DNA from: an uncultured Chloroflexia bacterium
Lineage (GTDB): Bacteria; Chloroflexota; Limnocylindria; Limnocylindrales; CSP1-4
Reading direction: 5' to 3'
Assembly: GCA_963813535.1 (NCBI GenBank)
Contig: CAWEZH010000002.1
Location: 608,001 to 672,000 of the forward strand
DNA length: 64,000 nt
Shown: piece after piece, positions 1 through 64,000 of the stretch
Numbering within the stretch: the first letter of the stretch is position 1
Layout: every line of letters begins with the position of its first letter
Position numbers and translations under genes: made by a program
Notes under the pieces: generated by a model
What the model was told of the DNA's origin: nothing
Database searches by the model: none
Seen by the model: only the letters and a program-made list of their open reading frames with translations

Positions 1-193
1 CGGTCCGGTCGTACGTCCGCCAGACGCCGACCTGGCGGCCACGGTCGAATGCGCCGGCTCGCATCAGGCTGCCGTCGGTGCGGAAGAACTCCCACGGGCC
101 GTGCATCTCGCCATCGAGGTGCGCTCCGGTGAACTTCGCGTTCCCGTTCGGGTAGCGGACGGTCTCGACGGACGGCAAGGAGGGCTCGGGCAC
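1..193 (-). CDS. MORN-variant/YwqK-like repeat protein, runs off the window edge
   Basis: Manual translation from GTG 193: MPEPSLPSVETVRYPNGNAKFTGAHLDGEMHGPWEFFRTDGSLMRAGAFDRGRQVGVWRTYDR; YxNG..G...DG..HG.W repeats. Confidence 0.7.
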   Translation of the reverse strand, partial: MPEPSLPSVETVRYPNGNAKFTGAHLDGEMHGPWEFFRTDGSLMRAGAFDRGRQVGVWRTYDRT

Positions 194-301
194 GTCCTCA
201 GTATGCCTCGCCAGTCGGGCGGAAACCTCCGGCCGAATGATGTTGACAGGCCGTTAACGAAGCCTTCCTAGAGTCGCCGCACCCGATACGAAGGAGGTTC
301 G

Positions 302-718
302 ATGATCGCCAGCACGACGCCGATCCGAGCGATCCCGCTCTTCCAGGGTTGCAGCGATCGCTCGATCGAGATCATCGCGGGGATCACGGAGGAAGCCAGT
401 TTCCCGGCCGGAGCCGTCCTCGTGCGCGAAGGCGACGAGGGCGCATCCCTGATCGTCATCCGCAGCGGGTCTGCGACCGTCGACCAGGGCGGCCGGTTCC
501 TCCGCCGGCTCGGTCCGGGCGACTTCCTGGGCGAGATCGCGCTCATCGACGGCCGGCCTCGGACGGCCACCGTGACAGCCGACGAGCCGATCGAGGCGCT
601 CGTGATCGGCCGAGCGGGGTTCGCCCGGATCATGGACGAGTTCCCGGTGATCCGGTATGACCTGGTGAACGCGCTGACCCGACGGCTGCGGGACGGGAGT
701 CCCACGCCGATCGACTGA
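302..718 (+). CDS. Stand-alone cyclic nucleotide-binding domain protein
   Basis: IPLF, LVREGD and GEIALIDGRPRTATV phosphate-binding cassette; AGGAGG RBS; no HTH. Confidence 0.9.
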   Translation: MIASTTPIRAIPLFQGCSDRSIEIIAGITEEASFPAGAVLVREGDEGASLIVIRSGSATVDQGGRFLRRLGPGDFLGEIALIDGRPRTATVTADEPIEALVIGRAGFARIMDEFPVIRYDLVNALTRRLRDGSPTPID

Positions 719-759
719 GCGCCCTCCCGGAGCCTCAGCTCGAACGGACCGGCTGACCG

Positions 760-2415
760 TCAGCCCCGGCGGCAGTCCCTGATGACCGCCGCGGTCGAGC
801 TCCACACGACCGTCCTCGCCTCCTCCAGCCGGTCGAGCGGGGCGAGGCCCCGGTTCGTGATCTCCTCGCGCACGGCGTCGGCCACGCGCGCACGCAGCCG
901 CCCGGCCCATCCGCGACCGACCTGACCGGCGTGGAGCCCGAGCAGTCGCGCGAGCAGATAGCCGATCAGCACGCTGACCAGCAATGCGGCGAACGGCATC
1001 GGGATCGACCCGAGCACCGGCACCTCCACCGTGTCCACGATGGGTCTGGCCAGGATCCACACCACCACCCAGGCGGCGGAGACGGCGATCGTGACCGCCG
1101 CGAGCATCTGCAACAGGCCCAGGACCGCCCACCAGCGGCTCGTCGGTGGCTCCAGCCGGTCCAGACCGGCGATGGCCCGATCGACGGCCCGCTCCAGCCC
1201 CTGCCGTATCGGGGCTGGCTCCAGCGTCGCGGCGAGCGCGGGCCGGACCTGCGGACTTGCGCTCGTCAGCGCCGATCCGAGGGCGGTCGCGAGCGAGTCG
1301 ACGGCCTGCGTGAGCGGTCCGCGGTCTCGCCAGCGCATCAGATGGCCGGTCGGATCGGCGACCTTCGTATCGCGACCCGACGCCCGGTAGATCAGAGATG
1401 TCAGTCGGCCCATCGGTCCGGTCCCCCGAGCGCGGGCACGAGCGCGCGTGGCCGCGACGGCCTGCCGTTCCAGACCTGGCAGGTCGACCGCGCGAAGGAC
1501 GGCGCGCGTCGCGTCGTCGATGGCCGCCGCGCGGGCGGCCGCAGACAGGAACGGCGTCGCGTCACGCTCGGGATCGACCCCGGCGTCATGCGCGAGGTCC
1601 CGAGCATGGTCGACCGCCGTCGCCGCGACCCGCGCGCGGACCACGGCCTTCGACGCGGCACCGTCGGCGAGCCAGGAGCGGAACTCGTCGACGTCGGGCG
1701 CAGGTGCCGCCGTCGTCATCAAGACCGGGACAGGCATCTGGTCGGCGACGGTCAATCGCTCACCGAGATCCGCCTCGAGGTCGTGCCGGATACGCGGTCG
1801 GTCCGTGCCGGACAGGCGATCGGCCTTGTTGACCACGATGGCCTGGCGGTCGAGACGTGGGACCCACGTTCGCAGAAAGCCGTCGTGCAAGACGGCGTCG
1901 TGGTACTTCTCGAGGTCGGTCACCCATGCGACCGCGTCGACCAACGGGAGAAGCGCCTCCACTCGCTCTCGGTGGCTGGTCGTGGTCGAGTCCATATCGG
2001 GCAGGTCGACGATCGCGATCGACCGGAGTCCGTCGGCGCTATGTTCCCGGACGTCGCCCACCCCGAGCCAGCGGAGCAACGGAGCCAGGGACTCACGCTC
2101 CGACGCAGGGACCCAGGCGATCGGTTCGCTCGTCGTCGGGCGACGCACGGACGCGGGGCTGACGTCGACCCCCGCCAAAGCGTTGAGCAGGCTCGATTTG
2201 CCGACGCCGGTCCCGCCGACCAACGCGAGCACATAGGCGTCCGACGGGAAGCCGAGGCGGCGCGCGGCGTCGGCATGCGCGTCCCGGACCGAGTCGGTCG
2301 GGATGCCGAGGAGATCGGCCGCATCGGCCGCTTCGAGCAGCGCATCGAGACAGCGGCGGAGTGCGTCGTCGGCGTCGTCGAGCGGCGGTGGCTCGGCCGA
2401 CGCGGGGTGGTCCAT
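760..2415 (-). CDS. Dynamin-like/TRAFAC GTPase with two C-terminal TM helices (second of pair)
   Basis: Likely start MDHPASA at 2415 overlaps the upstream stop (TGATG); GGTGVGKSS, RRPTT, DLPD, NKAD; hydrophobic hairpin near C-terminus. Confidence 0.8.
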   Translation of the reverse strand: MDHPASAEPPPLDDADDALRRCLDALLEAADAADLLGIPTDSVRDAHADAARRLGFPSDAYVLALVGGTGVGKSSLLNALAGVDVSPASVRRPTTSEPIAWVPASERESLAPLLRWLGVGDVREHSADGLRSIAIVDLPDMDSTTTSHRERVEALLPLVDAVAWVTDLEKYHDAVLHDGFLRTWVPRLDRQAIVVNKADRLSGTDRPRIRHDLEADLGERLTVADQMPVPVLMTTAAPAPDVDEFRSWLADGAASKAVVRARVAATAVDHARDLAHDAGVDPERDATPFLSAAARAAAIDDATRAVLRAVDLPGLERQAVAATRARARARGTGPMGRLTSLIYRASGRDTKVADPTGHLMRWRDRGPLTQAVDSLATALGSALTSASPQVRPALAATLEPAPIRQGLERAVDRAIAGLDRLEPPTSRWWAVLGLLQMLAAVTIAVSAAWVVVWILARPIVDTVEVPVLGSIPMPFAALLVSVLIGYLLARLLGLHAGQVGRGWAGRLRARVADAVREEITNRGLAPLDRLEEARTVVWSSTAAVIRDCRRG

Positions 2416-4124
2416 CAGGACGGGGACGGGAGCGCGCGAACATCGGCCGCCGCAGCCCGCAGGTCGGTCGCCAGTTCGGCCAGGACGCCCGACGGAGGCA
2501 GCAATGCCTCGAACCGGGCACGCTCCTCCTCGAAGGTCGTCGACAGCGCTTCGTCGAGGTGCTGCCGAGCGTGCGCGACGAGCTCCGCCATCGCCGCTTC
2601 GCCGAACAATGCGGCGAGGACCTTCTGGTTGAGGAACGCGGTGGCAGCGGCGACGCCGAGCTCCGCACCCGTGATGCCACCGGTGTGCATGAACGTCGCG
2701 AGCATGACGCCGGTGCCCATCGCGTTGACGCCGACGGCGGCTCCTCGGGCAAGCAACCGCTTGGGCCGACCGTGCGCCTGGATCTCCTCGGTGATGCCTT
2801 CCATCCAGCGTTCGATGCGATCCTGGAGTCGCGCATCGAAGTCGGGGGAGGGGACCCACAACTCGGGTTCCTCGGCGATCCGCCGCCCGGCCGCCGGCGT
2901 CTCCGACCAGGCCGTGGCGGTCCGCCGCGCAGCCTCCGCCGCCTGGAGGCGGGCAACGGCGATCAGGTCCTCGGTGGTCGCGGCGCGGACCTCGGCGACC
3001 GGTGCTGTGGCAGGCCGCAGGACTGCCGATATGGCGCCGCGGATCCGGCCGATGCCCTCCGAGAAGAACCGCGTCATCTGATCCGCCCCGACGAACGTCT
3101 GCCACTGGCGCAGCGCCTCTTCGCGCAGGAACGTGCCACGACCGACTTCGTGCCGCAGCGCGTCCAGCGACGTCTCGTAGGCACGATCGGCGAGACGCCG
3201 GAGCGCCTCCACGTCGATCGATTCGTGCTCGGCGTCGTCGGCGATCTGGTCGACGCTCTCGCCGAGCCCGGTCAGTGAGCCGGTCAGCGCCCGAGCTGCG
3301 AGGTCGAGCCGTGCCTGTCGATCGGCGCGGAGGCTGGCGATCTCGTCGAGCACCGGACCGATGGCGGCACGTTCCAGCCGGTCGCCCGCGGGATCGAGCG
3401 CGCCTTCGGCGACAGCGATGACCTCCCGCGGCGGAGCGGCCTCGTCGGCGGCCTGGACGCCGTCGAGGCCCGCCTCGGTGAGCAGGCGACGGATGTCGGC
3501 CACGACCTCGGCGCGATCTCCCGCATCGGGTGGCATCCGGTTGACGATCACCTGCAGTGGCAGACCTCGCTCGCGTACGCGTTCGAGGACGCCCCAAGGG
3601 ACACGGTCCGCGTAGCGCGTGGCGGTGGTGACGAAGACCGCCAGATCGGCCGCCTCCACGAGGCGGTCCGTCAGTTCGCGATTGGCGTGCTCGACGGAGT
3701 CGATGTCCGGCGCGTCGACGAGGACGAGCCCAGGCTCGACCGCGCCGTCCTCGACGAACCGAAGCTGCGACGGCAGGACGCGGGCGAGGGTCCCATCGAG
3801 AAGTCCGACCTGATCGTCGGGATGGAGCAGGACGACCGCGACGCGGGTGGTCGGACGCAGGACGCCGGTCTCGCTGGCCGCACGACCGGCGATCGTGTTG
3901 AAGACCGTGCTCTTGCCTGCTCCGGTCGGACCGACGAGCACCACCAACAGCGGAGCATCGAGCGACGCGGCCCGGACCCGGACGTGTCCGGCGAGATGAT
4001 CGGCGAGGCGCGTCGCGCGAGCGAGCGCGGCCTCGCTCCGCGGTCTCGCCGCCAGGCGACGCTCGGCCAGCGCCTCCAGGCGCTGGACCAGGTCCCGCAA
4101 AGCCGACGGAGCGGTCCCACTCAT
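2415..4124 (-). CDS. Dynamin-like/TRAFAC GTPase (first of pair)
   Basis: GPTGAGKST, LRPTT, DAPD, NRMP; helical C-terminus with Gly-rich membrane segment. Confidence 0.8.
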   Translation of the reverse strand: MSGTAPSALRDLVQRLEALAERRLAARPRSEAALARATRLADHLAGHVRVRAASLDAPLLVVLVGPTGAGKSTVFNTIAGRAASETGVLRPTTRVAVVLLHPDDQVGLLDGTLARVLPSQLRFVEDGAVEPGLVLVDAPDIDSVEHANRELTDRLVEAADLAVFVTTATRYADRVPWGVLERVRERGLPLQVIVNRMPPDAGDRAEVVADIRRLLTEAGLDGVQAADEAAPPREVIAVAEGALDPAGDRLERAAIGPVLDEIASLRADRQARLDLAARALTGSLTGLGESVDQIADDAEHESIDVEALRRLADRAYETSLDALRHEVGRGTFLREEALRQWQTFVGADQMTRFFSEGIGRIRGAISAVLRPATAPVAEVRAATTEDLIAVARLQAAEAARRTATAWSETPAAGRRIAEEPELWVPSPDFDARLQDRIERWMEGITEEIQAHGRPKRLLARGAAVGVNAMGTGVMLATFMHTGGITGAELGVAAATAFLNQKVLAALFGEAAMAELVAHARQHLDEALSTTFEEERARFEALLPPSGVLAELATDLRAAAADVRALPSPS

Positions 4125-4205
4125 CCATTCACCCTAACCGCCATCGGCGGCCGTCGTGCATGTCAGAGCGGGGCGCACCCCATCGCAGTCGGGTAGCAGT
4201 GACCG

Positions 4206-5042
4206 TCAGCGCTTGACGATGACCGCCTCGAGATACTCGTTCGGGACGATCATCGTGCCGTCTTCAGCACGATTGAACCGCCCGATCAGCTCGATGATCT
4301 CCGCTTCGAGCGCCGCACGACCGGCATCACCCACGCTCTCGAACGCCTTGAGGGTCGGACCGTAATAGGTGCGCCAGTACTCGACGTAATGCTCCGGCGA
4401 TCGATCGCGGAACGTGTAATGACGCTTCTCGAGGGTGATTTCGGCGATCTGCCCGGTGAACAGCTCGTGCAGGCGGGCCTCGGTGCCCCACTGGATGGGC
4501 GAGCGCAGACCCGCGGGCGGCGGGATGTGCTTCGCCATCACCTTGAACAGGTTGCCGATGAAGCCGTCGGGAGTGTGGGCCACGACGCCGATCCGGCCGC
4601 CCGATCGGGCGACGCGGGCGAGCTCGCTCGCCGTCTGCTCCTGGTTCGGCGCGAACATGGAGCCGAAGACCGAGCTGACGACATCGAAGCTGCCGTCCTC
4701 GAACGGCAGCGCCTCGGCGTCACCCTCGATGAACTCGACCGAGAGGCCCTCTGCATCGGCGCGTCGACGGGCGCGCTCGAGCAGGCCGGGAACGTAGTCG
4801 ACACCGACGGCATCGCAACCCCGCCGCGCGGCAGCGAGGGCAGCATTGCCGCTGCCGGTCGCGACGTCGAGCACGCGCTCGGTCGAGTGCACGTCGAGCG
4901 CCTCGATGAGGAGCTCAGACACGATCTGGATCTGGGTCCCGATCATGTGGTAGTCGCCACTGGCCCAGGTGGCCTGCTGGCGCGTCTTGATCGCCGCGAG
5001 ATCGGGCGTCGGGGTGGTGTCGGGCGCGGTCGCTTGGGTCAT
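4206..5042 (-). CDS. Class I SAM-dependent methyltransferase
   Basis: VLDVATGSG, GDAEALPFEDGSFDVV. Confidence 0.9.
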   Translation of the reverse strand: MTQATAPDTTPTPDLAAIKTRQQATWASGDYHMIGTQIQIVSELLIEALDVHSTERVLDVATGSGNAALAAARRGCDAVGVDYVPGLLERARRRADAEGLSVEFIEGDAEALPFEDGSFDVVSSVFGSMFAPNQEQTASELARVARSGGRIGVVAHTPDGFIGNLFKVMAKHIPPPAGLRSPIQWGTEARLHELFTGQIAEITLEKRHYTFRDRSPEHYVEYWRTYYGPTLKAFESVGDAGRAALEAEIIELIGRFNRAEDGTMIVPNEYLEAVIVKR

Positions 5043-5217
5043 GCCGTGTCTCCCTTCGTCGTGCGTTTCAAGATGAGCATCGAGCTACATGGTCGACGCC
5101 GCATCTACGGAAATCCCTACGTTTCGGGACCGGTCGCCTCTGTCCGTTCGCCCACAGTGACATGGGACCGTCACGCAACGTCCGCCAGCCGACCTCGGGG
5201 TTCGGTAGCCTTGACGC

Positions 5218-7485
5218 ATGACCGAATACATCGAGCTGCGAGGGGCGCGCGAGAACAACCTCAAGGACATCTCGCTGCGGATCCCAAAACGGCGGATCAC
5301 GATCTTCACCGGCGTGTCCGGCTCCGGGAAGTCGTCGATCGTGTTCGACACGATCGCGACCGAGGCGCAGCGGCAGCTCTACGAGAACTTCAGCATGTTC
5401 ATCCGGAGCTTCCTGCCGCGCTACCCGCAGCCCGAGGCCGACGCCATCGAGAACCTCAGCATGGCCGTGATCGTCGATCAGAAACGGCTGGGCGGCGGGT
5501 CGCACTCGACCGTCGGCACCGTGACCGACATCTACACCGCCCTTCGCCTGCTGTTCTCGCGCGTCGGCAAGCCCCATATCGGGTACTCGAACGTGTTCTC
5601 GTTCAATGACCCGCAGGGCATGTGCCCGGAGTGCAACGGGCTCGGTCGAAAGGCCGGTTTCGTCGTCGACGACCTGGTCGACATGACGAGATCGCTCAAC
5701 GAAGGCGCCGTCAAGGTGCCGTTCTGGGGAGACTGGGACATCAGCGCTTACGCCGCGTCGGGCTTCTTCGACAATGACAAGAAGGTCGCAGATTACACGC
5801 CCGCTGAGTTGGACCTGCTCCTGTACGGCAAGGACCGGAAGTACAAGCTGCCGATCGGCGACAAGGAGATGAACGCCTCGTACTTCGGCGTGGTCGAGAA
5901 GCTCGAGCGCAAGTACGTCAGGCAGGACATCAAAGCGCTCTCGGAGCGGACCCAGAAGCAGGTCGAGCCATACATGCGCATGCGGGTGTGCCCGCTGTGC
6001 AAGGGCGCTCGCCTGAGCCAGGCCGCGCTCAGCTCGAAGATCGACGGCCACGACATCGCCGAGCTTGCCGGTCTGGAGATCGGCGACCTCATCGCCGTCC
6101 TGCGACTGATGACCGATCCGGTCGGCGAGCCGATCGTCCGGACGCTCGTCGAACGCCTGCAGCACATGGTCGACATCGGCCTCGATTACCTCAGCCTCGA
6201 TCGCGAGACGGACACGCTGTCGGGCGGGGAGTCGCAGCGCGTCAAGCTCGTCAAGCACCTCGGGAGCAGCCTGGTCGACGTCATGTACATCCTCGACGAG
6301 CCGAGCATCGGGCTCCATCCACGCGACGTCCATCGGCTGACCGAGTTGCTGCAGCTGCTGCGCGACCGCGGCAACACCGTGCTCGTCGTCGAGCACGACC
6401 CCGACGTGATCAAGGCGGCGGACCACGTCGTCGACGTCGGGCCGCTCGCCGGGAGCGCCGGCGGGGAGATCGTGTTCGAGGGATCGTTCGCCGACCTGCG
6501 GACCACCGACACGCTCACGGGCCAGTACCTGGATCGCTCACTCCCGCTCAAGGAGCGCACCCGCACGCCGACCGGCTGGCTACCGGTCCGGGACGCGCGA
6601 GCCAACAACCTCAAGGGCGTCGACGTCGACATCCCGACAGCGGTGCTCACCGTCGTGACCGGCGTCGCGGGCTCGGGCAAGAGCTCGCTGATCGACGAGG
6701 TGTTCCTCCCGGAGCACCCGGAGGCCGTGGTGATCGATCAGTCCGCCGTCGGTACGTCGACCCGCTCCAACCCGGCCACCTACACCGGCGTGATGGACGA
6801 CATCCGCAAGGCGTTCGCGGTCGCCAACACGGTGGACGCCGGCCTGTTCAGCTTCAACTCGAAGGGTGCCTGCGAGAACTGCAATGGCTCGGGTGTCATC
6901 TACACGGAGTTGTCGTTCCTCGGGGGTGTCAAGACGCCGTGCGAGATCTGCGAGGGACGTCGGTTCAAGGACGAGGTCCTCGAGTACACGCTCGATGGCC
7001 GCAACGTCTCCGAGGTCCTCGCCCTCACCGTGGCCCAGGCGCTCGAGGCGTTCACCCAGAAGGACATCCGCCGCAAGCTCCAGGCCATGAGTGACGTCGG
7101 GCTCGACTACCTCACGCTCGGCCAGCCGCTGAGCACCCTATCGGGTGGTGAATGCCAGCGGATCAAGATGGCCAGCGAGCTGCACAGGAAGGGCAACATC
7201 TACGTCCTCGACGAGCCGACGACGGGACTCCACATGTCGGATACGAGCCACCTGCTCGAGATGCTCGACCGACTGGTCGACGCCGGCAACACGGTCATCG
7301 TCATCGAGCACAACCTCGACGTGGTCCGGAACGCCGACTGGATCATCGACCTCGGGCCGGAGGGTGGAAGCCGTGGCGGACAGCTGATCTTCAGCGGAAC
7401 GCCGAGCGGGATCCTCGAGGCGCCGGGCTCACTCACCGGCGAGTATCTCCGCCGGCGCGAACCCGCGGCAGCGATCCACGCCTGA
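5218..7485 (+). CDS. uvrA: UvrA-like ABC ATPase (class II, DrrC-like)
   Basis: GARENNLK, two Walker A (GVSGSGKSS, GVAGSGKSS), two LSGGE, Cys zinc modules; 755 aa, shorter than canonical UvrA. Confidence 0.85.
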   Translation: MTEYIELRGARENNLKDISLRIPKRRITIFTGVSGSGKSSIVFDTIATEAQRQLYENFSMFIRSFLPRYPQPEADAIENLSMAVIVDQKRLGGGSHSTVGTVTDIYTALRLLFSRVGKPHIGYSNVFSFNDPQGMCPECNGLGRKAGFVVDDLVDMTRSLNEGAVKVPFWGDWDISAYAASGFFDNDKKVADYTPAELDLLLYGKDRKYKLPIGDKEMNASYFGVVEKLERKYVRQDIKALSERTQKQVEPYMRMRVCPLCKGARLSQAALSSKIDGHDIAELAGLEIGDLIAVLRLMTDPVGEPIVRTLVERLQHMVDIGLDYLSLDRETDTLSGGESQRVKLVKHLGSSLVDVMYILDEPSIGLHPRDVHRLTELLQLLRDRGNTVLVVEHDPDVIKAADHVVDVGPLAGSAGGEIVFEGSFADLRTTDTLTGQYLDRSLPLKERTRTPTGWLPVRDARANNLKGVDVDIPTAVLTVVTGVAGSGKSSLIDEVFLPEHPEAVVIDQSAVGTSTRSNPATYTGVMDDIRKAFAVANTVDAGLFSFNSKGACENCNGSGVIYTELSFLGGVKTPCEICEGRRFKDEVLEYTLDGRNVSEVLALTVAQALEAFTQKDIRRKLQAMSDVGLDYLTLGQPLSTLSGGECQRIKMASELHRKGNIYVLDEPTTGLHMSDTSHLLEMLDRLVDAGNTVIVIEHNLDVVRNADWIIDLGPEGGSRGGQLIFSGTPSGILEAPGSLTGEYLRRREPAAAIHA

Positions 7486-7572
7486 CCGTCGGGGGCTGAC
7501 GGCCGGGGAGTAGGCTGGGGGCGCCCACCGACTCGACCGTTGCCAGGCCGGCTTGGGCGGGAAGGGTCCGTC

Positions 7573-8385
7573 ATGACGACGACCACCGCTACCGTGCCGC
7601 GCGATGACGGGCGTTCCGTCCGGGACCAGGTCGCGAGCGTCGCCCTGTTCGTCGCGATCACGCTGACGTTCGCCCTCATCGCCACCGTCCTCGCGATCAA
7701 CTCCGGCGCGGACCCGAACCTGCTCGCGTTCCCGTTGGCACTGGCACCAGCGCTCATCGCGATCGCCCTCGCATGGCGCGAGGGCGCAGTCCGCCAGCTG
7801 CTACGCCGGCTGGCGGTCCTTCCGGCACGGCCGATCTGGTTCGCCACCTTGTTGCTGCCGCTGGCGGCGTTCCTCGCCGTCGATGTCGTCGCCGTGGCCC
7901 TTGGCGAACCGATCACCGGCCTGTTCGACAGCGTCTTCCCGGCCGTCCTCATCGTGCCGCTGGTCGTGCTCCTTCCTGCGATCACCGAGGAGATCGGCTG
8001 GCGCGGCTTCGCCCTCCACCGATCCCTGAGCGCGACATCGCCGTTGCGTGCCGCGCTGATCCTCGGCGTCCCGTGGACACTCATCCACGTCGGCCTGTTC
8101 CTCCCCGGCCAGATGAATGCGGGAGCGGCCTACTGGTCGATGGCGACCCAGATCATGTCCATGTCGGTGATCCTGGCCTGGGTCTACGTGGGTACTGGTC
8201 GGAGCATCTTGATGGCTGCCCTCATGCACGCGCTCTTCAATGGGTTCGTGCCGCTGTCGGGCGGGGTCGAACCCGAGCTCGCCTGGGCCATCCGCGGCAT
8301 CGTGTGGCCGATCATCGCGCTCGCGATCGTCGCGCTCGGCGGGTTCCGCGGTCTCGACCTACGTGGGCAGCACACCGAGGCCTAG
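7573..8385 (+). CDS. CPBP (CAAX/Abi) intramembrane protease
   Basis: EEIGWRGF, WTLIH, HALFN motifs; multi-TM. Confidence 0.85.
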   Translation: MTTTTATVPRDDGRSVRDQVASVALFVAITLTFALIATVLAINSGADPNLLAFPLALAPALIAIALAWREGAVRQLLRRLAVLPARPIWFATLLLPLAAFLAVDVVAVALGEPITGLFDSVFPAVLIVPLVVLLPAITEEIGWRGFALHRSLSATSPLRAALILGVPWTLIHVGLFLPGQMNAGAAYWSMATQIMSMSVILAWVYVGTGRSILMAALMHALFNGFVPLSGGVEPELAWAIRGIVWPIIALAIVALGGFRGLDLRGQHTEA

Positions 8386-8416
8386 GCGATCCGCCCGGAC
8401 CACGGAGGCGTCCGTC

Positions 8417-9070
8417 TCAGGACCCGGTGACCACCGGATCGCCCTGTCGGCCGGGCACCTTGCGAAGCCGTGAGGGGTGGCGAAGCAGAGTGATCGCCGC
8501 GCCCAGCAGCGCGCCCGAGGCGGTCTCGGCCAGGTCGGTCATGGTGTCGTCGTAGGTCAGGTCCATGCCCTTCGCGCCGAGCTTCAGGCCGACCCACTCG
8601 GCGATCTCCCAGATCCCGGCCGCCGCGATCCCCGCCAGCGCCGCGACCCCGGCCGCCTCCCATGACGTCTTGACCCGCGGCGTGGCCAGTGCCCCGGCGA
8701 CCGAGGCCACGGTCGCGCCATCGGCGAAGTGGATCAGGTCGTCGATGTGGGCGCGGCGGTAGATGCCGATCGCGTTCCCGCCCGCGTCGACGAGCAACGG
8801 CAGCGTCACGGCGAGGTCGAGCTCACGCGGATACGGCTGCGGTCGTCCGGCGACACGCCACGCCAATGGCACGAGCAGCATCCCGCCCGTATAGCCGATC
8901 GCCCGGATGCGCATCGCCTTGCCGCTATACCGCGGCGCGTTGGAGTTGACGAAGGCGTCGATCGCCAGCGCCACGACCGCGGCCTTTGCGGCGCTGATCC
9001 CGGCAACCCATACGACATCGCCAGGAGTCGGCGGTGGCGTCGTCGACGCGCTCCCGGTGGACGGGGTCAC
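8417..9070 (-). CDS. Hypothetical membrane protein
   Basis: GTGA overlap with the upstream stop; DDLIHF, WEIAEW, DTMTDL motifs resemble DUF2238/VanZ-like membrane proteins. Confidence 0.6.
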   Translation of the reverse strand: MTPSTGSASTTPPPTPGDVVWVAGISAAKAAVVALAIDAFVNSNAPRYSGKAMRIRAIGYTGGMLLVPLAWRVAGRPQPYPRELDLAVTLPLLVDAGGNAIGIYRRAHIDDLIHFADGATVASVAGALATPRVKTSWEAAGVAALAGIAAAGIWEIAEWVGLKLGAKGMDLTYDDTMTDLAETASGALLGAAITLLRHPSRLRKVPGRQGDPVVTGS

Positions 9071-9495
9071 GGATTCCACGGCCCGACCCCGGAGATGCGT
9101 TCGGGCGTGATGTGGAGGACGAAGCCCGGCGGCGGATCCGGCATCGCCGGGAACACCACTTCCGGTCCGAGGTAGATCCGGGCCAGCCGTTGGAGCAGCT
9201 CCGGCGCGCCACCCTCCGTCACGCGGCCCAGGCCGTTGATGACCAGGTACTCGCGCAGGCCCCACTGATTGACGACGTCGGACTGGACGGTGAGCGCGAC
9301 GCGCGGGTCGCGGCGCACATTGCGCAGCTTGCGCTGGTCGTGCAGCGTGCCGATCACGATGTCACCGTCCTCGACACCGACCCAGGCCGAGCTCAGGTGC
9401 GGGGTCCCGTCGGCGTCCAGCGTCACCACGGACGCGACGGCCGCCGTCTCGAGCAGCCGTCGCGCAGGGACCGGCAGATGGTCAGCCGGCGACAA
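9067..9495 (-). CDS. PPOX-class F420-dependent oxidoreductase
   Basis: TLDADGTPHLSSAW, KLRNVRRDPRVAL. Confidence 0.85.
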   Translation of the reverse strand: MSPADHLPVPARRLLETAAVASVVTLDADGTPHLSSAWVGVEDGDIVIGTLHDQRKLRNVRRDPRVALTVQSDVVNQWGLREYLVINGLGRVTEGGAPELLQRLARIYLGPEVVFPAMPDPPPGFVLHITPERISGVGPWNP

Positions 9496-10252
9496 GCGTC
9501 ATCAGCCCGAAGGATGCCCCTTGCGGATCGCTCACGATCGACATGCGCCCGCCGGGGAAGTCGAGCGGCGGGACGAGCTCTGACGCCCCCGCATCGATCG
9601 CTTGCCGATGCGTCGCATCCACGTCGTCCACGGTGAAATAGGCCATCCAGTAGTTCGGCACGTTCGCCGGCACCATCGGGTCCATCTCCGTCGCGCCCGC
9701 GATGCTCTCGCCGTCGACCTGGAACTCCGTGTACGGCTGGGAATCGGATCCTGTCGTCTTGAGACCCCAGCCGAAGACCCGCTCATAGAACGGCAGTGCC
9801 GATGCCACGTTTCGGGCGTTCAGGTCGGCCCACCCGAAGGCCCCCTGTCCGGTGGTCTGGAAGCCACCCATCCGCGTCGATTGCCAGGCCGAGATGAACG
9901 CCCCGGTCGGGTCCTGGAAGACTGCCATCCGGCCCTGATCGCCGACGTCGAACGGCGCGGCGACGACCGATCCGCCGGCGGCCATGACGGCGTTCGCAAG
10001 AGCGTCGACGTCGTCGGTGCCGACATAGACGTTCCAGGCTGCGGGCTGATCAGGTGACTGCGTGCCGCCGATCCCGGCCACGTCACGGCCGTCGAGTTTC
10101 GCGCGGCCGTAGCCGCCGTACTGGGGATCCGGGTTGACCTCGATCTCCCAACCGAACACCGTGGAATAGAAGTCCCGGGCTGCCCCGGGGTCTGGTGCCG
10201 ACAGGTCGATCCAGGTCGGCTTGTTCGTCAATGCCGTTGCCGCTTCTGCCAT
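9482..10252 (-). CDS. Two-domain VOC/glyoxalase protein (CFP32-like)
   Basis: Duplicated WxDL..FY..VFGW and DPxGA motifs. Confidence 0.9.
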   Translation of the reverse strand: MAEAATALTNKPTWIDLSAPDPGAARDFYSTVFGWEIEVNPDPQYGGYGRAKLDGRDVAGIGGTQSPDQPAAWNVYVGTDDVDALANAVMAAGGSVVAAPFDVGDQGRMAVFQDPTGAFISAWQSTRMGGFQTTGQGAFGWADLNARNVASALPFYERVFGWGLKTTGSDSQPYTEFQVDGESIAGATEMDPMVPANVPNYWMAYFTVDDVDATHRQAIDAGASELVPPLDFPGGRMSIVSDPQGASFGLMTLVAG

Positions 10253-10383
10253 GGCTCGATCCTCCGTCGAGTGTCCATCGGCGATGCGCGCCGGGCGCGC
10301 CTGGGGGCGTCGATTGTCGCACGGACCTGTCAGGCCGACCCACCGGACCGAGGCGCACCAGGGCCTCGTCCATCACCAGGCGA

Positions 10384-10454
10384 GAACAGCACGACGAGCG
10401 CCACCAGGCGCTCGTCGTGCTGTTCGAAGTCCGGTCTCCCGCCCGGGGAGACCG
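10384..10454. terminator. Two tandem GC-rich hairpins (19-bp and 9-bp stems)
   Basis: GAACAGCACGACGAGCGCC-acca-GGCGCTCGTCGTGCTGTTC (10384-10425) and CGGTCTCCC-gcccg-GGGAGACCG (10432-10454), just past the stop at 10465. Confidence 0.6.
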
Positions 10455-10464
10455 CGTGACCGAC

Positions 10465-11025
10465 CTATCCAGGCGTGTCGGTCGACGAGGGTGGCGGTCC
10501 GCCTGGGGCGGGAGGTGCCGCGGGGGCAGGGGCCGGTGCCGGCGGCGGGGCCGCCATCGCCTGTGCGGCAGCGGCGTTCGCCCTCTGCGCTTCTTCGAGC
10601 GCTGCCCGCTGGTCGGGTGTCAGCAGCGACATCTCGTGCTCCATGAACTGATTCCGGACGCCGGGATAGTTCAGGTAGAAGAAGATCGCGATCGACAGCA
10701 GGTAGGCGATCATCTCGGACTCCGTGGTGGCCGTGCCACCGAGGATCGCAAAGAAGCCGAAGATGATCGTGAAGAGGCTGATGAAGTTGCCGAACGACCA
10801 GGCGTAGGCGCGCACGTTCCAGAAACCCATCGCGACCCAGAACCAGATCGCGGCAAGGATCACCGCCCACAGCGCCTGACCCCATTGGGCTTCAGGGAAT
10901 GACACTTCCTTGCCGAAGAACGTCCAGCTGACGACCCCCAGGAACAGGAGGACCCGCCATACTTGGAAGAGGCCGGCCAGGCCTGCCCCCAAGGCGAGCA
11001 ATGTCACCCCGATCGGTCGATTCAT
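10465..11025 (-). CDS. Hypothetical 4-TM membrane protein with Pro/Ala-rich tail
   Basis: MNRPIGVTLLA start with GGAGGG RBS; YLNYPGVR motif. Confidence 0.75.
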   Translation of the reverse strand: MNRPIGVTLLALGAGLAGLFQVWRVLLFLGVVSWTFFGKEVSFPEAQWGQALWAVILAAIWFWVAMGFWNVRAYAWSFGNFISLFTIIFGFFAILGGTATTESEMIAYLLSIAIFFYLNYPGVRNQFMEHEMSLLTPDQRAALEEAQRANAAAAQAMAAPPPAPAPAPAAPPAPGGPPPSSTDTPG

Positions 11026-11371
11026 CGTTGTTTGCCCTCCCATTGCTGGTGCTCGTTCCCGAGCCGCTTGACGCCCGGCATCATCAGTCGCCCACGAAAT
11101 GTGGTGGTACGCGACGATGCTAGTCCTCGGTGCGTCGATACACCATGCCCGACACGCACTTCGTGGGGTGCGCCGACACGCCAAATCTGACGGTGTGGGC
11201 ACCATCGGTCTGACTGCGACGCCCCCGGGACGGGCCGTAACAGGGTGCTGCAATGTCAAGCGCCCGCTTTGCGGCGCGCCCGCTCGACGGACCGTGAGAG
11301 TCTGGTACGCGACATGCCCTTCGACATGAGCGACGGAAGCGGTGGTCCGACCGCGGTCCTGACGTAACGGC

Positions 11372-12343
11372 GTGAACGAGCTCGCGTATCGGGCGGCGGA
11401 ACGCCGGCTGTGGCGATCCATCGGTGCCAGGCCGGTCGAACGGACCATCCATCTCGAGCGGATCGACGTCGACGTGCGGATCCAGGAGGTCGGCCAGGGT
11501 CCGCCGGTCCTGTTCATCCATGGCGTCGCCACGAGCGGTGTCAGTTGGGCCGGTCTCGCGGCACGGGCCGGGGGGTTCCGGTGTCTGATCCTGGATCGAC
11601 CGGGTACGGGGCTGAGCAGCCCGCTGGGCCGTCCGATCGACCCGGAGACACTCGCCGAGATGGCCGACGTCCTCGTCGCCGACGTCCTCGATGCCCTCGA
11701 CCTGCCATCGGCCCACCTTGTCGCGAGCTCGTTCGGTGGCTACATGGCGTTGCGCTCGGCGGCGGCCACGCCCGAACGCGTCAAACGGATGGTCCAGTTC
11801 AGCTGGCCGGTCGGAGCGCCGACCCGGACGCTGCCCCTGTTCCTCCGCGCGATGAGTGTTCCTGGCTTCGGTCGGCTGGTGGCGTCCATCCCCCGGAACG
11901 AGCGATCGATGCGGATGCTCTTCCGCCAGATGGGTCACGGCGACAAGCTGGCCGACGGACGCATCACGGAGGCCGACCTTGCGGCGTACCTGGCGCTGCT
12001 CCGCTACACGGACACGATGCGCAACGAGTTCGCGCCCGCCAGGGCGTTGATCTCGCCGCTCGGTGGGCTCGAACGCCTGCATCTGCCCGACGATGTCCTG
12101 GCCCGGGTCGCGTGCCCGACCCTGTTCATCTGGGGCGGTCGTGACCCGTTCGGGGGCGAGGACGCAGCCCGGGCACTCGTCGCGCGCATGCCCTCGGCCG
12201 AACTCGCGCTGATGCCGAGCGCCGGTCATAGCCCGTGGCTGGACGAGATGGACGCATGCGTATCGGCGATGACGTCGTTCCTCGACACCGGCGCGGCGCG
12301 TCCTTCGACGGTCGAACGGTCGAAGCGGGCGGCGATCGCATGA
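11372..12343 (+). CDS. Alpha/beta hydrolase
   Basis: FIHG, DRPGTGLS, ASSFGG nucleophile elbow, D and GHSPW. Confidence 0.85.
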   Translation: MNELAYRAAERRLWRSIGARPVERTIHLERIDVDVRIQEVGQGPPVLFIHGVATSGVSWAGLAARAGGFRCLILDRPGTGLSSPLGRPIDPETLAEMADVLVADVLDALDLPSAHLVASSFGGYMALRSAAATPERVKRMVQFSWPVGAPTRTLPLFLRAMSVPGFGRLVASIPRNERSMRMLFRQMGHGDKLADGRITEADLAAYLALLRYTDTMRNEFAPARALISPLGGLERLHLPDDVLARVACPTLFIWGGRDPFGGEDAARALVARMPSAELALMPSAGHSPWLDEMDACVSAMTSFLDTGAARPSTVERSKRAAIA

Positions 12344-12402
12344 GGCTCCCACCTCGCCGACCGTAGGGCACACTTTCTCTTGTGACCCCTCGCCGATCCG
12401 CC

Positions 12403-13350
12403 ATGCCCGACTTCATCCCGCCGATGCTCGCGACGCTGGTAGCCGCGCCGTTCGATGACCCGGACTGGTCGTTCGAGATCAAGTGGGACGGCTTCCGCGT
12501 CGAGACGGTGGTCGACCGCGGCAAGGTGCGGATGTGGACGCGCGGGCAACAGGATGCGGCACGCTATTTCGGGCCGTTCCTTGATCCGGCCGACTGGATC
12601 GCCGCCGACCAGGCGATCGTCGATGGCGAGGTGATCGCGCTCGACGACCACGGCGAACCCGACTTCGCCCTCCTCCAGGCGCGCATCAAGGGTCGCGGCA
12701 CGGGAGGATCACCGACGCCATTCGTCTACGAGGTGTTCGACCTGATGCACCTCGACGGTCGATCGCTGCTCGACGAGCCACTGGACGTTCGCCGGGCGCT
12801 CCTGAAGGACGTCATCGGCGCCGATCCGCGTGTCCGGCTCAGCGAGGACATCGCAGGGGAGGGGCTGGCGTTCTTCGAGGCCGCGAGGAAGCGTGGTCTC
12901 GAGGGCATCATGGCCAAGGACCGGCGCTCTCCATACCTGCCCGGCAAGCGCGCGATGTCGTGGCAGAAGGTCAAGATCCGGCCCGAGCAGGAGCTCGTCG
13001 TCGGCGGGTGGACCAAGGGCACCGGCAAAGCCGTCGAGCTCGGGGCATTGTTGGTCGGCGTGTATGAGGACGGCGCGCTCCGCTATGCGGGCAAGATCGG
13101 TGCCGGTTTCAATGACGCCATCCGCCGCGAGCTGCTCGAGGCGATCGCACCGCTCGCTGCCGATGCACCACCGTTCGCGGAGCCACCGCCACGCGCCGTG
13201 TCGAAGAGCGCCCTCTGGCTACGTCCCGACCTGGTGATCAGGGCCGAGTTCGCCGGCTGGACCGGGGACGGCCTCGTCCGCCAGGCGGCCTACAAGGGTT
13301 TCGATCTCGGGAAGGATCCCCGCAAGGTCCGTCGGGAGATGCCGCGATGA
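12403..13350 (+). CDS. ligD: ATP-dependent DNA ligase (LigD ligase domain only)
   Basis: PMLATL, EIKWDGFR, DGEV, FDL, EGIMAK, WQKVK, OB fold; no Pol or PE domain. Confidence 0.85.
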   Translation: MPDFIPPMLATLVAAPFDDPDWSFEIKWDGFRVETVVDRGKVRMWTRGQQDAARYFGPFLDPADWIAADQAIVDGEVIALDDHGEPDFALLQARIKGRGTGGSPTPFVYEVFDLMHLDGRSLLDEPLDVRRALLKDVIGADPRVRLSEDIAGEGLAFFEAARKRGLEGIMAKDRRSPYLPGKRAMSWQKVKIRPEQELVVGGWTKGTGKAVELGALLVGVYEDGALRYAGKIGAGFNDAIRRELLEAIAPLAADAPPFAEPPPRAVSKSALWLRPDLVIRAEFAGWTGDGLVRQAAYKGFDLGKDPRKVRREMPR

Positions 13351-13483
13351 GCACAGCGTTGACATGACGACGGTGTGCTTGCCGAAATAGCGGCTGGACG
13401 CGCGAGCCGTTCACGAGCGAGAGCGGCCAGCACGTCTCGGTCTGGCAAAGGGCAGCCGGGGCGGCGGCCGTCGGAAGCTCTGG

Positions 13484-14845
13484 CTAGGGACTCCAGAAGC
13501 CGATCTCGCCGTCCAGGGCGATCGGCTCCGATCCATCCGGAAAGTGCACGCTGACGCGGGTCACGCCGTCGGGGCCCACCTCCGGCAACAGGATCGACGA
13601 GCTGTCCGGAGCCCAGACCCGATGACTGAGGGCGTACTGGTCGAAGTAGGCGAGGAAGGCGCTCACGAAGCGCTCGCCCGGTCGGACGATCGGCTGGGAC
13701 AGGATCTCGCCCGAGGCGACGTCGACGAACAACAACCTGACCTCCGTGTCCGGCTCGGCTGACGGGGCGCCCGCCTGCGTCGCCGAACCGACTGCTGGCT
13801 GGACGCGCAACGCCGCGATCGTCCTGCCGTCGGGCGACCACCAGAAGCTGACGACCAAGCCGTCGACCAGCGTCCGGATCTCGCCCGACGCCGCGTCCAT
13901 GAGCCGGATCGGCCCAAGAGGGAAGCCCGGCAGGTCACCAGGCTCGCTCGGACCGATCGACGCGACCCGTCCACCGGCGGGATCGAACACCACAGCGGTC
14001 TGGCCGAACGCCGACATCACGTGCTCGTTCGACCCGTCACGACGTGACACGACGACATCGCCGGGACCCCCGATGGCGCCACGGACGAAGGCGATCGACT
14101 CGTGGTCGGGGCTGACGACGCCCGAACGGAAGTCGCCGGGCTTCTCGAGTCCAGGACCGGCGGCACCACCATCGAGCTCGATCTCGCCGAGGAAGGCGTC
14201 CGACCCGACGCCGATATGAGCGAACAACCGATCACCGGCAAGCCAGTCGTAGTAGAAGGGGTTGCCCGACTTGACCACCGAGCCGGCACCGCTACCGTCG
14301 ACGGGGGCACTCCCGTCCGCCGGCGCGAGCCGTAGCGAGAGCACGTCGGCCTCGGTCGCCAGGAAGGACACGCGGTCACCTTCCGGCGTCCAGAACAGGT
14401 AGAACGGTGCGGCGCTCGCCTTCTCGAAGACGACGACCGGATCGGCCTGCGCGGCGCCGAGGTCGGCCGCGTCGAACACGACGACGGACGACTGCGTCCC
14501 GTCGGAGCGGACGGCCGCGATATGCGTGCCATCGGGCGACCAGGTGGGGAAGCCGAACTGACCGTCCGCCGCATCCGCCAGGAGCGCCGATCCGCCATCC
14601 GCGCCGACGACCGAGATCGACCCATCGGCGCCCAGGAGCGCGATCGAACCAGACGATGCGATCGACCGCCCTGGACTCGCAGCCGCGCTGGGTGCCGGGC
14701 TCGCGTTCGTGCTGGATGACGGAGCCACACTCGGGGAGGCGGGGGCTGTCGGAGCGGGCGAGGGCGACGGCTCGCCGCATGCCGCTGCGGCGACCAACAT
14801 CAGGGTCGCCGCGACCGCGAGGGCGCGAGAGCCCGTCGACGCCAT
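13484..14845 (-). CDS. TolB/PD40 beta-propeller lipoprotein
   Basis: Lipobox-like AAAC, Ser/Pro linker, repeated WSPDG. Confidence 0.8.
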   Translation of the reverse strand: MASTGSRALAVAATLMLVAAAACGEPSPSPAPTAPASPSVAPSSSTNASPAPSAAASPGRSIASSGSIALLGADGSISVVGADGGSALLADAADGQFGFPTWSPDGTHIAAVRSDGTQSSVVVFDAADLGAAQADPVVVFEKASAAPFYLFWTPEGDRVSFLATEADVLSLRLAPADGSAPVDGSGAGSVVKSGNPFYYDWLAGDRLFAHIGVGSDAFLGEIELDGGAAGPGLEKPGDFRSGVVSPDHESIAFVRGAIGGPGDVVVSRRDGSNEHVMSAFGQTAVVFDPAGGRVASIGPSEPGDLPGFPLGPIRLMDAASGEIRTLVDGLVVSFWWSPDGRTIAALRVQPAVGSATQAGAPSAEPDTEVRLLFVDVASGEILSQPIVRPGERFVSAFLAYFDQYALSHRVWAPDSSSILLPEVGPDGVTRVSVHFPDGSEPIALDGEIGFWSP

Positions 14846-14993
14846 CACGTAACGATACGCGCCGGGCATGACGTCGGATGCGGTCTCGATCCGTGACAGC
14901 GAACCTGTCAGCCGGTGACCCGACGCTACCGACATGGCAGGCGGTTCGGGTGACTTCAGACGCGCCGAGGCAGCGTGGTCGGCGGGGCGGCGC

Positions 14994-15185
14994 ATGATCG
15001 CCCGCAAGGATCGGCCGTGCTACCGCGTGGCGGAGACGGGTGACGGGACGACGTTCCACATCATCGAGCTGCCGTGGATCGCGCCGTTCGCGGCGACCCG
15101 GTCGACCGCCGTCGAACGCGCACGGCAGACGGTCAGCGCCTGGCTCGACGTCGACCCGCAGGCCTTCGATATCGAGCGCGACTAG
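14994..15185 (+). CDS. Small HicB-like-fold protein
   Basis: IIELP..AATRSTAVERARQTVSAWLDVDPQAFDI resembles the HicB N-terminal fold. Confidence 0.45.
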   Translation: MIARKDRPCYRVAETGDGTTFHIIELPWIAPFAATRSTAVERARQTVSAWLDVDPQAFDIERD

Positions 15186-15352
15186 TGCGACACGATTGCC
15201 AGTGTCGCCAAAGCACCGCATTCTTGGGCCTGGTGCTTCGGCGCACCCCGGGCTAGGAAGAAAGGACTACCCTTCAACACGACCCGGCGAGGGGACAGCG
15301 CCGGCCATGATCGATCCGCGATGCGGGCCTAGCCTCAGGGGGAGTCCAGGTC

Positions 15353-17335
15353 ATGTCGCTGCTTCAACGGATGGAGCGCGCCCAACGAGCGAAAGCGGCG
15401 GAAGCCGCCGCCGCCAACGGTGAAAGCGCTCCGGACCAACTCGAAGAACCATCGCCGCCCGCTCCCGAGACCGCCGCGGTCACGGTCAGCCCCGAGGCGC
15501 CGTCCAACGGTCATGCGCCCGCGCTGGTCGCCATCCCGGTGGGGCCGGCTGTGTCCGGTGGTCTCATGGGCCCCGCCACACCGACCGGGCTCATGCGACC
15601 GGCCCCGACGCCGGCCCGCGAGGAGCTGATCCGCGAGGTCCGCATCCGCCTCCAATCCGAGATCGTCGGCGCGTTCAAGACGTTGCTCGACGCCACGGAG
15701 GACGAGGCCCAGGAACGGATCGCCGCCCTGGTGGATCGCACGATCGCCAAGGGCGCGTATGCCGTGACCCGCGAGGAACACGAGCGGCTCGTCGAGGAGA
15801 TGGTCCACGACGTCACGGGCTTCGGCCCGCTGGAACCGCTCTTGTCCGACCCGTCCATCACCGAGGTGATGGTCAACGGGCCCGATCACATCTACATCGA
15901 GCGGGGCGGCAAGATCGAGCGGATCGACAGCGTCTTCCTCAACGACCAGCACGTCCTGCGCGTCATCGACCGCATCATCACCCCGCTCGGACGCCGGATC
16001 GACGAAAGCAGCCCACGGGTCGACGCCCGACTGCCAGATGGCTCGCGCGTCAATGCCGTCATCGAACCGCTCTCATTGGTCGGACCGGTCATCACGGTCC
16101 GCAAGTTCTCCAAGACGCCGTATACCGTCGACGACCTGATCGGGTTCGGGACCGCCACGCCCGCGATGTTCGACTTCCTCCAGGCGTGCATCGAGGCTCG
16201 ACTCAACGTGTTCGTGTCCGGTGGCACCGGGTCCGGCAAGACCACGACGCTCAACGTCCTGTCGACGTTCATCCCGAACGACGAACGGATCGTCACGATC
16301 GAGGACGCTGCCGAGCTCCAGATGCGCCAGGACCACGTCATCACGCTGGAATCCAGGCCGCCCAACCTCGAGGGCGAGGGCGAGATCACGATCAGGAACC
16401 TGCTGCGCAACGCGATGCACATGCGGCCCGACCGGATCATCGTCGGCGAGTGCCGGGCGGGCGAGGCGCTCGACATGCTCCAGGCGATGACCACCGGTCA
16501 CGATGGATCGCTGTCCACCGGCCACGCCAACAGCCCCAGGGACATGCTGCGGCGGCTCGAGACGATGGTGCTCATGACCGGCTACCAGCTGCCGCTCCGG
16601 GCGATCCGCGAGCAGATGGCCTCCGCCGTGGACATCATCGTCCACACGGCGCGTCTCAAGGACGGCAGCCGCAAGATCGTCAACATCACCGAGGTGTATG
16701 GGATCGAGGACGACGAGATCCTGACCCACGACATCTTCCGGTTCGTGCAGACCGGCTATCACGACGGCCGGATCGAGGGCTCCCTCCAGCCGACGGGTCT
16801 GCGGCCGACCTTCATGGCCCAATTCGCGCGGGCCGGCATCGAGCTTCCTCCTGGGGAGTTCGGGATCCCGCCCGATGACCCGGAGAACCCCGTACGGCCG
16901 CAGAAGAGCCGGTTCGGCGCCCGGATGACGAGCAGCGCCGAGTACGCGGCCGTGCCCGCCGGCGACGGCAAGGCCGTCGTCGCGGGCGGCATGGTCTACG
17001 TCTCGTCGATCGGCCCGGTCGACCCGGAGACGGGTGAGGTCATCTCAGGCACGATCAAGGAGCAGACGCGGCGCTGCATGACGAGCCTCAGCGACCGGCT
17101 CGAAGCCGCGGGGAGCTCGATGGGCAAGGTCGTCTGGGCGAACTGGTCGCTGAGGGACGCGTCGGACTTCGACGAGTTCAATGAGGAGTGGAACCGCTGG
17201 TTCCCCAAGACCCCGCCGCTGGGCCAGCTGACGGTCATGCCGCCCCTCCAGCGGCGAGCCGGCTTCGGCGTCTCGCTCGGAGTGATCGCCACGGTCGACG
17301 ACGTGGTGATCGACGAGGTCGGCAGCGGCTGGTGA
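15353..17335 (+). CDS. cpaF: CpaF/TadA secretion ATPase fused to a C-terminal RidA/YjgF-like domain
   Basis: GFGPLEPLLSDPSITEVMVNG, GGTGSGKTT, TIEDAAEL, MRPDRIIVGECR, GHDGSLSTGHANS; C-terminal ~115 aa AVVAGGMVYVSS..GTIKEQTRRC..DFDEFNEEW. Confidence 0.85.
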   Translation: MSLLQRMERAQRAKAAEAAAANGESAPDQLEEPSPPAPETAAVTVSPEAPSNGHAPALVAIPVGPAVSGGLMGPATPTGLMRPAPTPAREELIREVRIRLQSEIVGAFKTLLDATEDEAQERIAALVDRTIAKGAYAVTREEHERLVEEMVHDVTGFGPLEPLLSDPSITEVMVNGPDHIYIERGGKIERIDSVFLNDQHVLRVIDRIITPLGRRIDESSPRVDARLPDGSRVNAVIEPLSLVGPVITVRKFSKTPYTVDDLIGFGTATPAMFDFLQACIEARLNVFVSGGTGSGKTTTLNVLSTFIPNDERIVTIEDAAELQMRQDHVITLESRPPNLEGEGEITIRNLLRNAMHMRPDRIIVGECRAGEALDMLQAMTTGHDGSLSTGHANSPRDMLRRLETMVLMTGYQLPLRAIREQMASAVDIIVHTARLKDGSRKIVNITEVYGIEDDEILTHDIFRFVQTGYHDGRIEGSLQPTGLRPTFMAQFARAGIELPPGEFGIPPDDPENPVRPQKSRFGARMTSSAEYAAVPAGDGKAVVAGGMVYVSSIGPVDPETGEVISGTIKEQTRRCMTSLSDRLEAAGSSMGKVVWANWSLRDASDFDEFNEEWNRWFPKTPPLGQLTVMPPLQRRAGFGVSLGVIATVDDVVIDEVGSGW

Positions 17336-17379
17336 CGTTCCCCGGCTCCAGCCCCGCTCCGGGCTAGGTCGCCACCAAC

Positions 17380-18000
17380 CTAGGAGTCGTCGTCCCCGAC
17401 CAGGGGGACCGGCACGACGTGCTCCGCGAGGAACCAGACCTGCAGCTCGTGGCGGCGCAGCACGTCGCCCATCAACAGGTCGTTGGAGCCCCAGTCCTCC
17501 GACTCCTCCGTCGTCTTGATGCCCGCCCGGACCTTCTCGATGATGATCTCGTGAGCATGCAGGGTCCGGTCGATCATGACCGCGACCTCTTCTCGGCCGT
17601 CGGGGGGTCGAGGGATCGTCGTCAGCTCGGCAGCGTGGCGCGGGTCACCGACCGCGATACCGCCGAGGCTCTGGATCCGCTCTGCCAACAGGTCGACGAG
17701 CTCGCCCTGCTCCTCGTAGTGCTTGTCGAACAGCAGGTGGAGCTGGTAGAAGGTCGGGCCTGACACGAGCCAGTGGTTCTTCTTGTACAGCGCGTAGAGG
17801 ACCATCGAGTCGGCGAGGATCTCGTTGAGCAGGTCGCAGCTCTCGGCGCGCGCCGTGTCCTTGAGCGCGATCGGCAGCGTCCGCAGGGTCCCGAACCGCT
17901 GGAGCTCCGGACCGTGCTCGTCGAGTCGCGGTTGGGCCGACCGGCGACCGGAGCCGTTGCGCGCCGAGGAGCTGGATCGGGTCGATCGGGTCGTGGCCAT
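17380..18000 (-). CDS. dps: Dps ferritin-like DNA protection protein
   Basis: KKNHWLVSGPTFYQLHLLFD..DLLAERI ferroxidase motif. Confidence 0.9.
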   Translation of the reverse strand: MATTRSTRSSSSARNGSGRRSAQPRLDEHGPELQRFGTLRTLPIALKDTARAESCDLLNEILADSMVLYALYKKNHWLVSGPTFYQLHLLFDKHYEEQGELVDLLAERIQSLGGIAVGDPRHAAELTTIPRPPDGREEVAVMIDRTLHAHEIIIEKVRAGIKTTEESEDWGSNDLLMGDVLRRHELQVWFLAEHVVPVPLVGDDDS

Positions 18001-18121
18001 CCGGGGACCTCCGAGTGGGAGAGACATCGTTGTCTGGGACAGCGTGCGCCGATGGAGGTCCGTATCCCATCAGCACCCGGGCGATGGCCTTGCGGTGGTC
18101 TTGCGTCGTCGCCCGGGACGA

Positions 18122-18553
18122 TCAGCGAGCGTGCCGATCTCGCGCGCCGGCCAGGCGATCGTGGGCGAGTGCGATCAACGGGACGACGACATCGCGGAAC
18201 GTCCTCTCGCTCGGGTTCAGGATCGAGATCCAGAGCTGCTGACCATAGACGGGGTGGGGGAGGAGTCGGTCGAGCGCCGTGTAGTCAGGCTCGGCGTCGG
18301 TGGCGGCGATGCTCTCGAACGTCTGTCGGTCTACGCCGAGGTTCAACCGGAAGACGTTCGGCCGGCTCAGGTCCGAGGCGTCGTCGTGCGCATCCGTGGT
18401 GACGATCGTCGCGTAGTTGGGCCAGTGCTTCTCGGCGTCGAGCGAGAAGAACCAGGCATCCATCGCCTCGACGACGTCGGTCTCCGGGTAGGTCGCGAGG
18501 ATGTACCCGACGATGGTTTCCGACGTAGGGCCGGAGGGCAGAAGATTCGACAT
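18122..18553 (-). CDS. DUF6194-like protein
   Basis: ATIVT..SDLSRPNVFRLNLGV..DYTALDRLLPHPVY..WISILNP. Confidence 0.7.
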   Translation of the reverse strand: MSNLLPSGPTSETIVGYILATYPETDVVEAMDAWFFSLDAEKHWPNYATIVTTDAHDDASDLSRPNVFRLNLGVDRQTFESIAATDAEPDYTALDRLLPHPVYGQQLWISILNPSERTFRDVVVPLIALAHDRLAGARDRHAR

Positions 18554-18636
18554 GTCGCCATCGTGCAGGATGCATGTCAAGTGGTGCCGCGCGCCGGTCC
18601 GGATGGTCGTACGCTGCGCGTGGAGGATCCAGCCTG

Positions 18637-18828
18637 ATGTCGAAGAAGGGCAAGGACGGCAAGAAGGCCAAGGGCTCGGCCCGCAAGAAGGGCAAGGGCA
18701 AGAAGGCGCGGTCGGTGCCGATCGACCCGACGCTGCGGTCGAGATTCACCCTCCCCGGGCTCGTAGCGGTGGCGATCGGCGTCGCGCTCGTCGCGGGCTT
18801 CACGAGCCTCTGGCGCATCCGCCGCTAG
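18637..18828 (+). CDS. Small Lys-rich protein with C-terminal TM helix
   Basis: GGAGG RBS; MSKKGKDGKKAKGSARKKGKGKK.. followed by a hydrophobic helix; AAG codon usage fits the genome. Confidence 0.55.
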   Translation: MSKKGKDGKKAKGSARKKGKGKKARSVPIDPTLRSRFTLPGLVAVAIGVALVAGFTSLWRIRR

Positions 18829-18862
18829 GGAGGCGTCCGATCGCGCTCGACGGTGAGGGACG

Positions 18863-19846
18863 ATGAAAGCTGCCATCTGCGACCGGTATGGCACGCCCGA
18901 CAACGTGCGGGTCGAGGACGTCGACAAGCCGACGCCGGGGCCCACAGACGTGCTCGTCCGCGTCCATGCCGCCTCGGTCAACCGGGCCGATCTCGACGGG
19001 ATCGAGCCACGACCACAGTTCGTGCGCGCCTTCGTGGGGCTTCGGGCGCCGCGCAACCACCGGATCGGCATCGACGTCGCCGGGGTGGTCGAGTCGGTCG
19101 GGGACGGCGTGACGCGGTTCAAGCCCGGCGATGCGGTCTTCTCCGACCTGTTCACGGCGACCGCCGGATCCTTCGCCGAGTACGTCAACGCCCCTGAGAC
19201 GTCATGGCAGACCATCCCCGCCGGGATGTCGTTCGAGGACGCCTCCACGTTGCCGCACTCGGCTGTCCTGGCGCTGCAGGGGCTGCGGCTCCGCAACGGG
19301 CGGACGCCGAAGCCGGGCGACAAGGTCCTCGTCGTGGGCGCGTCTGGGAACGTCGGCCCGTTCGCGGTCCAGATCGCAAGATCGATGGGCGCCGAGGTGA
19401 CCGGCGTATGCCGCACGGAAAAGGTCGACTTCGTGCGCTCGCTCGGCGCCGATCACGTCATCGACTATCGAACTACCGACTACACGGCGAGCGGCGAGAC
19501 GTATGACTGGATCGTCGATACCGACTCGCACCACTCGGTCTTCCGGGTCCGACGAGCGCTCGCGCCCGGGGGCACCTACCTGACGCTCGGTGGCACCTCG
19601 GGGCCGATCCTGAGTGCGTTGATCTTCGGTTCGATCCTCTCGTTGTTCGGCGGAAAGCGGTCGATGCTCATGTTGTGGTGGAAGCCATTCCACAAGCCCG
19701 ACGTCGACCACCTCAAGAAGCTGATCGCCGACGGCAAGGTGCGGCCGGCGATCGACCGACGTTACCCGCTGGACGAGACCGCCGACGCCTTGCGATGGGT
19801 CGATGACGGCCACTCGAAGGGCAAGGTCGTGATCACGGTTCCGTGA
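18863..19846 (+). CDS. MDR-family NAD(P)-dependent oxidoreductase (quinone reductase-like)
   Basis: VHAASVN, GIDVAGVV, GASGNVG, LGADHVIDY, GKVVI. Confidence 0.9.
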   Translation: MKAAICDRYGTPDNVRVEDVDKPTPGPTDVLVRVHAASVNRADLDGIEPRPQFVRAFVGLRAPRNHRIGIDVAGVVESVGDGVTRFKPGDAVFSDLFTATAGSFAEYVNAPETSWQTIPAGMSFEDASTLPHSAVLALQGLRLRNGRTPKPGDKVLVVGASGNVGPFAVQIARSMGAEVTGVCRTEKVDFVRSLGADHVIDYRTTDYTASGETYDWIVDTDSHHSVFRVRRALAPGGTYLTLGGTSGPILSALIFGSILSLFGGKRSMLMLWWKPFHKPDVDHLKKLIADGKVRPAIDRRYPLDETADALRWVDDGHSKGKVVITVP

Positions 19847-21041
19847 CGGGCTGAGGCTCCGAAGCCCGGGTCCATGCCTCGCGGTACAGGGCCCGGGCCG
19901 CGAGGATCTGGCGCACACCGGCGACCTCGGGGTCGAACTGGTCCGAGCGGTACTTCGGGTCGGTGATCGACAGGCCACTGAAGTACAGGCCGACGATCCC
20001 GCCCAGGACGGCGCTGACGATCAACAACTCCTCGGACAGCGTCCGAAGCTCGTCCAGCAGGACGACCGCGATCAGATCGCGCGTCGGGCCGCCGACCCAG
20101 CCCACCTGTACCGACGCGGGGATCGCGATGAGGGCGAACACGACGAGGAAGGCCATCACGACGAAGCCGACAGCGGCGGCCTGCAGCAGCTGCGGGATGA
20201 CCACGAGCAGCGTGACATTGCTCCGCTGGAGCCAGGTGAGACGAGGGGCGGGGACGGCGTCGCTGCCACTCGTCGCGATCAAGGGCTCGGCGGGGGTGTC
20301 GGCGGCATCGGCCAGGACGCCATCGACGTCGGTCCGGCTCTCGATGCGCGCGAGTTCGCGACGAAACGAGATGACGACCAGCAATGACGCCACGAAGAGG
20401 AGCAGGAGGAGGATGAGGCCGAGTTCCATCCAGCTCATGACGTGGGCGGCTTCCCACATCTCGGTCGCGAACAGGAGGAACACGACAAGGATCAGGAGCA
20501 CCGGCAACGTCCGCGCGACCAGCTCGACGATATGCGTCAACTCGAGCCACAGGCGTTCGATCGCCCACGCACCGATCTCGATCAGCCCGAAGCCGATGAT
20601 CACGTAGATCACGCCAACGCCCGTCAATGCGCCGAGGAACGCCCGGATCGCCTCGCCGGCATCAGCGTCGATGACGGCCGCAGGGAGGGCGGGCAGGAGG
20701 GCGATCGCGCCGATGTCGATGTAGTCGAAGGTCGAAGGCCGCAGCCGGGCGGGTCGGCCGCGCAGACGACTGAAGACGACCCAGGCCAGCGCCATCCACG
20801 CGATCGTCACCGCGATGCCGCCAAGGTTCATGCCGAGCGGCCAATCAGGTCGGGTGCCCCAGTCACGGACGGTGCCGACGATCAGCCAGATTGAGATGAG
20901 CGGCGCCGCGCGGGAATCCATCGCCGATTCGGAGCTGTAGCCCTCGATGAGCTGCGGCACGCCGCGCCGGGCGAACCACCGCTCGATGTCACGGCGGAGG
21001 TCCGGGGTGAGCGTCACGGACCCAGGGGCGGGGAGCGCCAT
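19833..21041 (-). CDS. Conserved hypothetical multi-TM membrane protein
   Basis: ERWFARRGVPQLIEGY N-terminus; several TM helices; TACGCT -10 lies 7 nt upstream of the ATG. Confidence 0.7.
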   Translation of the reverse strand: MALPAPGSVTLTPDLRRDIERWFARRGVPQLIEGYSSESAMDSRAAPLISIWLIVGTVRDWGTRPDWPLGMNLGGIAVTIAWMALAWVVFSRLRGRPARLRPSTFDYIDIGAIALLPALPAAVIDADAGEAIRAFLGALTGVGVIYVIIGFGLIEIGAWAIERLWLELTHIVELVARTLPVLLILVVFLLFATEMWEAAHVMSWMELGLILLLLLFVASLLVVISFRRELARIESRTDVDGVLADAADTPAEPLIATSGSDAVPAPRLTWLQRSNVTLLVVIPQLLQAAAVGFVVMAFLVVFALIAIPASVQVGWVGGPTRDLIAVVLLDELRTLSEELLIVSAVLGGIVGLYFSGLSITDPKYRSDQFDPEVAGVRQILAARALYREAWTRASEPQPVTEP

Positions 21042-21107
21042 GAGCACGAGCGTACCGGACCTGTGCCATCACGGATCCCCCTTGTCGCCGCGGCGTAGAG
21101 TGCCGGC

Positions 21108-21773
21108 GTGAACGCCGCCGAGTCAGACCTGCGCGTCGTCATCGCCGATGACTCGGCGCTCCTTCGGGAGGGGATCGCGCGGCTGATCGAGGAATCGGGT
21201 GGGACCGTCGTCGCCAAGGTCGCCGATGGCGACGCGTTCGTGGCGGCCGTCATCGAGCATCGACCCGATGTCTCGGTGGTCGATGTACGGATGCCACCCA
21301 CCCAGCGTGACGAAGGCCTGCGTGCCGCCATCGAGGCCCGCCGGCGCGTGCCCGGGACGCCGATCCTGGTGCTCAGCCAGTACGTGGAGCGGCAGTACGC
21401 GACCGAGCTACTCGCCGACCGCGGTGGTGGTGTCGGCTACCTGCTCAAGGACCGAGTCGGCGACATCCCGGAGTTCATGGATGCGCTGCGACGCGTCGCG
21501 CGCGGCGGCACGGCACTCGACTCGGAGGTCGTCGCCCAGCTGATGGTCCGCAACAAGCCCGACGACCCGCTGGCGGCGCTGACGCCGCGCGAGCGGGAGG
21601 TGCTGGCCGCCATGGCCGAAGGTCGTACCAACGTCGGCATCGCGAGGCTTCTCACCATCACCGAAGGCGCGACCGAGAAGCACATCAGCAACATCTTCGG
21701 CAAGCTCGAGCTGCCCCAGACGGAGGGCGATCACCGCCGGGTGCTCGCGGTGCTGACCTACCTGGGCTCCTAG
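21108..21773 (+). CDS. NarL/LuxR-family response regulator
   Basis: IADD, DVRMPP, GYLLKDRV, LTPREREVL HTH. Confidence 0.95.
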   Translation: MNAAESDLRVVIADDSALLREGIARLIEESGGTVVAKVADGDAFVAAVIEHRPDVSVVDVRMPPTQRDEGLRAAIEARRRVPGTPILVLSQYVERQYATELLADRGGGVGYLLKDRVGDIPEFMDALRRVARGGTALDSEVVAQLMVRNKPDDPLAALTPREREVLAAMAEGRTNVGIARLLTITEGATEKHISNIFGKLELPQTEGDHRRVLAVLTYLGS

Positions 21774-23131
21774 ACAGGTGCCTCGACCGGGGCCGGGAAC
21801 ACGGCCCGCACGAGGGTCGGGCCGCCGCGCGGACTCGACACGGAAAACGCGCCGTCGACACCCGCGACACGGCTCGCCAGACCCGCCAGACCGCCACCAG
21901 GCTCGATGGCGGCGCCGCCGGTCCCGTCGTCCCAGATCTCGACGACCAGCTGCGCTCCCTCGCGACGGCAGCGGACCTCGCAGCGCGCCGCCCCACTGTG
22001 CTTGGCGACATTCGCGAGCGCCTCGGACGCGACGAAGTACGCAGCACGCTCGACAGCGGGAGGCAGACGCTCACCAGGCGCGAGCTCGCTGATCACCGCC
22101 GTCCGGATCCCGCCGAGGCTCGTGATCGACTCGATGGCGGGAACCAGGCCCCGGTCCAATAGGATGGCCGGCGCGATCCCGCGCACCAGCTGGCGGATCT
22201 CGGCCAGTGCCGCCCGCGCCTGCTCCTGGCCCTCGCGGACCAGCTCCTTCGCGCCCTCCGGATCGGTGTCGATGCGCTCGCTCGCAAGCCCCAGGTCGAT
22301 CGAGAGCCTGACCAGGCGCGGCTGCGCACCGTCGTGGAGATCACGCTCGATGCGACGGAGCTCGCTCGCCTCGACGTCGAGCACCGCCGATCGACTCTCC
22401 CGGAGCGTCTCGACCTGGCGCCGGAGCTCGCGGCTCTCCGACGTGCACAGCAGACCGACCACGACCTGCCGGTGCAGCGCGAGCACCAGCTGCGACAGCG
22501 AAGCGGCGACGAACAGCAGGATCACCCCGGCGACCGGCCCGAGCCACGCGAGCTCCACGATCGCGACGGGCACGCTCGGGAGCCGCTCGATCCAGAGGGG
22601 CAGGGTCAGCGATACGAGCGCCAGCGCCCATGCGATACCGACAACGAGGAACTCGATGATCGTGAGCGGGAGGTTCACCGCGACGTAGAGGACGTCGCGC
22701 CAGCGGGCCTCGTCGGCGAACTCCGCACGCAGGATGTCGAGGATGCCGCCTCGAAGCGGCCGATACGGGTGCGGGATGGGTCGGTCGACCTCGCCGACGA
22801 ATACGCGCCAGCGCTCGACCCGGGCGACGAGCCGGGATCCCTCGATGGCGAGCGCGATGAGGACCACCCCGATCCCGGCAAGCAGCACCGTCAGGCCGGT
22901 CGAGACCAGGGCGACGACGGCCGCGAAGGCGAACGTACCGACGAACAGCCCGATGATGATCGCGCCGTTGGCGTACCAGGTGGTCGGGTGGATCGGCGAG
23001 AGCAGGAACGCCCGAAGCGGAGAACGAGCGATCCCCGGTCGAGCGAAGCTCGCTCCACCGGGGATGCGGGCCGAGGCGAGCCCGGCCAGGATCAGCAGCA
23101 GCCCTGTCACCAGGACGACTGCCTCGATCAC
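21770..23131 (-). CDS. HisKA_3 sensor histidine kinase
   Basis: RRIERDLHDGAQ, EALANVAKHS, DDGTGGA, GLAGL; N-terminal TM sensor; GTGA overlap with the upstream gene. Confidence 0.9.
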   Translation of the reverse strand: MIEAVVLVTGLLLILAGLASARIPGGASFARPGIARSPLRAFLLSPIHPTTWYANGAIIIGLFVGTFAFAAVVALVSTGLTVLLAGIGVVLIALAIEGSRLVARVERWRVFVGEVDRPIPHPYRPLRGGILDILRAEFADEARWRDVLYVAVNLPLTIIEFLVVGIAWALALVSLTLPLWIERLPSVPVAIVELAWLGPVAGVILLFVAASLSQLVLALHRQVVVGLLCTSESRELRRQVETLRESRSAVLDVEASELRRIERDLHDGAQPRLVRLSIDLGLASERIDTDPEGAKELVREGQEQARAALAEIRQLVRGIAPAILLDRGLVPAIESITSLGGIRTAVISELAPGERLPPAVERAAYFVASEALANVAKHSGAARCEVRCRREGAQLVVEIWDDGTGGAAIEPGGGLAGLASRVAGVDGAFSVSSPRGGPTLVRAVFPAPVEAPV

Positions 23132-23598
23132 GTGCCGGTCAAGTCGGTCGACTCCACCGGATCGGTCGTCTCGCGGCGCATCGCGCCGACGACCAGCAGG
23201 GCCCCGATCCCGACGATGAACGCCGGGGCGAGGTAGCGCCACGAGTCCTGCCACGAGGGCAGGAAGGCGTCGAGGAGCGCGAGGCCCCCGAACAGGATCA
23301 ACGCGACCCCGAAGAACGTCGCGAGTCGACCCGTCCCCTCGCCACGAGCGGCGTGACGGTGGCCCTCAGGCAGGGCGGCAAGTTGGGTGGCTTCCATGTC
23401 GGTCAGGGGTTCGATCGGCACGATGATCGCCATGACGAGGTACAGCAGGATGCTGAGACCGCCGGTGACGAAGATCGATACGAACCAGAGCAGCCGGACG
23501 ATGGTCGGGTCAGCGTCGAAGTACTCGGCCATGCCGGCCGAGACTCCGGCAAGACGTCGGTCATGACGGCAACGATAGAGACGGCGATTCACCTGCAT
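23128..23598 (-). CDS. PspC-domain membrane protein
   Basis: RLYRCRHDRRLAGVSAGMAEYFDADPTIVRL..YLVMAIIVP plus a second TM pair. Confidence 0.85.
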   Translation of the reverse strand: MQVNRRLYRCRHDRRLAGVSAGMAEYFDADPTIVRLLWFVSIFVTGGLSILLYLVMAIIVPIEPLTDMEATQLAALPEGHRHAARGEGTGRLATFFGVALILFGGLALLDAFLPSWQDSWRYLAPAFIVGIGALLVVGAMRRETTDPVESTDLTGT

Positions 23599-23969
23599 CC
23601 TCCCATCGGATCGATCTGGACGTTGCCGAAGTCGATGTGGACGTCGGCCTCGTCGCAGTAGTGGTAGCGGTCATAGGCGGCCTCGAGCGCGTCCCACGCC
23701 CCGCGCTCTGTGGCCAGGCGCGGCGCGGTGACCAGGGCCCCGCCGAGGATGAGCCCGGGTAGAGCGGCGGCGAGCAAGCCCGTCGCCAGGCTGGCTTGGG
23801 TCCGGCGCAGCGCGATCCCCAGACCGATGGCGATGACCGCCAGGGGCCAGAGACGCAGGGCGTCGGTCAGCGCGGCCGTCGTGAGCTGCCCAAGGTCGGC
23901 GAGCGCGATCGCGGCGCCGATGGCCAGCAGGAACACGCCCGTGTAGAGGAGCGTGCGGTTGAGCCGCAT
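23589..23969 (-). CDS. LiaF/DUF5668-like membrane protein
   Basis: GVFLLAIG..LWPLAVIAIGLGI signature. Confidence 0.6.
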   Translation of the reverse strand: MRLNRTLLYTGVFLLAIGAAIALADLGQLTTAALTDALRLWPLAVIAIGLGIALRRTQASLATGLLAAALPGLILGGALVTAPRLATERGAWDALEAAYDRYHYCDEADVHIDFGNVQIDPMGGCR

Positions 23970-24127
23970 CGGGTATCCCTTCCCTCCTGTATCCGAGGCA
24001 CGTTGCCGGTCATCCGTCGATCACGTTCGTGCCTGTCGTCACTGTGCGTGGAGGGGAGTCGTGCGCCCAGCCGGGCACCCGGCGTCTGTCGCAGTAGGGA
24101 TAACCCCCGTCCCCGGCCGGCCGGACC

Positions 24128-24499
24128 TCAGACGTGCTGGTCGACGATGATCGGATTGCCGTCGGGATCGACGATGACGAAGCTGCCGGGCCCGGACCCC
24201 GTCTCATCGACCTCGGCGACGAACTCCACATCCTGGGACTTGAGCCGGCGCTGGAGCTCGCGGACATCGGTGAACGACCCGACGGCGCTGGCGTCCTGAT
24301 CCCAGCCGGGATTGAAGGTCAGGGAGTTCCGTTCGAACATGCCCTGGAAGAGGCCGATGATGTGGTCGCCATTCTTGAGGATCAGCCAGCCCTGCGCGGG
24401 GTCGCCGCCCATCGGTTCGAACCCGAGCCGCTCGTAAAAGCGTCGCGACGCCTCCAGATCCTTGACGGACAGGCTGACGGAGAATGCGCCGAGGTCCAT
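24128..24499 (-). CDS. VOC/glyoxalase family protein
   Basis: GAFSVSLSVKDLEASRRFYERLGF..DPDGNPI. Confidence 0.9.
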   Translation of the reverse strand: MDLGAFSVSLSVKDLEASRRFYERLGFEPMGGDPAQGWLILKNGDHIIGLFQGMFERNSLTFNPGWDQDASAVGSFTDVRELQRRLKSQDVEFVAEVDETGSGPGSFVIVDPDGNPIIVDQHV

Positions 24500-24679
24500 C
24501 GTTCCCTCCATCGGTCGGCGATCGAGCCGCCCAGCCAGTCTATCGAAGGGGCGTCACCAGCTGGACGACGGTGTGCCCACGTTCCGAGTCATGACGTGTG
24601 CACCGGTTGGCGCCGTGTGGGGGTCCCGGTTCACGCTCGCCCCGAGGGGTCCATATGCGACCCGATGGAGGGCCGGAAC

Positions 24680-25672
24680 ATGGCTTCCAAGTACAGCTTC
24701 CTCGTCATCAAGTATCCGAAGCGCGAGACGGCGGACACGGCGCTCGGCGTGCTCAAGCAGCTCGGCCGCGAGGACGTCGTGAAGCTCCGGGATGCGGTCG
24801 CCATCACCAAGACCGACAAGGGCAAGATCAAGCTCCACCAGACGAAGGACGACTCGGTCGGCAAGGGCTTTGTGAAGGGTGGCTTCATCGGCATCCTGTT
24901 CGCCGCCCTGTTCGGCCCGGTGGGCTGGATCGCGCTCGGCGCGGCGGCCGGCGGGGTCTTCGCGGGCTTCGACCGAGGCATCAAGAACAAGCTGCTCAAG
25001 GAGTTGGGTCAGGACATGACTCCGGACGAGTCGGCGATCGCCATCCTCGTGGAAGAGGCCGATTGGCAGACGGCGTTCGAGCGCATGCGGGCGCAGGGGT
25101 TCGGCGGCCAGCTCGTCATCTCGGAGATCGTCGCCGAGGACCTGGCGGAGGTCGAGAAGCTGCTCGAGGACCCGAAGACCGTCGAATCCGTACCCGAAGA
25201 ACTGGAGCTCCCGGCTCCGGCAGAGCCGGCGGCTGTCGGCGTCGCCGCGGTCGGATCTGCGGCCGCCATGCGGGTCGTGGAGATCGAGGGCATCGGGTCA
25301 TCCAACGCCGAGAAGCTCGTTGCGATCGGCATCAAGACCACGGACGACCTGCTGATGGCCGGAGCGAAGCCGAGCGGACGCGAGCACGTGGCCAAGACGA
25401 CGGGCATCAGCGGCGACCTGATCCTCGGCTGGGTCAACGACGCTGACCTGATGCGGATCCCCGGTGTCGGCCCGGAGTACAGCGACCTGCTCGAGGCGGC
25501 GGGTGTCGATTTCCCGGCAGAGCTCGCCCTCCGGAACCCGAAGAACCTCGAGATCACCGTCCAGGAGGTCGTCGCGGCGCGACCGGGCATCGTCCGCCGG
25601 ATCCCGGGTGAGGCCGAGATCACCGCGTGGATCGAGGAGGCAGGCAAGCTCGAGAAGGTCGTCGAACACTGA
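24680..25672 (+). CDS. DUF1269-like membrane domain fused to a DUF4332-like helix-hairpin-helix domain
   Basis: DAVAITK..KIKLHQ plus Gly-zipper; C-terminal IEGIG..ADLMRIPGVGPEYSDLLEAAGVD..ELALRNP. Confidence 0.75.
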   Translation: MASKYSFLVIKYPKRETADTALGVLKQLGREDVVKLRDAVAITKTDKGKIKLHQTKDDSVGKGFVKGGFIGILFAALFGPVGWIALGAAAGGVFAGFDRGIKNKLLKELGQDMTPDESAIAILVEEADWQTAFERMRAQGFGGQLVISEIVAEDLAEVEKLLEDPKTVESVPEELELPAPAEPAAVGVAAVGSAAAMRVVEIEGIGSSNAEKLVAIGIKTTDDLLMAGAKPSGREHVAKTTGISGDLILGWVNDADLMRIPGVGPEYSDLLEAAGVDFPAELALRNPKNLEITVQEVVAARPGIVRRIPGEAEITAWIEEAGKLEKVVEH

Positions 25673-25682
25673 GCACGGATGG

Positions 25683-25711
25683 CGATGGCGTCCGGCTGCC
25701 GGACGCCATCG
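25683..25711. terminator. 13-bp hairpin between convergent genes
   Basis: CGATGGCGTCCGG-ctg-CCGGACGCCATCG. Confidence 0.6.
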
Positions 25712-25747
25712 TTCGTCGTCGTTGCTCGTTGTCGATCCGCGTCGCCG

Positions 25748-27175
25748 CTACCCCAGGACGGCCCAGCGGTAGGTCAGTCGTACCTTTGCGACGTCGAAGG
25801 ACCGGGCCCCGCCGGCGTACGGCACGCTGACGAGTCCCCACGCCGTGCGCCGATCGAGGTGCTGCGCCGAGCTGGCACCGATCGACCACCAGCGGTAGGA
25901 CGGCCCCATCAGCTTCTGGTCGTAACAGTCGACGCCTAGCGGCGGGCAGTACGTGCGATTCCACAGGCCTTCAGCGACCTTCGTGCCGTTCGGTGATCGG
26001 CCGAGGACCTTGAAGGTGATCGTGTTGCCGTAGCGCAGGGCGGCCTTGACCGTGAAGCGGTAGGCGACGGCCACGCCGGCACGCCCGGAGTTCAGCCGCA
26101 CGCCGCGGTAGTACGCCGATCGCGACGGGCTGATGGTGCCATTGCCTGGGTCGGCGGCAGCACGGATCTGCGAGCCGTACAACGTGATCGACGAGGTCGT
26201 CCAGCGCAGGCGCTTGTGCGAGATGGCGACCCTGAACGTGGCGGTCTTGACGTTGGCTGCGTCGTCGGTGATCCGTTGGACGATCCGGTAGGTGCCCGCC
26301 TTGAGGATCGCTCCGGCCGCGTTTCGACCATTCCAGCTGTAGGTGTACGCGCCGACCCCGCGGTGGCCCAGGTCGAAGGTCCGGAACAGGACGTTGGACG
26401 GCGTGTAGACGCGGATCACGACCGATGCAGGCTCGCGAAGCGTGCCGCGGAGGGCATTCGTGTCGCGGTAGGTGTCCCGGAAGGGATAGAAGGTCGCGTA
26501 CTGGACACCAGCCATCGCATCGACACCCGAATCGGGCTGGATCGTCTGGGTGAGTCCGTCCTCTGACGGACCGTAGTCCCCGTGGCCCGTGTACGTGGCC
26601 GTCAACGCATGGCTTCCGGCATCGAGGAGCCCGGTGAACGCAACCGACGTGTCCCCGGGCGCGACGGAACCTGTCGCGATGGTCGATCCATCGAATGCAT
26701 CGGCGATCGTCACGGTCCCGCCGGTCACCGACGACGGCGATACGGTCGCGGTGATCGTGACCGATTGCGTCGACAGCGCCGGGTTCCTGTTCGATGTGAG
26801 CGAGGTCTGCGTCGGGATGCCGACCTGGACGGTCTTGGCCGCGCTCTCACTGGCTTCCCAGTCGGCGAACGCGCCGAAACTGGCCTTCACGGTATGTGAC
26901 CCGGCGGACAGCGACAGCTCCGTCGACGCGTCACCGTTCGAGTCGAGCGGCGCTGGCAGTCCGCCACCGCCGTCGACGATGAACGAGACGGCGGGAATGA
27001 ACCCGCCGGTCGGTTGTGGCGCCGGCGTGACGTGCGCGCTGACCGTGAACGAGCCGTACTGCGTGCCCGACGGCACATCCAGCGTCGTGGTCGTGGCCGT
27101 GGCGGCCCGCGCCGCGATCGGCGTGGCGAGCGTCGCTACGAGCGCGACGACGAGGACGAACGTGGCGTGTCTCAT
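25748..27175 (-). CDS. Secreted protein with Ig-like (Big_3) repeats and a FlgD-type Ig domain
   Basis: Signal peptide; TQTSLTSNRNP..VTITATV..GSHALTATYTG; YSWNGRNAAG..GTY. Confidence 0.75.
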   Translation of the reverse strand: MRHATFVLVVALVATLATPIAARAATATTTTLDVPSGTQYGSFTVSAHVTPAPQPTGGFIPAVSFIVDGGGGLPAPLDSNGDASTELSLSAGSHTVKASFGAFADWEASESAAKTVQVGIPTQTSLTSNRNPALSTQSVTITATVSPSSVTGGTVTIADAFDGSTIATGSVAPGDTSVAFTGLLDAGSHALTATYTGHGDYGPSEDGLTQTIQPDSGVDAMAGVQYATFYPFRDTYRDTNALRGTLREPASVVIRVYTPSNVLFRTFDLGHRGVGAYTYSWNGRNAAGAILKAGTYRIVQRITDDAANVKTATFRVAISHKRLRWTTSSITLYGSQIRAAADPGNGTISPSRSAYYRGVRLNSGRAGVAVAYRFTVKAALRYGNTITFKVLGRSPNGTKVAEGLWNRTYCPPLGVDCYDQKLMGPSYRWWSIGASSAQHLDRRTAWGLVSVPYAGGARSFDVAKVRLTYRWAVLG

Positions 27176-27386
27176 CAGATCCCCTCGGGCTTGGCACACG
27201 CGTGCCGGTCAGGCGCGTCTGCGCCATCCGTCCCGTCGTGCACAAGGACGACGCCCGACTTCGTCGGCTGTTACACGCCGGACGCCGCACGATACGCGGC
27301 CGGTGTCACGGAGGCGCGACAACCGGCGCTGTGATCTCGGCGCACACTGGTGACATCGCCGCAGAAGACATTTCGACGAGGGGATC

Positions 27387-29067
27387 GTGAGCCCACGACG
27401 GCTGGCCGGCGTCCTGGCAAGCCTGCGGCGCAATGGCGCCCTCGGGCGGGTCCAGGTCGCGTTCCTCCTCGCGACGATGGTCGAGTGGGCAGCGTGGCTG
27501 TCGCTCGTGGTGTTCGCGTTCGAACGCGGCGGCGCGACGGAAGCCGGGGTCATCGGGTTCGCGGTCGCCGTCCCGGCGATCGTCGTTGCACCTACGGCCG
27601 CGATCCTGGGTGACCGATTCCCGCGGTCGCGCGTCATGCTCGGGGCGTACCTCGCCCAGGCCGTGGCGTTCGTCGCGACCGCGCTGGCGTTCGTGCTCGG
27701 CGCCGCGCTCGTGGGCTATGCGTTGGGCATCGTCGCGATGGCGCTGATCGCGCTCGTTCGGCCGTTGCTTGCATCGCTCCTCCCGGAAGTCGCCGAAACG
27801 CCCGAGGAGCTCACGGCCGGGAACGTCGCCACCGGGCTGGGGGAGGGGCTCGGCGCCCTGGGTGGCTCGCTGGCCGCCGGGGTCCTCTTCGCGCTGGCGG
27901 GCGTCCCGTTCGTCCTGATCGCCGGCGCCGGGGCGATGGTCGTAGCGTCGATGCTCATGCTGCCGCTGGCTCTGCGGGCTCGGTCGATCGAACGGACCTC
28001 GATCCGGTCTGCGGGTGCAGGGTTCGCCGCGACCGCGCGCAACGTCGCCCGTGAGCTGTCAGCCGGCGCCGCGACCGTGCTCGGCGATAGTCGGCTTGCG
28101 GCACTGTCAGGTCTGATGGGCGTCACCATCGGCACGCTTGGTGCCCTCAGCGTGCTCATCGTCATCGTGGCGATCGACGTCCTCGGCTTCGACCAGGATG
28201 CGACCGGGTACCTGACCGCGGTCGGCGGGCTCGGGGCGCTCCTGGGATCGCTCGTCGCCACATCGCTCGTCGGTCGTGAGCGGCTCGCTGCCCCGATGCT
28301 CGCCTCGGTGGTCGTATTCGCCGTGGCCGTCGCCGCGGTCGGGCTCGGGACGAGCCCACTGCCGGTCGTGCTCGCGCTGATCGCGACCGGGATCGGCTGG
28401 TCGGTGGCCTACGTCGCGGCGACCTCGATGACCCAGCGGCTCGCCGGCGACGACGTCATGACCCGAGTCTTCGGCGTGAACGAGTCGCTCCAGACAGGGG
28501 CGGAGGCGATCGGCGGTCTGCTGGTCCCCATCCTCGTCGTGACGATGGGGCCGGGCGGAGCGCTGATCACGCTCGGTGTCGGGCTCATGATCGTCGCCGT
28601 GATCGCCGCCCCGACGCCTTCTCCGCGCAGATCGCGTCGATGAAGGATTCCTCCACGATCTCGCGGTCATCAGAGCCGTGCCGATGTTCGGCCCGTTATC
28701 GGGACCGGTCGTCGAGCGCCTGGCATCAGGCGCGGAGCGCATGGCGGTCGCTCCCGGCGCCGCGGTGATCCACGAGGGTGATCCGGGCGATCAGTTCTAC
28801 GTCATCGTCGAGGGCCGGGTCCGGGTCGCGGCCCGCGGCCGTGACGCTGGCGAGCTCGGCCCCGGCGGCTCGTTCGGGGAGATCGCGCTCATCCGCGATG
28901 TGCCGCGGACGGCGACGGTCCGAGCCATCGACGCGACGGTGCTTCTCGCGATCCGGCGAGAGCCATTCCTCGAAGCACTCACCGGGCAGCCACGGAGTCG
29001 AGCCGTCGCTGCCGACCTCGTCACGGAGCACCTGTCCGCCGATAGCGCCGCCGCGGCTGACAGCTGA
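27387..29067 (+). CDS. MFS transporter with C-terminal cNMP-binding domain (frameshift near 28620)
   Basis: Multi-TM ORF 27387-28643 (GDRFPRSRV) continues in another frame into GEIALIRDVPRTATV. Confidence 0.75.
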
Positions 29068-29353
29068 CGCGCTCGAGCCTCGACGATCGACGAAAACGGT
29101 CCCGAGACGCCCGCCGTCTACTTTGAACCAAATCACCTATTCGCGACGCCATACGCAGTAGAGATCCACATCGAGTCATGCGTGGCAGGCAGCTGACGCC
29201 GGCGCTGACCGACCCGAGATAGGACGTCGGTGGATCACACAGAGAGGGGAGGGACGCATGGCCGAACTCGAGCTGCGATCGAGCGCCTGACCCGAGATAT
29301 CGGCACTCGCCGCGCTCGGCGCGCCAAGGAAGCCCGGATTCGAGGACAGACGT

Positions 29354-30679
29354 ATGACGCATTCCCGGCACCATTCGAGGGCCAGGCTCTGGCTGTCGAC
29401 GCCGTTGGCGGTCGCGATGATCGTCGCTTCGATGCTGATACCGGCCACATCGGTCGCGGCCCGCGAGCCGACCGACATGGTCCTCGAGTGGAACATCAAC
29501 GCCGTCAACGCGATCGGCAATCCCCCGGCCACGACCCCGCCGGCCGCGACCCCACCCGGTCTCGGCCAGCCCCCACCGCTCGCGCCGATCCACCTCGCGA
29601 TGGTCCACGGTGCGATCTATGACGCCGTGATGGCGATCGTCGACACCCACGAGCCCTACCTGAAGGGTCTCAACGCCCGGAGGTCGTCCTCCCAGGCGGC
29701 CGCGGTCGCGGCCGCGGCGCACGGCGTCCTTGTCGGCCTCGCCGCTGCATCGCCAGAGGTCAAAACCAGCGTGGACCGCCTCTATGCCGCGTCGCTTGCG
29801 AAGATCAGCAACGGCACGGCCAAGCAGCGCGGGATCACCGTCGGCAAGGCCGCAGCGGCAGCGATGCTCGCGAAGCGCATGGGCGACGGCCGCTTCGGCA
29901 CGTACGCGTTCCCGACCGGCACCGATCCCGGCGAGTGGCGCCTCGTGCCGCCGGCCAACACGAACAGCTTCGGATGGGTGAGCCTCGTCAAGCCATTCAC
30001 TCTGCGGAGCCAGGACCAGTATCGGATCGGGCGGCCCTTCCCCTTGACCAGCGCCAGCTACGCCCGCGAGTTCAATGAGGTCAAGCGCCTCGGTGGGGCG
30101 ACGTCGACCCGAACCCCCAAGCAAGCCAAGCTTGCCAGCTGGGCGTCGGTCAACCCCTTCGCGATGATCAACCGCGGCCTCCGCGACATCGCGGTCAAGC
30201 GCCATCTTTCGACGAGCCAGCAGGCACGGCTGTTCGTGATGACGAGCATGTCGGCAGCCGACTCGTTGATCGCATGCTGGGAGAACAAGGACCACTGGCT
30301 CTTCTGGCGGCCACAGACCGCGATCCAATTGGCAGGGACCGACGGGAACGCGGCCACTGTGGCCGACCCCGACTGGACCTCGCTGATCCCGAACCCCGGC
30401 TACCCGGATCCGCCATCGGGTTTCAACTGCTTCACGTCCGGGTCGATGAACGCCGCTCGCGCCTACTTCGGGACGAACCGGATGCGGTTCGATCTGACGA
30501 GCGTCGGGGCGGCCCCGGTCACCCGGCACTACACCCGATTCAGTGGCCCCATCGCTGACGCGATCGAGGGTCGCATCCTCGTCGGCCTGCACTTCCGTCG
30601 AGCCGACGTCCAGGGAGCCTGGCTCGGCCAGAAGGTCGCAGGGTATCTCTCCACGCACTTCTTCGAGCGAGACGACTGA
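29354..30679 (+). CDS. Secreted vanadium haloperoxidase/PAP2-like protein
   Basis: Signal peptide; LAMVHGAIYDAV, K..WRP, PSGF (His replaced), RILVGLHF. Confidence 0.8.
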   Translation: MTHSRHHSRARLWLSTPLAVAMIVASMLIPATSVAAREPTDMVLEWNINAVNAIGNPPATTPPAATPPGLGQPPPLAPIHLAMVHGAIYDAVMAIVDTHEPYLKGLNARRSSSQAAAVAAAAHGVLVGLAAASPEVKTSVDRLYAASLAKISNGTAKQRGITVGKAAAAAMLAKRMGDGRFGTYAFPTGTDPGEWRLVPPANTNSFGWVSLVKPFTLRSQDQYRIGRPFPLTSASYAREFNEVKRLGGATSTRTPKQAKLASWASVNPFAMINRGLRDIAVKRHLSTSQQARLFVMTSMSAADSLIACWENKDHWLFWRPQTAIQLAGTDGNAATVADPDWTSLIPNPGYPDPPSGFNCFTSGSMNAARAYFGTNRMRFDLTSVGAAPVTRHYTRFSGPIADAIEGRILVGLHFRRADVQGAWLGQKVAGYLSTHFFERDD

Positions 30680-30704
30680 CCACTGACGGAAACGAGCAAC
30701 ACGT

Positions 30705-30737
30705 GACCCCCGGCCCCTCGAGGATGGGCCGGGGGTC
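30705..30737 (+). terminator. GC-rich hairpin after the haloperoxidase-like gene
   Basis: GACCCCCGGCCC-ctcgaggat-GGGCCGGGGGTC. Confidence 0.6.
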
Positions 30738-30799
30738 GTTCCATGCTCGCCAGGGCGTGGCTGGACGCTGACCAGCGCCCGGTCGATACTCAGAGGGCC

Positions 30800-32720
30800 A
30801 TGACCGAACGTCCGGACGCCGCGGCCCGCCGGCGCTACGACGAGCTGTACCGCCGCTCACTGGATGACAGCGAGGCGTTCTGGCTGGAGGCGGCAGCTCG
30901 GCTCGACTGGACCACGCCGCCACAGCGGGCCCTCGAGCTCCGCGATCCGCCGACCTTCGCTTGGTTCCCGGGCGGTCGCACGAACCTCTCGACCAATGCG
31001 CTGGACCGTCATGTGGCGTCAGGCCGTGGCGATGCGACGGCGTTGATCGCGCTCGACGAACGAGGCGGCCGACGTTCGCTGACCTATCGCGAGTTGCTCG
31101 ACGACGTGGAAAGGGTCGCCGCGGGCCTGCGCGGTCTCGGCATCGGGATGGGCGACCGCGTCACGATCTACATGCCGACGTCGGCCGAGGCGATCGTCGC
31201 GATGCTGGCCACGGTCCGGATCGGCGCGATCCACTGCGTGGTGTTCGCCGGCTTCGGTGCCGGCGCGCTGGGCGACCGGATCCGGGCCAGCGGGTCCAGG
31301 CTCGTGATCGCGACGGACGTGACCTTTCGAAAGGGCAAGAACGTCGACCTGCTGTCCATCGTGGACGACGCCCTCGCCGCCGGCCGGGGCGACATCGAGC
31401 GGGTCGTGGTCCTGCGACGGGACGCGGATTCCCGCCCGCCGCGCGACGGCGAACTGTCATGGGATGACCTGTTGCGCGCTGGTGCCGGTCAGGACGGCGG
31501 TGTCGCCGACACATCGGCCGAGGACCCCGCGTTCATCCTCGCGACCTCCGGCACGACCGCCAAGCCGAAGCTTGCCGTCCATACCCATGGCGGCTACGGC
31601 GTCCACATCGCCTCGATGGGCGATTGGGTATTCGGATTGCGTGCCGGCGAGACCTGGTGGTCGACGTCCGACATCGGCTGGGTCGTCGGCCACAGCTACA
31701 TCGTGTACGCGCCGCTCATGGCCGGGGTCGCCACGATCGCCTGGGAGGGCGCACTCGATCACCCGGACGCCGACAACCCCTGGTCGATCATCGAACGCGA
31801 GGGCGTGACCGGCGCATTCAGCTCGCCGACCGCGATCCGACTCCTGATGCGGTATGGGGAAGTCGTTCCGCGGCGGCACGATCTCAGCAAACTCGAGCGC
31901 ATGTTCTCGGCCGGCGAGGTCCTCAACGCGCCCGCCTGGGAGTGGCTCCAGCGGACGGTGTTCGAGGATCGCGTCCCCGTGATCGACCACATGTGGCAGA
32001 CGGAGACAGGCGGACCGATCTTCGGCAACCCCTATGGCCTCGGCTTGCTGCCGATCAAGCCGGGCTCCGCCGGGTTGGCGTTGCCGGGTGTCGAGGCGGA
32101 CGTGGTGGACAACGACGGCCGGCCGGTCGGGACCGGGGGAGAAGGGGATCATGCGCATCGTCCGCCCGTTCCCCGGGCTCATCGCGACGCTGTGGGGGGA
32201 GCCCGAGCGCTACGTCACCGACTACTGGGCGAAGATCCCGGGCGGCTACTACGTCGGCGACGCCGCGCATGTTGATGACGATGGGTATGTCTGGTTCGCC
32301 GGTCGGGCCGACGAGATCATCAAGATCGCGGATCACCGGATCGGGACGATCGAGGTCGAGACGGCATTCCTGCGCCACCCGGCCGTCGCCGAGGCAGGCG
32401 TCACCGGTATCCCCGACGAGCTGCGCGGTCAGGTGATCGAGGCGTTCGTCGCGCTGCGCGCCGGTCACGAGCCCTCCGAAGAGCTGCGCCACGAGCTGAT
32501 CCGGACCGTGCGCCACGAGCTGGGGCCGCTGGCCGTGATCAAGCACGTGTCGTTCGTAGCGATGCTGCCGAAGACACGGAGCGGCAAGATCATGCGCCGG
32601 GTCCTGAAAGCGGTGGCTCTCGACAGCGACCCGGGCGACATCAGCACGATCGAAGACGAGGGCTCGGTCGACGAGGCGCGGAACGCGATCGAGGAGCTGC
32701 GCGCCGGCCTCGTGTCGTGA
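30800..32720 (+). CDS. acs: Acetate--CoA ligase (frameshift near 32135)
   Basis: TSGTTAKPK, SDIGWVVGHSYIVYAPL, WQTETGG, GRADE, LPKTRSGKIMRR split over two frames at a G run. Confidence 0.85.
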
Positions 32721-33420
32721 CACCTGGCGCGATCCCGTCCGAGGGCTCGGTCGGCGCGGTGTTCTTCGACCTCTTCGGCACCCTGCTGTCACTGGCGCCA
32801 CTCGCGGAGGCATGCGAGCGCGTGGCACCCGGTCGCGGCGCGGAGCTCGCCACGCGATGGCGGGCGCGGCAGCTTGAGGCGTCCTGGCTACGCACCGCGA
32901 TGGATCGGTGGGCGGACTTCGACACGGTCACGCGCGAGACCCTGCACGCGACGCTCGACGAGCTCGGGATCACGGCGCCCAGGAGCCCGACGGTCTCGCG
33001 GAGGCCTTCGCGGAGTTGCCGCTCGTCCCCGAGGCGGCCGACGCCGTCAGCCGACTTCGCGCGGCCGGCGTGACGATCGGCATCCTGACCAACGCATCGG
33101 GGCGACGCTTGATCGCGTAGCCGCGCGGATCGACCTCCGATCGACCACTGGCTCTCGGTCGACGCGGCGCGCCGGTTCAAGCCGCACCCCAGCGTCTACC
33201 GCCTCGCCGTGCGACGCCAGCGGGCTCCCGCCGGACGGATCGGGTTCGTGACGGCGAACGGCTGGGATGCCGCGGGCGCCGGCGCCGTTCGGGTTCCGCG
33301 TCGCGTGGCTTCGACCAAGAGCCCGCCGCGCGCCTGCCCGCGGTCGGCGCGCCGGAACCCGTGATCGCGACCTGGCCGGAGGTCGTCGCGAAGCTCGTTA
33401 GCGAAGGCCCGGGGCCCTAG
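32717..33420 (+). CDS. Haloacid dehalogenase type II (multiple frameshifts)
   Basis: FDLFGTL, WRARQLE, ILTN, FKPHPSVY, VTANGWDAAGA recovered in different frames. Confidence 0.7.
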
Positions 33421-34649
33421 CCCGAGCAGGGAAGAAGGCCGGCCGCGTCCTTGGCCTCCAGGATCCGGAGCGCCGACTGGTCGATCCGAGCCTGGAACGC
33501 TGGGTCGCCACGCGCACGCTCGGCGAGCGCCTCGGCCATCGGCACCGCAACCTCGATGGGGCCGAGGACGATCATGTCACCGCCGGCATCGACGAAATCG
33601 ATCGCCCGCTGCCCGGGTGACACGTCGGAGACCGCGTCGGCGGTGAGGCTGTCCGACATGACCACCCCCTCGAAGCCGAGGTCGCGGCGGAGGACGCGCT
33701 CGATGACGGTCGTCGAGAAGGCGGCCAGGTCGATCCGGGTCGATCCGATCGTATGTCGCCAGCGAGATCATCACGAACGGGACACCAGACGTGACGGCGC
33801 TGGCGAATGGCTCGAGGTAGGCATCGTCGGACGTCGTGACGGTATCGACCACGGCACTGGTGAAGTCGGTGTTGCCCTTCACCCGACCGAGCCCCGGGAA
33901 GTGTTTTGCCGTCGTCGCCACGCCAGCCCGGCGCATGCCGTCGATGAATGCCGAGACATGGCTCGAGACGCCCGACGGGTCGGCGCCGTACTCGCGCTTC
34001 AGCTGACCGATCGGGGCGTTGCGTGCCTCGGTACCGGCCGGCACGACGTCGGCCACCGGCGCGAAGTTCATGTTCACGCCCGCGTCGCGCAACTGCCGGC
34101 CCCATGCCGCTGCCTTGATCTCGAGATCGGCCGGATCGAGCTTTCCCTGGGCAACGGCAGACGGGATGGTGCTGAAGCCGCCCCCGGACAGCGCCTGGAT
34201 CAAGCCGCCCTCCTGGTTGGCAGCGACGAAGAAGCCGACACCGCCCGTCGCCTGGCGGTGGCCAGTGCCTGAGCAGCGTCACCGACCTTGCGCACCCCCG
34301 CGACCCCGACCGATGTCTTGGTCCGGAACCAGACCGACCCGAAGTGGTTCGCGACGATCGCCTGCCGCGAAGCCGCGTCCAGCCGGTCCTTCGCGAGGCC
34401 GACATCGAACAGTTGCCCGATCCGCTGCGGCACCGTCAATCCGGCCAGAGTCCGGCTCGCGCATGAGGCCGCGTCCGAAGCGGATGGAGTCGGCGCGGTG
34501 GTCGACGGCACGCTCGCCGGCGGGGCAGGGGATGCGGACGGGACTCCGGAAGCGGACGGGGGCCGCGGGGACGATGCTGTGGGCGCGCTCGCACAGCCAC
34601 CGGCGATCCCGATGACGAACAGGACGGCCAGGGGAGGACGCAGTCTCAC
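33417..34649 (-). CDS. GH3 beta-N-acetylhexosaminidase-like lipoprotein (frameshifts near 33730 and 34250)
   Basis: Lipobox AGGC; NQEGG, NFAPVADV, KHFPGLG, VMSDSL. Confidence 0.75.
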
Positions 34650-35785
34650 CGATCGGACGTCCTGGCTTCGAACAGCTCCCACTGACCTGGCACACCGCGC
34701 AGGGTCACGTCGCCGAGCGACCTGAAGGCCAGGTCGGTGCCGGTCACGAGGTCGCGCACCGTCCTGGTCACGACGACCTGGCTGCCTTCTGCGGAACCGA
34801 GCAGGCGTGCGGCGATGTGCACGGCGATGCCGCCGATGCCGGTCTCCCGCCGCTCGATCTCGCCTGTGTGGATCCCGGCACGGATCTCGACGTCGAGGCC
34901 TCGCGCCGCCTCGACCAGCTCGAAGGCACAGCGGAGGGCCCTCGTCGGGGCATCGAAGACCGCCATGACGCCGTCGCCGGTGAACTCGACATTCTGACCG
35001 TGCCACCGCTCGATCTCGGCGTGCACGACGCGCTGGTGCTGTTCGAGGAGCTTCTTCCAGGCCCGGTCGCCCATCGAGGCGGCCCGACCGGTGGAGTCGA
35101 CGATGTCCGCGAACAGGACAGTCGCCAGCGTTCGCTCGAAATCCTCCGCGGCCTGCAGGGAGCGGACCTGCTCATTGGTCCACTGGAAGCCCTCGAGGTA
35201 GGGGCCGGTCGGGACCTCGGAGTCCGGGGCGTACGTGAGCAGGACGACGCCCGAGCTGAACGTGCGTGAACCGACGAGCTTGAGGTGGTGCGTGTCGATG
35301 CGGTCCCGGAACATGCGCTTGCCGCTACCCAGGATCACCGGGTAGACGAGCAGCCGGTACTCATCCACCAGGTCGTGCCGCAGGAGTTCGTCGACCAGGT
35401 CCGGACTGCCGTACACCATCAGGTCGCCGCCAGGCTGCGCCTTCAGGTTCCGGATCTGGCCCGGCACGTCCCCCGAGATGATCGTGGTGTTGTTCCAGTC
35501 CGCTCGCTTCAGCGTGTTCGATACGACGTACTTGGGGATACGATTCATGCGCTCGGCCAGGTCGTTCTCGGTCTTCGCCGTGGGCCAGAACGCCGCCCAG
35601 ATCTGCCACGTTCGACGGCCCATCAGCAGCGCGTCGGCGCTCGCCACCTGGGCCGTGTTGAACTCCTCATCCTCGTCGTTCTGTACGCGCAAGGCCCAGG
35701 CGTTGCGGCCGCTCCGGTGCTCGTCGAATCCCGGTGCCTCGACGATGCCGTCGACGGTCACGAACGCGGTCACGACCAGCTTCAT
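34646..35785 (-). CDS. DHFR/RibD-C domain fused to a class III nucleotidyl cyclase
   Basis: VTVDG, LLMGRRTW, PKYVVS, YGS, PVILGSGKRMF; then LATVLFADIVDST, EFTGDG, RAGIHTGE, AVHIAAR, LRGV. Confidence 0.85.
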   Translation of the reverse strand: MKLVVTAFVTVDGIVEAPGFDEHRSGRNAWALRVQNDEDEEFNTAQVASADALLMGRRTWQIWAAFWPTAKTENDLAERMNRIPKYVVSNTLKRADWNNTTIISGDVPGQIRNLKAQPGGDLMVYGSPDLVDELLRHDLVDEYRLLVYPVILGSGKRMFRDRIDTHHLKLVGSRTFSSGVVLLTYAPDSEVPTGPYLEGFQWTNEQVRSLQAAEDFERTLATVLFADIVDSTGRAASMGDRAWKKLLEQHQRVVHAEIERWHGQNVEFTGDGVMAVFDAPTRALRCAFELVEAARGLDVEIRAGIHTGEIERRETGIGGIAVHIAARLLGSAEGSQVVVTRTVRDLVTGTDLAFRSLGDVTLRGVPGQWELFEARTSDR

Positions 35786-35871
35786 GGCCGCAAGACTAGT
35801 CGCCGCGGCGCGCGACGGCGCGAGCGCTGCCCCCTGCTAGGCTGACCGTCGAGCGCAAGGGAGTGAGACCC

Positions 35872-36915
35872 ATGTCGACGGTTCCGAAGGCGGTCTCAGA
35901 GGTGTTCCGCTCGATCGCCCACCGCCCGGCGGGCGACGCCGATGTGCTGCCGGTCGAGGGCCACCTGCCGGGGTTCGACGGCGCGACCGGTTGGCTCAAC
36001 TCCGAGCCACTGACGCCGACCGGACTCCGCGGTCGCGTGGTCGCGGTCGACTTCTGGACCTACACCTGTATCAACTGGCTGCGGACGGCGCCGTACCTCC
36101 GCGCCTGGGACGCCAAGTACCGCGATCTCGGGCTGACGATCATCGGCGTGCACACGCCCGAGTTCGGCTTTGAGCATGACGTCGACAACGTGATCCCGCG
36201 AGCTCGCGACTTCGGCGTCGACTATCCGATCGCGCTGGACCCCGATTACGGCGTCTGGCAGGCCTTCGCCAATCATTTCTGGCCGGCGCTCTACGTCGCC
36301 GACGCGGAGGGACGGATCCGCTTCCACCATTTCGGTGAAGGCGAGTACGCGATGTCCGAGATGGTCATCCAGCAGCTGCTCATCGACGCTGGAGCGCAGG
36401 GCATCGATGGCTCCCTCGTGGCCGTCGAGCCGCAAGGCTTCGAGGTGGCCGCCGACTGGGAGACGCTCAGGACACCGGAGACCTACCTCGCCTATGGACG
36501 AAGTGCGGGCTTCGCGTCACCCGATGACCAGCGCTTCGAAGCACCACATGCGTACCCGGAGGTGTCCCGCCTGGGTCTCAACCAGTGGGCGCCGATCGGG
36601 GATTGGACCCTCGCACAGCACGCCGCGGTCGGGAACGCGGCGGGCGGGCGGATCGCGTTCCGTTTCCAGGCCCGTGACGTCAACCTGGTCATGGGCCCGG
36701 CTGAACAAGGGGCGTCGGTGCCGTTCCGGGTGCTCCTGGACGGGCAGGCGCCCGGTGTAGCCCACGGCTTCGATGTCGACGACCAAGGGAACGGCACGCT
36801 CACCGATCAGCGCCTGTATCAACTCATCCGCCAGTCAGGCGCCATCGAGGAACGAACCGTCGAGATCGAGTTCCGCGCACCCGGTGCCGAGGCGTACTGC
36901 TTCACGTTCGGCTGA
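35872..36915 (+). CDS. DipZ C-terminal-like thioredoxin/redoxin protein
   Basis: WLNSEPL, DFWTYTCINW, GVHTPEF, HFGEGEY, RLYQLIRQ, FTFG. Confidence 0.85.
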   Translation: MSTVPKAVSEVFRSIAHRPAGDADVLPVEGHLPGFDGATGWLNSEPLTPTGLRGRVVAVDFWTYTCINWLRTAPYLRAWDAKYRDLGLTIIGVHTPEFGFEHDVDNVIPRARDFGVDYPIALDPDYGVWQAFANHFWPALYVADAEGRIRFHHFGEGEYAMSEMVIQQLLIDAGAQGIDGSLVAVEPQGFEVAADWETLRTPETYLAYGRSAGFASPDDQRFEAPHAYPEVSRLGLNQWAPIGDWTLAQHAAVGNAAGGRIAFRFQARDVNLVMGPAEQGASVPFRVLLDGQAPGVAHGFDVDDQGNGTLTDQRLYQLIRQSGAIEERTVEIEFRAPGAEAYCFTFG

Positions 36916-36984
36916 GGTCGCCCGCTCGGCGAACCACGCGCGGCCGACGCGGACGAACACCGCCGGACGGGCTAGGCTGCCTCC

Positions 36985-38382
36985 GTGACTCTCTCCGATC
37001 CCGCCGCCCCGACACGCGCACAGCTCGAGACGTTTCGCCGCTCCTTCGCGGGCGAGGTCGTCACGCCCGATGCCACCGACTACGACGATGCGAGGCGGGT
37101 CTGGAACGCGATGTTCGATCGACGTCCGGCCATCATCGTCCGACCCTCGAACGTCGAGGACGTCCAGGCGGCCGTTCGCTTCGGCCGCGAGGTCGACCTC
37201 GAGATCGCCATCCGCGGCGGCGGTCACAGCGCGGTCGGGCACTCGACGACCGATGGCGGCCTCGTGATCGACCTCGGGCGGATGGACGCCGTCAGCGTCG
37301 ACCCGGGGCGGCGACTCGCTCGCACCGGCGGCGGCGCGCTCCTCGGCAAGCTCGACATCGCGGCGCAGGAGCATGGGCTCGTCTGCCCGGTCGGCGTCGT
37401 CGGGCACACCGGCGTCGCCGGGCTGACGCTCGGTGGCGGGGTCGGTCGACTCCAGCGGCAGTTCGGGCTCACGATCGACAGCCTTCGCTCGGTCGAGCTC
37501 GTGACCGCCGACGGTCGCGTCGTCCGGGCCAGCGCCGATGAGGAGCCGGAGCTGTTCTGGGGCCTCCGCGGCGCAGGTGCCAACTTCGGCGTCGCGACGA
37601 GCCTCGAGCTCGAGGTACACCCGTTCTCGGGGACACTCCACCGGGGGGTCCACGTCCACCCGGCGACCGAGATCCACGAGCTCTGGCCGATCTTCCACGA
37701 GTTCGCGACGGCGGCGCCAGACACGATCGCGGCGATCTTCACCGTCGCCCTGGCCGAGCCTGCAGCGAACTACCCGGACGCCGTGGCCGGCCGGCCGATC
37801 GTCGTCATCTCGTACAACCACAGCGGGGCAGGGGAGGACGTCCAGCGCGACATCGAGCCGCTGCTGAAGGGTCCCCCGCCGGCGTCCGTGACGTCCACCA
37901 GCGAGCAGTACCTGGTCGCCCAGCGATCGAGCGACCTCGACCTTGCATGGGGCTCCCGGACGGCCATCCTCGGCGGCTATGTCGCGGATTGCTCCCCGGG
38001 GGTCTTGGACGCCTTCGTCGCGCATGTGGAAGACATCCCAGGCGATGCAAGCATCTCGGTGACGGCGATGGGCGGCGCGATCGAGCGTGTCCCCGACGAC
38101 GCGATGGCCTTCAGCGGCCGCCCCCACCCGTTCGACGTGAGCCCCGACACGGCCTGGTCCGACCCGGCGCTCGATGCGGCGAACATGCAGTGGGTCCGCC
38201 GGGCGATGGCGATCGTCGAGCCTGACCTGCTCCCGGGCCGCTACATCAACGAGCTGTCCGACGCCGGTCCCGAGGTGACCCAGGCGAGCTACGGCGCGGC
38301 CAAGGTCGAGCGCCTCGCGGCCCTCAAACGAGTCTGGGACCCGACCAACGTCTTCCACTTGAACCACAACATCACGCCGTAG
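36985..38382 (+). CDS. FAD-binding oxidoreductase (BBE family)
   Basis: RGGGHS covalent-FAD motif, GLTLGGG, LRGAGANFG, YIN..KRVWDPTNVF. Confidence 0.9.
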   Translation: MTLSDPAAPTRAQLETFRRSFAGEVVTPDATDYDDARRVWNAMFDRRPAIIVRPSNVEDVQAAVRFGREVDLEIAIRGGGHSAVGHSTTDGGLVIDLGRMDAVSVDPGRRLARTGGGALLGKLDIAAQEHGLVCPVGVVGHTGVAGLTLGGGVGRLQRQFGLTIDSLRSVELVTADGRVVRASADEEPELFWGLRGAGANFGVATSLELEVHPFSGTLHRGVHVHPATEIHELWPIFHEFATAAPDTIAAIFTVALAEPAANYPDAVAGRPIVVISYNHSGAGEDVQRDIEPLLKGPPPASVTSTSEQYLVAQRSSDLDLAWGSRTAILGGYVADCSPGVLDAFVAHVEDIPGDASISVTAMGGAIERVPDDAMAFSGRPHPFDVSPDTAWSDPALDAANMQWVRRAMAIVEPDLLPGRYINELSDAGPEVTQASYGAAKVERLAALKRVWDPTNVFHLNHNITP

Positions 38383-39371
38383 TGGGCGACGATCGAGCGA
38401 CGCCACCGATCATCCGCCCGAAAGCCCTGGCACCCGGTGACACGGTGGCCGTGGCGGCGCTCTCCGGCCCCCTGGAGGCCGCCGAGCTGGAGATGTACCG
38501 CCACGGCATCGCCGCGCTGGAGTCGATGGGCTTCCGCGTCCGACCGGCACCGCTCGTGGACGTCGAGAAGATGTGGTGGTGGGGAGCCGCGCGACCCACC
38601 GAGGTCGGACGGGAGCTCAACGAACTGTTCCGCGACCCGGACGTGCGCGGGATCTGGGGGCTGGTCGGCGGCCGCCTCACGCTCAGCTACCTCGATGTCA
38701 TCGACTACGGCGCGATCGCCGCGAACCCCAAGGTGCTCGTCGGCATGAGCGACATCGGTGCGCTGCACCTGGCCATCCACTCCATGACCGGGCTCGTCAC
38801 CTTCCACGCCGACCTGCTCATGTACGGCGTGGGGGAGTGGCACGAGCTGCCCGAGCGCGATCGATCGAGGCTGATCGACATCTATCGCCGCGTCCTGACG
38901 TCGACGGAGCCCGCCGGTCGTCTGCCTGCTCTCTCGACCTGGGAGTGCTGGCGCCCGGGACGCGCTGAGGGCCACCTGCTCGGCGGGTTGTTGCACCGCC
39001 TGGTGCGGATCCAGGCGACACCGTGGGCTTTCGCGCCGGAGCGCTTCGATGGCGCGATCCTATTCTTCGAGGACCTCAACACGTCGACGATCAACGTCTG
39101 GAACGATCTGCAGATCCTGCGTCACGGCGGCGTCCTTGACCGCATCGCTGGCCTCCTCGTCGGTCCGACAGAGACGATCCAGGTGGCAGAGGAGGGTCCG
39201 GACTCCCTTCGCGAGGTCGTACTCGACGTGATCGGCGATCGCGAGATCCCGGTCCTCGGGAACCTTGACATCGGCCACGCGGGGCCGAACATCCCGCTGC
39301 CCCTGGGCGTCCGCGCCGCCATGGACGGGGACGCGCGGACACTCGAGCTGATCGAGTCTGCCGTCAGCTAG
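38382..39371 (+). CDS. LD-carboxypeptidase (peptidase S66)
   Basis: Triad motifs GMSD, FFED, GH. Confidence 0.85.
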   Translation: MGDDRATPPIIRPKALAPGDTVAVAALSGPLEAAELEMYRHGIAALESMGFRVRPAPLVDVEKMWWWGAARPTEVGRELNELFRDPDVRGIWGLVGGRLTLSYLDVIDYGAIAANPKVLVGMSDIGALHLAIHSMTGLVTFHADLLMYGVGEWHELPERDRSRLIDIYRRVLTSTEPAGRLPALSTWECWRPGRAEGHLLGGLLHRLVRIQATPWAFAPERFDGAILFFEDLNTSTINVWNDLQILRHGGVLDRIAGLLVGPTETIQVAEEGPDSLREVVLDVIGDREIPVLGNLDIGHAGPNIPLPLGVRAAMDGDARTLELIESAVS

Positions 39372-39487
39372 TTCTATCAAAAAGCTCCATTTGCAAAACC
39401 GTGTCGTCGGATCGGGCGAATCGTCATCCAGCGAGCACCCTGCATCGACGGTCCAGGGTCTGCCCGCCGGGACGAGGAGGACGCACC

Positions 39488-39931
39488 ATGGCCCAGAACA
39501 GCCTGTATGAGCGCCTGGGAGGCGCGTTCGCGATCGCGGCGGTCGTCGACCGCTTCAGCGACGCGATCATCAGCGACCGGGTCGCCGGTCAGGGTTCGAG
39601 CAATCCGGCACTCCGCGAGTGGCACACCAAGGAGCTCGCACGACTGCCTGGCCTCAAGTTCATGCGGACACTGTGGCTCTGCAACGTCGCGGGTGGGCCC
39701 CAGGGCTACGTGGGGACGAGCCCCGGACGAGACCGGCTGAGTCTCGAGGAGGCGCATCGCGACCTGCACATCGCTCCTGACGAATTCGATGCGGTCGCCG
39801 GCATCCTCGCGAAGACCCTAGACGAGTTCCAGGTCCCGGCGGCGGAGAAGGGCGAGGTCCTGGCGGCGTTCGCCGCGCACAAGGGCGAGGTCACGGAAGG
39901 GTCCCACGAGCCTGCCGCCGCGATGAGCTAG
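39488..39931 (+). CDS. Group 1 truncated haemoglobin
   Basis: SLYERLGG, GGPQGYVG, AH..LHI..EFD. Confidence 0.85.
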   Translation: MAQNSLYERLGGAFAIAAVVDRFSDAIISDRVAGQGSSNPALREWHTKELARLPGLKFMRTLWLCNVAGGPQGYVGTSPGRDRLSLEEAHRDLHIAPDEFDAVAGILAKTLDEFQVPAAEKGEVLAAFAAHKGEVTEGSHEPAAAMS

Positions 39932-40030
39932 GGCCCGAGCGGACGGGGACGTCCAGCACCCGCCGGTCTGCGATTACCATCGGAACGGCGTGGATACCAC
40001 CAGCGAGTCGATCGGCAACGAGCTCGAGGC

Positions 40031-40969
40031 TTGATCGCGCGGGGCGACAGGGACCCGCAGGCTCCGCCGGTCGTGCTCGGACTGCTCGGCGTGCCGTCCA
40101 GTGCGGGTGCGCATACGCCGGGCCAGGAGAAGGCGGCGGGGGCGCTTCGCACGGGGGGCCTCGTGGAGCGACTCGAAGCGCGCGGATGCGGCGTGGTCGA
40201 CCACGGCGACCTCGCTCCAGTGGTGTCGCGCCCGGATCCGGAGCACCGCCGGGCACAGAACGTCCCGCTTGTGGTGGAGGTCGCGCGAGCCGTCGCCGAT
40301 CGTGTCGAAGCGATCGCGATCGCGGGCCAGATCCCGCTCGTCGTCGGTGGCGACTGCTCCGTCACGGTCGGCGTCATGTCCGGTCTCGTGCGAGCCGGCC
40401 AGGACCCGAGCCTCCTGTACTTCGACGGCGGGGTCGACCTCTACGTCCCGGCGACCCAGCCCGAGGGCCACCTCGATTCGATGGGCGTCGCCCACATGAT
40501 CGCCGAACCCGGCTCCGTCCCCGAGTTGAGCCGGATCGGACCGCGGTACCCGCTCCTGGATCCGAGCCGCGTCGTCTTCTACGGCCCGTGCCTCGCGCAC
40601 ACGGATGACGAGGAGACCAGCGTGCTGGCACGGCATGGGATGCGAGCCTTCCCACTGGACGTGGTGCAGGGCCGGGCAGCCGTCGCCGCAACCGAGGCAC
40701 GCGCAGCGATCGAGTCCGATGGAGGAACGTTCCTCGTGCACTTCGACGTCGACGTGCTCGACTTCATCGAGTGCCCGATCGCCGACGTCCCGCACTTCGA
40801 ACACGGGATGTCGCTCGCCGACGCGATGGCGAGCCTGCGGATCCTTCTTGCCAGCCCGCGATTCGGCGGGCTCGTCGTCACGGAGATCAATCCGGACCAC
40901 GCCGATCGGGAGGGCACATCGATGGGCAGGTTCGTGGCGGCCATGGCGGCGGCGATCTGCGACGCCTGA
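40031..40969 (+). CDS. Arginase/ureohydrolase-family protein
   Basis: GGDCS, YFDGGVD, HFDVDVLD, TEINP. Confidence 0.8.
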   Translation: MIARGDRDPQAPPVVLGLLGVPSSAGAHTPGQEKAAGALRTGGLVERLEARGCGVVDHGDLAPVVSRPDPEHRRAQNVPLVVEVARAVADRVEAIAIAGQIPLVVGGDCSVTVGVMSGLVRAGQDPSLLYFDGGVDLYVPATQPEGHLDSMGVAHMIAEPGSVPELSRIGPRYPLLDPSRVVFYGPCLAHTDDEETSVLARHGMRAFPLDVVQGRAAVAATEARAAIESDGGTFLVHFDVDVLDFIECPIADVPHFEHGMSLADAMASLRILLASPRFGGLVVTEINPDHADREGTSMGRFVAAMAAAICDA

Positions 40970-41005
40970 CGATCTGCCGAGGCGTCCGGCAGCCAGACGG
41001 GGTGC

Positions 41006-42505
41006 CTACGCCGTGACAGGCGGTCCGAACCACCGTACCAACGCGTCGTCGAGCCCCTGCTGTGTTCCGTCGCCCACCCACGCGGCATATCCGTCCGGCC
41101 GGATCAGCATGGCGGTGGGAGCCGTGACCGCTCCGATCTCCGGAAGCTCCCACACACCGTCGTATGCCGCGTCGATCAGCTGGACGCGATCGGCCCAGGG
41201 AGCGATGTCGACGTCCCCGGGCTCGCCGAGGTTGAGCAGCACGGGTCGGGCATCGTGTAGCAGCGTGAAGACCCGCAGCGGACCGTCGGCCGTGACCAGG
41301 TCGAGATCGGGCATGCGGCGACCGAGCAGTGGATGCCCCTCACCTAGGTCGTAGTGGATGCCAAGGCCGGACATCATCGCGCCGAATCGCTTCCGCGGCT
41401 CGTCCATGCTCAGCAGCTCGGTCACGTTGTCGCGCAGCGCCTCGATGCGGTCGTCCTGCCGCATGAGCGCGACCTGCGCCATCGTATTGCGCAGCACGCG
41501 GGCAGCGACCGGGTGGCGCTCGGCATGGTAGGTGTCGAGCAGGCTTTCGGGCGCTGTTCCGTGGACCACCTGGGCCAGCTTCCATCCCAGGTTCACGGCG
41601 TCCTGCACACCGGTGTTGAGCCCTTGTCCACCGACCGGGGAGTGGACGTGCGCCGCGTCGCCCGCCAGCAGGACGCGCCCCGCTCGGTACGTCGCGGCCT
41701 GCCGAGTCATGTCGGTGAACCTGGAGATCCATGTGGGACTGTGGATCCCGAAATCGGTCCCGTACACGGCGATGAGCCGCTCGCTGAGATCGCGCATGCT
41801 GGGTTCGGCGGTGGCTCCGACGTTCGGCTCGGTCAGCATGACCCCCACGGTCCCGCCTTCCTTGTAGACCACATCGCCGTCGCGGATCTCGTAGTCGACC
41901 TTGCCCAGGGCATGCTGCCCGGAGGTATCGCGACGGATGCCCAACTCGGGCTCTTCGGTCATCTCGACCTGGGCGATCAGGGAGCTCGTGGTCGCGTCCC
42001 AACCGGGGAACTCGATACCGGCGGCTTTGCGAACCAGACTGCGTCCTCCGTCGCACCCGACGAGGTACTGCGCCCGCACCGACTGGCCGTCGGACAGCTC
42101 GACGTCGACGCCGGTGTCGTCCTGCGCGAAGCCGGTGACCTCGATGCCGTAGTGGATCTGCACGCCCAGCTCGCCGACCCATCCGGCCAGGATCCGCTCG
42201 ATGTGGTTCTGCCAAAGCCCGAGCCCGTAGTTGTGCCGGGTCGGAAAGTCGCTGATGTCCAACCGGACGCTGGCGAACCCCGCGACCTGCGCCACCTGCC
42301 CCTCCGATAGGAACCGATCGGCGATGCCACGCTGGTCGAGGACCTCGATGGTGCGGGATTGCAGGCCGCCTGCGCGCGATCCGGCGAGGTCCTGGCTGGC
42401 GCGCCGCTCGAAGATCGCAACATCGACGCCCGCCAACGCCAGCTCGCCCGCCAGCATCAGCCCCGTCGGGCCCCCTCCGGCGATCACCACTGCGCGCTCG
42501 GTCAT
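41006..42505 (-). CDS. FAD-dependent monooxygenase
   Basis: GGGPTG, GCDGGRS, LAGDAAHVHSPVGGQGLN, RPDGY. Confidence 0.9.
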   Translation of the reverse strand: MTERAVVIAGGGPTGLMLAGELALAGVDVAIFERRASQDLAGSRAGGLQSRTIEVLDQRGIADRFLSEGQVAQVAGFASVRLDISDFPTRHNYGLGLWQNHIERILAGWVGELGVQIHYGIEVTGFAQDDTGVDVELSDGQSVRAQYLVGCDGGRSLVRKAAGIEFPGWDATTSSLIAQVEMTEEPELGIRRDTSGQHALGKVDYEIRDGDVVYKEGGTVGVMLTEPNVGATAEPSMRDLSERLIAVYGTDFGIHSPTWISRFTDMTRQAATYRAGRVLLAGDAAHVHSPVGGQGLNTGVQDAVNLGWKLAQVVHGTAPESLLDTYHAERHPVAARVLRNTMAQVALMRQDDRIEALRDNVTELLSMDEPRKRFGAMMSGLGIHYDLGEGHPLLGRRMPDLDLVTADGPLRVFTLLHDARPVLLNLGEPGDVDIAPWADRVQLIDAAYDGVWELPEIGAVTAPTAMLIRPDGYAAWVGDGTQQGLDDALVRWFGPPVTA

Positions 42506-42625
42506 TCCCACGCTCCGATCGGGCGAGACGCCCCAACGTCTGTAGGCCGCGGTCACGTTCGCGCCTTCCTGCGGGTCACCTATGTAACGACCCGGAACCT
42601 ATCGTCGCAGGAAGGAGATACGGAC

Positions 42626-43087
42626 ATGAACGTCATGACTGCGAGCACGGCTCGCGTACCGCGCCAGGTTTCGCTCTTCAGCCCGATCCTCAAGGTCCTC
42701 CTGGCCGCGGGCATCCCGCTGGGCTTCAACGGGCTGATCACCATCCGTGGCCGGAAGAGCGGCCTGCCGCGCACGACGCCCGTGGCGATCATCAAGGTCG
42801 GTGGCAGGCGATGGGTATGGGCCCCGTGGGGCGAGGTCCATTGGGTGCAGAACCTACGAGCGGCCGGCCGCGCGAGCATCACCGTTCGCCGCCGCGAGGA
42901 AGAGGTGACAGCGACCGAGCTGGATCCGAGTCAGCGTGTCGAGTTCTTCCGCGACGTCATGGCGCCGCTCGCGCGAAGCATCCCGTTCGGCTACTGGTTC
43001 ATCCGCGCCGTCGACGGCGTCGATCTCAAGCATCCGGAGGAGGCGGCCGAGGGTCGACGCGTGTTCGAACTGCATCCACTGCGCTGA
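42626..43087 (+). CDS. Deazaflavin (F420)-dependent nitroreductase-family protein
   Basis: GRKSGLPRTTPV, WVQNLRAAG. Confidence 0.8.
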   Translation: MNVMTASTARVPRQVSLFSPILKVLLAAGIPLGFNGLITIRGRKSGLPRTTPVAIIKVGGRRWVWAPWGEVHWVQNLRAAGRASITVRRREEEVTATELDPSQRVEFFRDVMAPLARSIPFGYWFIRAVDGVDLKHPEEAAEGRRVFELHPLR

Positions 43088-43177
43088 ACTGCGCTGTCAA
43101 ACGAGGCGGGCGCGCGCGTCGTGGTCGATCACTGAGCGGATACTGGGCCATCTCACGCGCCATGGAGAGGTTCGCCG

Positions 43178-43993
43178 ATGCCCATGTTCGAAGGCTCCCA
43201 AACGTCGATCGAGTACGCGCAGAACGGCGATGGGGCCGACATCGTCTGGGTGTCCGGCGGCGGTGATGCCCGCGATAGCTGGGACGCTTACCAACTGCCG
43301 CACTTCCGTCGATCGTTTCGGAATACCACCTTCACGAACCGTGGGATCGCCCCGACGACCTGTCGCCAGCCTCTGCCATGGACGATCGGGGATATGGCGC
43401 GCGACACGGCCGAGTTGATCGCCGCCGTTTGCGCGCCGCCCGTCGTGGTGGTCGGGCTGTCCATGGGCGCACTGATCGTGCAGCAGCTGGCCGTCGACCA
43501 TCCGGATCTCATCCGGGTGGGCATCGCCATGGGTGGCGGCGCGCGGTCCCATGGTTGGATCCGCTACTACATGCAGGCGGAGATCGACTACCGCGACGCC
43601 GGGGGGCGGCTCGACGGAGAGATGGCCGTGGCCCACTACGCCGCGAGCCTGTACCCGGCGCGCGTCCTGGGCGACCCGGTGCTGTGGCCAAGGATCCGGG
43701 ACGAGCTGTCGGCGTGGATCGAGACGGGCTCGAACGAGGAGTCGCTCATCGGTCAGTGGGACGCCTGCCAGACATTCGACGTAACCAGCAAGCTCCCATC
43801 CTGCACGGTCCCGCTCCACGTCTTCTCGTTCGCAGAGGACGTGCAGGCACCGCCGCAGTTCGGCCGGGAGGTAGCGGACCTATGCCCGACCTCCACGTAC
43901 CACCTGTTCGAGGGTATGGGTCATTGCTCGATCTATGGGCATGAGCACGAGCGCCTGAACGCCGAGATCGAGGCGATCGCTCGGCGGTATTGA
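43178..43993 (+). CDS. Alpha/beta hydrolase
   Basis: GLSMGA, D and GH catalytic motifs. Confidence 0.85.
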   Translation: MPMFEGSQTSIEYAQNGDGADIVWVSGGGDARDSWDAYQLPHFRRSFRNTTFTNRGIAPTTCRQPLPWTIGDMARDTAELIAAVCAPPVVVVGLSMGALIVQQLAVDHPDLIRVGIAMGGGARSHGWIRYYMQAEIDYRDAGGRLDGEMAVAHYAASLYPARVLGDPVLWPRIRDELSAWIETGSNEESLIGQWDACQTFDVTSKLPSCTVPLHVFSFAEDVQAPPQFGREVADLCPTSTYHLFEGMGHCSIYGHEHERLNAEIEAIARRY

Positions 43994-44156
43994 CGCTCCG
44001 CGGGCGGCTGACGAGGCCCGGTCGGGCGCCGGCTGCAGCACAAACGCAAGACGCACGAGGCCTGATGCGGGTGCGACCGCCAAGGTCCTGTGGCTAGGGT
44101 CGGCGAACGAGCAAAGCCGACGCGTCGGCGATCCCGGAAGCGAGGTGAGAGCCGCG

Positions 44157-44327
44157 ATGCCGAAGAAGGAGCACCTGCCGAACGTGAGCGACAACGAGCA
44201 GAAGATGTACGAGCGCATCAAGCGGAGCGAGCGGGAGCAGGGCCGTTCGATGGAGCGCTCCAAGGCGATCGCTGCAGCGACCGTCGTGAAGCATCACAAC
44301 AAGAAGAAGCACTCCAGCGGCAAGTGA
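44157..44327 (+). CDS. Small basic ChaB-like/plasmid-stabilisation-type protein
   Basis: GAGGTG RBS; MYERIKRS..GRS.ERSKAIAAATV motif. Confidence 0.6.
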   Translation: MPKKEHLPNVSDNEQKMYERIKRSEREQGRSMERSKAIAAATVVKHHNKKKHSSGK

Positions 44328-44350
44328 GCGGTCGTGACTGACCGGGGACG

Positions 44351-45373
44351 TCAGCGCCAGTCGGGGATGCCACCGAGGGCGCGGTCGATCCCGTCCGCAC
44401 GGAGCTCGAGTCGGCCGGTCCCGTCAGTACGAACGACGAAGAGCGCGTGGCCGGAGATCAGCAGGTACGTGCTGTCGGGCGACCACGCCACGAACTGACC
44501 GATCTCCGGTGAGACGCGACGCGGATCCGATCCATCGGCGTTCATCAGCCAGATGTCGTGGTACTCGTCGTTCTCGCCGGCCCGCCAGCATTCCTGATCG
44601 TCCGAGGCGAACCTGCAGTCGTCCCGTTCCGAGGTGAAGGCGATCGTCCTGCCGTCCGGTGACCAGACCGGCCAACCATCGGATCCGTGACTGTCCGTCA
44701 GCTGGTCGACCGCACCCGTTGCCAGATCCGCGACGTAGATCTCGTAGTCCGTTCCCTGGTGGCCCATATACGCGATCTTGGAGCCGTCAGGCGAGAACGA
44801 CGGGTATTCGACCCAGGCGTCAACGTCGATCTCGCGCAGGCCCGAGCCGTCCGGCTCGACGAGATAGCCGCGGATCGCACCACCACCCCGGTCCGAATTG
44901 AAGGCGATGGTCCGACCATCAGGCGACCAATCCGGTCCCCAGTCGTTCGATGGGTCGTTCGTGAGGTTCCGACGCTCGGAACCATCGGCACGTGCCACGA
45001 AGACCTCGTCGTCGTCGTTGATCCCACGCGTCGAGTCGCGGTAGACGACCCACTCGCCATCGGGCGACCAGGCGCCATCGAACTCCGAGCCGGCCTCTCC
45101 GGCGACCGTGACGACGTGTGAGCCGTCGACATCCATCGCGAAGACGTCCTCGAAGTCGTCGAAGACGATCCGCCCCGACAACGCGGAGAGCTCGATCGGC
45201 TCGCCGGTCGAGACTGGGGTCGTACCGGTATGGACGGTCCGGGAGGGGAGGGGAGCCGCCCTGGTCGCCCCAGCAGAGCCCGGCGTGGACGGAACGGCCG
45301 ACGGGCCCGGCGAGCCGCAGGCGGCCAGCGAGACCACGAGGACGAGGGCTGTCGCGTGTCGGTGGCGCTGCAC
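44351..45373 (-). CDS. TolB/PD40-repeat lipoprotein
   Basis: Lipobox LAAC; five WSPD/FSPD repeats. Confidence 0.8.
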   Translation of the reverse strand: MQRHRHATALVLVVSLAACGSPGPSAVPSTPGSAGATRAAPLPSRTVHTGTTPVSTGEPIELSALSGRIVFDDFEDVFAMDVDGSHVVTVAGEAGSEFDGAWSPDGEWVVYRDSTRGINDDDEVFVARADGSERRNLTNDPSNDWGPDWSPDGRTIAFNSDRGGGAIRGYLVEPDGSGLREIDVDAWVEYPSFSPDGSKIAYMGHQGTDYEIYVADLATGAVDQLTDSHGSDGWPVWSPDGRTIAFTSERDDCRFASDDQECWRAGENDEYHDIWLMNADGSDPRRVSPEIGQFVAWSPDSTYLLISGHALFVVRTDGTGRLELRADGIDRALGGIPDWR

Positions 45374-45469
45374 GTGCGTTCTACGTCCTGCGGCGCGTAT
45401 CGGTTCCCCGGAACGGGTGGAAGTGGGCATCCGAGGACAGTACGCACGAAATCCGCTGGAAAAACAGAA

Positions 45470-45495
45470 TGTCGAAAGCGACGCAGGCCAGTCGT
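45470..45495 (+). promoter_or_regulatory. Possible ECF sigma promoter upstream of the YciI gene
   Basis: TGTCGA-N16-TCGT preceded by an A-rich tract. Confidence 0.35.
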
Positions 45496-45544
45496 AGACG
45501 ACATAGGACGGCGGGGTCGGCCCGCCGAGCACAGGAGCACCACG

Positions 45545-45916
45545 ATGACCCAATACATGTTGTCGGTCCATATGGCGGATGAGCCGTCACACGAGCCCAT
45601 GACGGAGGAGCAGCAGCGCGCGGGTTACGCGAAGATCGCCGGACTGGAGGCCGATATGGAGGAGGCGGGCGCACTCCTGTACTCGGCGCGTCTAACCAGC
45701 GCGTCCGAGGCGAAGGTCGTTCGCAAGCCGAAGGGCCGGATCCGCCAGACGGACGGGCCGTTCATCGAGACGAAGGAGAACCTCGGCGGGTTCTACCTCC
45801 TCGAGGCGCCCGACCTCGACGCGGCGCTCGGTTGGGCATCACGCGTCTCGGAAGCGATCGACGCACCGATCGAGGTCAGGCCGCTCGCGGGCGGTCGAGC
45901 AGGGCGCAAAGCCTAG
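45545..45916 (+). CDS. YciI/DGPF family protein
   Basis: TDGPFIETKENLGGFY; AGGAG RBS. Confidence 0.9.
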   Translation: MTQYMLSVHMADEPSHEPMTEEQQRAGYAKIAGLEADMEEAGALLYSARLTSASEAKVVRKPKGRIRQTDGPFIETKENLGGFYLLEAPDLDAALGWASRVSEAIDAPIEVRPLAGGRAGRKA

Positions 45917-45993
45917 ACCCGTCGGGACAGCCGGCGGTCGTTGTCAGACCGCCGGCTACTTCGGTGGTATGGCCGCGGGGTATCGTGAGCCAC

Positions 45994-46494
45994 ATGTCAG
46001 AGACACCGGCGAAGCCCTTCCTTCCGCCTCGGTGGGTCGTTCGGGCCGCCTGGGCCGCGCACCGGGCGATCTATCGGCTCACCGGAGGCCGGCGCGGTCT
46101 CGGACCGCCGACGGAGACGTCGTACGGAACGATGCGCCTCCACACGATCGGCCGACGGAGTGGGCAGACCCGCATGGCGATGCTTGGGTACTTCGAGGAC
46201 GGTCCGAACCTCTACACGCTCGCGATGAACGGGTGGGGCGAGCCGGAACCGGCATGGTGGCTCAACCTCCAGGCGACTCCCGACGTGACGATCGACCTGC
46301 GCGACGGTCCGCGCCGATTCCATGCGCGAGAGGCGACGGGCGACGAGCGCACCCGCCTGTGGGCCGCTATGGCGCAGGTCAACTCGAATCTCGATGCGTA
46401 CGCTACGCGTCGACCGCGGGGTACGGCCGTGGTCGTCTTCGAGCCCCGATCGGATCCGGCACCGACCGCGCCGGACGACGCTCGCTCGGGCTAG
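45994..46494 (+). CDS. F420H2-dependent nitroreductase (Ddn-like)
   Basis: LHTIGRRSG, PAWWLNLQATP, Y..R..AVVVFEP. Confidence 0.85.
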   Translation: MSETPAKPFLPPRWVVRAAWAAHRAIYRLTGGRRGLGPPTETSYGTMRLHTIGRRSGQTRMAMLGYFEDGPNLYTLAMNGWGEPEPAWWLNLQATPDVTIDLRDGPRRFHAREATGDERTRLWAAMAQVNSNLDAYATRRPRGTAVVVFEPRSDPAPTAPDDARSG

Positions 46495-46507
46495 CCCTGG
46501 CTGTGGA

Positions 46508-46957
46508 TCAGACCCGGTCTACGACGGTTTGGGCCGCTTCCCGCTCCGCCAGCCGCGCGAACTTCTCGAGCTCACCGCGAAAGCTGCCCTCGTAGGAGCC
46601 GCGCGAGAACACCCATGAGGAGATCGCCGAGAACCAGCCGACCGTCGCGAAGTCCTGGGTGATGCGCGTCCCGTGGCCATCGGGCTCGAACGTCGCGCTC
46701 GACACGCCCCGAAGCACCCAGCTGCCGAAGCGCGTCGCGAAGCGGCACGGCGGATCGGCCTCGAGGACCTCCGTCGGGCTCTTGACGGGACCGAAGTGGA
46801 CGACGTACGTCGTACCGACCCGATCGATCGGTCCGGAGAGGCTGCTCACGCCCGTGACCCCGCCGACCCACTCGCCCATCCGCTCGACGTCCGTCCAGAG
46901 CGCGAAGACGTGCGCGGGTGATGCGGCGACATGGGTGGAGATCGTGTAGTGGGCCAC
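46508..46957 (-). CDS. SRPBCC family protein
   Basis: VAASPAHVFALWTD..W, GTRIT, C-terminal helix. Confidence 0.8.
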   Translation of the reverse strand: MAHYTISTHVAASPAHVFALWTDVERMGEWVGGVTGVSSLSGPIDRVGTTYVVHFGPVKSPTEVLEADPPCRFATRFGSWVLRGVSSATFEPDGHGTRITQDFATVGWFSAISSWVFSRGSYEGSFRGELEKFARLAEREAAQTVVDRV

Positions 46958-47004
46958 GGGTGGCGCCCATTCTGCACAGCCGGTGGCGCCTCTACCATTC
47001 GCGG

Positions 47005-48516
47005 ATGGATGATCGCGACGGCGCGCAGCCGGCTCCGCCGCTCTCGCCGCTCGTCGCCGCCCTCCTGACGTTCATCGCCACGGCGAGCGTGCTCGTCCTC
47101 GAGATCGCCGCCGGGCGGCTCCTGGCGCCATACGTGGGCGTGTCGCTCACGACCTACACCGGGATCATCGGCGCGATCCTGGCCGGCATCGCCCTGGGCG
47201 CCTGGATCGGCGGGAAGGCTGCCGACACCGTCGGGCCGCTATCGCTCCTGGGGCCAGCGTTCATCCTCGGCGGTCTCAGCGCCATCGCCGCGGTGCCGAT
47301 CGTCGGAGTGATCGGAGGCATCGGGGTGGGGGAGGGGCTGTTCGGGATCGTCGTCCTCGCGACGACCGCGTTCGTCGTCCCGGCGGCCATCCTCTCGGCC
47401 ACGGCGCCGATGCTCGTCCGCGGCACGCTGACCGACCTCGCCACCAGCGGTTCGATCGTCGGCCGGTTGTCGGCCGTCGGGACGGTCGGCGCCATCACGG
47501 GCACGTTCCTGACCGGCTTCGTGCTGCTCGGCCTGTTCCCCACCCGCGTGCTGATCGTCGCGATCGGTGCCGGGCTGGCGGTCATCGGCGTCGCACTGAC
47601 CCTATGGCTTCGAAGCGGGGGCAGGGGACCGGCGGCGATCGCGATAGGCGCCGTCCTCCTGACCGGCGGGCTCGCCGTGGCCCAGCCGTCCCCGTGCGAA
47701 ATCGAGAGCGCCTACTACTGCATCGCCATCCGTCGCGACGCCGCCGACCCGGACATCCGGGTGCTCGTGCTCGACCGACTCACCCACGCCGCCGTCGACC
47801 TGCGCGACCCGACCGACCTCGAGTTCGGCTACGTGCGGCGGTTCGCGGACGCCACGGCGCCGCTCCGCGCCACCCTGGGCACTTCGCAGGACACCCTGCA
47901 CATCGGTGGCGGCGGGTTCACGTTCCCGCGCTACATCGAGGCCATGCATCCGGACGCTCGGCAGACCGTGCTCGAGCTCGATCCCCGCATCTACGAGATC
48001 GCACGGTCGGAGCTCGGGTACGTGCCGAGCGACCGCATCGACGTGCGACTGGGTGACGCGCGACAGTCGATCCGGGCCCTCCCGTCGGATGCCTTCGACA
48101 TCGTGGTCGGCGATGCCTTCGGCGGGCTCGCCGTGCCGTGGCATCTCACGACGACCGAGTTCATCGGCGAGGTGGAGCGTGTGCTCCGCCCGGGCGGCAT
48201 GTACGTCGCGAACCTCATCGACTACCCGCCGCTGCGCTTCGTCCGGGCCGAGGCAGCCACGCTGGCGAACGCCTTCTCCAACGTGGCGGTCCTCGCCAAC
48301 CGCCGGACGATCGAGGGAGAGGGCGGCGGCAACCTCGTGCTCGTGGCGAGCGATACGCCGGTCGATAGGGCAGGGGTGGAGGCGGCCATCGCGACCTGGG
48401 GCGAAGGTTCGACGACGGCCGTCCTCACTGCCCGTGTTGAGGTGTCGACGTTCATCGACGGGTCAGTCGCGCTCACCGACGACTTCGCGCCGGTCGACCA
48501 GCTCCTCGGGCGCTAA
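47005..48516 (+). CDS. Fused membrane domain/spermidine synthase-like methyltransferase
   Basis: LEIAAGRLLAPYVG, HIGGGG, ELDP, GDAR, DAF, LTDDFAPVD. Confidence 0.85.
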   Translation: MDDRDGAQPAPPLSPLVAALLTFIATASVLVLEIAAGRLLAPYVGVSLTTYTGIIGAILAGIALGAWIGGKAADTVGPLSLLGPAFILGGLSAIAAVPIVGVIGGIGVGEGLFGIVVLATTAFVVPAAILSATAPMLVRGTLTDLATSGSIVGRLSAVGTVGAITGTFLTGFVLLGLFPTRVLIVAIGAGLAVIGVALTLWLRSGGRGPAAIAIGAVLLTGGLAVAQPSPCEIESAYYCIAIRRDAADPDIRVLVLDRLTHAAVDLRDPTDLEFGYVRRFADATAPLRATLGTSQDTLHIGGGGFTFPRYIEAMHPDARQTVLELDPRIYEIARSELGYVPSDRIDVRLGDARQSIRALPSDAFDIVVGDAFGGLAVPWHLTTTEFIGEVERVLRPGGMYVANLIDYPPLRFVRAEAATLANAFSNVAVLANRRTIEGEGGGNLVLVASDTPVDRAGVEAAIATWGEGSTTAVLTARVEVSTFIDGSVALTDDFAPVDQLLGR

Positions 48517-48558
48517 GGTGTGTTAACAAAGTCCGGTGCGCAGAGCCAAGGGACGGGC

Positions 48559-48984
48559 ATGAGCAGCGACGCAAACAGGATCGAAGAGCACCTCCGGGCG
48601 GCCTCTGACGCGATCCTTCTGCTGTTGACCGAGGTCGGTCAGCTCGAGCGACACAAGCGCGGCATCCCGCCGGGGGAGGCTCGGTTCGACGAGGTGGCGC
48701 GATCCGTCCGCGTGGTGGCGCAGGCGCTGGCGCAGTTCACCGAGTACGAGGAGACGTGGGCCCGCATCGCCACGGACGGCAGGACCGACATCGAACCGAT
48801 CTCGAAGTCGGAGAACACGCCGACGACCGCCGCGATCCTCGAGCGCTGGCGAGCGATCGAACGGCAGCTCGATGACATGGAACCAGGCTCGCCCGAGTCG
48901 GCACGATTGTTCGCCGAGTTCGAGCGCCTGCGGGACGAGTACCTGGCCATCTTCAAGGAGCGCCAAGCGAACGACCCGGAGTAG
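48559..48984 (+). CDS. Hypothetical helical protein with two PG-turn hairpins
   Basis: Clean ORF with coding-like codon usage; LERHKRGIPPGEARF and IERQLDDMEPGSPES. Confidence 0.65.
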   Translation: MSSDANRIEEHLRAASDAILLLLTEVGQLERHKRGIPPGEARFDEVARSVRVVAQALAQFTEYEETWARIATDGRTDIEPISKSENTPTTAAILERWRAIERQLDDMEPGSPESARLFAEFERLRDEYLAIFKERQANDPE

Positions 48985-49049
48985 GGCGAGGACGCGGGCC
49001 GGACCTGGCGCAAGGATCTCGACTACACCTTCGATCGAAGGCTCGGCGC

Positions 49050-49709
49050 CTAAGCCTGCGAGAAGTCGGCCGTCGAGGGGATCACCGCGGGCGGGGTCCC
49101 CACGACGATCACGATCACCTTCTGGTCGGTGAGTTCGATTGCACCCCGGTCCCCCTCGTAGGGCTCGCCGCCGATGTACACCGCGATCGGCGTCGGCGCG
49201 CAGTGCTCCCCGACGCAGGTCTCGCTGAGCTCGACGCCCCACTCGGTGAAGAACTGACCGAGGGTGTGCGGCTCCGGCTTCGACGACTCGGTGTGAAGGA
49301 TCCCCGACTCGTCGTGCGTGTGGAGCGGTGAGATGCACGGCTGGGCGCACATCTCGATGCCGCCGTAGCCGAGCGGGTTCTCGAATGTTCGGACGTCGGG
49401 GTCCTCGATGTTGATCCCGATGCCCGCCGGCACCAGGATCGCCTTGCCGTCGATGAACACGTCCAGGTGGGCGTGGGCGTGGTTGACCAGGAACTCCTTT
49501 GGCGCGGGCTCAAGACCGGCCTCGACCGTGCGCTCGAGCGGATCCGACGGCGCGGGCCAGAGGAGGGTCGGTGGTCCGGCAGCCGGCGATGCCGCCGCGG
49601 CGCTCGGAGTCTGCGGGGCAGCCGACCCGGCGCTCCCGCCGCACGAGGCGGCGACGAGAACGGCGCCGCCGATAGCGATCGTGCGCGCCAGGGTCAGCGG
49701 CGTTCGCAT
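49050..49709 (-). CDS. Lipoprotein with His-rich putative metal site
   Basis: Lipobox AASC; HAHAHL, PAGIGI, PLHTHDESGILHTE, TLGQFF.EWG. Confidence 0.75.
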   Translation of the reverse strand: MRTPLTLARTIAIGGAVLVAASCGGSAGSAAPQTPSAAAASPAAGPPTLLWPAPSDPLERTVEAGLEPAPKEFLVNHAHAHLDVFIDGKAILVPAGIGINIEDPDVRTFENPLGYGGIEMCAQPCISPLHTHDESGILHTESSKPEPHTLGQFFTEWGVELSETCVGEHCAPTPIAVYIGGEPYEGDRGAIELTDQKVIVIVVGTPPAVIPSTADFSQA

Positions 49710-49815
49710 GAACGGTTCCCTCCGAGCAGTCCTACGTCCCGGGGCACACTACGTCGTCTGGCAGGTGGGCGGGGCGTGATTCAGCGGGGTTCGGGGCTGG
49801 ACTAATCTGACCGCG

Positions 49816-51063
49816 ATGCACGTTCGCTCGGTCGAGGGCGAGGAGCGGGTGACGCCGCTCGAGCTGTTCTTCGACCTCGTCTTCGTCTTCGCCCTCACGC
49901 AGGTCACGGGGTTCCTCGCCGCGAACGAAAGTGGGGAAGGGCTGGTTCGGGGCGGGCTCTTGCTCGCCGCGCTGTGGTGGGCATGGACGGCGTATGCCTG
50001 GCTGACGAACACCCTCGATCCCGAGGAAGGTGCCGTTCGTCTGGCGATGTTCGCTTCGGCGGGCGCCATGCTGATCGTCGCCCTCGCGACACCGGCGGCG
50101 TTCGGCGCCGAGGCTCTCGTGTTCGGTGTCGCCTATTTCTTCGTCCGTGCCCTTCACCTCGTCCTCTACGCGATCGCCAGCGGCGACGACCCGGAGCTGC
50201 ATGCGGCCGTCCTCCGATTCGTACCGGGCGCCGTACTCGGACCGTCGCTTCTCGTGGTCGCCAGCTTCTTCGACGGGCCGGTCGAGCTCGCGCTGTGGGC
50301 CGCGGCCTTGACGATCGACTACCTCAGCGCATTGCTGGGTCGAGGTCGCGGCTGGCGCCTGTCGCCGGCGCATTTCGTCGAGCGCCATGGGCTGATCATC
50401 ATCATCGCCCTGGGCGAGTCCATCGTCGCCACCGGGGTCGGCGCGGCCGGGCTGCCGCTCGACGCCCCGAGGATCGCGGCCGCTCTGCTAGGCATGGTCG
50501 TCGCCGCGGCGCTGTGGTGGTCCTACTTCGACTGGGTCATCTTCATCTCGGAGGCGAGGATCAGGGAGGCGACCGGTGCCGAGCGCGCGGACCTCGCGCG
50601 CGACCTCTTCTCGTACCTCCACATGCCGATGGTCTTCGGCATCGTCCTCTTTGCGCTCGGCATGAAGGCGACCCTTGGCCATGTCGAGGAGCCGCTGGGG
50701 ATCATCCCAGCCATCGGCCTGTGCGGAGGTCTGGCGCTGTACATGGCCGCGCACGTCGCCCTGCGGCTGCGGATCGGCGGCGGCTGGGGTCATGGTCGGC
50801 CGGTGGCGACGATCGTGCTGCTCGCCCTCATCCCGGTCGCCACCGTGGTGCCGGCGCTCGTTTCGCTCGCCCTTGCTGCCGCCGTTTGCACGACATTGAT
50901 CGCGTACGAAGCCCTTCGGTATCGGTACGCGCGCACATGGATCCGGGGCCATCGCGGTGAGTTCACGATGGAGGAGGTCGCACGCTACGCAGGTCCTGGG
51001 GGCGCACCATCCAACGCTCAGGAGGCCTCGACAGATCCGAACACCGATCGCCCTGCCGGGTAG
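49816..51063 (+). CDS. ltrA: Low temperature requirement protein A
   Basis: LELFFDLVFV, HFVERHGLIIIIALGESI, WWSYFD, YLH. Confidence 0.9.
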   Translation: MHVRSVEGEERVTPLELFFDLVFVFALTQVTGFLAANESGEGLVRGGLLLAALWWAWTAYAWLTNTLDPEEGAVRLAMFASAGAMLIVALATPAAFGAEALVFGVAYFFVRALHLVLYAIASGDDPELHAAVLRFVPGAVLGPSLLVVASFFDGPVELALWAAALTIDYLSALLGRGRGWRLSPAHFVERHGLIIIIALGESIVATGVGAAGLPLDAPRIAAALLGMVVAAALWWSYFDWVIFISEARIREATGAERADLARDLFSYLHMPMVFGIVLFALGMKATLGHVEEPLGIIPAIGLCGGLALYMAAHVALRLRIGGGWGHGRPVATIVLLALIPVATVVPALVSLALAAAVCTTLIAYEALRYRYARTWIRGHRGEFTMEEVARYAGPGGAPSNAQEASTDPNTDRPAG

Positions 51064-51088
51064 CGCCGGGCCTCGTCGTGACCGGCAG

Positions 51089-51649
51089 TCAGCCGTCGGT
51101 CTCGGGCGCCTCCATACGCTCGAGAAGGGCCAGCGTCGTCTGCCAGCTGCGAATCGTCATCGACTTGTACGGCGGCGTCCCGACGATCTTCCCGAGCCGG
51201 CTTTTAGTCCGTTCCGCGCTCAGCCGCTGGGAGTAGATCACGCCGGTTCCCGGCCACACCTCATCGACGCCGGACCGCGGGTCGAAGACCTTCATCGCCG
51301 TCCGGGCGTCGATACCCATGAGGAAGACCGCGTCGCTGTGGTACGTCTCCGGATGGTCGCCGAAGCCCTTCGGTCGCTTCCGGACCACAGCGCGAAGCTG
51401 GGCCAGCGTCAGGACCAGCACCGCGATCAGCTCGCTATCGAGCTTGAACGTCTTGGGCAGCGCTTCCTCGAGCTCTCGCTTGATCGCGGCCGCGGACTGA
51501 TCGGATGTCAGGATGACGTTGCCGCTGGCGATGTAGGTCGAGACCTTCGTGTGGCCGTGCGATTCGAGAAGCTCGCGCAGGGCCGCCATCGGCACCTTGT
51601 TCTTGCCGCCGACGTTGATCCCGCGCAGAAGGACGAGGTATCGGGTCAT
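51089..51649 (-). CDS. DUF1697 family protein
   Basis: LLRGINVGGKNKVPM, TYIASGNV, TIRSWQT. Confidence 0.9.
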   Translation of the reverse strand: MTRYLVLLRGINVGGKNKVPMAALRELLESHGHTKVSTYIASGNVILTSDQSAAAIKRELEEALPKTFKLDSELIAVLVLTLAQLRAVVRKRPKGFGDHPETYHSDAVFLMGIDARTAMKVFDPRSGVDEVWPGTGVIYSQRLSAERTKSRLGKIVGTPPYKSMTIRSWQTTLALLERMEAPETDG

Positions 51650-51691
51650 CGTGGGCAGGAGGATGTCACGCGGCTCGCCGACGAGTCCGGC

Positions 51692-52159
51692 TCAGCGTTT
51701 GCCGAAACCGGGCATGGCCGCGGCTTGCTCCATCCAGGACGAGAGCTGGCGTTCATCGATGTCGTCCACCGATTCGAGGTCGACGCCGCGCGAGGCCTTG
51801 CCCATCCCGATCGGCGTCACCGGCGGTACAGGGGTCAGGGACGTGCCGCGCCCGAACGTGAGCTTGACGTGGCCCTCGAAGCCGCCGCACGAAAAGCACC
51901 AACCGTCGCCGACGCCATACCAGGCCATACCCCATTTCACGGAGCGCTGCAGGTCCGGTAGCGTCTTGGCCGCGAGGGCATCGACGCGTTCGGCGATGGA
52001 GCGTTGCGGCTGCGGCAAGCTGCCGATGTAGGCGAAGACCGGCTTGTCGCCAATTGCGGCCTTGGCGGGGCTTGCCCTCCCAGTCATGGCGGCCGGCAGC
52101 GTCGTGAGGACGTCGCCGTGCTCGGCGGTTCGCTTGGTGGGCTTGCGCGCCTGGACCAT
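51692..52159 (-). CDS. DUF1801 family protein
   Basis: V.AYI..LPQPQR, VKWGMAWY, HVKLTF.RG. Confidence 0.8.
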   Translation of the reverse strand: MVQARKPTKRTAEHGDVLTTLPAAMTGRASPAKAAIGDKPVFAYIGSLPQPQRSIAERVDALAAKTLPDLQRSVKWGMAWYGVGDGWCFSCGGFEGHVKLTFGRGTSLTPVPPVTPIGMGKASRGVDLESVDDIDERQLSSWMEQAAAMPGFGKR

Positions 52160-52687
52160 CTACGCCTCCGCTAGTTGCCCCCGCATGAGCGCTCGCCCAG
52201 TGTCGATCGCCCAGATCGGGAAGCCGAAATAGAACGCACCAAGGAGTCCGTTGCGCAGACCGTTGGGCAGGACGCCAGCCCGGCGAGCCAGGTACCCGGT
52301 ACCGACCATCCACACGCCGACCGCAAGGAGTGACAGCGACACCATGCCGATCTGCTGATCGAACGCCAGTGCACCCGTGACGAGCAACCACTGAAGGACG
52401 ATCGTGACGAAGATGCCGAGCGCGCCGACCACCGCGAGCAAGAGACTTCGGACGCCTCCCGTCTCGCGCACCAGGACGTACATCGTGGGAATCACGGGCA
52501 GTACCAGCCCGTAGGCGACGATCGCCAGGGCATCGTTGACCGTTCCGATCCGGAGCGCCGTCTGGCGGACACTCGGCCCAAGCGCGAATCCGACGTACAT
52601 GGCGACGAGCGTCGCCACCATCGCAATCCCGACGACCCCGCCCGCCACAGCCAGGGCGCCTGCCACGGTGAAGGTCCGCTCCCGCAC
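52160..52687 (-). CDS. Hypothetical multi-TM membrane protein
   Basis: Hydrophobic helices; CACAAT -10 lies 6 nt upstream of GTG 52687. Confidence 0.65.
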   Translation of the reverse strand: MRERTFTVAGALAVAGGVVGIAMVATLVAMYVGFALGPSVRQTALRIGTVNDALAIVAYGLVLPVIPTMYVLVRETGGVRSLLLAVVGALGIFVTIVLQWLLVTGALAFDQQIGMVSLSLLAVGVWMVGTGYLARRAGVLPNGLRNGLLGAFYFGFPIWAIDTGRALMRGQLAEA

Positions 52688-52748
52688 CCTCACATTGTGA
52701 GGCAACCGAGGACTCGAGTGAGGCGATCCGGCGTGCACTCTCGCGTTG

Positions 52749-52776
52749 CGCAGACATAACTCACCTTATCGGAAGT
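52749..52776 (-). other. Degenerate dif-like XerC/XerD site
   Basis: ACTTCCGATAA-GGTGAG-TTATGTCTGCG: 11-6-11 layout with an ATAA/TTAT core. Confidence 0.5.
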
Positions 52777-52817
52777 GAATGACGGCTCGTCATATCCGCC
52801 TACGCGCTAAGCCGTTG

Positions 52818-53102
52818 TCAAGTTGCGAAAACGAACAAGATGGCCAGGATCGCGGCGACGCTGTACACGACGACCCCCACGACGACGAAGCCGATCGCCA
52901 ATCCCGCGCCAAACTTGATCGCCGTCCGGAGTGGGACGTCGAATGGGCCGGGTGGGGGCGGCAAGCCCGGAGCCGACCCTCCCCATACCTGGAACGACGT
53001 ACCGCACTGCGAGCAGAAGTTCGCCCCCACGTGCCGGATCGCCTGACACGTCGGGCAGCGAGGCTCGCTGGTCGTCGCGGGGTCAGGCGTGCTGGTGGTC
53101 AC
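52818..53102 (-). CDS. Zinc-ribbon protein with C-terminal TM helix
   Basis: CPTC..ANFCSQCG; TAGGCT -10 lies 6 nt upstream of the GTG. Confidence 0.75.
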   Translation of the reverse strand: MTTSTPDPATTSEPRCPTCQAIRHVGANFCSQCGTSFQVWGGSAPGLPPPPGPFDVPLRTAIKFGAGLAIGFVVVGVVVYSVAAILAILFVFAT

Positions 53103-53170
53103 TGGGCCAGCCTAACTTGTCACGATCGGCCCAAGCGAACGACGGCGAGGATTCGCCTGCTCGGCTTGCG

Positions 53171-54274
53171 TCAGCTGGAGTCCGCGGGGCCGACGGGCGC
53201 GATCGCGCCAGTCTCGGTGATCGGCTTGGGCGGCCCGAGCCGCCAGATCGACCGGGTCAGGCCGGGCGCCGCCACGAACATGATGGCGAAGGCGACGATG
53301 ACGACGAGCAGGGCGAGCGGGATGCCGGTCACGATGACCATGCTCTTCGCTCCGGTGGTGAGCGCGCCGTAGAACAGCGCAGCGACGACGACACCGCTGG
53401 GTCGCGAGCCAGCGAGCAGGGTGAGGGCGATGGCGACGTAGCCCAGGTCGTTCTGTGGTCCGCCCGAGAAGCCGCCGGCGGGCCCGAGGCCGAAGAACGC
53501 GCTGCCCATGCCGACCAGCCCTCCGGACAGCGACATCGCCAGCATCGTGGTCCGGCCCGGCCGCATGCCGGCGCCGCGGGCGGCGGTGCGGCTGAAACCG
53601 GTTGCCCGGAGCTCGAAGCCGCGGGTGGTCCGGAACAGCAGCAAGGACACGACGACGGCCATCGCGACCGCGACCACGAAGCCGTAGTCGACGCGGATCG
53701 TCGGCAGGTCGATGACCCGCGGCACGGCGGGGATCGCCGGCGGCGGCCCCGAGAAAGGGATCAGCCCGACGATGAGGAACGCGAGGTTCGGCGCCACGCC
53801 GTTGAGCATCAGCGTGGTGATGACCTCGTGCGCCCCCGTCCGGGCCTTGAGGAAGCCGGGAACGAACCCATACGCTCCCCCGGCGATGGTCCCACCGAGC
53901 AGCGCGGCCATCAGGGCGAGAGACGGCGGCAGGTACCCCGCCACGAACGTCGCCGTGATCGCGGCACCCAGGCCGCCGATGAGGAACTGCCCGTCCGCTC
54001 CGAGGTTGATCAGGCCGGCGTGGAACGACACGGCGAGGCCCAGGCCGACGAAGATGAACGGCGTGGCGCTGACCAGGGTTTCGGAGATGGGTCGGATGGC
54101 TGCCGCGATGTCGTCGGCGTTACCGCTCTGGATCGCGACGACGATGCGACCCGGGTCGCCGATCGCCCCAGAGAACATCGCGCGGTAGCCGTCGAACACG
54201 CCAGCGAGTGCGCCACCGATCGCCGCGGCCGGATCGGTGCCGATGTGTCGTAGGTGCTCGAAGTCGGTCAGCAC
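53171..54274 (-). CDS. ABC transporter permease (nucleoside/sugar CUT2 type); true start may be near 54340
   Basis: TPFIFVGLG..AGLINLGADGQF, HEVITTLMLN, GFELRATG; frame stays open upstream (LRPALVPALALV). Confidence 0.8.
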   Translation of the reverse strand: MLTDFEHLRHIGTDPAAAIGGALAGVFDGYRAMFSGAIGDPGRIVVAIQSGNADDIAAAIRPISETLVSATPFIFVGLGLAVSFHAGLINLGADGQFLIGGLGAAITATFVAGYLPPSLALMAALLGGTIAGGAYGFVPGFLKARTGAHEVITTLMLNGVAPNLAFLIVGLIPFSGPPPAIPAVPRVIDLPTIRVDYGFVVAVAMAVVVSLLLFRTTRGFELRATGFSRTAARGAGMRPGRTTMLAMSLSGGLVGMGSAFFGLGPAGGFSGGPQNDLGYVAIALTLLAGSRPSGVVVAALFYGALTTGAKSMVIVTGIPLALLVVIVAFAIMFVAAPGLTRSIWRLGPPKPITETGAIAPVGPADSS

Positions 54275-54347
54275 GATGACGATCGCGCCCAGGAAGAAGG
54301 CCGTGACCAGCGCGAGTGCCGGGACAAGTGCGGGACGCAGCTCGCCC

Positions 54348-54752
54348 CTACCCTCGGTACTCGCTGATCTCGAACAGGTGCCCGTCGGGATCGCGGAAGA
54401 AGCAGCGCGTCTCCGCGCCGTGGGTCACCGGTGGCGTCAGGAAGACCGCGTCGCGCTCCTTGAGATCCTCGTATGCGGCCTGGCAGTCGTCGACGCGCAT
54501 GGTGAACAGGTTGTCGCGCACGTCCGGGTCGACCGGCGGCGCGAGCGTGACGTCGGGCTTGTCGTCGGTCGGCTCACCACCGGTCACGATCAGCAGCCAT
54601 GCGGTCCCGAGGCTGAGCACGACCGACGTACCGCCGTACTCGCCATACAGGCTCGCGCCGAGGACATCGAGGTACCACGCCTTCGACCGCGCGAGGTCGG
54701 AGACGACGAGGATGTGCGTCACGGCCAGATCGGGCGGCGGGAAGACGCTCAC
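54348..54752 (-). CDS. VOC/glyoxalase family protein
   Basis: THILVVSDLARSKAWY, RCFFRDPDGHLFEISE. Confidence 0.85.
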   Translation of the reverse strand: MSVFPPPDLAVTHILVVSDLARSKAWYLDVLGASLYGEYGGTSVVLSLGTAWLLIVTGGEPTDDKPDVTLAPPVDPDVRDNLFTMRVDDCQAAYEDLKERDAVFLTPPVTHGAETRCFFRDPDGHLFEISEYRG

Positions 54753-54811
54753 GAGGGTCTCCTGATCGTCACGGCCGTCATCGTGCCACGCTCGACGGCC
54801 CGGTGACGCCC

Positions 54812-55631
54812 CTACCCCGGACAGGCGAACGCGAAGTAGATCGGGATGTCGAGGCCGACGTGGACAGCGATCGGGATCAGCAGGGACCGGGTCCGGATGG
54901 TGACGAGGCCGGCGAGTAGTCCGCCGAGACCCATGGCCAGCATCAGCGGCACCTGGAAGGCGACGACGTCGGTCCCGGAGTGCGCGAGCCCGAAGACGAC
55001 GGCCTGCCCGATGAGCGCAGGCCCGATGCCCATGACCCGTCCCGACCAGCTCATGAGCGCGCCCCGGTAGATGACCTCCTCCATCACGCCGTTCGAGACC
55101 GCGAAGATCGCGGCGGGCACGAGCGCCCCAGCGACGAGCACGTAGGACACGTCGCCGAAGAACGGTCTGGCCAGGTAGGGTCCGATCAGCAGCGCCACCG
55201 GACCCGCCGCGAGGAACCCGACGATCGCCCAGCGGATCCACCGACGCGCCGGCCAGCGGAGATACAGCGTCGCCGGAACCGCGCGCAGCACCAGCGCGAC
55301 GATCGTCAACGAGACGAGCACGACGACCGCCTCGAGCGCTCGCCAGGTGGCGACCGGTGACGCCGGGTCCTGCGCAGCTGCCGAGATCCGTGGCGATGAC
55401 CGGTGCCGCAAGCGTTCCCCAGAACAGGCTGACCGCGACGGGCACAGCGCCCGCCCAGGTCCAGCGCACTGGCGCGTCGCGGGCGACGGCGATGGCCGTG
55501 CCGACGGCGAGCACGAGCAGCAACGGCAGACGCGCCTGCGGCACGGCCGCAGCGACGGCCAGCAACCCGATCGGGATGAGCGAGCGGGCCAGCTCGGCCG
55601 GCTCGAACGGGAGCGTCCGTGTGGCGGCCAC
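54812..55631 (-). CDS. CPBP intramembrane protease (frameshift near 55370)
   Basis: EEVIYRG, FGLAH, HVGLD; N-terminal TM part in another frame. Confidence 0.75.
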
Positions 55632-55656
55632 GGCGACTACCCCTCCCCCGCTCGGG

Positions 55657-56628
55657 TCAGACGTTGCTTCCGGTGACGATGACGAGCGCCGCGCCGTCCC
55701 GCGGCGGGTCGGCGAGCAGGCCGGCCCACGATGCGGCCGCCGCGCCCTCGACGGTCACGCCGAGCGCCTCGGTCAGTTCGTCCTGTGCCTCGTGCAGTGC
55801 CGCCTCCCCCACCGTGAGCATCGCGTCGACCCGGCCGAACATCAGCTCCACGGCGCGCGGGATCGCGATGCGCGAGGCGATGCCGTCCGCGTACGTGGCC
55901 GCGCGCTCGGTGTCGATCGCCCGTCCCGCGGCGAACGAGCGTGTCATGGCGTCGGCGCCCTCGGCCTGGACGCCCACCACGCGAGTCGACGGCGATGCGT
56001 GCCGGAACCACGATCCGACGCCGTCGATCAGCGCGCCATTGCCGACCGGGATGGATGCGACCGCGATCGCCGGCAACACGCCTGCCTCGACGGCGTCCGT
56101 GAGCTCGAGCGCGAGGCTCGCCGCCCCTGCCGCGATACGCGGATCGTCACCGTCGACCAGCAGCTCGGCATCGTTCGCCGCCACATACGCCTCCGAGGCG
56201 CCACGCGCGTCATCGAAATCGTCACCTTCCTCGATGACCGTGGCGCCGAGGCCGCGCATCCGGGCGATCTTCGCGCGATTGGCGTTGCGCGAGGTGAAGA
56301 CGACGGCCGGGATCGCCAGCGCCCGTGCGGCATAGGCGACGCCCTGGCCGAAGTTCCCGGCCGAGGCCACGACCACGGGTCGTTGCGCGCCGATCCTCCC
56401 CTCCCCCGCCAGACCGTGCACGGCCACCCACGTCCCGCGGCCCTTGAACGCCCGGATCGGGTTGACCGTCTCGACCTTCACGACGACCTGGACGCCGAGC
56501 CTGGCGGTCAGCCCCTCGTGGACGTACTGCGGCGAGCCGGTGAAGGCCGGGTCGATGGTCGCGGCCGTGGCGCGGATCGCCTCGGGTGTGAGCTCGGGGA
56601 TCGCGATCGGGTTCGGCGCGTCAGGCAT
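55657..56628 (-). CDS. PLP-dependent threonine/serine dehydratase-family enzyme
   Basis: KVETVNPIRAFKGRG, ASAGNFGQG, PVGNGALIDG, TGSN. Confidence 0.85.
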   Translation of the reverse strand: MPDAPNPIAIPELTPEAIRATAATIDPAFTGSPQYVHEGLTARLGVQVVVKVETVNPIRAFKGRGTWVAVHGLAGEGRIGAQRPVVVASAGNFGQGVAYAARALAIPAVVFTSRNANRAKIARMRGLGATVIEEGDDFDDARGASEAYVAANDAELLVDGDDPRIAAGAASLALELTDAVEAGVLPAIAVASIPVGNGALIDGVGSWFRHASPSTRVVGVQAEGADAMTRSFAAGRAIDTERAATYADGIASRIAIPRAVELMFGRVDAMLTVGEAALHEAQDELTEALGVTVEGAAAASWAGLLADPPRDGAALVIVTGSNV

Positions 56629-56634
56629 CGCGCA

Positions 56635-58755
56635 TCAGTCGGGCAGGCTGGGCAGGAGCGGCGCGAGGTACGGCGCCAGGGCGCGGGCGAATGGCGTGGT
56701 CATGTGATGGGCGTCGCGATACACGAGCACGCGCCCGATGACTGCCGGGCACGGCTCCGTCGGGCACAGCCAGGGCGCGGGATCGATGAACGTCGCCCCC
56801 ATCTCGGCCGTCACCGCCTTCTCGGTCGCCGCCCGCTCGAGCCCGAGCGCCTTTGACATGGGCGTGGCGCACGCGAGCGCGTCGTCCAGGTGATCCGAGA
56901 GACAGACTGGCGCGTCTCTCGCCGGCCGGGGTGTGTCGCCGATGACGACGACGCGGTCGGCGACCTTCTCGATGGCCCGGATGGACCGCTCGAGTCCTGT
57001 CGCCCACAGATCCTCCCGGTCGCCCGATGGGACCGCGGCACCGTCGACCCAGAACTGGCCGGTCCGGCTGTCCGAGATCACCACCATCGCCGGCTTTTCG
57101 GCTCCGATGCGATCGAGGACGGCGGCCCGCCACGCATCGCACTCGGCGTACTCGCGCTTGAGTGCCGTGTTGTACACCGGGAGGTCGGCCACCGGACAGG
57201 CGGATTTCGTGAGTGAGATGAACCGCCAATCCTGCTCCTCGGCGAGGCGCTGGAGCGTGGGAAACCAGTGCGCCGCATGTGAATCACCGATCAGCACGAC
57301 CGTGCTCGACCCATCCGACCGCCCGTAGACGCAGTCGGGCGGGCTGGTCTCGCGCCACTCAGCGTGGCACGCGTCGGCGTAGATGACCGGGATGTCGTCG
57401 CGGACCGTCGCAAGCGGCGGGACGAGGTCGGCGGGGACCGGTCCACCAGGCGTCGGGGCGAGCGTCGGCTCGGCCGGCGGGCTGCTCGGGGGGCCGCTTG
57501 GCGGCGCCTGGGTGCCGCTCGGCGTCGCCAGCGTCGGGCTCGGTGTCGTCAGCTCGACCTCGACGTCGCCGGTATTCGGCGCTGCGGCCGTCGCCGGTAG
57601 GGCCACGACGCCTGCCCCGAGCGACACTCCCGCGACCAGCAGGCTGGTGACACCGGCGACCGCCAGCGATCTCGACGGTCGAAGCCTCGCAGCACCGCCG
57701 TGGCGGATCGGATCCTCGATCCAGCGCCTGCTCGCCTCGGCTAGCAGGAACGTCACCCCGACGAGCCCCAGCCGGACCGGCCCTGGCAACGCTGCGCCGA
57801 CGGCCGCCGCCGGGAGGACGAGCAGCGGCCAGTGCCACAGGTAGAGCGAGTACGAGATGCCGCCGATCCAGCGCATCGGGCGGATCGCGACGAGCCGCGA
57901 CAGCGGATTGAGTGGTTGCGGCAGCCCGCCGAGGATGACCAGCGCGGCGCCGACGACCGGCAGCAGGGCGGCTGTGCCCGGGAACGGCGTCGCGGTGTCG
58001 AAGACGACGCCACCGATGCCGATGAGCAGGAGACCGAGGGCGACCGAGGCCGTGGCGACCGACCCCGGCAGGCGCGCGAGACGGGTCATGCCCAGCGCCA
58101 GTGCGGCACCGACCGCCAGCTCCCAGGCACGTGACGGGAGGAGGAAGAACGCCAACGGCGCGTCGGTCGACGTCCAGACCAGACCGAGGACGAACGAGGC
58201 GATCGCGACGATCCCGACCGTCAGCCCGATCCGGCGCAGGACGACGCTGCGACCCGCGACGAGGAACAGGAGCGCCGGCCAGAAGAGGTAGAACTGCTCC
58301 TCGACGCCGAGCGACCAGAAGTGCAGCAGCGGTGACGGGTCCAGTTCCGCCTGCAGGTAGTCGGTCGCCTGCGCCGCGAAGCGGATGTTGCTGACGTACA
58401 GCGCCGCGGCCGCGCCATCGCCCGCGACATCGACCATGCGCAGCGGTGGCAGCACGATGGCCGAAGCGATGACGGTGACCGCGATGACCACGAGCGCCGC
58501 GGGCAGCAACCGTCGGGCGCGGCGGGCGTAGAACGCCGGCAGGTCGACCCGGCCGGTCGACTGCAGCTCGCGCACGATGAGCCCGGTGATCAGGAACCCG
58601 GAGACGACGTAGAAGACGTCGACGCCGATGTAGCCGCCCGTCAGCCCCGGGATGCGCGCGTGATACGCGAGCACGAGGAGGACGGCGATGGCGCGCAGGC
58701 CTTCGATATCGGGGCGGAACGGCGCGCGGGCGTCGTTCGGCGGGGGCGATGCCAC
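56635..58755 (-). CDS. Acyltransferase-3/SGNH fusion (OatA/OafA-like O-acetyltransferase)
   Basis: FRPDIEGLRA, GVDVFYVVSGFLI, HFWSLGVEEQFY, GDSHA, DAHH; TACCAT -10 lies 7 nt upstream of GTG 58755. Confidence 0.9.
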   Translation of the reverse strand: MASPPPNDARAPFRPDIEGLRAIAVLLVLAYHARIPGLTGGYIGVDVFYVVSGFLITGLIVRELQSTGRVDLPAFYARRARRLLPAALVVIAVTVIASAIVLPPLRMVDVAGDGAAAALYVSNIRFAAQATDYLQAELDPSPLLHFWSLGVEEQFYLFWPALLFLVAGRSVVLRRIGLTVGIVAIASFVLGLVWTSTDAPLAFFLLPSRAWELAVGAALALGMTRLARLPGSVATASVALGLLLIGIGGVVFDTATPFPGTAALLPVVGAALVILGGLPQPLNPLSRLVAIRPMRWIGGISYSLYLWHWPLLVLPAAAVGAALPGPVRLGLVGVTFLLAEASRRWIEDPIRHGGAARLRPSRSLAVAGVTSLLVAGVSLGAGVVALPATAAAPNTGDVEVELTTPSPTLATPSGTQAPPSGPPSSPPAEPTLAPTPGGPVPADLVPPLATVRDDIPVIYADACHAEWRETSPPDCVYGRSDGSSTVVLIGDSHAAHWFPTLQRLAEEQDWRFISLTKSACPVADLPVYNTALKREYAECDAWRAAVLDRIGAEKPAMVVISDSRTGQFWVDGAAVPSGDREDLWATGLERSIRAIEKVADRVVVIGDTPRPARDAPVCLSDHLDDALACATPMSKALGLERAATEKAVTAEMGATFIDPAPWLCPTEPCPAVIGRVLVYRDAHHMTTPFARALAPYLAPLLPSLPD

Positions 58756-58801
58756 GGATGGGATGGTACCCGCGCCGTGCTGGGTCGGTCCCCGATCGAG
58801 G

Positions 58802-58898
58802 CTTCGGGACATGAAAGTGCCCGAAGGAACTGGTCCGTAGCCCTCAGCATCGATGTAAACACCTATGCCGCTACTTGCGGTCCTGCCCCTTCGGGCAC
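58802..58898 (-). ncRNA. Putative structured small RNA, copy 1
   Basis: Rod hairpin UGCCCGAAGGGGC/GUUCCUUCGGGCA with apex GGUG-UUUA-CAUC; promoter-like motif directly upstream; paralog 252 bp away. Confidence 0.55.
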
Positions 58899-58903
58899 GA
58901 CCT

Positions 58904-58999
58904 ACGGTACGGCCGGGCCGTCCCCATGGGAAGCGATTTATCCACCAATTTCCAGATTCAGGGGTCGTTCTGGGTCGATCCGTCCACCGCCAATCCACC
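58904..58999 (-). promoter_or_regulatory. Sigma70-like promoter with three DnaA-box-like 9-mers, unit 1
   Basis: TTCCCA-N17-TACCGT; plus-strand TTATCCACC 58938, CCGTCCACC 58980, CAATCCACC 58991. Confidence 0.5.
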
Positions 59000-59053
59000 G
59001 TCTGGCGGTTCGCGACTGGACCGCGCACGACCCTGGGCCGGGTCGCGCTGGCG

Positions 59054-59150
59054 TCGGGCACAAGCAAATGCCCGAAGGAACTCGATCACTAGACGCTCCA
59101 ACCAATGTAAACACCGGTCAGATCGCTAGATGTTCGTGCCCCTTCGGGCA
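59054..59150 (-). ncRNA. Putative structured small RNA, copy 2
   Basis: Same terminal stem and GGUG-UUUA-CAUU apex; middle stem differs in sequence but still pairs. Confidence 0.55.
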
Positions 59151-59156
59151 GGTCCT

Positions 59157-59253
59157 ACGTTAGGCGACGCGTGCTTGCGGCGGCAAGAGGGTTATCCACT
59201 GATTTCATTGCAGATGAGACGCCACGCCGCCCGATGTCCACAGCGTCCCCACA
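59157..59253 (-). promoter_or_regulatory. Sigma70-like promoter with three DnaA-box-like 9-mers, unit 2
   Basis: TTGCCG-N18-TAACGT; plus-strand TTATCCACT 59192, ATGTCCACA 59234, GTCCCCACA 59245. Confidence 0.5.
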
Positions 59254-59276
59254 GTGGGCCTCGTCGGGGCGCGCCG

Positions 59277-59843
59277 TCAGGTCTCGAGCGGCCACGACAC
59301 CTCGTCGATCAGGGCCGGTCGCCCGTCATCCTCGACGGTGAACCGCCGCTCCTCGCTGCCGGCGGTGTCCCGCAGGTGCCAGGAATGCCGGGCGATGCGC
59401 TCGACGGCCCAGCGCGTCGGTCGGGGATCGAGTCCGTCGTCGATGCGCAGGATCTCCAGGGTCGCCGTGGCGCCCGCGACGACGCGACGCTCGAGACGTC
59501 TGACGGCGATCGTCGTCGAGGCCGGCGAGCCGATCACGAGGAGCTCATGCTCCGCGCTCCAGCGAAACGCCAGGTGACGTACGCCCGCGGCCGTGACCAC
59601 GTTCCCGTGGATCGCCGACTCGTCCCGCTCCGGATGCAGCGTCAGCAGTCCGGCCCGCGTCGTCATCTCGAGTCGCGTCGGCCGTCCGGCCGTGGAGGTC
59701 TCGAGCAACAGCGACCGCAGCAGCTGTCCATCCCGTTCGATCGACTCCCGCCAGCGCGTCCCCTTCGCGCCGTCGGCCTGGCTCCATGTGACGAGATCGC
59801 CGGTGCCGGTCCTCGCATGACCGCCACGACGGACGGATGCCAT
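59277..59843 (-). CDS. Hypothetical protein downstream of hflX
   Basis: 188-aa ORF 18 nt after the hflX stop with GAGG RBS; appears beta-rich. Confidence 0.7.
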   Translation of the reverse strand: MASVRRGGHARTGTGDLVTWSQADGAKGTRWRESIERDGQLLRSLLLETSTAGRPTRLEMTTRAGLLTLHPERDESAIHGNVVTAAGVRHLAFRWSAEHELLVIGSPASTTIAVRRLERRVVAGATATLEILRIDDGLDPRPTRWAVERIARHSWHLRDTAGSEERRFTVEDDGRPALIDEVSWPLET

Positions 59844-59861
59844 CCTCGCTGCGCGCCCCCT

Positions 59862-61202
59862 TCAGAGCCCCTGGCGGCCGGCGACGGCCGACGTCTCACC
59901 CGTGCCGTCGACCGCATCGGCCCAGCGAACTGCGGCGGACTCGAGCTCGCCGGCGAGCGAGGGGGCGACTCGGCCGCGGATCCGAACGTCGCGCTCGCGG
60001 TAGTCGATGTCGATGGTCCCCCGCTCACGGACGCGGGCCAGCAGCTCGCCGGCTGCATACGGCAAGGCGACGTCGACGTCGACCCAGAGCGACGCGAGGA
60101 CCGCGGCGATCTCGGCGCGCAGCGTCTCCATCCCGTAGCCGGTCAAGGCCGAGACGAAGACCGCGCCGGCGATGGACGGCGCCACGCCCGACCCGTTCGA
60201 TGCGGCATGGTCGATCAGGTCGGCCTTGTTGAAGACCACGAGCCGCGGCTTGTCTCCCGCCCCGAGCTCGTCGAGCACGGTCTGGACGGTCGTCCGGTGC
60301 TCGTCGACATGGGCATCGGAGGCATCGACGACCTCGAGCAGCACGTCGGCGCGATTGACCTCCTCGAGCGTGGCTCGGAACGCGTCGACGAGCTGGTGCG
60401 GCAGCTTGTGGATGAAACCGACGGTGTCCGTGACGATCGCGGTCTGGCCGTCGCCGAGCTTGACCTGGCGGCTCGTCGGATCGAGCGTCGCGAACAGCTT
60501 GTCCTCCGCGCGCGCGACCTCGGAGCCCACCAGGGTGTTGAGCAGGGTCGATTTCCCGGCATTCGTGTACCCGACGATGCCGACGGTCGGCCACAGGCGC
60601 CGGTCGCGGCCGCGTGCGGCCGTGGCTCGATGCTGACGGACCTGCTCCACGCGATCCTTCATCTTGGCGATCCGCGTCCGGATCACGCGCCGGTCGGTCT
60701 CGAGCTGGCTCTCGCCTGGTCCGCGCGACCCGATACCACCCTGGGTCCGCGACAGGTGGGTCCACAAGCGGGTCAGGCGCGGCAACTGGTATTCGAGCTG
60801 GGCGAGCTCGACCTGGAGCCGGCCCTCGTGCGTCTGCGCATGCAGGGCGAAGATGTCGAGGATCAGCCGGCTGCGGTCGATGACCTTGACACGCAACAGC
60901 TCCTCCAGGGAGCGCTGCTGGGCGGGTGACAGCTCGTCATCGGCGATGAGCACGTCGAAGCCGGTCTCCCGCCGAGCCGCCGCGAGGTCCTCGGCCTTGC
61001 CCTTGCCGATGTACCAGTTCGGGTCGACGTGCCGGCGGTTCTGCCATTCCGCGCCGACCACGTCGGCACCGGCCGTCGTAGCGAGGTTCGCGAGCTCGGA
61101 GAGGGACTCCTGGGCGGTCCAGCCGTCCTCGCCACCGGTGTCGACGGCGACCAGGAAGGCCTTCTCGACCGGTGGTTCGAGGTCGATGAGGTGTCGTGCC
61201 AT
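59862..61202 (-). CDS. hflX: Ribosome-splitting GTPase HflX
   Basis: YIGKGK, GGIGSRGPGESQLETDRR, GYTNAGKST, FATLDPT, DTVGFI, NKAD. Confidence 0.97.
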   Translation of the reverse strand: MARHLIDLEPPVEKAFLVAVDTGGEDGWTAQESLSELANLATTAGADVVGAEWQNRRHVDPNWYIGKGKAEDLAAARRETGFDVLIADDELSPAQQRSLEELLRVKVIDRSRLILDIFALHAQTHEGRLQVELAQLEYQLPRLTRLWTHLSRTQGGIGSRGPGESQLETDRRVIRTRIAKMKDRVEQVRQHRATAARGRDRRLWPTVGIVGYTNAGKSTLLNTLVGSEVARAEDKLFATLDPTSRQVKLGDGQTAIVTDTVGFIHKLPHQLVDAFRATLEEVNRADVLLEVVDASDAHVDEHRTTVQTVLDELGAGDKPRLVVFNKADLIDHAASNGSGVAPSIAGAVFVSALTGYGMETLRAEIAAVLASLWVDVDVALPYAAGELLARVRERGTIDIDYRERDVRIRGRVAPSLAGELESAAVRWADAVDGTGETSAVAGRQGL

Positions 61203-61291
61203 GCGGCTGCAGGATACCGGTAACGTCCTCGTGCAGCCGCTGACGCTCCTGCAAGCCCGCGCGGTCACCATCGATATCGAGGAGGTGCCTG

Positions 61292-61504
61292 ATGACCGAT
61301 GCCCGCCTGCACAGCACCAAGCCGATCGATGACGAAGTCCCGTTCGCAGACGCCGTCGACGTTCCCGGCGAGGAAGCGCCGGCCGACGAAGACGCCCTCG
61401 TGACCCCGGCCGCGGCCGAGCGCGACCGGACCATGCCCGACCGGGACGTGGAACCGTCGGGCCGTCAGACCGACGATCTCGGCGAAGACAAGCGGGACGC
61501 CTGA
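61292..61504 (+). CDS. Small acidic hypothetical protein
   Basis: Strong GGAGGTG RBS; 70 aa Asp/Glu/Pro-rich; overlaps the miaA 3' end by 40 nt. Confidence 0.5.
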   Translation: MTDARLHSTKPIDDEVPFADAVDVPGEEAPADEDALVTPAAAERDRTMPDRDVEPSGRQTDDLGEDKRDA

Positions 61505-62430
61505 CCCGAGCTGACCGCCCGCGCGAGTTCGACCGCCTTGTCGAACGGATCCCCCGTCGCCTCCAGCCAGGTGACGTCTGGCTCCGCACGGAACCAGGTC
61601 CGCTGTCGCTTCGCGAACGCGACATTCCGTCTCGCGTCCTCCTCGATCGCGTGCTCGCGGGTCATGGTCGCGTCGGCGACGGACCACGCCTCCCGATAGC
61701 CGATCGCCGAGAACGCCGGTAGCGTCGGGTCGAAGCGCTCTCGGAGCGCGACGGCCTCGTCGACCAGGCCTGCGTCGAGCTGGGACCGTGCCCGTGCCGC
61801 GATACGGCGCCGATGCTCTGCCCCTTCGACGTCGAGCCCGATCCAGGTCACAGGACCGTCATACCCACGCGGCCGAGGCCGCGGACCATCGCCGCGCAAT
61901 TCGGCGATCTCGAGGGCGCGGATCACGCGCCGCGGGTTGGCCAAGTGGACCTCCGCCGCGAGTGCGGGGGCCTTCGCCTGGAGCCGGGCTGCCAGGGGTT
62001 CGAGGCCCTCGGCGGCGAACTCCGCTTCGAGACGGGCGCGGACGGCGGGGTCATCGGGCAGTGCGTCAAGGTCGAGCCCGCGCGCGACGGCACGCAGGTA
62101 CAGACCCGTGCCGCCGACCAGCAGCGCCACCCCGTCGCGTGCCGCCACGTCCCGCAGGACGCCGGTCGCGTGCGCCACGTAGTCGGAGACCGCGAAACGC
62201 TCGTCGGGGTCGACGAGGTCGAGGCCCTCGTGCGGGACGCGCCCACGATCCGCGACCGAGACCTTGGCCGTGCCGATATCGAGGCCGCGATACACCTGTC
62301 GCGAGTCGGCCGAGATGACGGTGGCGGGTCGCCCCGACGCGATCAGCCACTCCCCGAGCCGGATGCCGAGCTCGGTCTTGCCGGTCGCGGTCGGACCCGC
62401 GACGACGATGAGCGGTGGCAGGCTCCCCAT
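61465..62430 (-). CDS. miaA: tRNA dimethylallyltransferase
   Basis: GPTATGKT, SADSRQVYRGLDIGTAK, VGGTGLY, RRVIRALE, AIGY, AKRQRTWF. Confidence 0.97.
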   Translation of the reverse strand: MGSLPPLIVVAGPTATGKTELGIRLGEWLIASGRPATVISADSRQVYRGLDIGTAKVSVADRGRVPHEGLDLVDPDERFAVSDYVAHATGVLRDVAARDGVALLVGGTGLYLRAVARGLDLDALPDDPAVRARLEAEFAAEGLEPLAARLQAKAPALAAEVHLANPRRVIRALEIAELRGDGPRPRPRGYDGPVTWIGLDVEGAEHRRRIAARARSQLDAGLVDEAVALRERFDPTLPAFSAIGYREAWSVADATMTREHAIEEDARRNVAFAKRQRTWFRAEPDVTWLEATGDPFDKAVELARAVSSGQASRLSSPRSSV

Positions 62431-62450
62431 GGCCGCATACTGCACGGCCG

Positions 62451-64000
62451 ATGCCGTTCCCGCATGTCTTCGAGCCGCTGACGATCCGTCATCGCACGCT
62501 CCGGAGCCGGATCACGTTCGGGGCGCACACGGCGAACATGGCCGAGAACGGGCTGCCCGGCGACCGGCACATCGGCTACTACCGCGAACGGGCGCTCGGT
62601 GGGGCCGGGATGATCGTGGTGGAGCCACTCCCGGTGCACCCGACCGCGGTGCTGACGCGTGGCAACTTCCGGAACGACGACGCCATCGTCCCGCATCTCC
62701 GTCGGCTGACCGACGCCTGCCGCGACGCGAACGCCGATGTCGTGATGATCCAGCAGCTGTATCACGTCGGTCAGCACGGCGACGCCGACAACTCGTTCGC
62801 CCCGAACTGGTCACCGTCAGGGCTCCCCTCCTATCACGACGCGGATGGCAGCCACGCGATGAGCGAGGCGGACATCGACGCCGTCATCGACGGTTTCGTC
62901 GACTCGGCGAGGCGCGCACGAGACGCGGGCTTCGATGGCGTCGAGCTGTTCGGGGCCTACCACGGGCTGATCGAGCAGTTCTGGACGCCATGGTCGAACC
63001 GGCGCACGGACGCGTGGGGCGGCTCGTTCGAGGCGCGGATGCGCTTCTCGTGCACGGTGCTCGAGCGGATCCGCGAGACGTGCGGCGACGACTTCATCGT
63101 CGGCCTGGCGGTCAGCATCGACGAGCGTTCCGAGCCGACGCTGTCGATCGACGAGCTGTGCGAGGTGGTCGCGTGGCACGACCATCGGGGGTTGATCGAC
63201 TACGTCACCTGCGGCACCGGCTCGTACTTCGACTTCTACCCGATCATCCCGGTGTCGCTGTACGAGGCGAGGCTGGGGGTCCCCTACGCCGCCGCGCTCA
63301 AAGGCGCGGTGACGCGGGCCGTCGTGCAGGCCGAGAGCCACATCCGCACGCCAGAGGCCGCGGAGGCGGTCATCGCGGCCGGCGAGGCCGACATGGTCAG
63401 CATCGTGCGCGGGCAGATCGCCGATCCCGCACATGGTCGCCAAGGCTCGCGAGGACCGGGCCGACGAGGTCCGGCCGTGCATCTCGTGCAACCAGCTGTG
63501 CTGGGGTCGTCGATCGCGCGACTACTGGATCTCGTGCCTGGTCAACCCGTCCGCCGGCCGGGAGTTCCAGTGGGGCGGCGACCGCTTCGGTGCGTCAGAG
63601 GCTCCCAGGTCTGTGCTGGTCGTGGGCGGCGGGCCGGCCGGCCTGGAAGCCGCGCGGGGCGCCGCCGAACGCGGCCATCGTGTGACCCTGCTCGAACGCG
63701 ATGCCCGACTCGGTGGGCAGTTCCGCCTTGCCGGCCGGCAGCCGTCGCGCGGCCAGATCCTCGACCTCATCGCCTGGTACGAGCGCCGCCTCGACGCGCT
63801 CGGCGTCGACGTCCGACTCGATACGGAGGCGACGGTGGCGGAGGTGGCCGCGATCGGCGCCGACCTGACGATCGTCGCCACCGGGTCTCGGCCCCCAGGG
63901 ACCGGTTTCCAGCGTGCCCTGCCGATGGTCGACCGGCTGCCGGGTGCCGACCGCGACGACGCGATCTCGATCCACGACGCCCTGGCGGATCGCGGCCGCG
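62451..64000 (+). CDS. NADH:flavin oxidoreductase (OYE/2,4-dienoyl-CoA reductase-like), frameshift near 63430, runs off the window
   Basis: Manual translation MPFPHVFEPLTI..YYRERALGGAGMIVVE, QLYHVG, AGFDGVEL, RPCISCNQLC, CLVNP, VVGGGPAGLEAA. Confidence 0.85.
   Translation, partial: MPFPHVFEPLTIRHRTLRSRITFGAHTANMAENGLPGDRHIGYYRERALGGAGMIVVEPLPVHPTAVLTRGNFRNDDAIVPHLRRLTDACRDANADVVMIQQLYHVGQHGDADNSFAPNWSPSGLPSYHDADGSHAMSEADIDAVIDGFVDSARRARDAGFDGVELFGAYHGLIEQFWTPWSNRRTDAWGGSFEARMRFSCTVLERIRETCGDDFIVGLAVSIDERSEPTLSIDELCEVVAWHDHRGLIDYVTCGTGSYFDFYPIIPVSLYEARLGVPYAAALKGAVTRAVVQAESHIRTPEAAEAVIAAGEADMVSIVRGQIADPAHGRQGSRGPGRRGPAVHLVQPAVLGSSIARLLDLVPGQPVRRPGVPVGRRPLRCVRGSQVCAGRGRRAGRPGSRAGRRRTRPSCDPARTRCPTRWAVPPCRPAAVARPDPRPHRLVRAPPRRARRRRPTRYGGDGGGGGRDRRRPDDRRHRVSAPRDRFPACPADGRPAAGCRPRRRDLDPRRPGGSRP

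Follow-up and report, generated by a model that had tools for sequence, protein, structure and literature searches.

The locus studied here raises the question of what two similar minus-strand units, initially annotated as a tandem pair of unrecognized structured RNAs, do in the cell, namely, whether they act as small RNAs in their own right, as leaders of the genes that follow them, or as elements of the DNA itself. In the window (i.e., the whole 64-kb stretch of DNA that was analyzed), the presence of two minus-strand units was confirmed, with boundaries based on the fold, a covariance model, and alignments. Unit A (type A; 59061..59150, minus) consists of an 82-nt rod (59150-59069) followed by the U-rich tail UUUGCUUG (59068-59061). 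Unit B (type B; 58810..58897, minus) consists of an 80-nt rod (58897-58818) followed by the tail CUUUCAUG (58817-58810). The first base is a U in both (59150 in A and 58897 in B), which gives a spacing of 253/252 nt and corrects the start of B from 58898, the position of the preceding G. The 5′ arm (UGCCCGAAGGGGC), the 3′ arm (GUUCCUUCGGGCA; minus-strand positions 59081-59069 in A and 58830-58818 in B), and the apex (GGUGUUUACAU) are identical between the units, such that the shared 13-bp base and apex reported initially are borne out by the sequence. Both arm motifs and the apex have exactly two occurrences each in the 64-kb window, and the chance expectation for the apex is 0.09 matches. In the pairwise alignment of A and B, the likeness reaches ~50 nt upstream, into the promoter block.

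As 97-nt segments, unit A folds at -49.9 kcal/mol (z = -6.14) and unit B at -46.6 kcal/mol (z = -5.07). None of 200 shuffles is as stable in either case, in agreement with the rod of ~80 nt proposed before. The plus-strand folds are weaker (-35.6 and -36.9 kcal/mol for A and B, with z of -3.9 and -3.1). Single-stranded bases are scarce in these rods and are limited to a 4-nt loop and a few bulges. The elements kept inside the helices of both types are two G-U wobbles in the base and the apex GGUG-YUUR-CAUY. In addition, type A has CAUCUAGUGAUC on both arms, forming a symmetric duplex with two bulged U, and type B has the conserved helix sequence GACCGMAAG/CUACGGACC. Both the 5′ and 3′ arms are quasi-palindromic around GAAG/CUUC.

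The A and B rods are conserved structured RNAs under selection. In the type A alignment (15 sequences and 35 pairs), 99.0% of the cells are paired and 11 pairs have changed on both sides; in the type B alignment (24 sequences and 30 pairs), the corresponding values are 97.1% and 11 pairs (54 cells). For both types, none of the 500 column shuffles matches the observed percentage of pairing or the covariation score, and sliding the partners by 1-3 columns as a control lowers the pairing to 36-48% of cells. The covariation first noticed between the two copies thus extends to their relatives. Compensatory changes are found mostly in the variable upper stem. The 13-bp base is nearly invariant, with A-U to G-C exchanges seen in type C. 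At base-stem positions 11 and 12, a G-U pair is found in 24/24 type B sequences for both positions, and in 14/15 and 15/15 type A sequences, respectively. Because these invariant G-U pairs become A-C mismatches on the opposite strand, the RNA strand is the promoter strand. The proposal that the wobbles work only on the minus strand is supported by their retention in nearly all type A/B members.

For the distribution of these RNAs, we found five family members in the source genome (3.28 Mb in three contigs, 92.9% complete). The three units other than A and B have the same promoter and the same two ends with different interiors: type C (C3:115630, minus), type E (C2:1795698, plus), and type D (C3:399793, minus), which is a branched 185-nt form. 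A pattern scan with one genome per species recovered at least 120 stretches, and the matches listed are nearly all from MAGs named Candidatus Limnocylindrales/Limnocylindria, Chloroflexota, or "uncultured Chloroflexia." These names led to the rejection of an actinobacterial sRNA. The pattern matches under other phyla (Klebsiella, Desulfobacter, Terriglobia, and others) are without the 3′ arm and were rejected as chance. At least 166 distinct members were extracted from 169 loci. Counting from the first base through the last base of the 3′ arm, most are 70-89 nt long, and others are ~110, 140, or 180 nt.

A covariance model and a search of related genomes had been suggested with the initial annotation. 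The model that we built from 50 A/B-like rods scores 86.2 bits for A (C2:667061-667150) and 79.2 bits for B (C2:666810-666897), also detects types C and E in the source genome, and has at least one match in 91 of the 151 sampled genomes of the class. By family, the matches are found in f1 (42/44) and f4 (48/50), compared to none in f2 (0/6), f3 (0/49), and f5 (0/1); the sample includes the unpublished genomes G156, G122, and G131, on which the f4 and overall tallies partly rest. The f2 genomes are small (1.1 Mb). In ~15 genomes, two matches are located within ~1.1 kb of each other, which indicates that the pairing of A and B is old. When co-aligned, A and B are collinear over their entire length yet diverged, and so they represent diverged paralogues rather than a recent duplication. 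The "tandem pair," in the sense of a local duplication, is therefore replaced by two anciently diverged paralogues in a family of at least five types. No family copy was found in the viral contigs searched. Overall, the two units are paralogues belonging to a family of small structured RNAs that is specific to one lineage, the Limnocylindria-type soil Chloroflexota.

Each type has its own conserved neighborhood, as determined by tblastn of the flanking proteins in the source genome against the 169 loci, with Pfam for domain assignment. Types A and B are located after hflX (48 loci) and a 188-aa ORF (p188; 40 loci) and before a PALP gene (23 loci). The AT3-SGNH acyltransferase gene after B is found in only eight loci; elsewhere, PALP directly follows. 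Type C is located between moaA (46 loci) and a PNP_UDP_1 gene (43 loci), type D between a Rieske/DUF2231 gene (11 loci) and an MFS gene (nine loci), and type E upstream of a 299-aa membrane ORF (seven loci). The interiors differ among the types. In types C and E, a covarying 4-bp stem closes an invariant loop of 13 nt, GAGAUYRCAUCAA, and some relatives have two or three such modules within one base stem. The family looks like a fixed chassis with exchangeable modules.

The family also shares a sigma-70-like promoter. The promoter of A (59157..59186, minus) has a -35 element TTGCCG (59186-59181), an 18-nt spacer, and a -10 element TAACGT (59162-59157). The promoter of B (58904..58932, minus), identified from the sequence and the family logo, has TTCCCA (58932-58927), a 17-nt spacer, and TACCGT (58909-58904). 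The 5′ arm starts 6-7 nt after the -10 element in both units. The promoter geometry given initially is correct and is conserved across 153 members. The layout of the family is TCGTGGATAA, five bases, a -35 element (TTGACC/TTGCCG/CTTCCC), ~17 nt, TAnnGT, AGGTCTT, and the 5′ arm. A scan for consensus promoters and terminators found nothing, with criteria too strict for a GC-rich organism.

These promoters also carry an array of DnaA-box-like motifs, a feature absent from the initial annotation. The proximal box GTGGATAA is found at 59192..59199 (minus) in A, 5 nt upstream of the -35 element, and at 58938..58945 (minus) in B. The distal boxes, located 53 and 42 nt upstream of the proximal box in both units, are TGTGGGGAC (59253-59245) and TGTGGACAT (59242-59234) in A (59234..59253, minus), and GTGGATTG (58998-58991) and GTGGACGG (58987-58980) in B (58980..58998, minus). 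The distance from the box to the 5′ arm is 48-50 nt in 143/153 members, and among the rods collected by the two arms alone, 116/122 have GTGGA(T/C)(A/G)A (GTGGATAA, GTGGACAA, or GTGGACGA) at the expected place, although these box frequencies in the 153 and 122 sets are biased upward because most loci were fetched with a box-containing pattern. The remaining six arm-collected rods include near-variants of the box. In type B, the distal boxes are on the same strand at fixed offsets of -42 and -53, with the consensus YCGTGGAYGG and TGTGGACAA. Of the type-B promoters, 31/33 have one or more further boxes on the same strand within 150 nt, compared to 6% of background windows. Type A has the same distal-box layout according to the promoter logo, and the boxes of types C and E are on the opposite strand.

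Genome-wide, GTGGATAA has 11 occurrences, compared to 23 predicted by composition. Four are the proximal boxes of types A-D, two are in the clusters of boxes next to the promoters of types E and C, two are upstream of parA, and two are at the promoter of rsmG (gidB), one of these in the same promoter layout. No link was found for the site at C3:924074. The looser motif GTGGA[TC][AGC]A has 765 matches and was rejected as a genome-wide marker because it is too common in coding DNA. In 24 family genomes, the dnaA-dnaN spacer (400 nt downstream of dnaA) has 9.7 boxes/kb, compared to 0.73/kb in the dnaA coding sequence, and at least one box is present in 20 of the 24 spacers. The variants in these spacers match those at the RNA promoters and are GTGGACGG (22), GTGGACAA (21), GTGGACGA (17), and GTGGATAA (seven). 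TGTGGATAA and TGTGGACAA correspond to the classical DnaA boxes TTATCCACA and TTGTCCACA read on the opposite strand. Based on this correspondence and on the clustering in the spacer, the promoter boxes are probably DnaA boxes. Their location immediately upstream of the -35 element suggests activation. An alternative binder would be an OmpR/PhoB-type response regulator, which fits direct repeats 11 nt apart.

In Pseudomonas aeruginosa, gidAB-parAB is reportedly under the control of DnaA (PMC13438810), and a DnaA-RNA interaction has been proposed for the his leader of E. coli (PMC10989985). No box-like sequence was seen within the RNAs studied here. A replication origin at the A-B locus was rejected, as dnaA, rpmH, and dnaN are located elsewhere, at ~C3:883 kb; the GC skew is flat and uninformative.

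At the other end of each unit, the GC-rich closing stem gives way to a U-rich tract, with the family consensus GGGCG-UUUUCGUG and the tail GUUUUCGUG. These U tracts are short (3-4 U), and the terminator scan calls none here. Short metatranscriptome contigs from four runs in three studies cover B (58745-58909, 58732-58883, 58747-58876, and 58791-59048), and two of these libraries also have partial coverage of A (58961-59136 in one and 32 nt at 59081-59112 in the other). The contigs extend ~70 nt beyond the U tract of B, and one crosses the promoter of B. The depth is low (2-4) and DNA carry-over is possible, such that these contigs speak to presence in RNA libraries rather than to transcript ends. 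The contig ends near 58745 coincide with strain-variant positions and carry no weight as 3′ ends, nor does the lack of a contig over 59140-59400 in the four runs carry weight. Termination at the U tract is likely, but would be leaky.

In the main rival to a self-contained small RNA, the rods would serve in cis as 5′ leader modules (attenuators or 5′-end stabilizers) of the downstream genes, a reading that we consider possible but well short of likely. Accordingly, the promoter of B would drive PALP (here the acyltransferase and PALP), that of C would drive PNP_UDP_1, that of D the MFS gene, and that of E the membrane protein gene; the base stem and U tract would terminate transcription in a regulated or leaky manner, and the short RNA would be only a by-product. 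The arrangement of the genes lends this reading some weight, as a co-oriented gene is located 30-170 nt downstream of all five members in the source genome. In relatives, PALP starts 27-70 nt past the tail of B, often with a Shine-Dalgarno-like run (GGAGG/GGGGG) and with no recognizable promoter or room for one. At the C locus, a further conserved structured element, located after the rod and before the Shine-Dalgarno sequence of PNP_UDP_1, suggests one long leader. The RNA-library contigs that continue beyond the U tract of B and the lack of a terminator call at the A-B locus also fit a leader. However, unit A is followed by the promoter of B and no gene, and the gene after B varies by lineage (the acyltransferase in eight loci and PALP in the others) with the RNA kept in both. 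The interiors of the paralogues differ, which is inconsistent with a common ligand pocket. In the source genome, TANNNT is found seven nt ahead of the GTG start of the genes that follow B, D, and E, which have no Shine-Dalgarno sequence, and read-through RNA would be poorly translated from such leaderless-type genes. For the acyltransferase (GTG at 58755, with TACCAT seven nt upstream), this pattern fits the initial remark that the gene is leaderless. The further claim that the units are independent transcripts stands with regard to their own promoters, but is uncertain for B given the position of PALP in relatives.

The alternative fold described in the initial annotation bears on the same question. 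After the U tract, there is a short copy of the 5′ arm (YGYCCG...) that can pair with the 3′ arm in an alternative hairpin: UGCCCGA (59054..59060, minus) in A and GUCCCGAAG (58802..58810, minus) in B. The end of the 3′ arm has a 6/6 complement 4-14 nt downstream in 55/121 members (45%), compared to 12% of shuffled tails, an enrichment that a leader would account for. Because this partner is located after the U tract, it cannot prevent termination and cannot be a classical antiterminator, which argues against a leader. When the 5′ hairpin is enforced, the energy changes from -60.1 to -52.7 kcal/mol in A (7.4 worse) and from -55.0 to -39.8 kcal/mol in B (~15 worse). The alternative fold is weaker than the rod and is partly supported, and nothing here points to a switch. 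The invariant G-U pairs would fit a two-partner design, in which the G pairs with C in the 5′ hairpin and the U pairs with A in some downstream copies.

We favor a protein-binding, self-terminating small RNA over the leader. The explanation that best accounts for the whole, to which we lean with some reserve, is that the units are self-terminating, DnaA-controlled, and protein-recognized small RNAs from their own promoters. Each unit would be transcribed from its own sigma-70-type promoter with a predicted start site, and the first 13 nt (UGCCCGAAGGGGC) would pair with the last 13 nt (GUUCCUUCGGGCR). This closing stem would enclose the rod, or the branched body in other members, around a variable "payload." The closing stem and the short U-rich tract most likely form the intrinsic terminator of the RNA itself, with a predicted blunt-ended product of ~85-90 nt. 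Termination would probably be incomplete, such that some transcripts enter the next gene. Transcription is probably controlled by DnaA, which may bind to the TCGTGGATAA box abutting the -35 element and to the boxes 42 and 53 nt upstream.

As for the function of the product, A and B would act through protein recognition (as a decoy, scaffold, or substrate) rather than seed pairing. This is favored because A and B are nearly all double-stranded and their invariant sequence is inside helices. A protein decoy presenting the apex, as proposed initially, is a guess. The neighboring p188, which has a DUF1089-like beta-barrel fold (AF2 pLDDT of 94.2; Foldseek match to 2h1t with an E-value of 2.7e-7) and no match in Pfam, was rejected as an obligate partner protein because it is found in 0/50 of the f4 genomes, compared to 48/50 for the RNA. 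Genes for Hfq (PF17209), CsrA (PF02599), and Ro/TROVE (PF05731) were not found in the 92.9%-complete genome.

A bolder extension is a DnaA-commanded RNA regulon, in which at least five modular chassis RNAs are tied to the replication initiator through phased boxes. These RNAs would link the state of replication or the cell cycle to metabolism, or feed back on DnaA. We regard this extension as doubtful; if true, it would be an initiator-to-RNA circuit of a kind not known from any phylum.

Trans-acting base-pairing sRNAs, with GGUG-YUUR-CAUY in A/B and the 13-nt loop in C/E as seeds, represent an unlikely reading. The C/E loop on its covarying stem looks like a typical seed, every unit comes with a promoter of its own and an end resembling a terminator, and the multiple paralogues per genome resemble sibling sRNAs. 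However, A and B are nearly without single-stranded bases, and no Hfq or other known matchmaker was found. For a 13-mer with up to two mismatches, ~70 chance matches are expected in the source genome (hand estimate). An element acting as DNA, either a REP/MITE-like palindrome or a datA/DARS-like DnaA-box titration site with an incidental hairpin, would fit the quasi-palindromic arms, the three phased DnaA-box-like motifs at the locus, and the weaker folding of the plus strand, but is very improbable and largely refuted by the copy number (only five in 3.28 Mb, each type with conserved synteny and none in viral contigs, unlike a REP/MITE) and by the covariation, as the compensatory changes preserve RNA pairing and the opposite strand would have A-C mismatches in place of the invariant G-U pairs. 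The boxes may still have a role in titration, which would leave the RNA covariation unexplained.

The rod RNA family is previously undescribed, as it corresponds to no Rfam 15 family and none was found in the literature searched. In line with the initial statement that the motif is unrecognized, a search of the whole window against Rfam 15 gave no matches at the gathering threshold. The only local matches were mir-671, ceN58, and sR47 at E-values of 1.6-5.9, far below the thresholds, and no relevant match was found at the loci of C, D, and E. Our literature searches, which were largely outside subscription journals, found no small RNA from Limnocylindria, no account of this RNA in Chloroflexota, and no DnaA-controlled set of small structured RNAs. 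Limnocylindria, which are uncultured, are abundant both in soil and in fresh water; this would be the first candidate RNA family for them, is well backed by covariation, and is found in almost every sampled genome of two families. Its architecture is unusual in that the 13 nt at either end of the transcript make up a single fixed stem, which encloses swappable hairpin modules. Every copy has the same promoter with DnaA-box-like arrays, which, if DnaA does drive these RNAs, would link the replication initiator to regulatory RNAs. The alignments and the covariance model suffice to seed an Rfam family.

Several known RNAs were rejected as identities. ARAGORN finds no tRNA or tmRNA in 58500-59500, and the SRP RNA of the source genome is located elsewhere (C2:38894-38993). 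For 6S RNA, RF00013 has no match at E ≤ 1 genome-wide, and the rods are nearly fully paired. The missing protein families listed above speak against a Y RNA (PF05731), an Hfq-dependent sRNA (PF17209), and a CsrB/RsmZ-type sponge (PF02599); for the last, A and B are also without GGA loops. Type C has three GGA motifs, in a genome with no CsrA found. A retron was also considered, given the a1/a2-like ends; no reverse-transcriptase domain was found by Pfam in the ten flanking ORFs of the five copies in the source genome.

Compared to Y RNA and 6S RNA, the likeness is in the 5′ and 3′ ends paired in a long closing stem and in the helix-internal conservation, which suggests protein recognition. A and B differ in having no central bubble or tRNA-like module, no TROVE/Ro gene was found, and neither Y RNA nor any other Rfam family has a local match below an E-value of 1.6. 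Sibling sRNA families with a shared promoter and regulator include Qrr, PrrF, and the csRNAs. The family described here resembles these in having paralogous small RNAs in each genome, a promoter with the same regulator site, and a terminator-like 3′ end. In contrast, A and B form almost perfect rods that leave no seed open, their 5′ end is half of the putative terminator stem, and the shared site is DnaA-box-like; in addition, no Hfq and no relation in sequence or in Rfam was found.

Intrinsic terminators and attenuators share with these units a GC-rich stem with a U-rich tract after it, as well as a downstream segment that can compete for pairing. The differences are that the stem here spans the whole transcript from +1, that the U tract is short and uncalled by the scan, and that the competitor comes after the U tract. 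Finally, the promoters resemble DnaA-regulated promoters and clusters (dnaA, gidAB-parAB, datA/DARS, and those of B. subtilis) in the 8-9-mers that match TGTGGATAA/TGTGGACAA, in the phasing of the boxes at 11 and 42 nt, and in the presence of boxes upstream of parA and rsmG. The difference from those systems is that the putative targets here are a family of small structured RNAs.

The RNA family that includes the two paralogous rods in the window (RNA A and RNA B) also has branched and multi-module members. The type-D RNA of the host's own genome (185 nt; L005:1497-1689, equivalent to G000:C3:399601-399793, minus strand) shares its promoter and closing stem with the rest of the family, and the stem encloses three inner hairpins with GCGA, GCAA, and CUUG loops. 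This RNA has a predicted folding energy of -136 kcal/mol (z -7.2), had no match in Rfam, and adjoins a Rieske/DUF2231 gene in a conserved neighborhood. In the relatives at loci L035, L142, L162, L136, and L058, two to three copies of the apex module, either GGUGCUUGCAUC or GCGAUCACAUCAA, are found within one closing stem.

At the type-C locus, a second structured element lies on the minus strand between the RNA and PNP_UDP_1 (L002:1335-1383, equivalent to G000:C3 at about 115452-115500). This element (GCCCGACGGGACGYGAUCGGCAUCCCGGUGUCGAUACUUCCGUCGGGC) is highly conserved and located ~45 nt upstream of the Shine-Dalgarno sequence of PNP_UDP_1. An Rfam search of this locus returned no match for the element, which is possibly an unknown riboswitch or leader.

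The DnaA-box-like motifs of the family promoters also occur elsewhere in the host genome. An rsmG (gidB)-like gene has a promoter with the same box/-35/-10 layout as the RNA family (G000:C3:952575, minus strand), followed by a ~200-nt leader, and two boxes are present upstream of parA (G000:C2:296768 and 296796), one of which is a perfect TTATCCACA. Both genes were called by eye solely from translated N-terminal motifs. The dnaA-dnaN spacer (G000:C3:884500-884850; locus L169), with rpmH upstream of dnaA, is probably oriC: it contains an AT-richer stretch along with three to four GTGGAC-type boxes. The same spacer pattern was found in 20 of the 24 family genomes.

Within the window, RNA B and the PALP gene are separated by an inserted AT3-SGNH (OafA-like) acyltransferase gene (56635-58755, minus strand). 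Eight of the 169 loci with family members contain this acyltransferase gene (four from other genomes and four representing the same place in the host's own genome), and PALP directly follows RNA B in other lineages. Upstream, a conserved 188-aa ORF (59277-59843, minus strand) comes after hflX and was detected in 21 of the 44 sampled genomes of Limnocylindria family f1 and in none of the 50 sampled from family f4. A Pfam search assigned it to no family, and the top structural match to its AF2 model (pLDDT 94.2) is the DUF1089 protein PA1994 (2h1t, E 2.7e-7). The adjacent genes miaA and hflX (59862-62445, minus strand) were called from just an N-terminal motif inspected by eye and from Pfam, respectively. 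There is no hfq between them, and a search of the genome found none; apart from this missing middle gene, their adjacency resembles the proteobacterial miaA-hfq-hflX cluster.
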